A stretch of 64,000 nt of DNA, from assembly GCA_964016885.1 (NCBI GenBank), contig OZ024743.1, positions 168,888,001 to 168,952,000 of the forward strand, given 5' to 3'. Source of the stretch: Eledone cirrhosa (Eukaryota). The notes under the pieces are model-generated. The model searched no databases and was not told the origin of the DNA. It saw nothing but the letters and a program-made list of their open reading frames with translations. Below, piece by piece: positions 1 through 64,000 of this stretch. Position 1 is the stretch's first letter, and each line of letters starts with the position of its first letter. Made by a program: the position numbers and the translations under genes.

Positions 1-1637
1 GTATATTCCAAAGGGACAGCCTGTCACCACTGATGTTTGTACTGTCCATGATACCACTGACAATGATTTTAAGAAAAACTAAGGATGAGTATGAATTCAA
101 ATGTCGCCAACAAACAATCAACCACTTATTGTACATTGACGACCACAAGCTTTATGTTAAGAATGAATCCCAGTTTGGTCCCCTCGTTAATGGAGTTCGA
201 ATAAAAAAGTGTGGGCTCTTAATATTAAACAAAGCCAAAATTAAAAGCATTGAAGGGTTGGTCCTGCCATCATGGAAGATTATGAAGCAAACAGAAAAGG
301 AAGGTTATAAGTATGTAGGGATATTGGAATTTGATAAGAGAATGCACGAGGGACTGAAAGAAAAATTTAAGGTAGAATACATGCGCAGACGGAGACTTCT
401 TTTCAAACTGAAACTGAATGGACTGAATAAGATGGAAGCTATCAATACATGGGTGGTATCACTCCTTAGATATGGGATGAGGGTAATTATGTAAACAGTA
501 GAAGAGTAAATAGTTTAGACCGAAAGACAAGAAAGATATCTACTAAATATTGGGTATTTCACCAAAAGAGTGACACAGACAGATGTACGAAGAAAAAGAG
601 GAGGAAGAGGACTGATGGGGTGCGAAGACAACATCAGAAGAGAAGAAAATAACATAAAACTTCCACAGAATTGCTGTTGCTGAAAGCAAGAAGGCCAGGG
701 TTGTGTATAATATAAGACTACAAAGATAAAATACAGTACAAGTATTTGAAGATGGATGAAACTGAGATTAGATGGACAGAAAAAAGGATGTATAGTCAAT
801 TCTATAGAAACGCTGAAGGTAGGACTGAAAAAGAAAAACGTTAGTTATGGATGGCTAAAAGTGATCTAAAATCAGAAACAGAAGCCTTAATCTATGCTGC
901 TCAAGAACAAGCACTAAGAACTAACTACATCAAGCATAAAGTAGACCACACAGCAGAAAGAGATGAGTGTAGGATTTGTGGCATGAATGGAGAAACTATA
1001 TGACATATTACCAGTCAAAGTACACCATTAGCACTGAAAGAATATAAGAGACCTCACGCCAACATAGGAAGGATAGACCATTAGGCATGTTCTCACAAAT
1101 ATGTACTTGACAGAGCAGAAGTGTGGTATGAACATAAGCCTGAGGGCGTTAACGAAAATGATGATGCAAAGATCCTGTGGGATTTCGTGATACAGTGTGA
1201 CCATGAGATTGAACATAGGAGACCAGATATTATATTAATTGAGAAAGGAAGCAAACAGTGTTGGATAATATGTGTCCATCTGACAATACGGTATTCGATA
1301 AAGAAGGAAAAACAATTCATAGATATGACAGGTTAGCTTGAAAGGTTAAGCAGTTATGGTCACTGAAAAAGGTGGTGGTAATACCGATAATAGTTTGAGT
1401 TTTAGGAACAGTGAGTAAAGATCTTGAGGTGTACATTAAGCAAATTGGGGTTACAATACGGATGGAAAACTTATAAGAAACAACATTGCTTGGATCAGCT
1501 CGAATAATCCGCAGGGTGCTCGAAAAATAAGGGGTGTTACTTCAGTTCACAGGTAGTTAACATCTAACACTATAATACATCTCTAGCATTAGAAGCTGAG
1601 TGAAGAAACAATAATCATAATAATAATAATAATAATG
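1..1637 (+). mobile_element. Decayed R4/Dong-like (RLE-type) non-LTR retrotransposon, 3' part
   Basis: RT motifs (IFQ.DSLSPL, HLLYIDD), CRIC..H zinc finger, RRPDIILIEK restriction-like endonuclease, (AAT)n tail. Many stops and frameshifts. Confidence 0.85.
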
Positions 1638-4600
1638 ATTTTTTTTATTCGCCACAAGGAATAACACGAAGAAAAACATTAGAGACGGCACAGAACAGTA
1701 CAAGACGATACAAAGTGGGTTTTGGGCGTGTAAACAAGTTATAAAAAAATTAGGCTAGAAATCAAAACAATTTAAACAACAACAATTCCCCCCAAAAGGG
1801 GAAACCTCCGAGGGTCACTCGTGGCGAAAACCACACAAAAAGGCCACAGCCACCCTGACCACCAGAGCAAGCACCCTCTCTCAGTTTTCCCACTCCTCAG
1901 TCTAAAGGCGCATACTCAGACCGGGCCCGTTCACTCGATCCAGACTCGCCACATTCACCCACCTTTCAACAAACTTACTAGAAGATAGCACTTGCCTCTC
2001 CACCCTGATTTTCCTCTTCAAGTGAAACTTGAAAAAGTTAATCGGGGATTGGCCGAAGAGGAAAGTGTCCGTATCAACCCTTTCAACCTTGTCAACCACA
2101 CAATCTCTTTCGCCATGGCCTCCAGGCAGATGAAAACTTCCTGCCCTTCCTCCTCTTTAAAGGAGGATGGCGGGGTTATCTGCACAATGGACTCAGTTGA
2201 TGACCGGATCCGACCTACACGCGACAGCAAATGTTCGACATAGATCCACTAGTCACCAATCCTCAAGCACTGAACGAGTGCGGGCAGGACGGTTTCATCG
2301 CCCTGCGCGCGTCTTGGACAGGCTCGGCTGACATTACCTCCGTGCCTGTAGAGCTTATCCCGAACCAGCAACGCTCCCAGGTAGCACTGCCAGGCCAGGG
2401 ATTTCTGGTAATTGTCCATAGGCGCCGGTCTGAAAGTTCTCTTGAAGAGAGCGAACAGCTGATCGTCTTCGACGCCCAGGGTGTCCCCGAGAACGTCGTC
2501 GCTCTTTCCCTCCACTAGCCCTTTATAGAACTCCGAGGTTGATGTTCCACCGATACTAGTGCCCAGCTGGTGGAGGGTGGTGAGCGCTTGGAGACATTTC
2601 AGCTTTCAAGCGTATTCCCTCCGTCTTTTCCTGATCCAGGACTGCAGCTCCGTCAAGGAGACGAGCTGGGGAAAAGCACCTCTGGCAAACGGCGGCCACA
2701 CCTGTTCACCGCCAAGGAAGCACCAGAGATGTAGCAGCCTCAGCGCATGTTTGCGCATCATCAGCCACAGCATGCCTAGTCCTCCACGCAACGGGTGTTG
2801 ACAGCAAATTGATCTTCTAACCATGGGAGCACGTCCCTTCCACAAAAAGCGGAAGAGAAGGGGCTCCATTTTGGTCAGAGGTGGGCGGGGGCAAGGTACA
2901 ACAGTAAGGCAGTAGCAGATGACGGATTCTATGTACGCATTCGCCACCTCCGCCCGACATTTCAAAGACAGTCTCCTCTCGGCCCATTTCTGGGTGCGAA
3001 AGGCCACCCTGTTCGTCACCTCGCTCCGGTTTTTCTCCATCTGGAGGTCCGGACCGAACCAGATCCCAAACAATTTAACAGGTCATTCCGTCCAGCGCCC
3101 CACGACGCTATCGGTCGGCATGGACTTGCCTCTCCAGGTGCCGAGTTGCAAGCCCACCGACTTTTCCGGGTTTATCTTTGCTCCTGTCACCGCTTCGTAT
3201 ACATTGAGAGCGGTGCCGAATAACTGGTCGTGTTTGGTGCTCGACACTACCACGGTGACATCGTCGGCGTAAGCTGACACAGATCTCCCGCATCCCAGTT
3301 TGCTTGGGACTCCCCTCGTCGTCTCCAATTTGTGAAGTAACGGCTCGAGAGCCAGTACGTACAAGAGGGACGAGAAGGGGCAACCCATGGTGGCCCGAGC
3401 GCATAATGCTGAATGGCTGCGACAGGTGGCCATTCACCCACACAATCGAGCAGATGTCGCCTGTGCAACGTTGCGATCCACCCCCTAAACATGGGCCCGA
3501 AGCCGTCCGCCTCAAGGACCGCAGCCAGGTACCGATTGTCGACCCTATCAAATGCTTTAGATTGTTCCAAGTTGATCAGGGCCCTACCCGTGCCAGATTC
3601 CGTAACAACCCTCTCTATGGTGTATCACATGAGATAGAGGTTGTCGTGGATTGATCTGTCTGGGATGGCGCATGTCTGCCACTCTCCCACCAGATCACCG
3701 ACAACAAGCGCCAATCACTTTGCTAACACCTTGACAAAAATTTTAAACTCTGCGTTTAGCAGTGTTATGGGCCTGAAGTTGTCTATAACGTCCCCCTTGT
3801 TCGGGTCTTTTCTCAGCAGCACCACCGCTCCCCAGCTCACAAAACTGAGAATGCTCCCGTTTTTCTGCCAGTTGCAGTAGACATCTGCCAAGAGGTCACC
3901 GAACAAGTCTAGCATATACGCATAAAGCTCTAAGGGTAGACCATCCACACTTGGGGATTTACCCCTCTTGCAGTGAGACATCGCTTCCCGCATTTCACCT
4001 GCTGTTATCGACTTTTCGCACCACTGCGGTCATTGCGAGCCCCGGCAATCCGTCGAGGTATGTACTGAAGTCCATACTCCGATCCGGCCGCCGCAGCTCC
4101 CTAACAATTGAGCAAAGTGCTGTTGAAAAGCCGCACACATTTGCTCGGGTTCGAGCAACATGCACCCCTTTTGCTCAAGCAAAGATCGAATTGTGGACTT
4201 ATTGCCACGTCGCTCCTCCACCACCCGGGCCCATTGAACGGCTTTTGTCCCCTCCTGTCTTAGAGCACGCCCTCTAGCTCTGACGACACAACCTTCATGC
4301 TTTGCGTTGAAGAATTGGTCGAGTGCCAATCTCGCTGCAAGCACGTCGGTTGCGATGCCTGTCCCAAATGCCTCTTCTAGCTTTCTAACTAGCTCTCCCT
4401 CTACTCTATTTTTCCTCTATCACTACTCCTTTGCTAAACCTTATGGATTCTACTCTAATAGCCCTTTTCAGGGTAAACGACCACCTGTTGTTGACGATCG
4501 CACCCGTCAACGCACGCTTAATTAATTCGCTAATCCGGTCTCTGTAAGCTTTGCGCGCCGGGAACGACGCGTTCAGCTTCCAGTAGCAGAGCCCTTGCTT

Positions 4601-5380
4601 ATGGAGTCTATCTAAGTCAACTTCACAGATCACAAATTTGTGGTCCGTGTAGTCGACTACTTTAAATTGTGGACAACCTACACTAGCCTTATCTGTTTCC
4701 CTACAGAATACCCTATCTGTATACGATCTAGATGACCCAATGCGGTTTGCCCATGTCCACATTGGCATATTCGGATAATCCAGCCTCTACCTGTCAGACA
4801 GTTCCAAACGTATGAGCAGGTTGTTGAGGCTTTTACACCTTCCTCCCCTGTCTACTAGCCCCACAAAATCACAGCGTGACATTTTTCTGACGGTGCGGTA
4901 AGTCACTGCCTGTAGCTGCTGGTCCTTGAAAAAATCGGGTGGAGGTTTCAGGGACACTCTATTGTCATTTCTTGTCACCATGGCCCTTGCAACTGCCATC
5001 TCCTCCTCTGTGACTAGCACTGTTTCTATATTTCGGGCCACACCTGCGAAAGAAGTGGCCCCTGTTTCAGCGGCACCATTATTGCTGCCGCTACTGCTGC
5101 TACTGGTCTTGTTGTTGGTGCTGTTGCTGTTGGTACTGCTACAAACGGTGTTACTGGTGTTGTTGGTGTTATCACTGTTGTAGTTGGTTGTGTTTTTAGT
5201 GCCACCGTTGTTCTTCCCGGTGCAATTTGTATTGCTGCATTTGTTGTCATTTTTTCTGTTGTCTGTATTTTGGTTGTCGCTGTTATCGTTGTAGTTGGTG
5301 TGGTAATTCTTTAAATTATTGTTCTCAGTGTTGTCAATGGTGTCTTTGTTCACATTGTTTGTGGTGGTGTTTGTCGTATC
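1638..5380 (-). mobile_element. Tx1-clade LINE copy A, internally deleted (ORF1 Asn/Thr-rich piece fused to mid-APE, then RT and 3' end)
   Basis: WKLNAS, KSP..DGLP, FRPITLLN, KAFDRV, SAYADD, FRFLWKG motifs on the - strand. 3' end abuts an (ATT)n tract. Confidence 0.85.
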
Positions 5381-5617
5381 AATTTATGTAACCCTCCTCT
5401 CAACTTTTACGCCGTTGCCACACGACAGCAGACATATTGCTGAGGAGCATGGCTCAGCCATGTTCTTTTTGTTTTTTTTAATTAATTTTTAAAAGTAAAA
5501 TGTTCAAATATTTGGGCCAAAAGGCCCAGATATTATACTTTCCCCTTCACAGGACAAAGCCCAAGGGCTTATATCCCTTACACAACAAATAATTATAACA
5601 GGTAAATAAAGCGACTT

Positions 5618-8600
5618 ACTGCAGCTCCGTCAAGGAGACGAGCTGTGGGAAAACGTGCCTGGCGAACGAACAGCGACCACACCTGTTCATCGTCAAGGAA
5701 GCACCAGAGATGTCGCAGCGCAGGTTTGCGCATCATCAGCCATGGCTTGCCCAGTCCTCCACGCAACGGGTGTTGACAGCGATGGATCGTCTGAGCAGGG
5801 GAGCGCGTCCCTTCCACAAAAAGCAGAAGAGGAGGCGCTCCATTTTGGTGAGAGTTGGGACGGGGCAAGGGAAGTCGGTGAGGCGGTAGCAGATGACGGA
5901 TGCGATGTAAACATTCGCCACCTCCTCCCGCCCTTTCAGGGTCAGCTTCCTCTCGGCCCATTTCTGGTGAGGGAGACCACCTTGCTCGTCACTTAGCTCC
6001 AGTTTTTCTCCATCTGGAGGTCCGGTCCGAACCCGAGTAATTTAACCGGTCCGTCCGTCCAATGCCCCACGACGCTGTCGGACAGCATGGACTTGCCTCT
6101 CCAGGTGCCGAGCTGCAAGCCCACCGACTTTTCCTAGTTTATCTTTGCTCCTGTCACCGCTTCGTATTCCTTGAGAGCGTTGCCGAGCATCTGGACGTGT
6201 CTGGTGCTCGACACCACCACGGTGGTGTCGTCGGCATAAGCCGACTCGGATTTCCCGCATCCTAGTTCGCGTGGGACGTCCCTCATCACCCCAGTTTGTG
6301 CAGTAACGGCTCGAGAGCCCATACGTACAAGAGGGACGAGAGGGGACTGGCGGACCGAGCGCATAATGCTGAATGGCTGCGACAGGTGACCGTTCACCCT
6401 CACAACTGAGCAGATGTCGCTGTACATCGCAGCGATCCAACCCCTAAAAACAGGCCCGAAACCGGCTGCCACGAGGACCTCCGCCAGGTACCGATGGTCA
6501 ACCCTATCGAATGCTTTGGATTGATCCAAGTTGATCAGAGCCCCACCCATGCCAGGTTCCTTAACCACCATCTCTATGATGTATCGCATGAGGTGGAGGT
6601 TGTCGTGTATGGATCTGTCCGGAATGACCCATGTCTGCGCCTCTCCCACCAGACACTTGACGACAAGCGCCAACCTCGTTGCTAACACCTTGGCCAAAAT
6701 CTTGAACTCTGCGTTTAACAGGGTTATGGGCCTGAAGTAATCGATAACATCCCCCTTGTTCGGGTTTTTTCTCAGCAGCGCCACCGCTCCCCGGCTCACA
6801 AAACTGGGAATGGTCCCGTTCTGCTGCCAGTGGTAGTAGACGTCTGCCAAGAGGTCACCGAACAAGTCTGGCATAAATGCATAAAGCTCGTAGGGCAGAC
6901 CATCCAAACCTAGCGATTATACCTCTCGTGCAGTTAGCCATCGCTTTCCGTATATCAGCGGCTATTATTGGCTTTTCGCAACACTGTGATGCGGTCGTCG
7001 AGAGCCGAAGCAGTCCGTCGAGGTATGCACTGAAGTCCATACCTCGATCCGGCCCGCCACTGCTCCCGAACAGTTCAGCAAAGTGTTGCTGAAAAGCTTC
7101 ACACATCTACTCGGGTTCGAGCAACACGCGCCCGTTTTGGTCAGATAAAGACCGAATTGTGGCTTTGTTGCCACGTCGCGCCTCTGCCACCCGGGCCCAT
7201 TGGACGGATTGTGTCCTCTCGTGTTTCAAAGCACGCGCTCTAGCTCTGACAACGCAGCCTTCGGGTTTTGCGTTGAAGAATTGGTCGAGTGCCTATCTCG
7301 CCGCAAGCACGTCGGTTGCCATGCCTGTCCTAAACGCCTCTTCTAGCTTTCTGAATAGCTCTCCCTCTACTCTATTTTCCCCTATCACTAGCCATTTGCT
7401 AAACCTAATCGACTCTACTTTAATTACCCTTTTCAGGGCGAACCACCTCCAGTTGTTGACGACCGCTCCCGCCAACGCCCGCTTAACTAAGACGCTAATC
7501 CGGTCTCTGTAGGCTTTGCGCGCCGGGAAAGACGCGTTCAGCTTCCAGTAACCGGGTCCTTGTCTATCAAGTCTGTCTATGTCGATCTCACGGATTAAAA
7601 ATTTGTGGTCCGTGTAGTCGACTATTTTAAATTGTGGACAACCTATACTAACCTTATCTAGTTCCCTGCAGAATACCCGATCGAGATACGATCTGGATGA
7701 CCCGATACGGTTTGTCCATGTCCACGTTGGCACATTCGGGTGATCCAGTCGATACCTGTCAGACAGTTCAAAACGTCTGAGCAGGTTGGTGAGGCTCTTA
7801 CACCCTCCTCCCATATCCACTAGCCCCACACAATCCCAGCGTGCATCCAAGATACCGTTCAAGTCGCCCACTAACACTAAAGAGCGGGACGTTCCAAAAA
7901 AGGTCTCTAGACGTCTAAAGAAATCTGGCCGTGCTGTTCCTGTCAGGGCATAGACGGTTACTTGTCTGAAAGCGTTGCCTTCGTTGCCGGTCACGTCCAG
8001 CACCATCGACTTACCTTCTGGGTTTAGGAAATGGCCCGTATGGCGAGATTCAAGCCTCTCCGAAAAAGGACGGCAACTCCCCCCCCCCCCCCGATCCTGG
8101 ACGGCTGGGAGATGCGTATACATCGTAGCCGCCAAAGATCGGTGCGAAGGCTCATGCTTCGGAGATTCTGGTCTAGTGACCTGATGTCGTTAAGCAGGTG
8201 ACCCTGCTCCCACGATGACCCCAGGCCACGTGCATTTATACTGCCTATTCTGAGTACGGACATGTTGGATGAGAAACGGGGCAAGTGAGAAAGGTCACTT
8301 ACCTTGATCGTGTGGTGAAGGCATAGTAGAACCGTCCCTTTGGCTGGTGATGGGTGTTTCCAAGAGGATGTCAGTGTATATCCTTTTGGTAACCGACCCT
8401 CTGAAGTCCCCAACTGCGTTGGGGAATTTTTGTTTTAAAAGTTTGTACTGTTCTATTTTGATATCAATGATGCTTATGTTTGTCGGGAGAGTTCTTGGTG
8501 TTGGTGGGGTGTAGTAGTTTTTTCTGTGATGTCTGTGTGCTGCTTTATATGTTGTATGAGTTCTTTATTTGCCATGTTTAAGGCTGTGTACTTTTTGGGG

Positions 8601-9560
8601 ACAGGGGTGATTTTGTTGCTGTTTTCTTGTTATTGCTGTTGGGTGTGTGTGCGTTTTGTTTTGTTTGCGTTGTTGGTGTTTTGGTGATGCTGGTGGTGGT
8701 GTGGTTGTTGTTGGCGGTGGTGCTTGTGGTCGTGATAGTGATGGTGGTGGTGTTGCTGCAAGTTTCCTTGCAGCCTTTACCCCTCTTTGTGTGCCTTCGC
8801 TTTTGGAGAGTGAAGCTAAGGGTTTTTTCTTTGTTGTTTTCTGTGGCAGACCGTTTGCCACTCACTCCCGCCTCAAACTCCATGTCGGATTCCGTGGCGT
8901 CTGGGAGGGGTATGTGCTCCACAGCTGTTGGTGGTGGTAGTGGAGCCCTCTCCGGCAATTTTGTTGCTGGTGCAGCTACTGCAAATGTAGCTATTGGTGT
9001 TGCCGCCACTGACGCTGCTGCTTTAGTTGTCCGTGGCCTTGGTACGGGTGCCACGGACGTTGCCCTCCTACTCACAGTAGAAGGGGCTTCTGTGTTTGTT
9101 GCCTGCCCTGCTGTTGGTAGCAGTGGACTAGGTATCGGAAGGAGAGGACCCTTCTTCTTCGCTGTCTTCTGCGGGCAAAAGGCCCCTAGGTGACCCTTTG
9201 ACCCACAGAGATAACATTTTGGCCGTCTTCCTTCTACGCTTATAGGGAGTTGGAGTCCTTCCTCTATGTCTATGATATCGGGGATAGCGTCGATACATTC
9301 CTGGTCAGTTTGTATAAGCATTTGCATGCCTATACCTGACCAGTTCTCTCTCCCTATCTTTTCTACTTGCAGCATGGTCGTCCTGTTCTCGATTCCAGCA
9401 AGGACAGACGCGGCCAGCCAAGGTTTGGGCACGTCGGGTGGGACCTGTGTCACTTTCACCCTCACAATTTTCTTCCCGCAGTAGGAGGGCACCAAGACTA
9501 TCTCCTCACTCTTTAGGGTTACCAAAGAGTGAGACTTCGCTTCTTGGGGAGTGGCGAAAC
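5618..9560 (-). mobile_element. Tx1-clade LINE copy B: ORF1 (8578-9525, CCHC knuckle CYLCGSKGHLGAFC) plus disrupted APE-RT ORF2 (ATG at 8263), 3'-truncated
   Basis: ORF2 begins MSVLRIGSINARGL and carries GDLN, YLDRVF, TDH, WKLN, RPITLLN, KAFDRV and YADD. Confidence 0.88.
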
Positions 9561-9687
9561 TTCTTCTAAACTTCTATCAAGTTTAAAACTTGAATAAAAG
9601 GTTTAGAACGGTTGAAAACGAGGTATACTGTAGGTAAAAACTGGAGGCAATAAGAAGCGTGGCTTCACCTTCAATAATAATAATAAT

Positions 9688-9990
9688 AATAATTGTTTCT
9701 TTTTTTGGCACCAGGCCAGCAATTATCCCACTACATTACTGGTACTTTATTGTATCGACCCCGTAAGGATGAAAGGCAAAGTTAATAATAATAATAATAA
9801 TAATTGTTTCTACTTTTGGCACAAGGCCAGCAACTATTCCAGTGCATTACTGGTACTTTATTTTATCGACGCCGTAAGAATGAAAGGAAAAGTTAACCAC
9901 GGCGGGATTTGAACTCAGGCCTTTTAAGGCCATAACTCTAATGCTGCAGAGCATGGTTTCTAACGCTCTACCGATACTGCCAATTCACAA
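9688..9990 (-). mobile_element. Two copies of the same SINE (one 5'-truncated) in (AAT)n
   Basis: Same core and tail as the 51.3-52.3 kb array. Confidence 0.85.
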
Positions 9991-9997
9991 GAATAAC

Positions 9998-10040
<43 letters not shown>

Positions 10041-10041
<1 letters not shown>

Positions 10042-13000
10042 TAATTTCTTTATTGGCCACAAGAGCCTACATATAGGGGACAATACAACAGACGGGGACG
10101 GTGCGGGTTTACATATAGAGGTATGAAAATATAAATAACAATAACAAAATAACAATAAAAATTCAACAATGAAAACCTCCAGGGTCGTGTCAGGAACCCC
10201 ACCAATCCTGGGAAGGGTACCCCTCTCCTCCTCAAATTAACCAGTTTACAGGCACATGAGAGTGGCTACCCTGATCGTGACTACGTCCCAATTCTTATCC
10301 AGATGGGGGTTTGGTCCAAACCAAACCTCGATCAACTTTAGTGGTCCTGCCAAGCAGCAAGCCCACAGACTTTTCCGGATTTAGTTTCGCTCTCGTCAAC
10401 CTTGATTTCCGAGGTGTTCGGCACCATCACGGTGATGTCGTCTGTGTATGCCGGCACAGCCCTTCCACGTCCCGGTTCGAGCAGGATACCCTGCAACAGC
10501 TCTATCTTCCGTAGTAAAGTCTCGAGAGTCAATAGATACAGAAGGTAGGAGAGAGAGCACTCTTGACAGACGGACCGGGAGATCTTAAACGGTTCCGAAA
10601 GGTGACCATTAACTTTGACCACTTAGCAGATGCCGCTGTGCATTGCAGCGATCCAGCCTCTGAAAACGAGACTGAAGCCAACTGCCTTGAGGACAGCCTG
10701 CAGGTATCGATGATCGACCCCATCGAAGACTTTCGATTGATCTAAATTAACCGGAGCTCCACCGAAGCCAGGTTTACACCCAGCCCTCTCTATGATGTAT
10801 CGCATGAGGTAGAGGTTGTCATGTATGATCTGGTCGGGGTTGCGCAAGTTTGCGCCTTCACGACAAAATCCTCGACGACATGCGCTAACCTCTTCGCTAA
10901 CACCTTGACCAAAATCTTAAACTCCGTGTTGAGCAGAGTTATGGGCCTGAAATTATCTAATGTATCCCTCTTATTCTCCCCTTTCTCATCAGCATCACTA
11001 CACCCCAGCTCACAGAACTGGGAATACTCCCGTTCTGTCGCCAGTTGCAGTAGAGCGCTTTGAGGAGTCGGAGAACAAACCTGGTATAACTCGTAAGGCT
11101 GTCCATCCAAACCGGGAGACTTGCACCTCGTGCAGCCGACAAGGGCATTCCAAATTTCGGCCGAAGTTATCGGCCTTTCACAGTGCTCAGCATCTGTCGT
11201 CGAGAGATGCGGTAGGCCGACGCAGTAGGGACTGAAGTCCGCTACTGTCTCCGACCTGCCACTTCCCCCGAACGGCCGAGCAAAATATTGGCGAGAGGCC
11301 TCATAAATCTGCCTGGATTCGTTAAGTTCGCGTCCGTCTCGGTCCGTCAAAGATCGAATTGTGGTTCTGTTACCATGCTGCACATACGCCAATCGAGCCC
11401 ATCTAACAAATGTCGTTCACTCGTTTCTTTGAGCACGCGTCTTAGCTCTGACAATGCAGCCTTCGTGTTTCGCATTAAAGAAATGGTCTAGTGCCATTCT
11501 TGCAGCTAGCACGTCTGTTGCAATGCCACTCCTAATCGCCTCATCTAATTTAGTTACTAACTCCCCCACAATTTTATTTTTTCCTATCGCTACTTCTTTA
11601 CTGAATACTATAGGTTCTACTCTAATCATTCTCTTGAGAGTGCCCCACCACGTGTTATTGACGATGATTCCTGTCAACTTCTGATTAACTAATTTGTTAA
11701 TCTGGTCAATGTATGCTTTACGCGCCAGTAACGACACGTTAAGCTTCCAGCAACCGTGTCTCTCTCTACGTGTTCAATCTCAGTTGACCATGCAGATCAC
11801 AAATTTTTGGTCTGAATAGGCGACCGTATGTAATTGTGGACACCCTACTCATCTTTATCCGCTAAAATAAATTAGAGACCAATCTAAGTACGATGTAGAT
11901 GTCCCTAAGCGTTTTGTCCACGTCCACACTGGCGCATTAGGGAAATCTAGTCGGCCTTAGTTGAAACTGGCTGATCAGGTTTTTTATGCTTTTTACACCT
12001 CCTCCCCCACTTCTATCGGCTACTCCTACAGAATCCCAGCATGCGTCCAAGATACCGTTCCAATCCCCCGCTAACACTAACGGGCGAAACGTTCCTAGAA
12101 AGGCTTCCAGACGCCTAAAGAATTCTGGCCGTCCTGTCCCAGTCGGTGCGTAGACAGCCACCAGTCTAAAAACACCACCTTTACTATTGTTCACATCTAG
12201 GATCACCAGCTTACCGTCCGGGTCCAGGAAGATCGTCCGTACCTCATGACCCATGCCTTTCCTAAACAGCACTGCCACCCGCCTCCCATTCCAGGCCGAC
12301 CAAGAGATGCGTTGGTCTCAAAGTCGTCAAGAATAGGGGCTAGTGCATGCGTGTCTGAAATCATGGTCTCGCTGACGACTGTCACATCCACGGCTAGTGA
12401 CCTAAGGTCGTTGAGGAAGCGGGCTTTCTTACATGCTGACCCCAGGCCACGAACATTTATGCATTCCACTCTTAATATCCCCGTGTTGGTCGGAAAAAAA
12501 GAGAAAGAGAGAGTTACTTACCACCTGGGTGCTGTTGGATGTCGGGTGGTTCAACCTCCATGTCTGGTTGGTGGGGTCCCTTTGGGAACCCCTTTAAAAG
12601 CCTACTTGAGGTTTTTACACTGCGCGTTCCCACGTTGTTGGGGAAGCCTTCCCTTTTTCTCTATTTCTTTCCTTCGTGTTATCAGGGCCATTCATTTTTC
12701 GATTGCCCTTCTTAATAACCCAAACTTATGTGTTGTGGTGGTTATGAGTTGCTGCTGTGTGTGTTTTTGTTTAGTTGTTGGGATTAGTGGTTGTGTTGTT
12801 GGTGGAGATGGTGTTTGTGTTGACGGTTATGTTGTTGCTGGCGTGAGTGTTGTGGTATGTGTGTCTGTGTTTGGTACGAATGTGTCCTCTCTGTTTGTTG
12901 TTGTTTTGTGTCGGTGTGTGAGATTTGTTCTTGTTTCCTTTTGTTTTTAGGTTTTTAGGGTTTCCTCATCCTCGCTCAGCGATGAAGAGATTGCTGTGTT

Positions 13001-13480
13001 TGTGTAGGATGTAAATGGGAGTGTGTATGGGTGTGTTGCTTTCAATGTGTGTGTGTGTTTGAGAGGGGAAACGGGAGAGCTTCTTTGGAAGTCCTCCTGG
13101 GTGATTTTGGTGGTCCTTGCAGTTGTTGGTTGTGGTTCTGTGGCTGTTGCTGGTGGTGTTGTTTGTTTTGCTGGTGCTGCTGCAGATTTTGGTGTTGGTG
13201 CTGTTGTTGTTGCTGTTGGGGCCCTGGTGTTGCCAGATGTTCTGTAAATGGCAGAAAACTCTAGTTTGGCCACACAGATGACAGCGTGTTTTTCCCCTTC
13301 TACGCAGACCCTTATTTCCTTTCCTCCTGGAAGGGTGATCAGGTCCGGGATCTTGTCCATTGTCTCTGGTTTTATCTGGAGTAGCAACTCCAGACAGGTT
13401 CCGGATCATGACTCCCTCTGCATTATTTTCATCTCCAGAAGGTTTTGGGATGATAACGTGATAAAACAATTTACGATGTC
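10041..13480 (-). mobile_element. Tx1-clade LINE copy C (divergent family), ORF1 remnant plus disrupted ORF2 with deletions
   Basis: INVRGL, VSET, AVYAPT, GDWN, KSPGLDG, RPITLLN and YTDD motifs. Degenerate CHLCG knuckle. 3' end at (ATT)n. Confidence 0.85.
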
Positions 13481-13580
13481 TTTTTACTATTCGGTCGACA
13501 TTTTTAGTTGAAAAACCTCGCTGAATTGAGTAAAGATCTGGAGAAAATAACGGTGTGTCGCAGAAACGTATGTAAATACG

Positions 13581-13620
13581 CTTCTTCTTCTTCTTCTTCT
13601 TCTTCTTCTTCTTCTTCTTC
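13581..13620. repeat. (CTT)n microsatellite
   Basis: Direct reading. Confidence 0.95.
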
Positions 13621-13963
13621 TTTTGAGGGTCATGGGGGGGGGCAGAGTCCTCAAACACGCCGCCCAGTATGTCCTGTCAGAAGCAACCGTTTCCAATTGA
13701 TCCTGCTGTATCCCCAAGTGATAAAACCTATAATAGAATATATCAATGAATTAATGAATTACAATTTTCATCAAGAGTAAAAATACTTATTACCAAACAA
13801 CTGGAAATAACATGTAAAATCGGAAAAAATAAAGATACACTCGAGGGAAATATTTAGCATTGTTTTTATTTTTGTTGTTGGTTGTTTTTTGTTTTTAGTA
13901 TTGAACTCTTAGAATATAATATAAGAGTCTTCTAATTATCTCTATTTTGCGTGTGTTTTACAG

Positions 13964-14157
13964 GCATTCAAAGACGCACAGACAGCGTTGGCTCCTGCGT
14001 ATGGAGGTGCAACATCAGGAGCAGGTGCAGCTGATATACTTTCAGAACAAAAACCCAAATACCTTAAGAGACGTCGATCACAAAGCACCGTGAATATAAA
14101 AGGACAAATTGCCGGGGCTGAAAAATTGCATGGGTCAAGTGTTGTTATACCAAAATT
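13964..14157 (+). CDS. grh: grainyhead-like transcription factor, first internal exon seen (AFKDAQTALAPAYGG...LHGSSVVIPK-L)
   Basis: ttttacag acceptor, gtaagt donor, open frame. It ends in phase 2 (TT) and joins the A of the 21947 exon to give VVIPKLENDTSGFRY, like the IPK...GF.Y lead-in to the CP2 domain. Confidence 0.7.
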
Positions 14158-14478
14158 GTAAGTAGATATAAGGGAATGTTAATATCTTACGCTACAACCT
14201 AGTTTAAACTAAAGCTGACTTGTATAAAATAAAGTACCAGTAGTGTACTGGGTAATTGGTGGTCTTGTGCCAAAAGTAGAAACAATTATATATGTGGTGC
14301 AGTAATGACTTTGATCCTGCTTAATTTTATTTACACTCTGCACACTACTGCCTCTTACCCCTTTAATACAGCAAAATACGAGACGGACCACTGTAACAGT
14401 ATCGAGTGCTTAGATCGCGGAACCGCCATTAACTATAGTCCTGCACTTTCCTAACACCCACATACACACACGCACCCG

Positions 14479-15668
<1,190 letters not shown>

Positions 15669-15672
15669 TAAT

Positions 15673-15825
15673 TATATATTCCTTCCATATACTGTACCTA
15701 TTGTGTTGTTATTTCTGTTTACCTTTTACATATATATATATGTATATGTGTGTGTGTGGGGGGGGGTGTAAAAGGTAAACAGAAATAACAACACAATAAG
15801 TACAGTATATGGAAAGAATATATAA
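15673..15825. repeat. Inverted repeat, arms of about 57 bp around a TA/TG/G spacer
   Basis: TTGTGTTGTTATTTCTGTTTACCTTTTACA / TGTAAAAGGTAAACAGAAATAACAACACAA. Confidence 0.88.
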
Positions 15826-16079
15826 GGTTAACGCTTGAAATAGGAGGAAGCTCTCAAAGCTTGAACATCACTAAGAATATCGTATACCTGTGTGATGTGG
15901 TGACGACTACAAATAAGTACACGTATATCAGAACCACCTCAACAAATTGAAGCACCATTCAATAATAGAAATAAACGCTCCAACACATTACTGGCCGACC
16001 CGATTAGGGGCTCAAAGATAAAAGCACAATGTAGCAGATCACGTGGTTTATACGTAGACGGAGGTTGAGGTCACAAGTA

Positions 16080-17500
16080 ACTGTTTTTTTGTACCACGGG
16101 ACTTCTTTCGGCATCCTTTCTGATTTCCAGTTGGTTAGTTTTTTGGGCCTGCTTTTTAAGAGTTTCAGCTATGATACTCAAATCAGGTTGTTGGTGTGCT
16201 TGTTCACTAATCTCCTTTTATCTGTCTCAATCCACACTGCCTGACTATTATATTCAACATCCTGCTCCCATATTCCTCTCCAAATTGCCTTAGTCTGTTC
16301 AGCTTCAGGGATCGCGTCGTTACCTCTTTCTTTCCCTTCAAGCTGTTCAAATAATATCTTCTGGTTGTTGTCAAACATGCAGTTCTGTCTTTACTGACTA
16401 ACTCTGTTTTCACATTTTGCTAAACGCGTTGCTTAAGTTCCCCTATGATATCATTTAGCTCTTAGTGTTGTATTTTATTTTCAATCTATCCTTAGTGTCT
16501 ATGTTTTGTAATGTCCCGACTTAAGCTTTCCAATGTCATTTTTCATTTCCTTGATTTGACCTTTGAGTCGCCTCTTCCCCCAAGGCTCTGTCCTTTCTTC
16601 GCGCATCATTACTGCTTTACCGAGCCTTGGATATGAGCAGTGTAGTTTTTGCTTTTGTTGTTTCTATTGTTTTAATAGTAGTTTTCATAATACGTATGCA
16701 GTCCCTAGTAGTGCTATCCTTTGTATGCTGTATATATCTGTATGTCCTAGGGTTTTGGTTATGTATTTGTGCGTGCCTTTTTTTCATTTCCAGAGCACCT
16801 ATTATAATAGGTATTGTTCTGTTTTCATTTTCCACATTCCAGTTATTTTTAACTCTAGATCTTTATATTTGGAGAGTTTCTCTATTTCCTTGGAAGATAT
16901 ATTGTCGTCTGTGGGGATAGATATATCTATGAGAAGGGTTGTTTTTTCTTTATGGTCTTTGAATATAATGTCTGGTCGGTTGGCTTTGATCTGTATGTAT
17001 TGGTATATGCCAGAAAATGGTTGCTTTGTCATTCTTCGACACTTTTTGGGGTGTGTGTTTGTACCATCTTTTCTCTGTTGGTATTTCAAAATCCTCGAAT
17101 AACTTCCGGTGTATGAAGGTCCCGACTCTATCATACCTGTGGATATATTCTTTTTTGGCTAGAGCTGAGCATCCAGAGACTACGTGGTTGATTGTTTCTT
17201 CCCTATCTCCACATATTCTACAGTTACTTATTGGGCTTTGTTTCATTATGAACTTCTGGTAGTTTCTGGTAGTAGACTCTGGTCCTGCACTGCAATAGAA
17301 ATCCTTCCGTCTCAGCTTTTAGTACGGTGCTTCGGAGGCAGTTTTGTGTTTTCTTTGTTAGCTTTTTGTGGTATTGGCCATATAAGAATTTCTCTTTCCA
17401 TCGTTTTAACACGGTATTCTGGATGTAAGATTTAAATTTAAATTTTGTCTTTCACAATTTCTGTTGTTTTTACTTTGTTTTCATTTTCCTCACAATTAGT
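16080..17500 (-). mobile_element. R4/Dong-like LINE fragments in head-to-tail arrangement
   Basis: 17500-16680 carries CRICG..ETINHVVSGC, NRPDII and LIDISIP. It is followed on the same strand by an N-terminal ORF piece (FDNNQK..W..IWE). Confidence 0.8.
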
Positions 17501-17698
17501 CCATTTCCTGATTTGAATTTTTTGGTTTCCTTATTAGTTTCATCGCCACTGCCAACACTATATTTTATTGATGTTATTTTGTCTTGTTCTGTTTCATTTT
17601 ACTATAAAGTCTTTAAGTTTGCCATTACTGTGTATTCGTTCCCCTTAATGATACTCTCCAGCTTCACTTCCACCTGTCTTTCTTATTGTGTCGCATTA

Positions 17699-17889
17699 TG
17701 GTGGATTGACAGTATCGGTAGAGGGTCGGACGCGATGCTTGGCATTATAGAGTTATGCCTCTTTACGGTCTGAGTTCAAATCCCACCGAGGTTAACTTTG
17801 CCTTTCATCTTTACGAGGTCGATAAAATAAAGTTCCAGTAATGCTCTGGGATAATTGGTGGCTTTGTGCCAAAAATAGAAACAATTATT
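17699..17889 (+). mobile_element. tRNA-derived SINE, same family
   Basis: Box B GAGTTCAAATCC, core and tail present. Confidence 0.82.
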
Positions 17890-17953
17890 TCCTTCCTTAT
17901 CTCTCGCCCCCCATTCATTCTCATACCATATCTCCTCTTTGACATCGGGATCC

Positions 17954-18000
<47 letters not shown>

Positions 18001-18056
18001 GTGTGTGTGTGTGTGTGTGTGCGTGCGCGTGCGTGTGTGTGTGTGTGTGTGCGTGC

Positions 18057-18111
<55 letters not shown>

Positions 18112-18959
18112 TGTGTGTGCGTGTTTCTTTATAATCTTCACTTATGTAATTTATATATTAACAATGCGTTACCGATTTTGTAACCACAAACTTTTTCGAT
18201 AACTTACACCATATAACCATCAAACCATTGAAGCAAAAAGAGATGTGTATGTTATAGTGCTGTGACAAAACAGTAATATTTATCCATTTTTGTTTTAACT
18301 ATATACATTTTTTTGCACACAGAACACCACTTTGATTTTTCATGATATATATGATTAGCTATGAACTACAATTACTTGATATCTTCAAAATGTGTCTAGA
18401 TTTACGTCTTCCTCAAAATGTATTTATTTAATCTACATCTACAAACTATTACTATGTAATGAACACCGACAAAGTTTGTCTAATAAGCATGCATGATCCC
18501 GTAACTCCGGAGGCAGTCATAGTGGCGCCATATTGATATACAGCGTTTCTAGGGCATTTTAAAACCTGGCGGAACCCATCTCTTCTCCAGGTCTGAATAC
18601 AGACGATTTCTACCATAGAAGGATAGAGGGTGAGAGAGTGGAACTGAGACAAAGATATAGAGGAAGTGTCGACCCAGTACTAAACTGGTACATTTTTATC
18701 GACGTCGAATGAAAGAAAGCAACCAAACTCCCCTCAAGTCACACTTTACTATCATGAAAACAGAAGGAAATATTAGATAATGTAATCCTAGGTACAGCAT
18801 GCCAGAAAAATAAAAGATGAAATGGTCACCATTGGAAGCCGTTTCTTTATTAATCAGTGCTACTTAATCAGGACTGTCTCACTTCAGCTCCTAAAATGAC
18901 AACATTAATGCTATTCAAGTATTATGTTTCATCATCTACTCTGTCTATATCATTGAAAT

Positions 18960-19262
18960 CTTGTTCAATCCCACAACGTGACATCTTGAGCAAATGTTAT
19001 TTACCTTAGTCTCAAGTCGTCACAAGCCTCTGAGTGAAACTGAGTAAACGGAAACTGTTTGGTAGCCCGTCGGATGAACTGTAGTTATAATTCCAAGAGA
19101 CATCTTTGCTATAAACTGTCATACTGAATCACACTGAGATTTATGTTAACAGTTAACGTGCCCGTGGAGTACTCAACCACTTACACGTTAAATTCGTGAG
19201 AAGACTGTTCAACTGTTTGAACAGTTGGAACATTCGTCGTCGAAAACGACAGAGATGCAGCA
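18960..19262 (+). mobile_element. Old, decayed tRNA/CORE-like SINE
   Basis: GTTCAATCCC box B remnant followed by CTTGAGCAAATG CORE-like start; recognised by resemblance only. Confidence 0.4.
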
Positions 19263-19333
19263 GCAACATCATTTCAATCTGCATTCAATATACATGTGGG
19301 TGTGTGATTCTGAATTCCCTTTTGCAATAACGT

Positions 19334-19368
<35 letters not shown>

Positions 19369-19449
19369 ATAATAATAAATTTGAAGACTAAAATCCAAAG
19401 AGGGCTCGATAAGGATAAATATATATCAAATATATAAGAACCGTAGAGC

Positions 19450-20800
19450 AAATATTTATTAAAATACCAGATTAAAGTTTAAGCAAAGAATCGCTGCTTT
19501 CACCCTTAAAGGGATCTTCTGAAACTAAAAAAATCAATCTGAGAACGCAGAAGTAAATATTTCGAAAAATGTTGCAACTGAAGGAAGACAGGAAGACGAT
19601 ACTTTGGTTCGTGGAAACGTTCCATGGCAAAGAACGGAAAAAACGAAGATAATTCGTCATTATTTGGAGCGGTGAAAACAATTACACGCAAAAACAAAAC
19701 CACGTTTATGGTATAAATGAAGTCGTAGACTAATATTCTATTAGGTGGTTCGTGGAGTCGTTATCTGGCAATGAACGCAAATTGCACAAAACTTTCCTGT
19801 ATTACAGCCCCACATTATACCCTAACGGATAGTACGAACTATACGCGGATATTTTACGTCTTGATGTGGTAGCTAAGTATATATTACCTGTATGTTTTGT
19901 GAAGGTACGTATACTTTTTCGTACGTTTATTTGCTTCTATACGTTATAGGCGTATATATTATATTATATGTACTGGTACATGTGCATATGATTATGTGTA
20001 TACGCGAGTTTTGCGTCTGTTTGAGTATGCGGGTCGTACGTATGTAGGGTGTGTGTGTATGCGGGTTTGTACGTATGTAGGGTGTGTGTGTGTATGTGTA
20101 CTTTGTGTTTTGGTTGATGTACCTCTGCGAACATATGTGTATTTACATGTAGGTATGTGTGTGCGCGCGTTATATACGTATTTATGCGTGTATATTTATA
20201 TACGTTTATATAATTATATGTATACACGCACACACACACACTCACATATATATATTTTATATATATTTTTATGTGTATTTTGTGTATACGTTCGTATGTG
20301 TGCGGGTACGGGCGTTACGTGGGTTCTCTATGTGCGTGCGTGTTTTTTTGTGTACGTGCTTGTATTGTCATACCCATGGCGTGTGTTTTCGCGTATGCAT
20401 GTGTATGTACGTATATGGATGCGTGCATGTATTTCTTTAATTTCAATTACATCTGTAATTTATTTACATTATTCTTAGCTCTGAAGCCGAGAATCATTCG
20501 GTTTCCCATATAGAATTTTAGTCTACGACTTCATTTATACCATAAACGTGTGTTTTGTCTTTGCGTGTAATTGTTTTCAACGCTCCAAATAATGACGTAT
20601 TATCTTCGTTTTTTTCCGTTCTTTGCCAGGGAACGTTTCCACGAACCAATGTATCGTCTTCCTGTCTTCCTTCAGTTGCAACGTTTTTCGAAATATTTAT
20701 TCTACGTTAACAGATTGATTTTTTTAGTTTCAGAAAATCCCGTTAAGGGTGATAGCAGCGATTCTTTTCTTAAACTTTAATCTGTTATTTTAATAAATAA
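19450..20800. repeat. Inverted repeat with about 290-bp arms (19450-19740 and 20511-20800) around a TG/TA-rich spacer
   Basis: The arms are reverse-complementary; the ORF track shows mirror peptides at 19472 (-) and 20571 (+). Confidence 0.88.
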
Positions 20801-20902
<102 letters not shown>

Positions 20903-20908
20903 TATATA

Positions 20909-21697
<789 letters not shown>

Positions 21698-21703
21698 TAC
21701 AAT

Positions 21704-21744
<41 letters not shown>

Positions 21745-21946
21745 CAAACACAAGCTTATATTTAGCCCTCTGCTTGTAAGTTGTACCTACATACGCGTGC
21801 GTGTGTGAAACTATGGGCTGGATGAGTTCTTTCTTTTCATTCCTAAGCCTAACCAGTCGGTTTCAAGGGAAGGTCCATCATCACATACAAACCTATCCCG
21901 AGAACAATTAATGATGTTAATGCAGGTCTTCTGTTTGTGCCCTTAG

Positions 21947-22041
21947 AGAGAATGATACTTCAGGTTTTCGCTATATCATGGACACACCAACATCGACCAC
22001 TCAGCGGATCGAAGAAGATCGAATTACATATCTAAACAAAG
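21947..22041 (+). CDS. grh: grainyhead exon, start of CP2 domain (ENDTSGFRYIMDTPTSTTQRIEEDRITYLNK-G)
   Basis: cccttag acceptor, gtgag donor. Matches the Grh-family motif FxYxxxxPxSTxQRxExDRITYxNKG. Confidence 0.93.
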
Positions 22042-22151
22042 GTGAGAATCACTTTTTCTTTTTGTCGACTTACTACCAAACTAAATGAAATGGTAAACGA
22101 TATTTCTAGTTAAATATAAACAGCCTTAAAGCGTCTGTTACATGCGTATTC

Positions 22152-22236
<85 letters not shown>

Positions 22237-22414
22237 TGCGCGTGGGCGTGGGTGTGCGCATGTGTGTTTATTATTTTACTTGCTCCAGCCATCCGGCTGA
22301 GGCCATGCTACAGTGCCGTCCTTGTTGCTTCACTTTCTATCTCCAGCTTGCGTTGGCTGGCCATTAATGTACGAGGGAGTTCGTGGATGCTGCCCTTGGG
22401 TTACCTTCGTTCGG

Positions 22415-22898
22415 TGCTGTAGGTTCTTCCGGGATCGGAAGACATTCACATCCACACCCTGCAGATCTCTTAAATATTTCTTGGTAGCTTGTTGAAGAGT
22501 TGAACTACTTTGAACCCAAAGCTATTGCAATATCTGCTTCTTACTCTAGGTGTAAAAAACGGGACCTTTGGCAGCACACAGTGACATCCTGTCCGAGGGT
22601 TGGTCGACCTTTCAATGCCACAGTTTGGTGCTAATCCTTCCAAGATCTTCCATATGTATATCATTGCGTACCTCTCCCGCCTTAGTTCCAATGAGTAGAG
22701 TTTTAGTTCTTTTAGCCTCTCCCAGTAGCTCATCTCCTTTTTCATGGCAATCTTCTTGATGTAGCTTCGTTGATTCAAGTTCCGTGGTTATTTTGACATT
22801 ATGGTGTGACTACAGCTGGGAGCAAAAGTCCAGTCGGCTTAGGACAAACATCCTCCATACTACTAACATGTTTTCTCAGTCTCTTGCCTTGAAAGTCG
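22415..22898 (-). mobile_element. CR1-group LINE ORF2 C-terminal fragment
   Basis: SYWERLKELKLYSLELRRERY motif; homologous to 37880-38305. Confidence 0.75.
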
Positions 22899-23029
22899 TC
22901 AAGATCCAAACATACATATATATGAGTGAGAGGGATAGAGCTCTATAAAATATGAGTTCAAATATTCGTAAGTTAAAATGTATTCTTGTTTATACAGAAT
23001 ATAGTATATGCCAGACTTAATATAACAAC

Positions 23030-23245
23030 AGAAATAATAATACTGAAGGCCAGTAATTTGGAGGGAGGGGAAAGTCGATGAAAATCGACCCCAGTACGTT
23101 ACTGGTGTTTTTTCATCGATCCCGGAAGGATGAAAGGCAAAGCAAACCTCGGCCATATTTGAACTCAGAGCGTAAAGGGCCGTAATTTTATGCAACGAAG
23201 CAGGGTGTCCGACGATCTACCGATACTACCAATCTACCGCCCTTA
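23030..23245 (-). mobile_element. tRNA-derived SINE, older variant
   Basis: GGATGAAAGGC..ATTTGAACTCAG core on the + strand; head GGCGGTAGATTGG on the - strand. Confidence 0.7.
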
Positions 23246-24273
23246 AATAACCAGATAATAATAAACAATATTTTATTTATTTTATTTCTCACAAGATCAT
23301 CGAATTAATCTTATCTATAAAGTTACCATATCTTCTTCATTCTTGTCAATCCTTTGCATGCTGGTACTGATGCTGCATTTAATATTGTTGAATTAGATAA
23401 CGGATGGAGATGAGAATGATGATGGAATATCATTAATTAGGAATATCTGTAAATGTTGTATAACATGCTAATGGCGTTTAGTCTTATTAATCTTGCCTGT
23501 CACGCCCCGCATGAACCCTTTTGAATCAAGAGCATTCTTATTAGTTTAATTTTTTCTTTTCTTCATAAATTTTCTTTTAGCAAGCAATAGCTTCGTGAAT
23601 AACAACAGATACTTGGGTAAATCTATTTGTATTTGGGTTCTGATAATCCTTAGCTCCTCATTGCAGCATGGTAACATTACATAAACATATTCGCCTTCAA
23701 TTTCTGATTGCTATTGTTCCGAATTAATAGGCTTTTTTTTTTATTTTGCATTACTTTTCCAACATGAGTACAAAGGTTTAGGTAAAAAGTAATCTTCAAA
23801 AATGACTTTTATCAACCTTTTTTTATAGTTAGACTTCCACACAACAGGAAGTGAAGTATTGATAACTGTTTTGCGAGACCAAACGTTTTTCTGAATATAA
23901 GATTAACAAAGATTTAAGTAGCATTTCCAATTAGTTTTAAAGCACCACAATTGAATATTTCTTTTAAAAAAAACGTTGCAACAATGGTCATTTAGCTAGC
24001 TAGAAATAATAGCTAACCCTCTCTGAATTCACACCGGAATTGTCTTAAAAGAGGAAAGTATGCAAACAGCATGAAAAAGGTTAGAATGATCTCAACGGGA
24101 ATATATTTGAAAATATGTTTACTGGATTGGAGCTGACCAGAGTTAAACGATAACGTCCAAATGACAATGAATAAATGAGTGAATGAAAAACTTTATAAAT
24201 TAAAGAATCTTCAAATTTTAATTTTTGTTAAGACTTGGTGTCATTTAATATGTTCATCTATTCAATTATACAG

Positions 24274-24341
24274 GTCAATACTACACATTACTAATGGAGA
24301 ACACAAAGAAAGAAAAATATATTAAGAATATCACAGTTACG
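24274..24341 (+). CDS. grh: grainyhead exon (GQYYTLLMENTKKEKYIKNITVT)
   Basis: atacag acceptor, gtaagg donor, phase-compatible. Continues the NKGQ(F/Y)Y motif. Confidence 0.9.
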
Positions 24342-24927
24342 GTAAGGATGTATTTTTCTTACTGCTTCCCACTTGATCTTTATCTTTTTTAATACTTATC
24401 TTGCCTCCAACTGGCCATCCCTATTTAAATTATTTTATTTTATTATTGAATTTTATTTGATTTTTATATTCACTTATCTCTATATAACTTGTCTTTTTGT
24501 TTCTCAACTGTAAGAAGTACTAGATACTTCTCCTAGTCTGATATGGCTTTTAAGCTCTATACGGTTTTTAAATTGATTAAGTAAATAAGTAATAAATATT
24601 TCGATATAATTGATATGGAGCCAGTGATTATAATGGAACTTAACTGGAAACATAAAATATATTTCAAGGCCGAAGCCAACGGGAATACACCTTTTCTCTA
24701 ATTTTCATCTAAATCTTTGATAAACAATGACAACCACTCTATAAAATTATAAAAAATACTATGAGTATGCATATATCTGTGTAGCTAATATTTTTATTCA
24801 TAAAGCATAAATACTAGAAACTAGAATTTCAAATTCTTTTTTCATATTTAACAACTTCACTCTCATAAATCTGTATGTTCGTCACAAGCTTGAAATCTCT
24901 CCCAAACACACACACACATCCTCTCAC

Positions 24928-24994
<67 letters not shown>

Positions 24995-25192
24995 CTCATT
25001 TTCTCTCTATCTATCCATCTTTCTCTCTTTCTTTCTATATCTCTGTCGCTCTTACTAATTGTTTAGGTCTTGCTAGTATATGCTAGCATTAAGTATATAT
25101 GTTTTTCAAATAAAAACTCTTGATAAAACTATAATCAGATTCATATTTTGAAATTGGGTATTTATTTTACCAGCATTATCTACTTTTTAAAA

Positions 25193-25382
25193 GGGCGGTG
25201 GATTCGCAGTATCGGTAGAGGGTCGGACGCCATGCTTTCCAGCATAGTCACGTCCCTTTACGATCTGAGTTCAAATCCCGCCGAGGTTGACTTTGCCTTT
25301 CATCCTTACGGGGTCGATAAAATAAAGTACCAGTAATGCACTGGGTAATTTCTGGCGTTGTGCCTAAAGTAGAAACAATTAT
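25193..25382 (+). mobile_element. tRNA-derived SINE, same family, full length
   Basis: GGCGGTGGATT head, box B, core and tail. Confidence 0.85.
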
Positions 25383-25779
25383 CTACTTTTAAAAAATGTT
25401 CTGAAAAGACATATATGGTTTAAAAAGAAGTATTTCTTTGACGAACATATTAACATCTTTATCACGTTTATTTATGGGGTTTTAAATGGGCATTATCAAA
25501 CCTGGCGGAGCCTATCCTTCTCAGGGGCTTGAATACAGCATATTTCTTTCAGAGAAGTTCAAAGGAAGTGAGAGAGAGAGGAATTGAAAAAGATATATAG
25601 AGGAAGAATCGACTACAGTACTAGATTGGTACTTTATTATCGATCTCGAAAGGATGAAAGGGAAAGCTGACCCTCGCCGGGATTTTAAATCAGAAAGTTG
25701 CGAGCCGAAAGGAATACAGGAAAGCATTCTAATATCTCTTCCAACTCGCCTGCTAATTAACAATATGTTTATTTAAAAC

Positions 25780-26075
25780 AATACGGCTTTTATTTATTTA
25801 TCTGGTCCCGCTCTCTTTAACATCATACCGAAATACATCAAGACAGGAACAGATCCCTTAATATTTAAAGGTTTCCTGGACAAATCCCTCCAAGAAATCC
25901 CGGATAAACTTCCTACACTCGGATACGTATTTGAAAACAACTCTTTTGGGCCACGTTGTCCAAAACATGATTAATGTGATGGACCCATTATCTGAATATG
26001 TTCGCCAGGTGGTGATATTAAGTTAGACATGGGCTGAGCCAACAATGGCCGAAGCCTATCAAAGTTATCAAAGTT
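25780..26075 (+). mobile_element. CR1-group LINE 3' end fragment
   Basis: GPALFNIIP..FKGFLDKSLQEIPD translation and a short (TATCAAAGT) tandem tail. Confidence 0.55.
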
Positions 26076-26150
26076 ATATTCAATTTGAACGCATTTAGAT
26101 TCTTAGCAAACTAATTCAAAAGTAATTCTGAATATTGCACATATAATTAA

Positions 26151-29100
26151 TCTATATATTAATTTCAACAATGTCAGTATTCCGTGTGTCATAATTCTCG
26201 ATTATCATTGGTTCATAGGTTTCAAACGACCCCGCCCACCACAACGACGTCAAACTTAAATTAATATGCATAATGCCAATGAGGGAGTGGATACACTATG
26301 TATATGCGGCAGTGTAGAGACAGTGTGTGATGTGTGAGGAAATAAGAGGGGAAGGAAAGCAATAACTATAAACATGTGTGCGTGTGTATGTACGTGCACG
26401 TATGTTTACGTGTGTGCAGCGTTCCACAGAAAGTAAAAACTATCAACATGTGTGAGTGTGTGCGTGTGTGTAAATGCACGGGTGCGTGTGTAAGTTTGCG
26501 TTCGTGTACGCGTTTCCATGCGTGTATGTGTGTGTACGTGCGGCGTTCCACACAATCGCCACGCAGTTTATCTGTCTGTGTGCCTGTCTGTAAGTCTAAC
26601 ATACACAGAGTTGTGAAGGGAGTAAATAGGGGCCTTTCTTTACATTGACGGACATCTTTTATATTTATTATTGTGTCATTTTTTGACAATTGCTCGAAAT
26701 GAATACTGATAATAAAAGCAATTCGACTTTATCAAACAGTGAACTACAGCGGCGACGGCGTGCAGCCAGGAATGAAGAAAAACGGGCCGAACAGCGCCAT
26801 CGGAACGCTGTACTTCAGAGGCGAAGACGTGCCGCCATGAATGAAGAGGAGCTGACTGAACAACGTCAACAAAACACTGGAGCCAAGCAACGACGGCGTG
26901 CTGCAATGGTTGAGGCCGAACTGGCTGAGCATCATCAGCAGATGGCCGGAATTCAGCAGCAACGGCGTGCTGCAATGGATGAAGAGGAGCTTGCCGAACA
27001 GCGCCAGCGCAATACAGAAGTCCAGAGAATGTGTCACCAAAGTGCTCCTCATTCCAGTAAAGAGGCGAGAAGGCGAACGGATGATATTAAAAATGTATCA
27101 TGGCAACCGTGTCATTTTCAGATTGGTGGACGAGCAGATTGTCCACATTGTGGAGTATTTGCTTTGGAGACACGAAAAGAAGTGGACCACAATGTGCTGC
27201 CATAAAGGAGCAGTTCAACTAGAACCCTTGCGAATGCCGGATGATGAGGAGTCACCGGAGTTTAAAATACTAAGTATGTGTGGTGATCAAGGAGACCGAC
27301 GTAGATTACTGCGCAAATATTCGCGGCAAATTAACAATTCATTAGCTTTAGCATCGCAGAGAGTTAGTGAGATGTTTGAGAGTGGAGCATGGCAACCGAA
27401 TGTAGTCATTCAAGGCCGTTTGTATCATTGTATCGGTAATTTAGAAGTTACGCTAGGAGAGAGGCCTCGATTCGCTCAAATTTACGTTAACGATCCAGAT
27501 TATAGTGAATCGGAGGAGGATATCAGGATCGGATGGATGAAGTTGGCGGCATATATAACTGAACTTGAACGGCAAAGGTTAAGTGATTTGATCCGTGATT
27601 TGCAATCATGGCTTAGACAGTGTAATCCTTATGTTATGGATTTCATGTTGGTGGCTGAACTGCAAAATGTTCAGCGGCAAACATTGGTGATTAAAGCTGT
27701 CGCAGTACCAAGGAATCAACACGAACGGCGATATAATGCCCCTGAAGGATTTCGTGAAGTTGCTGTGTTGATGGACGATAAGCCTGGATCGAGAGATATC
27801 GTCCTCAATCGCAGAGATGGTGGTCTCAAGACTATCAATGAGTCAAATAGGGCATACGATCCATTGCATTATGTTCTTTTATTCCCAAAATGTGAAAATG
27901 GATGGAACATGTCTGTTAATTTAGATGATATATGAGAATCAGCATCATGGGGAAGGCGGCAATAGAGACAATAATTCGATTCGCGACTTTTACGCGTTCC
28001 ATTTGAACGAGAGGAATCAACAGAGAAATTAGCTATTTCAAGCCAGCAGATTGTTCCAGGAATACTGTTGTATGGCATTCGCAAAGATCTAAAATCAAAG
28101 GCTAAATTATATAGCTACACATCAGCAACATATCAGAGCTGAATTGTATAATAATATATAGGATGCGATAACAGCCGATGATGCCAATTACCAGCAAATT
28201 GGTCGACGCATCATTTTGCCATCGTCGTTCATCGGCGGCCCGAGATATATGAACATTCGCTATCAGGATGCAATGGCTACTGTCAGAAAGTTTGGAAAGC
28301 CAGATTTGTTTATAACGGTTACATGCAATCCAGAATGGACTGATATTAAGGATGCACTTTTGCCAGGACAACAGCCAAAGGACCGTCCTGATATTGTGAC
28401 ATGAGTATTCAAAGGATATTTGAAAAAGATAATGGATAATGTGGAAAAAGAGGGAATCTTTGGAGCTATAGTTGCTTTTACATACGTAATTGAATTCCAA
28501 AAAAGAGGATTGCCACATGCACATTTGCTGATCATTTTACATAGAAATTGCAAATTGAGATGTTCTGAGGATGTCGGCAGCTTTGTGTGTGCTGAACTGC
28601 CGTAGAATGAGGCACTACGCAACTTGGTGGCAAAGTCAATGGTGCACAACCAATGCGGAGTGGCAAATCGGAAAGCGCCTTGCATGAAAAATGGCCAATG
28701 CAGTAAGCACTTTCCGAAATCTTTTGTCACGAACACTTCCTGGAACGATGGGGATTCTCATCCCTCATACAGAAGACGGTCGCCTTCAGATGGCGGTTTG
28801 GTCGAAAATGTAAACGGTCGACAGGTTACAAATCAATGGGTTGTGCCATACAATCCATATTTGATTATGAAATATCGTTGTCATATTAATGTGAAAATTT
28901 GTAGCTCAGTGAAAGCTTGCAAATATCTATTCAAATATGTTTACAAAGGTCATGATCGGGCAATGATCAATGTCAGGAATGAGGAGGCGAACCAAGGAGA
29001 TGAAGTTGGCAGGTTCCAGGATGTTCGCTCGATTGGATCTAGCGAAGCTTGCTGGAGATTGTTCGATTTTGATCTCAATGAACGCAAACCCAGCGTTCAG

Positions 29101-32100
29101 AAACTGACGGTTCACTTAGAGAATAGGCAAATGGTCTGTTTTCAGGACACTAGAAGAGGTGTCGAAAGAATTGCTAACGCACCACCTCCTAAGACGGAAT
29201 TGACTGAGTGGTTCAAGCATAATAGGGAACATGCTTTGAACCTGGATCAAAAGAGGCAACTCTACTGCGATTCCCCTTCCCACTATACGTGGGATAAGAA
29301 GGGAAAGAAATGGAATGATAGAAAACAAAAGTTGAGATTCATGACTATTGGACGGGTTTATAATGTCCATCCCGCATCTGATGATGTGTTTTATCTCCGA
29401 ATTTTGTTGCATAATGATTTTTCGAGAGGTAAACAGAGCTTCGCTGATTTGAAAACAATCAATGGCGTGGAATATGAAACATATCAGGCTGTGTGTCAAC
29501 ATCTGGGACTCCTTCACGATGACGCTGAATAGAATAACGCCATGGAAGCTGCAGGAACAACACAGATGCCAGCTCAAATATGGCAGTTGTTAGTCACGAT
29601 TCTAGGATTCTGCAATCCTGCCGATACAAGAGAGTTATTTGAACGCCATTGGGGAATTATGGCTGATGATTTTAGGCATCATCTTCAGGTCGATGATGAA
29701 AATTTGAATGAAGCTATTGTTTTGCTCAATATTGAGCAACTGCTTGAAGTTTATTTCAAATGTTTAAGAGATTTCAATTTGCCAATTCCTGATGAAGAAA
29801 TGCGGCAACGTGTCTTAGCATTGAACATGAGATTGCAGCTTAGACGGTTGCCTCTCGATCGGAGGGAACTATTGCAGTTTGATCCACTGGAACAGCAACG
29901 TATTGTGGATGAACTTGTGCCAATATTGATCCAATCTCAGAGAGAATTGGTCGATGGCGTTCTCCACTCGATTTCAACTAATGAGCAACTTTGTGCTATC
30001 ATAGATGCTCCAGGAGGCACCGGAAAGACATTCTGTTTCAACACTATGTTATCGGCAGTCAAAGCTCAGAGGAAGATTGCTCTCCCTGTGGCCACCAGTG
30101 GGATCGCTGCCACTTGCTGAGTGGTGGAAGGACCTTCCACTCATGCTTCAAGGCTCCATTGGCTCTGGATGAGTTGAGTGTCTGTAACATTACAGGACAA
30201 AGTGAACTCGCGGACCTATACGCAATACGTCTCTGATTATTTGGGACGAGGCTCCAATGGCACGCAGATATTTGCTGGAGGCATTGGACAGAACTGTGAG
30301 AGATATCTGCGGTAGTGACCTGCCATTCGGTGGTAAGACTATCGTTCTTGGTGGCGATTTCAGACAGGTGCTACCAATTATTGGGAATGCTCAAAGAGCG
30401 CAAATTGTCGATGAATGTCTGAAAAAGTCCCCGTTGTGGCGCCATTTCAGAGTTTTGCGATTACACGTTAATATGCGACTGCGTATGTTCGGGCAAAACG
30501 AAGAGGTTGAGACATACGGCCGATGGTTGATGCAGTTGGGAAACGATGAATTGCCACACGTTGGTGATAATCAGACTGTAAGTATCCCAGACCATTTGGT
30601 CATGCCACTGGACCGCCAAGCATTATTTGACTGGGTGTTCCCTAATTTGAATGCTTTTTGGCAGAATATCTCCTGGATATCGAAACGCGTTATTCTAACT
30701 CAAACGAATGCAACGGTCGACGAAATAAATTCATAAGTAGCCGGAATGTTTCCCGGAGAGGAATGGTTGACCGGATGCAATGGAGCCTAATCAGCAGAAC
30801 AATGTGGATGTTCCGACTGAGTATCTGAATTCACTTCAAATACCTGGATTTCGCCCACATATTTTGAGGTTGAAAAAGGGTATGCCGATTATATTGCTTA
30901 GAAATATCAATCATAAAATGGGCCTTTGCAATGGTACCAGATTGATTGTTGAGAGATTGATTAACGGAAGAGTTTTAGAAGCTAAACTCCCAGGCAGAGA
31001 GGAATCGGTTCTCATTCCGAGGATCATGCTGAGACCAAGTGAAGATCTGCTGCCATTCATTTGGCAAAGGAGACAGTTTCCCGTCAATTTGGTCTTCTCC
31101 ATGACTGTCAACAAGGCGCAGGGACAGACTTTCAAGCGAGTCGGTGTCTACTTGAATGATCCAGCATTCAGCCATGGGCAACTGTATGTTGCTGCATCTC
31201 GAGTGTGCGATCCTGATGGTATAAAATTTGCAATTGATACCACTAACAGAGGAACAACCCTGAATATTGTCTATAATGAAGCTTTGAGATGATGTATGCA
31301 TATTTTTAATGCTATCAATAAGCGACGTAAATGATTCGGACATCGGTGTCCTTTGATCAGTATTGTGAGCTTTGACAGAGTTATCATTTATGTTCAATGT
31401 CATTTAATGTCGTTATGAGCAATAAAAACAAACAAGTATTGGTAAAAATTGCTTTCACTGCTATGTTGCGCAATGAATACCAACAAGTATTGGTAGAAAT
31501 TGCCTTCACTGCTATGAATATTCGACGTAAATGATTCAGACATTGGTGTCCTTTGATCAGTATTGTGAGCTTTGACAGAGTTATCATTTCTGTTCAATGT
31601 CATTTATTGTCGATAATGAGCAATAAAAACCAACAAGTATTGGTAGAAATTGCCTTCAAATTTATCGCTTCTGATTGCGGTGATAATAAAACCTCATCAT
31701 ATGCTCAGTCTGGCAAAAAGGTTGGATACTATGGCCGGCCAGGGCTAGAGTAATATTGAAAAACGATTCTATTTTCGAAGTAGAAGGATCCGCCATTTGG
31801 AGTTCAAACCAGGCCACCTCCCCGAGTTGAACTCTGGGCAACATTGACTGTCTATTAGTCAGTGGCTAAGAGCCTGGAAATTACTGAATACATTTTTTTA
31901 TCATATAATTTGTTGATGTATTATTATAGCTAACCACTTATAGATAAGCATGTTATCCATATCCATATTAATTTGGCATTTGTATAAACCATTTGACGGA
32001 CATTTTTAAAATTAATTATCTATATCTATATCTACATATAATATAAAAGATTGGAACTTCCATCATCCTTTTGAGAAACGTGGAACAACCACGTCTATGC

Positions 32101-32521
32101 AATGATACACGTATTACAGTCAGGCAGAAGATGAACCATCTCCTAGAGTTCACTATTCTAGGTGGGAGCACCTAGAATTGTTCATATACTATGCACATTA
32201 TCGACAATAAATGACATTGAACAGAAATGATAACTCTGTCAAAGCTCACAATACTGATCAAAGGACACCAATGTCTGAATCATTTACGCCGAATATTCAT
32301 AGCAGTGAAGGCAATTTCTACCAATACTTGTTGGTATTTATTGCGCAACATAGCAGTGAACCGGTATCTGGAAGATTTTTTTTTACTGTTTTTTGTATCA
32401 TACAGACACCACAGACTCACCTCATACTGTAACCAGACAAACATCCAATACAGTCATTTTCTCTTTTACCTGTCTTCTCTTATCATCTGTTTACCCGGGC
32501 GAAGCTGGGTACGTCAGCTAG
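26151..32521 (+). mobile_element. Helitron with disrupted RepHel ORF (about 26700-31292)
   Basis: 5' A|TCTATATATTAA; 3' hairpin ACCCGGGCGAAGCTGGGT then CTAG|T. Rep motifs FITVTCNP, EFQKRGLPHAH and KYLFKYVYKG. PIF1-type helicase motifs [26 protein letters not shown] and HGQLYVAASRV. Several stops and frameshifts. Confidence 0.92.
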
Positions 32522-32544
32522 TATATTCTATTTCTTGTTTTTAG

Positions 32545-32656
32545 ACGCTAATATTGGTCAACTTTCGGGAACCGATGTCACTTGAAAAGAATTTAATAGC
32601 ATGGGAGCTTTGGAGCGATCGCCAGCACAGCACCAAAACACGCATTCTTGATATAG
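32545..32656 (+). CDS. grh: grainyhead exon (TLILVNFREPMSLEKNLIAWELWSDRQHSTKTRILDI-D)
   Basis: gtttttag acceptor, gtcagt donor. Matches Grh FRE...AWxxWxxRQHSxKxRILD. Confidence 0.92.
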
Positions 32657-33199
32657 GTCAGTAGCTCATAATCTAAAGTTATATATGTTTTCATATTTTC
32701 CCTTTTTCATTTGTGACAAAATGCATTCAAGAAACGTTTGCTAATAATTTATCATTCTAATGTGAATGACTGAACAATAGACTAATATTCGTCATTTTGT
32801 CTTTAAGATTTCCCTTATTTTGTGAATTTTCGGGTTATCTATATGGAACATGTTACACTGGTATTATCTATCAAATATAGGTATCTGAGTAAATAGTTCT
32901 ACATTTCTTAACGATGTAAAGAACGCATGTATATTTTTTCTTGTTAGAATCATATAACCCCCAAAAAGAAAATATGTATATTTATGCATTGAACATTAGG
33001 GATAAATTTCTTGACAACTGTATAAGAAATGAAAGAATAACTGGTTCTTCGATATTTGATTAATGATTACCAGCAAATAATATTAGGCTGTGTCACAGAG
33101 ACAAAATAACTCCGGCTAAAGTTGTATTTTTGTAAAAGGCTGACATGAAACCATAATTTCATAGGCCACGCCTTTTCAAATTATTTCAGTCACTAATAC

Positions 33200-33330
33200 C
33201 GGTGAATTGGCAATATCGGTAGAGCATCAGACAACATGCTTTATGGCATTATAGTTACCTTCTGAGTTCAAATCCCGCCAAGGTTAGCTTTGTCTTTCGT
33301 CCTTACGAGATCGATAAAATAAAGTACCGG
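33200..33330 (+). mobile_element. tRNA-derived SINE, 3'-truncated
   Basis: Head, box B and core present. Confidence 0.75.
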
Positions 33331-33555
33331 TAACTGGTGAAACCATTATTTAAGTCACCAATGCTCTGGGAAAATGTTTACAATGTCCCAACATCAAATT
33401 CTTTAACTTTACAATTTGTATGTTCTTTGTCAAAGAGAAATTAATGCATTAATGCAAATGTTTATTTTTTATAAAAGAAAAAGGCGATATAATGTTTATT
33501 TTAAAATTTAACGTCTTATGCTTTTTTTCAATTGATTTTTATTCTTAATTTCTAG

Positions 33556-33653
33556 ACACTAAAAATGGTCAAGGAATCCTATCAAATTCCATTGAAGAGT
33601 TGTCACACAATGCTGTATCTGTCAAATGGAAACCAAGTGAAACCCCGTCATTG
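33556..33653 (+). CDS. grh: grainyhead exon (DTKNGQGILSNSIEELSHNAVSVKWKPSETPSL)
   Basis: tttctag acceptor, gtaagt donor. Grh motif DTKN...IEExSHNAxxVxW. Confidence 0.93.
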
Positions 33654-33777
33654 GTAAGTCTTGGGAATAATGAAATGAATCCCATGTATGAGTTCAATAA
33701 ACTAATTTCCAGACTTGACAACCATTTTGCCATAAACATATTTAAAGATGTGTATAGTAAGTTAAATGATAAGACTC

Positions 33778-34135
33778 TAAATTGGCAGTCTTTAGAACGT
33801 CGGATAGAATGTTTTGCGGTATTCGATTCGGCTCTCTGCTCTCTGAGTTTAAATTCCGCCGAGGTCGGCTTTACCTTTCATCCATTCTAAGTCGATAAAA
33901 AAAGTTTAATACTTGGGTCAATTTTTTCTCTATATCTCTTTCTCATTTCCTTTCTCTCAATTTCTATCCTTCTCTGGAAGAAATTTGTTCTTTGAAGACC
34001 TGGATGGGATGGACTCCGCCAGGCTTAAAATGCTCTAGAAACGCCGTATGTCACCACAGCACCCGTACGCTTCCTTCGAGAGTTATGGAACCATACATAT
34101 GCGTCTCCGTCAGGAGTTACGGGACCATACCATAA
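33778..34135 (+). mobile_element. SINE with the same head/core but a different 3' tail (related copies 25480-25750 and 18490-18710, - strand)
   Basis: Head and core followed by GGACTCCGCCAGGCTTAAAATGCTCTAGAAACG..GGAGTTACGGGACCAT. Confidence 0.62.
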
Positions 34136-34559
34136 ATACAAAATTAAATGATAGGGGATAGATTTATTGGCAATCATTTAATCCATCTCTGAGTTTCCCT
34201 AAATAACAGGATCCAAAAGAAATATTCCCCTGGCATCAGGCATACTTCAATGATCTCATAATCAGCTGGAAAAAACGAATACTCTCAAAGAGCTATTTTA
34301 ATTATTATTAAATATTAAATTGTTCACACACTTCCATGTATTCTGAAGTGTTAGGCTCACAAATGACATACATCATATTTTCAATATTCTCGTACTATAG
34401 AGAGTGATAAGACGTTTTTTTAAATAGAGTAAACATGAACCATTTATACAATTAACTTTCATTGTACGTTTTCAAATCGTATAGTGTGTTTATATAAAAC
34501 AGAAAATTAAGAATAGAGAAGTTGTATAGACCTTATTATCATCGTAGTGGACTATTCTA

Positions 34560-35408
34560 TGCGCCTTGCACTGGAGAAACACCAGGACTCTGGCTTTACT
34601 GTGGCACCGGCTCAGAGTTAGGGCGAAAGAGGTATCGGATGCTGAATTTGCCGACGACATAGTTTTGGTGACAAATACAGTGAAGGAGGCAGAGGATTTG
34701 ATGCGGGAGGTTGAGACTGTGTCGATGAGTGTGGGGCTGTGAATGAATGAGACTAAAACAAAATATCTGGTAGAGAATGTTGAGAAGCCAGAGGGGATCA
34801 CTAATGTAGGCGGGAGGCCGCTGGAATTGGTTGAGGACTTCCTGTATTTGGGAGCAAAGATTGGGAATACGGAAGATGATGTGGTTGAGAGGAAGAGCAA
34901 GGCCTGGGCGGCGAGCCACAGCTTGAGATCGGTGTGGAAGTCGGACCTTCGTAGAGACCTGAAAATCCGCCTCTTCATTGCTGTAGTGGAGTCTGTGCTG
35001 CTGTATGGGTCTGAGACTTGGACACTGACCAAGAAACTCACTCAGATGGTGGATGGGTTCTACACGAGAATGCTGAGGATGGCTCTGAACATTAATCAGT
35101 ATACACTGAGGATAAAAAAACTCAGAGCTGTATGGGAGCATCCCAAAAGTCAGCTCAAAAGTGACACAGAGGAGACTGAGGTTGGCTGGACATGCTCACC
35201 GACATCCAGAGTTGACATTGCACTCAGTGCTCCTGTGGGAGCCCCTACATGGACACACTAGAAGAGGAAGACCAAGGTTAACGTATGTTGATGCCCTAAG
35301 GACAGATACTGGTCTGTTGGAGATGCAGGACATGGCAGCGATAATGAGGGACAGAGACCGCTGGAGAGAACACGTCCATGGATCTCGGGAATTTTACCCG
35401 CCTTAGAT
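34560..35408 (+). mobile_element. RTE-group LINE 3' fragment
   Basis: FADDIVL, FLYLG, VESVLLYGSETWTLTK, RRLRLAGH..RRGRP motifs. Confidence 0.82.
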
Positions 35409-35552
35409 AGACATGTGATGTATATATCCACGTCGAACTGTATTTGTGGCTAATTTCCTGAGGTGTACATGGATGTTCTTTCTTGTTTAAATGAGTTGCC
35501 AAAATGTTAATATCCCGTGTAAAACGTCATTATCATCTATCTCATTCACCCC

Positions 35553-35675
<123 letters not shown>

Positions 35676-37094
35676 CAGGATGGATAAGGTAAGAACTGTC
35701 ACCAGACTGGAGCAAGCTGTTGAAATGGCAAGAGCTCAGCCGTTGGGGTCCTGACTCATGCATATATATATGTGTGTGTGTGTCGGGTTCAATCGGAGGT
35801 AACCACAGTGAGTAAGGTACTCAATACATAGCAGAGTATAAATATTTAATATAGAAATGGCTTCTACAGGACTAGAACTGTTTCATTCGCAGGAAATTAT
35901 CAGGAAAAAGTCAGATATGAATTTATATTTATTCTTTCATTTCCTTGCACGTTTCAATGCGGTTATAATATTACATTAATTTGAAGAACAACGGGAAATT
36001 ATCAATTAACAATCAACAACATCATATATGTCAAAAACTAACTGTATATCCCCAGGGAAAGCTTACATAGAATAAATAATAATTTAAAGAATAGCTTAAA
36101 GAATAATAAAATAAAAAAACACAAAAAAGCATTCAACGTAAAAGCAAGGAATTAGATTCAAATCCATGATACGCTGAAGGAATTTAAAAAAAAAGCTATG
36201 CAAGATTGTATGTTTACTTGTGGTTTTTATATCATTAGATTGCAGGGAATGAGTTAATGAAGGGTTTATTTATCTAGAATTTTGCTATCGCTTTTCTTTA
36301 TATAGGTAGTATGATGTCTGTTAATTCAGTTGTAAGAAGTGTATGTAAAAAGCATTGGCAGGCACACATGGTTAGCATAATATGTAAAGAAGATATACAA
36401 AAATAAAATAAAAGATATCATATATATAGAAAAATATAGATGTGTAGCACATGTTGATATTACCTATTTGCCAATCTGTTTCAAAATTAAAACAAAATAT
36501 TTTATTTTTCCTGGTCAGTTTGGCATTCTATTTATTGTTCTTTCTCCATCTACTGTTAATCTGGTTAAAGAATTTGTTCCAATGATCAATATTTCAACGG
36601 TCTCTTTCTGCTTATGTCCTTTGTCAAAAATTGTTATTATTTACTGGGGTTTATTTTTCATAATGTGTTGGGATACGGTTAACTAATTATTTTTTTAAAA
36701 CATTTGTTTTCCCTTTTTGAAAACATTATTTCTGTTTCCATGAAGAAGTATTGAGTGTGAATCAATTTATTTGATTGAATCTTTGGGCAGCCGGTAATTT
36801 GACTCCCAGTATTTTCACTCCGCAAATTTGACCCCCGGTAATTTGACTGCCAGTGAATTTCAATCCCGATATTAGAAAAAAAAAATAAAACGTTGAAATT
36901 CATCATCATTATTATTATATTTATTATCAGTTCAAAACATAAAACCAATACAGTATTTGTAATAGAAACAAGTAAATATACAGTAACTATACGAAAAGGG
37001 AAACAAATATTAAAAAATATGAATGAAAGTTTAATTAAAATAAAGATAAAATAAAAAGTACAGTAAAATATAAAAATATTACTAAAATCTTCAA

Positions 37095-37282
37095 TAATTA
37101 TTTCTACTTTTGGCACAAGGCCAGCAATTATCCCAGTGCACTACTGGTACTTTATTTCATCGACCCCGTAAGGATGAAAGGCAAAGTTAACCTCGGCAGG
37201 ATTTGAACTCAGACCAAAAAGGGCCGTAACTCTTTGCTGCAAAGCATGGTGTCCGACCGATACTGCCCAATCCACCGCCCTT
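37095..37282 (-). mobile_element. tRNA-derived SINE, same family
   Basis: Reverse complement of the full consensus. Confidence 0.85.
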
Positions 37283-37599
37283 ATAAAATCTTCAATAATG
37301 ATGAGGGTTATGAGCTTGTAAAAAAAAAAATCCATCTTATTTTCGGGACTATATCGCTCAATAATTATCTGCAGTCGTTTGCTTTTATGTTTATACTTTT
37401 TGGGGGGTCTCGCAGATCTCACCTCGATCAAATTCATATATGTAATTCATGTCATCCACAAGTTTATTCCTTCCGTGGATACTGTTAAAAACGAATGAGG
37501 CACTTTTAAATAACGAAGGAGGAAGGGATGGATCACGGATAAACCTGTAAACTCTCTGAATAAAACAACCGAATGGATGACCATGGAAGGATATGTCAC

Positions 37600-38305
37600 A
37601 AACTATAGAGATAGGGTATAATTGGAAAAGTAGGTGAGTGACTGCATGACTTCTTAAAAAGCAGAAGCCAAACTGTTGCAGCCAGAGGGGCCCTTTGAAA
37701 GGAAACATCAATAACAAACGGGTTGCCTTGGAACCACTACTGTTTCTGGTTGCTCTTTCAAACAAGCCCTCTGTAGTACATACAACATCTCTCTCTAGCT
37801 TTGCTGATGACTCAAATGTAGCATAGGCAATCAAGGGACCGGCTGATGCTACACTTTCACAACAAGATCTGGATCTTGAGGACTAGATATTGAGGACTTT
37901 CACGACAGGAGACCGGGAAACCATGTTGGTAGTATGGAGGATGTTTGTCCTAAGCCGACTGGACTGTTGTTCCCAGCTGTAGTAACACCATAGTGTCAAA
38001 CTAACCACGGAGGTTAAAGCAATCAAATAAAGCTTCACCAAGACGATTGCCACGATGAAGGAGATGAGCTACTGGGAGATGCTAAAAGAAGTAAAACTCT
38101 ACTCCATGTAACGTAGGCGTGAGAGGTACCCAGTTATGTACATATGGAAGATCTTGGAAGGACTAACACCAAACTGTGGCATTAAAAACTAGGCCAACAC
38201 TCGAATAGATCGTCACTGTGTCGTGCCAAAGGTCCCGTCTTTCACATCTTGAGTAAGGAGCAGATGTTGCAATAGCCTGGCGTTCAATGGCACCCAACTC
38301 TTTAA
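37600..38305 (+). mobile_element. CR1-group LINE fragment with internal deletion
   Basis: LEPLLFL..SSFADDS RT motif, then SYWE.LK..LYS..RRRERY. Confidence 0.72.
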
Positions 38306-38315
38306 TAACGCAATA

Positions 38316-38422
<107 letters not shown>

Positions 38423-38424
38423 CC

Positions 38425-38458
<34 letters not shown>

Positions 38459-38785
38459 ACAAACAAACCCTCCATCTCAATTTTAATTTTGAAAATCATA
38501 AGAACTGTGAAGCCGGTAAAGTAAATAAATAAATATTCTTGAAAGACTCCAGTTGCATTTTCAATTTCTTGACCTTATATATATATATATAGTAATAATA
38601 ATAAATTTGAAGACTAAAATACAAAGAGGGCTCGATAAGGATAAATATATATCAAATATATAAGAACCGTAGAGCAACGTTTTTCAAAATATTTACTTCT
38701 GCGTTCACAGATTGATTTTTTTAGTTTCAGAGGGATCCCGTTAAGGGTGAAAGCAGCGATTCTTTGCTTAAACTTTAATCTGTTA

Positions 38786-38841
<56 letters not shown>

Positions 38842-39406
38842 TAAAGTTAGTCCTTCATCAGTGATCTTCCAACCATCATTGGTATTTCATCGCTTTAAAG
38901 ACCATATACCTCCGGTTGGTGCGAGCAACGGCTAAAAAAAGTCGTTGGGACACGTAAATAAAGGGGACACGAGAGTGTAAACAAACAAAGATGGTGAAGC
39001 AACGAAAAATGAGGAAGAAGGAGTCAAGTCCCAAATTTCCATGAATATAAGTTCGGTGAAATCGTGAACGAGAGAGAATAAAGACCATCAAACCTGGTTG
39101 GAATGTGAGCAAGGAAGGAATTCCGTACAGGTCTAACGGGAGGAAGAAGGAATCTAGTCTGTGAATTCGGTGAACATAAGTTCTGTGAAATCGTAGACGA
39201 GAGAGAGAAAAAAAGCGAACCTGCCTGACCAAGGGTGCGAAAGAAAAGAATTAGGCACAGGTCAAACGGGAAGAAGGAGGAGGAGGAGAGGTAGTAACAG
39301 AGAGTGAGTGACTGAAGGGTGAGGAAGAGGCTAACAGAGAGAGTGACTGTTAGAGAGAATATATACATATATATATTTATATATATATATATATATAAAT
39401 ATATAT

Positions 39407-39611
39407 ATATTAATAATATACGGTTAAAAATATATATTGCCACGAAAAATGTCATTAAAAAAATTGCGAATAACTGAGTATATATATATTTATGTATATA
39501 TATATAAATATATATATATATATACATAAATATATATATACTCAGTTATTCGCAATTTTTTTAATGACATTTTTCGTGGCAATATATATTTTTAACCGTA
39601 TATTATTAATA
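39407..39611. repeat. Palindrome with (TA)n centre, arms of about 90 bp
   Basis: CGGTTAAAAATATATATTGCCACG..CTGAGTA / TACTCAG..CGTGGCAATATATATTTTTAACCG. Confidence 0.9.
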
Positions 39612-40094
39612 ACAATATACCGTATTTGACGGCCTATTAGACACCCGTTCGCATTAGATGCTCCCTCTTTTTTTAATATATTTTATGTTATATTTTCACG
39701 TTTATAGGCATTTTTATGGACCACGTCCAATATTCGCAGTTTTTCACTCTTAGCAAGCTCCCTAGGAACTTAATCCCCTCGAATACCGGGGGACAATTGT
39801 ATATACATATATATGTATATATTATTCCATGTATCTCAAACGGTCAACCTCAAGCCGCTATGTGTATAAAACCTTCAGTTATGAATTTGCTTGTGATTGC
39901 TTGATGTACATATTCTCGGATGAGGCCCCAATAAGAGTCCAAAATCAAAATGTTTTTCAATTTCATACATTTGACATGTTTACATCTCTATAAACACAAT
40001 TTGTAGATTTATTTACATATAAGCGCAGTTTCGGTGGTACTTTCTACTGTATATCTACAGGAATTTATTTATCACAATCACACACACATGTATG

Positions 40095-40130
<36 letters not shown>

Positions 40131-40341
40131 TAGATATAGATATATATATATGTGTGTGTGTGTGTACGTGTGTGTGTGTGTGTCTATGAGTGTGTGTGTG
40201 CATGTGGTGCGTCTGTATGCACCATATATATATAGCATATGTAACATTAACCTATATATTACAACTACCACAATAAACTACCACAATAAATGTGTGCAAT
40301 CTGACTTAAATTCGTTTTATTTTCTATATCGATATTTCCAG

Positions 40342-40398
40342 GTGAATATTGCAATTAATTGCCTCAGTACAGATTTCAGCAACCAAAAAGGAGTCAAG
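40342..40398 (+). CDS. grh: grainyhead exon (VNIAINCLSTDFSNQKGVK)
   Basis: tttccag acceptor, gtgagt donor. Signature DNA-binding motif CLSTDFSxQKGVK. Confidence 0.96.
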
Positions 40399-40785
40399 GT
40401 GAGTAACGGGCTTGCAGACTATCAGACATTTTATACAAAAATTGAAATATGTTTCTTCTAAACAAGGTTAGAGCAACGGAAGAAAACGAAAAAGGGAATA
40501 TTTCACATTAACTGCCTGAAAACTTCATAGATTTCAAACAGAAACAAAAAATATAGTTTTCTCGTCTGTGCAAATGAGGTGATTAATCTCATTTGTATAT
40601 TAAGCTGTATGAGTTGACTCAACTTATAATAGAATTTCAGTTCGAGCATAGCTGTATACTGCTATGTATTAGAATTTCGTATTTCTAAAGAAATACCGTA
40701 TGTTTATAAATAAACATTTAGAAAGCTGTGGCTATGCAGAATGGCGTAGCTATATATTCTCGCCTGTTTTCAAAATCCAGCAGTT

Positions 40786-40856
40786 GCAAGAGGGGAAGGG
40801 ATCGTCCAGATGAGTAGCAGTACAGTTTGAAATACATCAACGATTGTCCCCCTTGC
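40786..40856 (+). ncRNA. Decayed type I hammerhead fold (core CAGATGA)
   Basis: GCAAGAGGGG..GATCGTC-CAGATGA-..-GAAAT ac ATC-AACGATT..CCCCCTTGC. Long stem I, poor stem II. Confidence 0.45.
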
Positions 40857-40944
40857 TTCTTCTCTAAACATACCGTATTTCTTTAGAAATACGAAATTCC
40901 AATACATATTTGTATACAGCTATGCTCAAAGCTAAATTCTAAAC

Positions 40945-41012
<68 letters not shown>

Positions 41013-41220
41013 CGTTTCTGAATTTGTTTAGCAAGATTCTTTATCTGAAATCGTGTGTTGAAACCGATATTGTTATACTTTGAGAGGGTCATGTTGCCAA
41101 TAAGAAACACACGCACCAGTTGCTTTCACTTCCATTTATTATAATAAATTTATAAATTTAGGAATTTATAAATTTCTGGTTGGTTGGTTGGTTCCACAAC
41201 CAGATAGTTGTTTATATATT

Positions 41221-41263
41221 GTCAAAGTTCTTTCGTCACACATTCTGTGACCTCTTCAGTGAC
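41221..41263 (-). ncRNA. Mirror copy of the 41387-41429 hammerhead in the other palindrome arm
   Basis: Exact reverse complement of 41387-41429. Confidence 0.65.
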
Positions 41264-41386
41264 TGGGGATTCTTTTCTTTGTTTTTGTGCCTCTCCTTTG
41301 TTCTGTCCTACGCCATTTTGAAACAAAATGGCGTAGGACAGAACAAAGGAGAGGCACAAAAACAAAAAGAAAGAAAAGAATCCCCA

Positions 41387-41429
41387 GTCACTGAAGAGGT
41401 CACAGAATGTGTGACGAAAGAACTTTGAC
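41387..41429 (+). ncRNA. Minimal type I hammerhead ribozyme fold (Penelope-type)
   Basis: GTCA-CTGAAGA-G-GTCACA gaatg TGTGAC-GAAA-G aa C-TT-TGAC. Confidence 0.65.
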
Positions 41430-41777
41430 AATATATAAACAACTATCTGGTTGTGGAACCAACCAACCAACCAGAAATTTATAAATTCCTAAATTTATAA
41501 ATTTATTATAATAAATTGAAGTGAAAGCAACTGGTGCGTGTGTTTCTTATTGGCAACATGACCCTCCCAAAGTATAACAATATATATATATATATATATA
41601 ATACGAAAGAAGTGTGATAAGGAACCAGATGGACCATAACGCACCAGAGTACTCAATACTTAAGGTAGTAGAGTGGGTAATAGGCAAATGTTTAACCCCG
41701 ACGGCAGAGCTTAAGCCGTTTCGACGGCTATTTCTGGCCTCAAAAACGGCTTGAACTCTGCCGTCGGGGTTAAACAT

Positions 41778-41823
<46 letters not shown>

Positions 41824-41846
41824 TATTATTATTATTATTATTATTA

Positions 41847-41993
41847 AAAATATTAATAAATGAAAAATATTCTCATAATCAAAATATATATTTTATTATA
41901 CATATTTCAGAGGTACAATGGTGTTTAAGTACGTTTTCATCAGATAAAATATATATTTTGATTATGAGAATATTTTTCATTTATTAATATTTT
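41847..41993 (-). ncRNA. Minimal type I hammerhead fold whose stem I is a 50-bp inverted repeat
   Basis: - strand: ..ATTTTAT-CTGATGA-AAACGTAC..GTACCTCT-GAAA-TATGTA-TA-ATAAAAT..; AUA triplet; stem II has two mismatches. Confidence 0.6.
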
Positions 41994-42801
41994 GAATAAC
42001 TCCAGAAAAATTATTGTCGAGTGCTTCTAATCTATTGTAAAATTGTATTCGTTGAATAATCAACGAACCATATAAACTTTGGTTATATAAATATAAATAT
42101 ATATATATATAAATATAAATATATATATATAAATATATATTTAAATATCATCATGGTATTGGTTTATAAAAACATATCTGTACGCCGACTTGCTGACCAG
42201 ATAACCCCTCAATACAAGGGTGTTAAAACCTCCGAAGCAGAGGGTGCACACACTATATTGTTACTGGTACAGCAAATTAGACATCTTAAATCAAATAAAA
42301 TAAAAATAGAGTATGCAATCAGATAGAACGACGAAAAATCACTTACTTTACATGAGCAATACATTGTTTACCAGTACACCCAAATAGCTCTTTCTAGCTC
42401 TTGAAGAAAACGCGATAATTACCAGAATTAATTGAACACTTAACATGCTGAGATAAAAACTGTCATCAGTGGACGAATCTTAGTTAATTAATCAACTGAT
42501 CAGTTAGTGAATAATCAATAAATCAATTAACTACCAATACGTGTGGTACAAAGCCCTCAAAACCTGTAGCATGTGAGGCGGTCGTACACGGAATGCTATA
42601 GTCATGTACAGAGGAAGGCAGAGGGTCTACTAATATAGACCGTGTCATTCGTGAAGAACTCAATCTATGTTTATTAGCATGGGAGTAATTATAATCAAGA
42701 TCAGCATACAAAAAAGAAGTTTGTTCACTGACTTGCTGACTACGTAACCCCTCAATGCAAGCGCACCAAAATTCCCGAAGAAGAAAGAACATATATGTAA
42801 C

Positions 42802-42995
42802 GGCGGTGAATTGGCAGTATCGGTAGAGGGTCTGACGCAATGCTTTGTAGCATAGAGTTACGTCCCTTTACGTTCAGCGTTCAAATCCCGCCGAGGTTAA
42901 CGTTGCCTTTCATACTTACGGGGTCGATAAAATAAAGTACAAATAATACACTGTGGTAATTGCTGGCCTTGTGCCAAAGGTAGAAGCAAATATTG
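42802..42995 (+). mobile_element. tRNA-derived SINE, same family
   Basis: GGCGGTGAATTGGCAGTATCGG head, GTTCAAATCC, core and tail. Confidence 0.85.
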
Positions 42996-43382
42996 TATAT
43001 ATGTACATGTCCATCTACATATCGATCAATCTGTGATAAGGGTTGAAATATGTGGATTTACTAAACTACGATATGAATGCCGATAATTAGTCTTTAGATT
43101 TAGTGCGTGATTTTATGGGTGGGACGCTAGATTTAAAAAACACGTGAAATATTGACTAAGAGAGAAAGTGAGAGATAACAAGTCAAAGAGTGGAGGACAT
43201 AAAAAATATGAAAAAATGAAAAGAAAAGGATGGAGTAGGGGAGGTAATTACATATAGTTCTAGAATACTATGACATAAAAACAAATAAAGAAAGTTAAAC
43301 AATGTGCGAAGGGAGGTAATTAGATATGTTTGTACAACGTACACAATTAGACGCTTGTTTCACATTTTGATATGTATATAAA

Positions 43383-43458
<76 letters not shown>

Positions 43459-43694
43459 ATACATTAACGGAGCCATAGACTCTCGCCGTTCCCTGTAAAT
43501 AATGTGCTCAAAGGAGAGGAAATCCTGACCACTTTAAAATACAATATCTTGAAAAGGTAACACAGTAGAGAGAGATACAGTGCGCTATCAATAAATCAGG
43601 GAAAAACTACCAGTGTATGGAATCTATAACCTATGAAAGGCAGAATATAGACACGATAATTAAAAATATAAATTAAAGCGTAAATAAATACCTC

Positions 43695-43797
43695 TATAAC
43701 TATATAACACACGTACAAATCCAAAGTGATCTGTTTCGCCAGTAAGTTGTTGACAGAAATGAAATAACCCAGGTTCATCAGCGTGTGTAAGGCTATA
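43695..43797 (-). ncRNA. Type I hammerhead ribozyme fold
   Basis: - strand: ACACACG-CTGATGA-[ACC TGGGTT..AACTTA CT GGC]-GAA-ACAGATC actttg GATTTGT-A-CGTGTGT. 7-bp stem I, 7-bp stem III, GUA triplet; the stem II base pair is A.C. Confidence 0.75.
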
Positions 43798-44201
43798 CAT
43801 TTCAGACAACACTAAGAGAATTTTTAAAGCGACCGTCCAACTACACATGGGAGAGAGAAGTCACAGCGTGTTTAAGGGCAGTGAACCAGTGGCCTCTGAG
43901 GGACGAACTGCTAGAAAGGGCAGCCCCAAAACAACTCAGAGAAGTGTGCTCAACAAAACAGAGAGAGAGAGAGGAAAGACTGTTATAAGGAGCGAAATAT
44001 CACGATACATTAACGGAGCCATAGATTCTCGCCGGTCCCTATAAATAATGTGCTCAAAGGAGAGGAAATGCTGAGCTCATACTCTGCCTTTCCTAGGTTA
44101 TAGATTCCATACACTGGTGGTTTTTCCCTGATTTATTGATAGCGCACTGTATCTCTCTCTAGTGTGTTACCTTTTCAAAATATTGTATATATATATATAT
44201 A

Positions 44202-45020
44202 GTAGCAGCAGAACGCAGCGTTGCACGGGGTAGGAAACGTGAAATAGCAACACGCATATGAAAAGTTTGAGGAATGTAGCTGTGTACTTTTTGAATACCC
44301 TTATTCTCAGGAAATGATTGAGGAGCGACGTAGTCAATTGTGTGAAAACCAAGTAGGGATGTATGTTTAAGTAGGGATATTGAGATGACGAAATCAGCGT
44401 GGCAACGCAGAGGTAGCAGAAGGGGGTCATAGTGCAATTAGTACAAATGCAGGGCGGCACTGGTTGCACTGCGTTTACACAGCAACAAAGGTGCGACAAA
44501 AGGAGTCACCTTGGAATTAGGACAACCGCTGTTCGTCGTACTTACGCAGGGCATTCATATTGCGGTATAGGTGCAACAAAAGGGGTCTTAGTAGAAGTAG
44601 AAGAGACGTGAGTTTTACGGTGTCAATAACACACCAACGTACTCAGGGCTCGGATTTGCGCATGATGATATCACGAAGCGTCAATAGGGCGCCGACAAAA
44701 ATTTTAAGGAGCTCCTCATTTCCTCAATCCTCCGAAAATATGTCTTCGTTAAATAAACCAAATTTTTAACGAAATATTATACGCTACTTACGATGTTTAA
44801 GTAGCGTATTTCCTAGAAACCATTCAAGTGTCTTTAAAATGAGATTTTTCGCCCTAGGGCAGAAAAAGTTAAAATTCTTTTAGCCCATTGCACTTCAGGA
44901 AATATAAGTAATACATGTGTAAAGTTTGAAAAAATTCAGTCGGGTATTTCTCGAGTTTTAGAGATTTACACAGGCAGGCAGACACACACACAGACAGACA
45001 TCCTCTGTATAGATATATAG
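44202..45020 (-). mobile_element. Non-autonomous Helitron (degenerate 3' end)
   Basis: The - strand starts TCTATATATCTATAC..TGTCTGTCTGTGTG and ends CCCGTGCAACGCTGCG..GCTAC(T). Confidence 0.6.
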
Positions 45021-45859
45021 ATATAAATGACTGTGTGTGTTTCCGCATAACTTCTACAACTTGCAACCGATTTTCTTCAAATTTGGCACAAACATGCGTT
45101 ATTCTCCTGAGCTTCGTAGGAACTCATAACATTTTCAAATTTGTCTCTACTGCGCCGTCTATAAGAGAAAAAGACTCAAAAAATCATTTTTGTCAATAAC
45201 TTCTACAGTTTACATCCGATTTCCTTCAAATTTGGAACAAACATGCATTACGTTCAGCTTTATTTTGGAGTCATAACATTTTATTTAGTGCACCTGCTGA
45301 ACTAGAAAAAATGAATCGAAAAAATTCGCATCGTTATAACGCCCACTATTTGCGACCGATTTCCTTCAAATTTGGAACAACTATGCCTCATGTACCAAAC
45401 ATTATTTCGGACTAACCAATTTTTCGAGTATTTATCTACTCATAAGATTTTAGTTGTTCTTCTTACTGTAGCCTCCTAGCAGCTTAAAATCAACTCAAAC
45501 GGCCACTTCAATTGCATGGTTTACTGCTTGGTCCATGCGGGTTTATCGATTTTTCCCCACTGGCATAGCACGTGATGCACAGATGTTTAGTATAATGGTT
45601 GTACCAGAAAAAGCTTAATTGCTGAAAAAGAATCAAAACCGATCTATTGAAAAAGTCCCCGCCAACTGTTAGCAACAATAACACCGGGTGTTACTGCTTT
45701 ATTCTTTTCACCAAAGAAGTAGGGCACAAACTATAACTTATGTTTCCGCTCCATGTGAGTAACAACTCACAATCATATTTGATTTTTTATTTATACGTGC
45801 TACTACTCCATTGAAGTTTAATTTTTCCAACCCCATGCAACGCTGGGCTCCATTGCCAG

Positions 45860-45869
<10 letters not shown>
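45004..45869 (+). mobile_element. Non-autonomous Helitron with internal CCGATTTYCTTCAAATTTGG repeats
   Basis: 5' TCTGTATAGATATATAG; three internal repeats; 3' CCCATGCAACGCTGGG hairpin then CCAG|T. Confidence 0.6.
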
Positions 45870-45934
<65 letters not shown>

Positions 45935-45936
45935 CG

Positions 45937-46550
45937 TCAGGTCACCAGTTGGTGCTACTGGTAACATGTATCCCAGTACAACCTGTCTCATGGTCGGGTG
46001 TCGTTGGCGACTAAACTGGCAACCCCACCAAGGTTTCTTGGTGAGGAGGGTGACTTTGGACATCCTGCAGGACTAAAAACAAAACCTGGCAAAGGGCAAA
46101 GGAGCTCTTAAGAGTCAATGGCCATCCAAATATCACAGGGAGAGATGACCCCTTAGCCTTTGTCAAGGCAGAATTCTAGGAGAAGGAAAACTCTGATATA
46201 ACACCTGCAACCCTGATGATATCCAATGATGTTGACTTGTTTTTCTTTTTGGTAAATATCATCTTGGTTAAGAGAGTGGGACTGGATTTGTGCAGTGCCT
46301 TTGCTCACTATAAAAGCTTCACGGCACAGGCATTGCGTTATATCTGGAGAACTCTCTGCACTTGTCGTCACATGGTACCATGGGCCCAGCACTATGTGTC
46401 AATAATTGTCACAAGTGTAGTGTTTGTACCAGCGTTTTCAAGTTGCTGGCTGGACTAAAAAGTCACACTCGTTCAGCGCATCGGTAGGGGTTCTCCTACA
46501 TGGATATAAAGTAGTGGCCGTACTCGATAACGAGTTGGCAGCCACCATGT
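45937..46550 (+). mobile_element. Non-autonomous RTE-like short element between (TATG)n tracts
   Basis: Starts GTCAGGTCAC, contains the RTE-5'UTR-like GGAGAAGGAAAACTCTGA, ends GAGTTGGCAGCCACCATG(TATG)n. Homologues at 59.1-60.3 kb. Confidence 0.6.
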
Positions 46551-46637
46551 ATGTATCTATGTATGTATGTATGTATGTATGTATGTACGTATGTATGTAT
46601 GTATGTATGAATGTATGTATGTATGTATGTATGTATG

Positions 46638-46739
<102 letters not shown>

Positions 46740-46982
46740 TGACTGCTCGTAGTGACGGGTGGGTCTGCGGCGGCTATCTAAATAATGTTGGGGTTTTCTA
46801 TTGTTCAAGAATGAATTTAGTGGTTTAGGGTTTAGGGCCAATGTTTGAAATAATTGGGCCGGGAGACAAGATTGTTGGTAGACTTCATAAGTGTATTTTT
46901 TAGAACATTCCATCCTTCGGCCGTGCATATCTAACATTTTCGGGATGGCGGTGGAGGCACTGGAATAAGTTCTGGATTTCTC

Positions 46983-47616
46983 GTAGCTCACATTTTATCC
47001 GAGTGTAAACATCCAACCCAGACTCACTATAAAGGCTGGAGACAGGATGTGATAGGAAAGGTGATTCACTGGCATCTATGAAAACTAAACAATTTACCGT
47101 ATTCTGAGAAGTCGTATGAGCATAAGCCAGAGTCGGTGATAGAAAACGATCGAGTGAAGGTGCTATGGGATTCCAGGATACAGATGGACAAGAAATTAGA
47201 ACACAATAGGCCTGACATGGTGGTTTTGGGCAAGGAAAGAAGATCGTGCCTGATTGTAGATGTAGCCGGCCCATTTGACACGTGAGTGCAAGAAAAGGAG
47301 AAGGAGAAAATTAACCGATACCAGGATTTAAAGTGGGAGTAAAAAAGGATTTGGAACTGTCACGAGATCAAGGTCGTCCTGATTGTCATAGGCTCAGAAG
47401 GTGCTATCTCAAAGTGTTTTTAAGGATGGTTAAAGAACACTAGTCCAGCCCAGTTTTTTGGAATATTTCAAAAGGCATGCTTGCTGGGAACAGCAAGAAA
47501 CATCCGATACATCCTGAATATCTGAGGCTGCAGGTAGCGGTTTGATGTTTATTTGAACAAATCTTCCAGCTAAATAACATCAATGACTGAGACTCAAAGA
47601 ATAATAATAATAATAA
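46983..47616 (+). mobile_element. R4/Dong-like LINE 3' fragment, same family as 62161-64000
   Basis: Visibly near-identical to 63378-63980. RLE motif HNRPD, (AAT)n tail. Confidence 0.85.
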
Positions 47617-47629
47617 GAAGAAGAAGAAG

Positions 47630-50257
47630 AACCAAAGAAACTTCAACAGAAAAATACAATACCACCCAAGGAGGAAGTGCAATAATTCTGGGAAAAGATC
47701 TGGGCCGAAGAAAAAGTTCATAATATACATGCCCCATGGATAGACAGACAAATGAAAGATACAGCTCACCTTGAGGAACAAATATGGGAAAATATAACAG
47801 TTGAACAGTTGCGTTTGGCTCTTAGAAAAACCAGCAAATGGAAATCCCCAGGAAAAGACAAAATACCAAATTTTTGGATAAATGCCTTCACAGAGTCTCA
47901 TGAGCTGTTAGCCCAACTTTACAATGAAATAGTTAAGGTGCCAGAAAAGATACCATCGTGGCTAGTTAACGGCATTACATTCCTGCTTCCGAAGAATGAT
48001 GAGACAAACAATCCCAAAAATTACAGACCGATAACTTGCTTGACCACAATGTATACAATTTTAACATCAGTCCTAACTGAATATACATATGACCACCTGA
48101 TAACAAATGACCTATTTCCCAATGAGCAGAAAGGGTATAAACGAGGCTCATATGGCTGTAAGGATCAGCTTTTGGTTAACAAAATGATATTGGAAGATTG
48201 TCGTAATAGACACAACAATCTATCAATTGCTTGGATAGATTATAAAAAAGCATTCGATAGTTTGCCACAGTTGGATTGAAAAATGCTTAGAGATTTTCAA
48301 AATATCTCCCGTTGTCAGGAGGTTCCTGTCATTCAGTATGAAGACATGGAAAACGACACTCCTTTTGAATAGTGAAACAAAATCACTGGAAGCTGGAGAA
48401 GTTAATATTAATTTTGGAATTTTTCAGGGTGACTCTTTATCACCGCTTTTATTCTGCATCGCACTTATACCATTAAGTAAAATGCTCAATGAAACAAAAC
48501 ATGGATATAAAGTCTATGACAAAACCATTAATCACTTGTTCTACATGGATGACCTGAAACTATTTGAAAAAGATGATGAACAATTGCAAGGGCTATTATC
48601 AACTGTGGAGCAGTTCAGTGATGACGTTAAAATGGAGTTTGGACTAGATAAATGCGCCAAAGCAACGTTCACCAGAGGAAAGCTGTTGAAAAGTTCAGAC
48701 ATTAATCTTGATCGGGGGAATGTGATAACAGGACTTGATCAAGAGGAAACTTACAAATATCTAGGTGTTTGTGAAGGAGACGGAATTAAGCACTCGACAA
48801 TGAGAGAAAGGATAAGGAAGTAATGTTACGGCAGAGTAAGAGCAATGTTAAGAACGGAATTGAATGCAAGGAATAGGATCGATGCTATAAACACGCTTGC
48901 CATACCAGTAGTAACCTACAGTTACAATGTCATCAACTGGTCAAGCACAGAGATCCGTAGGCTCCATACAAAAAGTAGAACATTCTTAACCATGCACAGA
49001 ATGCATCACCCTAAGCCAGATACAGATAGAATATATCTCCCTAGGAAAGAAAGATGACGTGGGTTAATCCAGTTAGATATTGCGTTGAAAACTGCAACAA
49101 TTGGATTATCTACATATCTAAGGGAATCACATGATTGGATTATCAAACTCGTTTTGAAACACAAAAGCATCATACTCCATTACAGAAGATGCACAAAGAT
49201 ACAGTAATTGACGACAAATTTCAGAAGTCCCATTTACTGCTGAAATGGAAAACACAGAAAAAGCAAAGCAGGTAAAAGTAACTGCAAAGAAAGAACTGCT
49301 ACAGAAACTGCTAAAGAAACTGGCTAAGAAATGGCAAGAAAGGCCTCTGTATAGAAAATACACAGAAAGAGCTAACAATCCTGATATTGACAAAACTTTA
49401 ACCCATCAGTGGTTGGCATCCTCTGGACTGAAATCGGAGACTGAAGGACTGATTATATCAGCACAAGATCAGTGTCTGCCAACAAAAAATTACCAAGCCA
49501 ACATAATAAAAAATGGATGCAACCCATTATGCCGTGTATGTAAAAAACAACCAGAGACCATTGATCATATAATTTAAATGTGCAGTCTTATAGCACCAAC
49601 CGAATACCTAAACAGGCATGACAGAGCTGCACAATACATACATTGGATAATGTGTAAGCATTTTGACCTGCCCCATCAAAAGAATTGGTGAGAACATCAA
49701 CCACCTCCCATGCTTGAAAAAGATCACATCTCAATCTTGTGGAACTTTAGCATCCAAACAGACCGAAAAATAGATGCAAATAGACCTGATATAATACTGA
49801 AGGACTTTAAAAAGAGGGTATGCCTGCTAATTGATATGTCCGTTCCAATGGACAAGAATGTATTTATAAAAACATTTGAAAATTGAGCATGTATAAGGAC
49901 CTGGAGATAGAAATTGGAAAAATGTGGAAATTGAGAACTAAAACAATACCAGTGGTTGTAGGCGCTCTAGGAATGATACCTAAGGGGTCTAATGATTACT
50001 TATCGCAAATCCCAGGAAACCCGCGTATAGGAGAAATACAAAAGATAGTACTAATGGGAACTGCCCATATACTAAGGAAGATTCTGTCAATATAAGTACA
50101 TCACAAGTCTAAACACCTAAAGATGCATGTGTGTGTATGTATGTTCTTTCTTGAACATGGCGCAACTTGTTGTCTCTTGAGGTCACTGGTTGTGACTTGG
50201 TGATAACTCGTATGAACATAAAGCAAGATAAATGCAATTATAATAATAATAATAATA

Positions 50258-50295
<38 letters not shown>
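47630..50295 (+). mobile_element. R4/Dong-like LINE, 5'-truncated and disrupted
   Basis: WKSPGKD, NYRPITCL, WIDYKKAFDS, GIFQGDSLSPLLF, HLFYMDDLK, CRVC..H, NRPDIIL. (AAT)n tail. Confidence 0.9.
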
Positions 50296-50327
<32 letters not shown>

Positions 50328-50539
50328 AAGATACGCACATGATTGACAGAGTGTTATGGATTCGCTCCGGTAAGTTTTTGATTTTTTACTTATTTAAAAC
50401 AATTGTGATAGAATAATTCTTATTACAATTGGAACATAAGATACCAGTCTTCACTCTCAGGAAGTGGCAACGCATCACATTAGGGCATAGGGTTCCAATA
50501 TTTTAATATTTAATTTTGTATCAGAAATTTTGTAGTAAA

Positions 50540-51300
50540 AAAGAAAATGGTTCGGAACAACAGCCAAATAATTTCACCACCAACACCCCTACCGCCGCCA
50601 CTGCCATCACCACTACCAGCCAAGCTACATCACCACTGCCTACTATCCCATCACCACCGCCAACACTGCATCATCGCTACCACCACTATTCCCTCACTGC
50701 CTCCTGTTAAAAGAGAGGGATGATGGTAGTGCCACTACAGAGAATAAGCGAGGAAGGCATCAAAATATATAAATAGACTGATTTAGTGACCCGGTCTAAC
50801 AGCTAACAACAACAACACAAACATAATTATTGTTGCTGCATCTCTAAACTCTAAACTCTCTCAAAATGTTTAGTTTAAACGATGTCAAATCTAAACTATA
50901 ATATAATAATAATAATAAGCTACAAGTCGAAAGATAATAGAACAGAACACAAGAAAATGGTTACGAACAACAGCCAAATAAGTTCACCACCAACAGCACC
51001 ACCGCCATCACCACTACAACAAAAAAAATATAGCCAGGCTGCAGCAACACCATCACTATAGTACTACTACCCCATCGCCACTGCCACCACTGCATCATCG
51101 CTACCATCACTACACACATGAATGAATAAGCGAGGAAGGCATCAAAAGATATAAATAGACTGATTTAGTGACCTGGTCAAACAGCTTACAACGACAACAC
51201 CAAAATAATAATTATTGTTGTTGTACCTCTAAACTCTAAACTCTAAACTCTCTCAAAATGTTTAGTTTAAACGATGTCAAATTTAAACTATAATATAATA
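50540..51300. repeat. Diverged tandem duplication of about 400 bp (CAC-rich)
   Basis: AAGAAAATGGTT..AACAACAGCCAAATAA at about 50540 and 50951; shared ends ..AAACTATAATATAATAAT. Confidence 0.85.
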
Positions 51301-52262
51301 ATAATTGTTTCTACTTTTGGCACAAGGCCAGCAATTATCCCAGTGCATTACTGGGACTTTATAATAATAATAATAATAATAATTGTTTCTACTTTAGGCA
51401 CAAGGCCAGCAATTACCCAGTGCATTACTGGTACTTTATTTTATCGACCCCGTAAGGATGAAAGGCAAAGTTAACCTGGGCGCGATTTGAACTCAGAACA
51501 TAAAGGGCCATAACTCTATGTTGTAAAGCATGGTGTCTGACGCTCTATCGATGCTGCCAATTCACCTAATAATAATTGTTTTTACTATTGGCACAAAGCC
51601 AGTAATTACTCAGTACATTACTGGTACTTTATTTTATCGACCCCGTAAGGATGAAAGGCAAAGTTAACATCGGCGGGATTTGAACTCAAAATGGCAAAGG
51701 CTGTAACTCTATACGTCAAAGCATGGCGTCCGACCCTCAACCGATACTGTCTATCCACCTAATAATAATTGTTTCTACTTTTGGCACAAGGCCAGCAATT
51801 ATCCCAGTGTATTACTGGTACTTTATTTTATCGACCCCGTAAGGAAGAAAGGCAAAGTTAACGTCAGCGGGATTTGAACTCAGATCGTAAAGGGACGTAA
51901 CTACGCTGGAAAGCATGGTGTCTGACTCTCCACCAATACTGCCAATTCACCTAATAATAATTGTATCTACTTTTTGGCACAAGGCCAGCAATTAACCAGT
52001 ACATTACTGGTACTTTATTTTATCGACCCCGTAAGGATGAAAGGCAAAGTTAACCTCGGCGGGATTTGAACTCAGAATGGCAAGGGCCGTAACTCTATGC
52101 GTCAAAGCATAGCGTCTGACCCTCTACCGATACTGCCAATCCACCGCACATTTCACCTAATAATAATTGTTTCTACTTTTGACACGAGGCCAGCAACTAA
52201 CCAGTACATTACTGGTACTTTATTTTATCGACCCCGTAAGGATGAAAGGCATAGTTAACCTA
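51300..52262 (-). mobile_element. Head-to-tail array of about 190-bp tRNA-derived SINEs (4 full and 2 partial copies)
   Basis: On the - strand each full unit has a box A-like TGGCAGTATCGG, box B GAGTTCAAATCC, core GCCTTTCATCCTTACGGGGTCGATAAAAT and tail GGCCTTGTGCCAAAAGTAGAAACAATT(ATT)n. Confidence 0.88.
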
Positions 52263-52270
52263 ATAATAAT

Positions 52271-52550
52271 AAAGACCAGATATCATTGTAAAAGACCAAC
52301 ATAACAAGGTCTGTTTATTGATTGATTTGAGCATCCCATGCGATCAAAATAACACGGCAAAAAAATTTGACAAGCAAAGAAAATATAATGATCTGCTAAT
52401 TGAAATCGAAAAATGTGGCTGTAGGAGCTCTGGGAATGGTCAAAAAAGAAACAGAACAGTGTTTGAAAATAATCACAGATTTACCCTCCCTGCAAGAGAT
52501 GCCAAAAAAGTTGTTTTGACTGGTACTGCACACGTATTGAGAAGAGCATG
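52271..52550 (+). mobile_element. R4/Dong-like LINE RLE-domain fragment
   Basis: RPDIIVKD..LIDLSIP..GTAHVLRRA; starts directly after a (TAA)n tract. Confidence 0.7.
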
Positions 52551-52671
52551 GTATCTCGCCTTGTATGCATGTGTGGATGAGCGTGTGTGTCTGTGTATTT
52601 TTGTTTACATGTATGTACATGTATGTGTATGTATGTGTATATATGTGTATGGGTTTGTATCTGTGTGTGTG

Positions 52672-52719
<48 letters not shown>

Positions 52720-52908
52720 AACATTTTCGCTCTACATGGCTGAATACAATAAATGTAATCGGTGTTTTTCGATTATTAATAATAGCATTCGATTCTTTTG
52801 CAATTATACAAACCCTCAATTTCATAGCGAGTCTGCTTAATATGCAAATCAGGCCGATTAGTCACTGTGTATTTTTGAAAATAGCATATATTTTCACTAG
52901 CTCTGACA

Positions 52909-52990
52909 GTTGGCAGGTGAACAGTGAGCTGTACTGTTGAAGGGTTATACCCAGAAACATTAGTGTCTGCAGTTCTGTTCACATGCCAAC
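52909..52990 (+). ncRNA. Type I hammerhead fold, tandem copy 1 (core CTGTTGA)
   Basis: GTTGGCAGGTGAACAG..AGCTGTA-CTGTTGA-AGGGT tat ACCCA-GAAACAT ta GTGTC-TGCAGTTCTGTTCACATGCCAAC. Stem I of more than 20 bp, GUC triplet. Confidence 0.7.
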
Positions 52991-53346
52991 ACAAGAGCAA
53001 GAGTGAAGGGTTCATTCTACTGACATGGCTATAAAATTGTGGCTTGTTTGCATAATTGCAATCGAATCGAATGTTATTATTAATATTTGAAAAACTCAGA
53101 TTACATTTATTCTATTCAGCCATGTAGAGCCAAAATTTTCTTTTTTATTTGAATCAGGCAAAGCCGGCCAATTATCGCTCGTATACAGGAAACTGACTGG
53201 CCAGTCTGCTGATATGCAAATCTGGCTGATCAGTGGATCTGCTAATATGCAAATCTGACTGATCAGCCAGTCTGCTAATATGAAAATCAGGCCGATTAGT
53301 CACTGTGTATTTTTGAAAATAGCATATATTTTCACTAGCTCTGACA

Positions 53347-53429
53347 GTTTGATAGGTGAACAGTGAACTGTACTAATGAAGGGTGATACCCAGAAATATT
53401 AGTGTCTGCAATTCTGTTCACATGCCAAC
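53347..53429 (+). ncRNA. Type I hammerhead fold, tandem copy 2 (core CTAATGA)
   Basis: Same fold about 439 bp downstream; the two cores give the consensus CTGATGA. Confidence 0.65.
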
Positions 53430-54054
53430 AGAAGAGCAAGAATGAAGGGTTCATTCTACTGACATGGCTATAAAATTGAAGCTTGTTTGTATAATTGCAA
53501 ACGAATCGAATGTTATTATTAATATTCGAAAAACTCAGATTACATTTATTATATATATACATATATATATAATTGTAAATCAGTAAAATTGAATCTCTGG
53601 CGGTTTGCAAGTAAATTCGGCCTACTTATATGAAATGATGAGTTAGCAAAGCACTCGATAAGATAGAGCCTTAGAGTAATAACATACGTTTAAATAGCTT
53701 GACAAATCGAACATTGTGGTAGGCGAATCTAACACACAATATATACCAAAGTAACGATAGAACTAATCAGGTTGAGAAAAGTATGTATATATATATATAT
53801 ATACATACACACAAATGGAATAATTGTCTTATGTTGTTTATTACATAATTAAATAGCTCTGTAGCATACATAGAGCACTCTCCTTTCCTTTACCCTTCCT
53901 ACGGAAATACTTCATATATATATATATATATGAAGTATTTCCGTAGGTTGTCCTTCCTGTTCCTATAACCATATACATCCCGAGCTGAAGATCCGCGAAG
54001 GTGAAACAATTGTTCTCGGTATGGTGAACTAACTGTTGTGTAACCACTTCTATA

Positions 54055-54715
54055 TCTATATATATAAAGCTGTGGTTGTCTGTCTGTCTATCGATTTTTG
54101 GCACACACCTCCTCTTAGAATCTCTGACAGAATTGCACCGAAATTGCTATACTTGTACATTGAGCCCTAGCGAAGACATCGGAAAAAAAATATTTCAAAT
54201 TGACCCACCCTATGTGACGAAATCGAATCTAATGTATCGATTTTTGAGCGTAAGTGACGAGTTATTTCCCTTTGTTCTGTTTACATTGAGCGTCTTACGT
54301 TCTGTTTACATTTTCTGCGTGCAAAAATTAAAAAAATTACGCTGGCTTTCTCAGCGTTTAAAATGACATTAACACAATACACGAACAGTTGTCGAGCCAG
54401 CAAAATTTTGACCGGCAAAATTCATCAGTTCGAACACTAAGCTTCCGTTTTGCTTCATTTCCATTTAAAAGCCTTTTAAAACAATATTTTTACTTGAAAA
54501 CAAGTCTATTTAAAGACTACGTAAAACAAGCAAATATTTCGTAAAAAAAAAGCAAAAATTATATAAGTTTATTTAAAATATATGTATCTGTAAATTTCGT
54601 TAGGCGTGCAGACAGACAGTCGTGCAGACAGACTTTAAGCCAAAAAAGAAACTTAACATTGTAACTTTAACACAGCTACTGAGCGACCCCGAGCAACGCC
54701 GGGCTTTACTGCTAG
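54055..54715 (+). mobile_element. Non-autonomous Helitron
   Basis: A|TCTATATATATAAAG start; CCCGAGCAACGCCGGG hairpin; CTAG|T end. Confidence 0.8.
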
Positions 54716-55334
54716 TATATATATAAAACTAAGACGGTGTGGTCAGATACCAGGTGGACCATAACGCACCAGAGTACTCACTGGTGGCTTAGTTAGGATC
54801 TAACTGTTGAAACGGGCGGAGCTCAGCCGTCGGGGTCCTGATCTTTTCCTATATATACATATGTGTGTGTTTTTGTGTGTGTGTGTATGTGTGTGTTTGT
54901 GAGCGTATGTGTGTATGTGTCTGTGTGTGTATGATTGTATATATATACAGATGTGCGTGCGTGTATGTTCTTATGTGTGTGGATGTGTATATGTGTGTAT
55001 GTAAGTGTATGTTGTGTGAGTATATATGTATATATATGTGTGGATGTATATCAAAAGTATATATTGAGTTAAAACTCACATTAGTCCCTTATAATTAAAA
55101 TAGCTCAACGATATAATATAATGAAGAGAGACAAACACAGATTTACACACACACATATGTGTGTGGGTTTGTTTGTTTGTTTTAAGCTCTAAATTATAAT
55201 CAATTTGGTGTGTTAACTAGGTTACCAATGTATACAGTGACTTTATCTGCCCTGGGTATCAGGAAGACACTCGGCTTATAACGGATACAATACTGAAGGA
55301 AAAGGAAAATCAATGACAATAATAATAATAATAA

Positions 55335-56012
55335 TAATAGTTTCATTTATTGGCCCCAAGGGCCGATATATAGGGGACAATACAAAAGACATGGACAGTG
55401 GGGGTGTACATATTAAACAATATAAATAACAATAAAAATACAAGGAAAATTCCCCAATAGGGGGGATAACCACCAAGGGTTCACTCGGGTACCACACGAA
55501 TCCTGAACGACCCAATGTTTCGAGAGCACCCACCTAAAGGCGCATGACCAAAGTAGGCCCACTCACACGGACCATTCTCGCCACATTCACCCACCTTTCA
55601 GCAAATGTACTGATGGGCAGTACTTCTTTCTCCACCCTCACCTTCCTTTCCAAGTGAAACTTGAAAAAGTTGATGAGGGATTGGCCGAAGAGAAAAGTAT
55701 CTGCCTTCAGTCCTTTCAACCTGGTCCACCATACAACCTCAAATTGCCTGCCCTTCCTGGCCAAAAGAAAGCGGCCGGTCGATCTTCACTATGGACTCGG
55801 CCGATAGCCGGATCCGTTCTACACGCGACAACAGCTATTCGACATAACTCCACAAGTTATGTCGAATGCAGGGACACAGGACGTGTGCCTGCAGAACGGT
55901 TTCGTCACTCTGCGCGCATCTCGGGCAGGTCCGTCTGACAGCACTTCCGTGCCTGAAGAGTTTATCTCGAACAGGCAGTCCCCCCCCCCCAGGTAACACT
56001 GCCAAGCGAGGG
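55335..56012 (-). mobile_element. Tx1-clade LINE 3' fragment D
   Basis: MARK..VVWWTRLKGLK..FFKFHLERKVRVE matches the ORF2 C-terminus of copy A. Same 3' UTR end and (ATT)n. Confidence 0.82.
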
Positions 56013-56234
56013 ATTTATATATATATATATACGTACATAGGCGTGTGTGTGTGTATATATTTATATATATATATATGTATACATATATGCGTTTATGTGT
56101 GAAATACAATTTTTGATATATTTGTGAATACATTAAGTTCTCGTTTTGATGGGGTTAAATAATTTTATAATAGATAAACTATATGTTGAGGCACACCATT
56201 TTTGTATTACATATCGCTATCAATTATCTTACAG

Positions 56235-56330
56235 GGCATACCTTTACATATCCAAGTAGACACCTATGAAGGTGAAGACAGATACCCGGTTCACAGAGGT
56301 TATTGCCAGGTGAAAATATTTTGCGACAAA
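56235..56330 (+). CDS. grh: grainyhead exon (GIPLHIQVDTYEGEDRYPVHRGYCQVKIFCDK)
   Basis: cttacag acceptor, gtatgt donor. Signature GxPLHxQxDT...HRGYCQxKxFCDK. Confidence 0.96.
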
Positions 56331-56854
56331 GTATGTATACAATATTCTACAAAATTAATTACCCGTGCACCTTTTATTATCAAAACAACTAACAATCACC
56401 ACGACCACCACCACCAACACCTCCACCACTACTTTTTCTCAATAATGGAGTCTTCCTATATTGATACTGCACTTGAAAGAATACTATTGGACACAAACCC
56501 ATCCCTCCTAAAATGAAATAAAATGAAAAGTTAAAAATAATAACACTGAACATACGAACTTTCCAATTACAGAAAATGAAAAAAAAATATTTTAATATAA
56601 GATCCTAGCAGAGATTGAAACCCTGCCTCCTCAGTATAGACTTCCACATGATGTATACAACAGTAACTAACGAAACATGATGTATACAACAGTAACTAAC
56701 GAAACAAACTAACATAACAGACAATTAGTTCGGCGAAAACAATTACATTCACTCAGTCACCCACAGTTTTATGAATGACCATAGAAACCCATGTACTCAC
56801 GTGGAAAATGAATATAAAAACAATCATGATGCAGATAATGATGCCGAAGATTAT

Positions 56855-56986
56855 AATAATTGTTTCTACTTTTGGCACAAGGCCAGTGCATTACTAGTAC
56901 TTTGAACTCAGAATGGCAAGGGCCGTAACTCTATGCGTCATAGCATAGTGTCCGACCTTCTACCAATACTGCCAACCCACCGCCCC
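56855..56986 (-). mobile_element. tRNA-derived SINE with internal deletion
   Basis: Head and tail present, core missing. Confidence 0.72.
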
Positions 56987-56994
56987 TCGAAGAT

Positions 56995-57200
56995 TATAAT
57001 AATGAGGAGAATAATGAGGATTATGATGATAATGATGATGATTATTATGATAACTTTGAGGATGATGATTATTATGATGTTAATGATAATGATGATTATG
57101 CTTATGATGATGATGATAATGATGATGAGGATTATAATGATAATGATGATGATGATGAAAATGATCATATTGAAGGTCGTAGCGATGATGGTAATCATGT
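56995..57200. repeat. Degenerate (ATG/ATA)n microsatellite
   Basis: Direct reading; source of the spurious Met/Ile-rich ORFs. Confidence 0.9.
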
Positions 57201-57814
57201 TCATGGGCTTGATGATTTATTTATGTTTTATATACAATTCCTACCTTTAAATAAATTCTGCATGCTTGTATCTCTGCAAGAAAATAATTTATTGTATTTA
57301 TCCTCTCATCTAATGAGTGACAGGAAGTTAGCGTACCGACGTGTATATCTTATGATATGTAATTTGAATAATTATGGATTTCATCAATTTGTATTTGATA
57401 AAAATATATACTATAGACATTACAGAATATGTTTCAATGTCTGCTTTCTTCAAATTTGTGTCGTTGGTCCAATCTAAGAAAAATGTCAGCAATAAATTTG
57501 TCAAAAGATATTTATTCGAGTAACGAAAAAATAAAAATAAAAAAAATTAAAAACTAGTAAGCTGTCGGCGAACAAAATCAAGCGACCTGATTTTTGAGTT
57601 ATTCCTTCGCTACTCGTTTTGAAAAAAACAACATCACTGTCATGTTTATCATTTCGTGTAAATATTAAGCATTGTACAACTGTAAAATGTTATTGGTGGA
57701 TATCACTGAAACACTAATTCGTGTCTAAGTATTTCCTTATTTCAGAATCTGCCGATGTCATTATACTTTTCATTACTTCGAGGTCAATAAAATAGTATCA
57801 GTATCATATGCATG

Positions 57815-58087
57815 GGGGCCTAATGATAAGGGTGTTTGGCCTTTGACCATAATGTCATAGGTTCGATTCCTGGGCTGAGTTCTGTGCTGTGTTCTTAGCG
57901 AATTTCACGAGCTTCCAGTACACTCAGCTGAAAATGTGTACCAGCAACAGCTGGTGGTTAACCCTGCAATCGACTGGCGTCCTGTCCAGGGGAAAGTCTT
58001 GTATTCTCAGTCGCTTAATGCCACGGAAATTGGGGTATGCACTGGCCTAATTAGCCTCACGGCTCGAAACAGACTTTAGACTTTTAG
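57815..58087 (+). mobile_element. tRNA-derived SINE of a second family
   Basis: Box A-like GGCCTAATGA, box B GGTTCGATTCC, tail ending (AGACTTT)2. Confidence 0.7.
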
Positions 58088-58320
58088 AATATAACGGCTA
58101 TGTCAGCACGCTTCAACATTAAATTATTTAAAATCCCTGTTTTTGTTGATACTATTCTAGTTTTTCATTATTTACAATTTCTCACTTTTTTAAGGCATGA
58201 ATTACATAGTATCCACGTTGAAAACACTGGAGCCAATGTAAAAAGGGATTTTAATGTATAAATGAAAGAATAACAAAATCAACATTTCTTCTAATGGAAA
58301 TTCGTCTTTCTTTTTCCCAG

Positions 58321-58417
58321 GGTGCTGAAAGGAAAACACGAGATGAGGAACGACGGAGGACTGCAAAAGTAAAGACAGAAAATTCCAATTCACCAGCTCA
58401 TTCCCCACCCCTAGAGG
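58321..58417 (+). CDS. grh: grainyhead exon (GAERKTRDEERRRTAKVKTENSNSPAHSPPLE-G)
   Basis: tttttcccag acceptor, gtgaga donor. GAERKTRDEERR motif closing the CP2 domain. Confidence 0.95.
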
Positions 58418-59132
58418 GTGAGAATGATTTGCTTGTCCCCTCTTTACTAGGTTTGAAAATTACTTCTTTACATTTTATAAAATATTTCTGTTTAAATAAG
58501 TTAAAACTTTGAAAATTAACTTTCGAGGCAAAGATATTTTAAATAGAAAATATATCCTTTATATTCTTGATGGAGATTCTCCAGAATTTAATAGTATGAG
58601 TGAGAAAGACATGGGATTAGGGGAAAAAATTCCGTCTTAGTATGGAAAAAGAAACATACTTTATTATAAATTATTTTAATGAAGTGTATTATGTAGATTA
58701 AGAAGTTAATTCTAGTTATATAGAAATGTTACCATTATTATAATTTAATATATCGTTGTGGGATTAAATGCAATCTGAGTAAAGCCATTTTACTTCACTT
58801 ATAACACTATAATACCTTTATACCTTTGTGACATTTATAAATATTGCAGCTTCCTATTGTGACGCAATTGAAGAAACATCAATATATCAATATGGGTTCG
58901 TTATGTTCAAGTATCTAGGTTTTTATTTATATGATTTTGTTTCAGATTTTGTTTTTCCTTTTTTGAAATCAAAACAAAATATGGTTTTTGAAGAAGATAT
59001 TTCATAACATTTGTCCCTGATTTAAAATTCGCTGCAAATTGAGTTCGAGGTAAACAAAATTAACCCTCGGGAAAATAAAGCAAAAACATTTACTGTAAAT
59101 AGTTCTCTACCTACCATCCTACCTACCTACTT

Positions 59133-59672
59133 ACATGATGGTTGCAACTTGATTTCAAGTAATGTCATCACTTGGTACTTAAACGTGAACATCACGGACG
59201 TGGCGTTTTAGTCTAGGGACTTGCCTATGGCTAGTACTACCATAGGTCACAAAAAATATCACATATCAAGAGATGGTTGTGCTTGAATCTTTTTTAAGTG
59301 AGGAAAGGCTTTGCACGGGGTAAATTCCACTCTCTGAACATCGAATGCATTTACCCAAAATGGAGAACTAGTCTACATCATTGGAACAAATGAAGTTGCA
59401 AGTTTTATATCAGAGTGACTAGATAGAGATGTCTTAATGAAGAAAAGGAGTCTCTCGCTCGACATACAAAAAGTACTTTATTGAATGGCCGTTGACTTTC
59501 CTTAGTTATTCCGCCCTTTGGCGGGTTTTGTTTTTCATCTGCAGGGTGTCCAAAATCAGTCACTTCCCCCCAGCAAGCTTGGTGATGTTACCGGTTTATT
59601 CGCCGACGAGACGATCATGCACAGGTTGTACTGAGTTACATCTTACCAGTAGCGCTGAAAAGTGACCTGACA

Positions 59673-59727
<55 letters not shown>

Positions 59728-60253
59728 TGGCTGCAAACTCTGCTAAGATTATTGCAATTGCTTGTCAGATTGCAGAAAATGGTGCACTTTTAGGCTACGG
59801 CCAGCCACACGAACCTGTAACATAACCTGAACAAGCAGTGCCTGTGCTTTGAAGGTTTTTTAAGAGGAGAAAGGCCTTGCACTTGACCAATCCCACTCTC
59901 TGAGCATCGAAAAGACTACCCGAAAAGAAGAACTGGTCAACATCATCGGATGCTTCCGAAGCCGCAGAGTTTTTTTTCAGCGTTTCCCACTCCTAGAAAG
60001 GTGTTGTGACAACAACTGGGAGCCGTTCACGCCCAGGTGAAAAACAAAATACTATTTGGATAGCCATTGACTCTGATGAGTTCCTCCGCCCTTTGCCAGG
60101 TCTTGTATTTCATCCCGCAAGGTGTCCAAATACCACCCTCCTCACCAAGCAAGCTTGGTGGTGTTGCCAGTTTAGTCGCCGCCGACCCGACTATGAGACA
60201 GATTGTATTGGGTTAGATCTTACCAGTAGCACACGAGAGGAGAGTGACCTGAC
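59133..60253 (-). mobile_element. Two head-to-tail copies of the same RTE-like short element (59133-59670 and 59725-60253)
   Basis: Both start GTCAGGTCAC..GCTACTGGTAAGAT on the - strand and end (A/G)AGTT(T)GCA(G/A)CCAT next to TG/TATG/TAGG repeats. Confidence 0.6.
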
Positions 60254-60596
60254 ATACATACATACATACATACATACATACATACATACATACATACATA
60301 CATACATACATACATACATACATACCTATTCTAGTGTAGTGTAGGCGGCTGAAGTATTCCAAAAGAATTTGTGTATTTTGACACAGTGTATGGCAAGAGC
60401 GATACTTTGAATTACAGATGCATTTCATCTGATTACCTTCTACACAATTTTCAACTCCTCAATATCACACATACGACCTGAGTCGACGAGAAGCTATGGT
60501 CGAAAGGAATTGCATATGATGCCTTGCATCTTGATCGAACCCTGTACTTTAACACATAAACATGTACATTGAGAGATTACACATGCATAGACATAT

Positions 60597-61126
60597 CCCA
60601 CCGAGGTTGACTTTGCCTTTCATCCTTACGGGGTCGATAAAATAAAGTACCAGTAATGCACTGGTTAATTGCTGGCCTTGTGCCTAAAGTAGAAACAATT
60701 ATATTATAATATATTATATTATATATTATAATTAGCAGAATCGATAGAGCGTCGGACCACACGCTTTGCGGCATATAGTTACATATAGATACATCCCTTT
60801 AAGTTCAAATCCCGCCGAGGTTAGCTCTGCCTTTCATCCATACGGGGTAGCTAAAATAAAGCACCAGTAATGCACTGGGGTCAATTTAAAATGTGCTTAA
60901 ATAAAAAATCATTATATTATATTTTATTGTATCCTGGCGGTGTATTGGCAGTGTCGGTAGAGAGTCGGACGCTATGCTTTGGCGCATAGAGTTACGGCCC
61001 TTGCCATTCTGAGTTCAAATCCCGCCAAGGTTAATTTTGCCTTTCATCCTTACGCGGTCGATAAAATAAAGTACCAGAAACACACTGGGTAATTGCTGGC
61101 CTTGTGCCAAAAGTAGAAACAATTAT
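60597..61126 (+). mobile_element. Cluster of three SINE copies just upstream of a grh exon
   Basis: Partial 60597-60700, variant about 60730-60885, full 60935-61126. Confidence 0.82.
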
Positions 61127-61218
61127 ATTTTATTGTATCCTGTTATATCATCTATTATAATATCGTATCATATATAATGTATATATATAATATATATGGT
61201 ATCATTTGTGTTTTTCAG

Positions 61219-61340
61219 GACGGAAACGATCAGAAGAGATTTACCATCAAACTTGTGAACGATCCGAATTTTACAGTATGCAAGATCTCACCACTGAACC
61301 TCAACTGTTTAACCCTTTAGGCGACATCGATGACTATCGG
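61219..61340 (+). CDS. grh: grainyhead exon (GRKRSEEIYHQTCERSEFYSMQDLTTEPQLFNPLGDIDDYR); gene continues past the window
   Basis: tttttcag acceptor, gtaagg donor, phase-compatible. Resembles the protostome Grh segment GRK..ExYH...RSEFYxMxD...PxLF. Confidence 0.9.
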
Positions 61341-62039
61341 GTAAGGAAGGTAAATTAACAGCAGAAGAGCAAAAAGTAAAATCATTAACGATCAGTGTCT
61401 AGCCAATTATGTGGGAAACAAAAACAACAAGAAAAATATTATGTAACCTTTGTTGACGAATAGTTTCTATACAATTATGACAGAAGCGAAAACAATACGG
61501 AAAATATTACTTTCATGCTTGCCTTTTGGAAAATTTAAAACTGGAATTTTGATCTAAAATTTACGAAACACTCTTACATTACTAATGAATTTCATTAATT
61601 TTGTATATGCCAACAGTTATAGTTCCTTCCCATTCAGTACATTAGGTGTGTTTGCTTCACTTCATTTATTACTTGCTCGATTGCCAATTCTGGTATCTCA
61701 AAATCTAACGAGCGCAGGATATACAATTTTGTTACTCAATGATTACTAACCAAAATACAACTTTATTGAAATTTTCTTTTTCATCATATTATTGAAATAT
61801 TAAATCAACTCCACAACTCTATTCAAATGAACATATTCGGTAAACTTTTGTACTCAGAGCAGGGAGTCCAGAGCGCTACCATTTTTGCGGATTCACTGTC
61901 TTCATTTGGAAATGAACATCAACAACAACAACAGCAATGATAATGGTTTCTGACTTAGGCACAAGGAAAGGAAAAGTCAATTATATCAACCCCAGTGTAA
62001 TAATACTAGTAATAATAATAATAATAAAAATAATAATAA

Positions 62040-62137
62040 TAATAATTGTTTCTACTTTAGGCACAAGACCAGCAATTACCCAGTACATTACTGGTACTTT
62101 ATTTTATCGACCCCGTAAGGATGAAAGGCAAAGTTAA
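62040..62137 (-). mobile_element. 5'-truncated SINE in (AAT)n
   Basis: Core and tail present; truncated at TTAAC. Confidence 0.8.
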
Positions 62138-62160
62138 ATAATAATAATAATAATAATAAT

Positions 62161-64000
62161 TGCAAGAGGAATTGCTAGAGGAGGCACTCTGGTCAGGCCA
62201 TGGATGGATAGATTACAAAAAGGCATTCGACATGGTATCTCATGAGATCTTCAGGGTGGCAGATAACATCAGACAGTTGTTGAGCAAAAGTATGAAGTCC
62301 TGGGAAACTGAGTTAACATCGGGTGGATAATCCTTGGGAGGCGTGAAAATCAAGAGAGGTATCTCTCACGGAGATAGTTTGTCCCCTATGCTGTTTTCCT
62401 TACCCTGATACCCCTGACCGTTATATTGCGAAAAGTGAGAGCAGGATACAAGTTGGGAAAAGGAGAGCTTACCATCAACCACATCCTCTTCATGTACGAT
62501 CTTAAACTCTTTGGGATGGGTGAGAAGGAGTTGGATGTGCTTGTTGACACTGTCCGTATTTTCAGCAAATATATATGGATGCAATTTGGTTTAATAAGTG
62601 TGGAGTCCAAGTGATGAAGAGGGGTAAATTGAGCAACGGAATCCAGGTACCAACAGGTGAGAGGAAAAAGGAGATTGACACTGAAGAAGCATACACATAT
62701 TAATGTGTTCTGGAGGCAGATGACATCAAGAACAAACAAATGAAGGAATTGATAAGATCTGAGTACATAAGGAGAGGAAGGAGCGTATTAAAATCATATC
62801 TAAACAGTAGGAATGCCATAAGTGCAGTAAATTCCCGAGCTGTGTCTATTATTAGGTACAGTGCGGGAATTCTGAGATGGAATGTTGCTGAACAAAAAGA
62901 AATGAATAGGAAGACTAGGAAGCTATTGACTATCTACAACATGATCCACAAGAGGAGTGATGTCGATAGACTCTACTTAAGGAGATCTGAAGGTGGAAGA
63001 GGTCTTATCAGCATAGAGGACTGTGTTCAGATGGAGAAAAACAACCTACCCAAATACGTGACTGATAGTAAGGAGCCAATGCTCAAAATTATACTGAAGG
63101 AGAAGACAATAGACCAGGGGATGTCCAAGGAGGAAATAACAACAAGGAGGAAGAGCAACCTTCACGAAAAATCCCTTCATAGCACCTTATTTAAGAAAAC
63201 GCAATTTAGAGATCCACAGACATGGAACTGGTTAAAAAGAGGAGACCTTAAAAAAGCTACAGAAGGATTGCTAATGACTGCGCAAGAGCAAGCCCTCAGA
63301 ACGAAGTGGGTGAAACACCATATTGACAAGGAGGAGGCTAGCTCACTGTGTAGGATCTGTAGAGAGAGTGGGGACTGTGGCTCACATTGTATCCGAGTGT
63401 AAACACCTAGCCCAGACTCACTATAAATGCTGGAGACATGATGTGATAGGCAGGGTGATCCACTGGCACCTATGCAAAGTAAACAATTTACCACATTCTG
63501 AGAAGTGGTATGAGCATAAGCCAGAGGCGGTGATAGAAAACGATCAGGTGAAGGTGCTATGGGATTTTAGGATACAGGCAGACAAGAAATTAGAACACAA
63601 TAGGCCTGGCCTGGTGGTTTTGGACAAGGAAAAACGATCGTGCCTGATTGTAGATGCAGCCTACCCATTTGACACGAGAGTGCAAGAAAAGGAGAGGGAG
63701 AAAATTAACCGATACCAGGACTTAAAGAGGGAGTTAAAAGGGATTTGGAACTGCCATGAAATCAAGGTGGTCTCGATGTCATAGGCGCATTAGGTATTAT
63801 CTCAAAGAGTTTCTAAGAATGGTTAAAGAGGATTAGTCCTGTCCCGTTTTGGAACACTTCAAAAGGCATGCTTGCTGGGAACAGCAAGAACCCTCCGATA
63901 TCTGAGGCTGCAGGTAGCGGCTTGATATTCATTTCAACAAACTTTCCAGTTAAATAACATCAATGACTGAGACTCAAGGAACAATAATAATAATAATAAT
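62161..64000 (+). mobile_element. R4/Dong-like LINE, 5'-truncated, with (AAT)n on both sides
   Basis: WIDYKKAFD, GDSLSP, HILFMYDLK, GGRGL, CRIC, HNRPG motifs. Confidence 0.9.

Follow-up and report, generated by a model that had tools for sequence, protein, structure and literature searches.

Animal non-LTR retrozymes have been argued to be non-autonomous derivatives of Penelope-like elements (PLEs) (bioRxiv 10.64898/2026.07.22.740005). The EN+ PLEs are described as leaving insertions with a partial tandem, an inverted copy, a tail at one end only and a bias towards (TA)n (PMC8557442), and the tail has been traced to two internal reverse-transcription (RT) start sites (PMC11167929). The function of the hammerhead ribozyme in PLEs has been called unclear (PMC8557442); cleavage was dispensable for insertion in vitro, where hammerhead mutants of the Anolis element left insertion unaffected (PMC11167929). 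Pseudoknots between stem I and stem II are reported in all three hammerhead types and in about 40% of representatives (PMC3088659). The G10.1-C11.1 pair is highly conserved in PLE hammerheads (PMC4209133), while a natural U·U exception at 10.1-11.1 has been described (PMC3088659) and in one axolotl retrozyme family helix II starts, at its base, with a U·U mismatch (PMC7229834; bioRxiv 10.64898/2026.07.22.740005). No literature on such hammerheads in cephalopods was found.

The locus presented here lies in a 64,000-nt stretch of Eledone cirrhosa DNA, which is referred to as the window. The locus is a dispersed copy of a non-coding 546-nt family. We consider it likely that this family was mobilised in trans by a PLE protein and that its RNA forms the predicted type I hammerhead, braced by a helix between its 5' flank and loop II.

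Organization of the locus and its repeat family

The main body of the locus was delimited by copy search and head-to-tail q546|q1 junctions, and its unit is numbered so that q1 = 43996 and q546 = 43451. The following parts were recognized:

43451..43996, minus strand: main body, one 546-nt unit of a high-copy non-coding element
43997..44074, minus strand: upstream partial copy q469-546, 5'-truncated, a pseudo-LTR-like direct repeat ("A") whose length differs between loci
44079..44188, plus strand: inverted 5' copy ("B prime"), which covers q349-458 and reaches the second of the fixed termini, q458
43451..43538, minus strand: 88-nt "tail" between the fixed termini q458 and q546
43383..43454, unstranded: target microsatellite of composition (CA)n(TA)n, next to the 3' end of the element
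44188..44201, unstranded: short (TA)n adjoining the inverted arm

A preliminary description of this DNA had reported a non-coding element with a direct repeat (43455-43530 / 44000-44075), an inverted repeat (43540-43650 / 44079-44187) and (TA)n at both ends. Both repeats were recovered with slightly different limits, the direct one as 43451-43528 / 43997-44074 (78 nt, 95% identity) and the inverted one as 43539-43648 / 44079-44188 (110 nt, complementary at 95%). Likewise, (TA)n was found on both sides, and ORFs of at least 120 aa were absent from the unit (43451..43996).

A 331-nt probe returned 2,346 first-look candidates in the species' own 3.0-Gb genome, and the subset of 40 that was scored showed mostly 94-96% identity. 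The depth of sequencing contigs, from two runs of one sample that is possibly the assembly's own, was flat at 6-9 on the left flank and reached a summed 10^4-10^5 on the element, in agreement with a high copy number. The right flank (44220-44600) is a high-copy repeat itself, with a summed depth of ~4,000-34,000.

The 30 best loci, including the window locus, were variable products of the single 546-nt unit, in which a 5'-truncated direct copy, an inverted one, or the two together come before the body. An inverted arm was present in 22 loci and absent from 8. Ten of the 22 combined an end at 546 with an inverted arm at 458, eight showed the reciprocal arrangement (end 458, inverted 546), and the remaining four ended elsewhere; an identical terminus at both ends was observed in none. 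We infer that q458 and q546, whose edges are blurred by a few AT bases, are reverse-transcription start sites, and both termini are shared by subfamilies down to ~70% identity. The (TA)n tract adjoined the 3' end in 29/30 loci and the 5' end in 22/30. Inverted arms resembled their own body (0.939) more than other bodies (0.880; n = 39), as did partial copies (0.947 versus 0.883; n = 48), which is expected if each insertion derives from one source RNA or subfamily. Full head-to-tail tandems of two to four units were identified at L020, L028, L138 (four units) and L242 (two units), and their non-coding units each contained a type I hammerhead, a trait of retrozymes. The window copy, a monomer with a single hammerhead, is probably a dead end.

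The copies thus display the traits of non-autonomous PLEs, namely the partial tandem (pLTR), the inverted 5' copy, the one-ended tail and the (TA)n bias, and this insertion signature places the family among non-LTR retrozymes / non-autonomous PLEs. The A-B-C-A-B' order, previously taken as the design of the element, is one variable PLE-type insertion product of the 546-nt unit; since it differs across loci and matches the published PLE layout, it represents an insertion scar rather than a design. The same order, together with TA flanks at the single window locus, would suit a DIRS/Ngaro-type element, whose direct repeats are split, or a MITE that has inverted repeats at its ends and duplicates a TA target. 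Both identities are highly improbable, as repeat lengths and inversion vary by locus, eight loci do without the inverted arm, head-to-tail multimers exist, and the fixed terminal repeat arrangement characteristic of such elements was absent across copies.

The 5' breakpoints were informative about the template. None of 133 fell at the cut site of the hammerhead (q284), and the 276-300 bin held 7, with 5 in each neighbouring bin, so that no accumulation of 5' ends was seen where cleavage is predicted. The template was therefore other than a cleaved linear monomer, and cDNA synthesis continued past the cut site, as expected of a circular template and equally of a multimeric one left uncut.

Hammerhead core and stems

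Pattern matching and comparison of copies delineated the predicted ribozyme as follows:

43707..43788, minus strand: type I hammerhead, predicted
43781-43775 (CUGAUGA), 43737-43734 (GAAA) and 43716-43714 (GUA), minus strand: core boxes
43714|43713, minus strand: predicted cut
43788-43782 with 43713-43707, minus strand: stem I, 7 bp
43774-43772 with 43740-43738, minus strand: stem II, formed by A·C and two C-G
43734-43728 with 43721-43715, minus strand: stem III, 7 bp

Stem II closes a 31-nt loop in the window copy, and its first position places A at 10.1 (43774) opposite C at 11.1 (43738). The intact minus-strand CTGATGA/GAAA/GUA core of the preliminary description (given there at 43695-43797) was confirmed at 43781-43714, as was the 7-bp stem III, at 43734-43728 with 43721-43715. 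The Infernal scan that it had proposed returned no Rfam hammerhead match, either on the window at the gathering score or on 43400-44250 at E ≤ 10, so that identification of the motif is based on its sequence pattern and on comparison between copies. A 14-mer that spans both stem I and the core occurred 1,188 times in the genome versus 2 for the reversed control, which puts the motif beyond chance. The nested minimum free energy (MFE) structure of the 111-nt stretch read as a hammerhead in the preliminary description was a fold other than the hammerhead and no better than shuffles (z -0.43).

For the comparison, 73 hammerhead stretches were clustered into 39 representatives, of which 29 were used and 10 were dropped as chimeric, truncated, bearing large indels or very distant. 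GUA was kept in 27/29. Stem I positions were paired in 26-29 of the 29, with C-G/U-A and A-U/G-C/C-G swaps, and stem III was paired in 23-27, with compensatory changes in a register anchored by script. Furthermore, among 16 copies fetched without using the core and ~70% identical to the window unit, C3, A6, G8, A9, A13-A15.1 and A17 were invariant (16/16), with G12 in 15/16 and G5 in 14/16. The core is therefore conserved among copies, including those retrieved independently of it, as the preliminary description had suggested checking, and its reading as a hammerhead-bearing non-autonomous retroelement of the retrozyme/Penelope kind holds for this multi-copy, non-coding family. Among the 30 closest copies, core changes (6/330) were compared with those elsewhere (293/11,923); the core drifts like the rest, which indicates that most inserted copies are free of selection.

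Similar motifs were found well beyond this family. The genome-wide pattern CTGATGARN..CGAAA gave ~21,000 matches versus ~4,300 for the reversed control, with many recurring families, several of them in inverted pairs, which marks the genome as rich in hammerheads that Rfam models may overlook for the most part. Considering these numbers and the failure of Rfam to detect the motif, such hammerhead variants are probably under-counted. One distant family (L149, G000:C1:11455500-11459500) is set apart by one additional A, inserted after position 9 and before 10.1; its stem II measures 4 bp, and it has the same flank-loop II helix (-21.9 kcal/mol) and both tandem and inverted copies. Additional hammerhead families, at L131-L137, L147 and L148, have a short stem II and a large loop II, and their flank-loop pairing is made of other letters.

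A predicted long-range helix beside the core

The 5' flank and loop II are predicted to form a pseudoknot helix of 13-20 bp in two or three segments, with the following strands:

43790..43811 (43796-43790, 43803-43798, 43811-43807), minus strand: 5' strand of the long helix
43748..43770 (43770-43764, 43761-43756, 43752-43748), minus strand: loop II strand of the long helix

Pairing of the 23-nt 5' flank with its own loop II averaged -16.3 kcal/mol versus -11.2 kcal/mol for non-cognate combinations (n = 29; permutation p 5e-5, a value inflated by kinship of the sequences, whose registers shift by indels between subfamilies). The 13 subfamily representatives gave a comparable difference (-15.9 versus -10.4 kcal/mol). 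Own pairing was better than shuffles in 26/29 representatives, and pairing of the 3' flank in 1/29. Among distant loci, 8/10 keep the pairing in different letters (10/12 motifs, three of them from one locus).

The preliminary description had instead extended stem I by pairing the 5' with the 3' flank. That extension failed in both comparisons: cognate energies (-5.70) hardly differed from non-cognate ones (-5.45; p 0.16), and in a ribozyme-independent set it was recovered in 0/16 loci versus 11/16 for the flank-loop II helix. This set comprised 30 loci collected via the downstream segment, 16 of which reach the flank, the 14 truncated ones being dropped. The TATAGC/GTTATA complementarity is present as letters, and the comparative data lend no support to a helix.

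Across 12 close rows the 13 helix pairs were 94% formed, with one-sided changes only, and no excess covariation was detected (417/500 shuffles were as high). Loop II and the periphery of stem I thus show Watson-Crick co-variation, the trait of a pseudoknot brace, across subfamilies in an alignment-free comparison, with two-sided changes at 0 in the 12 close rows. The collection of copies and covariation analysis earlier proposed consequently supported stems I and III and, across subfamilies, the flank-loop II helix, and did not support the stem I extension. The flank-loop hairpin of the window alone was modestly better than shuffles (z -1.33). As the full helix leaves ~8 nt for closing stem II, all segments may not coexist with an active core.

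These energetics bear on whether the helix braces or blocks the ribozyme. It could act as an OFF switch that forms first in transcription and holds stem II open until the PLE protein or another factor remodels it. Consistent with such a switch, the MFE structure of q185-310 combines the flank-loop hairpin with stem III (-26.2 kcal/mol), compared with -12.7 for nested stems I+II+III, where the pseudoknot term is unscorable; moreover, the pseudoknots described in PMC3088659, at 4-6 bp, are much shorter than this helix, and the Anolis PLE hammerhead is reported to cleave only with protein (PMC11167929). However, the hairpin loop holds the 5' strand of stem I, CUGAUGA and ACC, all of which stay available for pairing, the first helix segment starts 1-2 nt from stems I and II, as in bracing pseudoknots, and conservation of the helix goes along with that of the core and of stems I and III. 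A switch is accordingly unlikely in our estimation, and a bracing helix is preferred.

Variation at pair 10.1-11.1

The G10.1-C11.1 closing pair of stem II is absent from the window copy. Exact patterns searched genome-wide returned 36 copies with G-C, 709 with A·C and 588 with A-U, against 14 copies for a control opposite-strand CpG change (G12A); the A-U and G12A patterns each carry one extra fixed base. A10.1 was present in 30/30 of the closest bodies and C11.1 in 27/30, and the window copy is a typical representative of the copies with A·C. Restriction of the G10.1 loss to the youngest subfamily was ruled out, with A also found in subfamilies 69-94% identical to the window unit. The A·C pair of the preliminary description is therefore real, yet it is not a lesion in need of A-to-G repair, given that A10.1 is universal among the closest bodies; the compensation that spread is instead C-to-U at 11.1, which yields A-U.

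In a midpoint-rooted 69-row tree with positions 10.1/11.1 masked and with many open forks, G-C forms were basal, and its starred branches imply a minimum of 3 changes for A-U and of 5 for G-C. A 50-row tree contained 7 A/G changes. Rows for these trees were picked by pattern and then thinned, and some singletons represent post-insertion mutations. The A-U matches listed are spread over separate sub-lineages, and A-U is also the state of L138, the near-identical tandem of four units. The simplest reading is that the pair may have passed from G-C through A·C to A-U, more than once. No mention of "A10.1" was found in the literature searched, where supplements may already show the A·C pair, and the accessible part of PMC9901934 gives no value for the G10.1A change.

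Amplification of 709 copies with A·C at a normally G-C pair could also mean that the hammerhead is a passenger from a PLE pseudo-LTR, and that uncut multimeric RNA moves while the fold serves protein binding. The lack of 5' ends at the cut site (0/133) points the same way, as do hammerhead mutants without effect on insertion (PMC11167929) and the reported success of Naiads without canonical hammerheads (PMC8557442). Against this, catalytic positions are kept in the ~70%-identical subfamily retrieved without the core, and A-U re-pairing outnumbers the opposite-strand CpG change by 588 to 14, a count made of lineage bursts rather than independent events. A passenger role is thus improbable, more so than the switch discussed above, and an active hammerhead remains our preferred reading.

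Candidate intron and autonomous partner

Immediately 3' of the hammerhead, the unit contains a putative intron:

43631..43691, minus strand: candidate 61-nt GT-AG intron

GT was present in 25/29 representatives and AG in 22/29, and the best-conserved 20-nt bin of the unit (0.94) is located inside this candidate. Retention of introns near the hammerhead has been reported for PLEs (PMC8557442; PMC4209133).

The genome contains 10,596 GIY-YIG candidates. One locus (L091:3809-6622, minus strand) encodes a stop-free 938-aa PLE ORF with RT, a CX4CX2C linker and GIY-YIG, flanked by direct repeats in which no clear hammerhead was seen. The CX4CX2C linker has been assigned to Neptune and Nematis and linked to (TA)n (PMC8557442). 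No sequence shared between the unit and an autonomous PLE was detected by nhmmer in 21 PLE loci (E<0.05), and a search of 30 further loci returned the query locus only; the PLE loci compared are a small part of the GIY-YIG candidates. As none of the PLE loci compared shares sequence with the unit, the partner is a putative one.

An AT-rich match of q305-350 (25-46 nt) to the repeat of one PLE family was rejected, being antisense and at chance level (3/30 local shuffles were as good). A related hammerhead element at L101:3169-3604 (minus strand) breaks off at stem I and directly borders an N-terminal coding fragment of a PLE, possibly through a template switch or nested insertion. No second locus of this type was found among 30, and because this one is cut 5' at stem I and single, it was excluded as evidence of descent.

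Other repeats in the window

Several further repeats were observed in the window. A broken ORF series at 26856-31292 (plus strand) ends in a PIF1 helicase and is presumably a decayed Helitron. Non-LTR retrotransposon fragments with RT and AP-endonuclease domains occupy 2606-13400 and 47686-49577. By eye, we take 42800-42990 (plus strand) to resemble a tRNA-derived SINE head; ARAGORN detected no tRNA there, and a similar start flanks L006. A 55-nt repeat occurs three times in 45047-45390, at spacings of 149 and 140 nt.

Proposed mobilization and comparison with known systems

According to the preferred model, tandem source loci of two to four units would be transcribed into multimers, and the hammerhead would cut between units to give monomers that are probably circularised, by analogy with other animal retrozymes. 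A PLE RT/GIY-YIG protein, probably of the Neptune type, would then nick both strands of (TA)n, and cDNA would be primed at two internal sites, q546 and q458. Copying past the cut site and beyond one unit would create the partial tandem, while joining of two cDNAs would produce the inversion and leave the tail at one end only. Within the ribozyme, the flank-loop II helix would prop the 2-3 bp stem II, so that A·C would be tolerated until C-to-U restores a pair. More tentatively, the family may represent a new structural subtype of hammerhead, common to a clan of elements in this genome that depend on Penelope. Most of stem II would here have given way to the 13-20 bp flank-loop II helix, which would serve either as a brace or as a switch released by protein, and the family would record a natural walk of the closing pair from G-C through A·C to A-U.

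The amplified natural variants at a core-flanking pair, together with a co-varying helix that can be broken and rescued, would allow ribozyme rate to be compared with copy success. If such a subtype exists, more than 1,300 copies are already at hand for testing whether Penelope-type mobility depends on how fast the ribozyme is. In the genomic copies, the two-start-site model also takes the form of a strict rule by which the two ends are used reciprocally, and the tail is twice as long as reported.

The class of element that the preliminary description had called possibly undescribed is known; three features are new, namely the periphery of the ribozyme, the series of states at 10.1-11.1 and the reciprocal tail of 88 nt. 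Judged by its layout and its tandems, and as far as comparison of sequences goes, the family belongs to the animal non-LTR retrozymes. As in the published accounts of these elements (PMC7229834; bioRxiv 10.64898/2026.07.22.740005), it is non-coding, has a type I hammerhead and head-to-tail units, is low in GC, comprises many dispersed monomers and coexists with PLEs; similar to the mussel retrozyme described there, it lacks the canonical loop 1-loop 2 nucleotides. The unit measures 546 nt, compared with 170-400 in PMC7229834 and 51-972 in bioRxiv 10.64898/2026.07.22.740005. Unlike the known retrozymes in these accounts, it combines a 7-bp stem III with a 2-3 bp stem II and a ~22-32 nt loop II predicted to pair with the 5' flank, and it carries A·C and A-U at 10.1-11.1.

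With EN+ PLEs of the Neptune and Naiad types, as presented in PMC8557442 and PMC11167929, the family shares the partial tandem, the inverted 5' copy, the one-ended tail, the (TA)n bias and a hammerhead upstream of two termini; a short intron beside the ribozyme may be a further common trait. It differs by the absence of an ORF and by a tail of 88 nt versus the reported 30-40 bp, and no sequence link to an autonomous family was found. The metazoan PLE hammerhead is described as minimal, palindromic and dimer-dependent (PMC4209133), whereas a full stem III is present here.

Pseudoknot-braced hammerheads (PMC3088659; PMC11300833) resemble it in the Watson-Crick pairing between the stem I and stem II peripheries and in a very short stem II. 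The pistol-like PK hammerhead differs in topology, with a helix IV loop replacing helix II (PMC11300833), while stem II is normal here. Searches of the literature, including the accessible text of PMC13725137, turned up no hammerhead of an animal retroelement with a helix of this length, although supplements may show similar folds. Compared with the pseudoknots described so far in these sources, the predicted helix is distinguished by its 13-20 bp, its two or three segments and its joining of loop II with the 5' flank.
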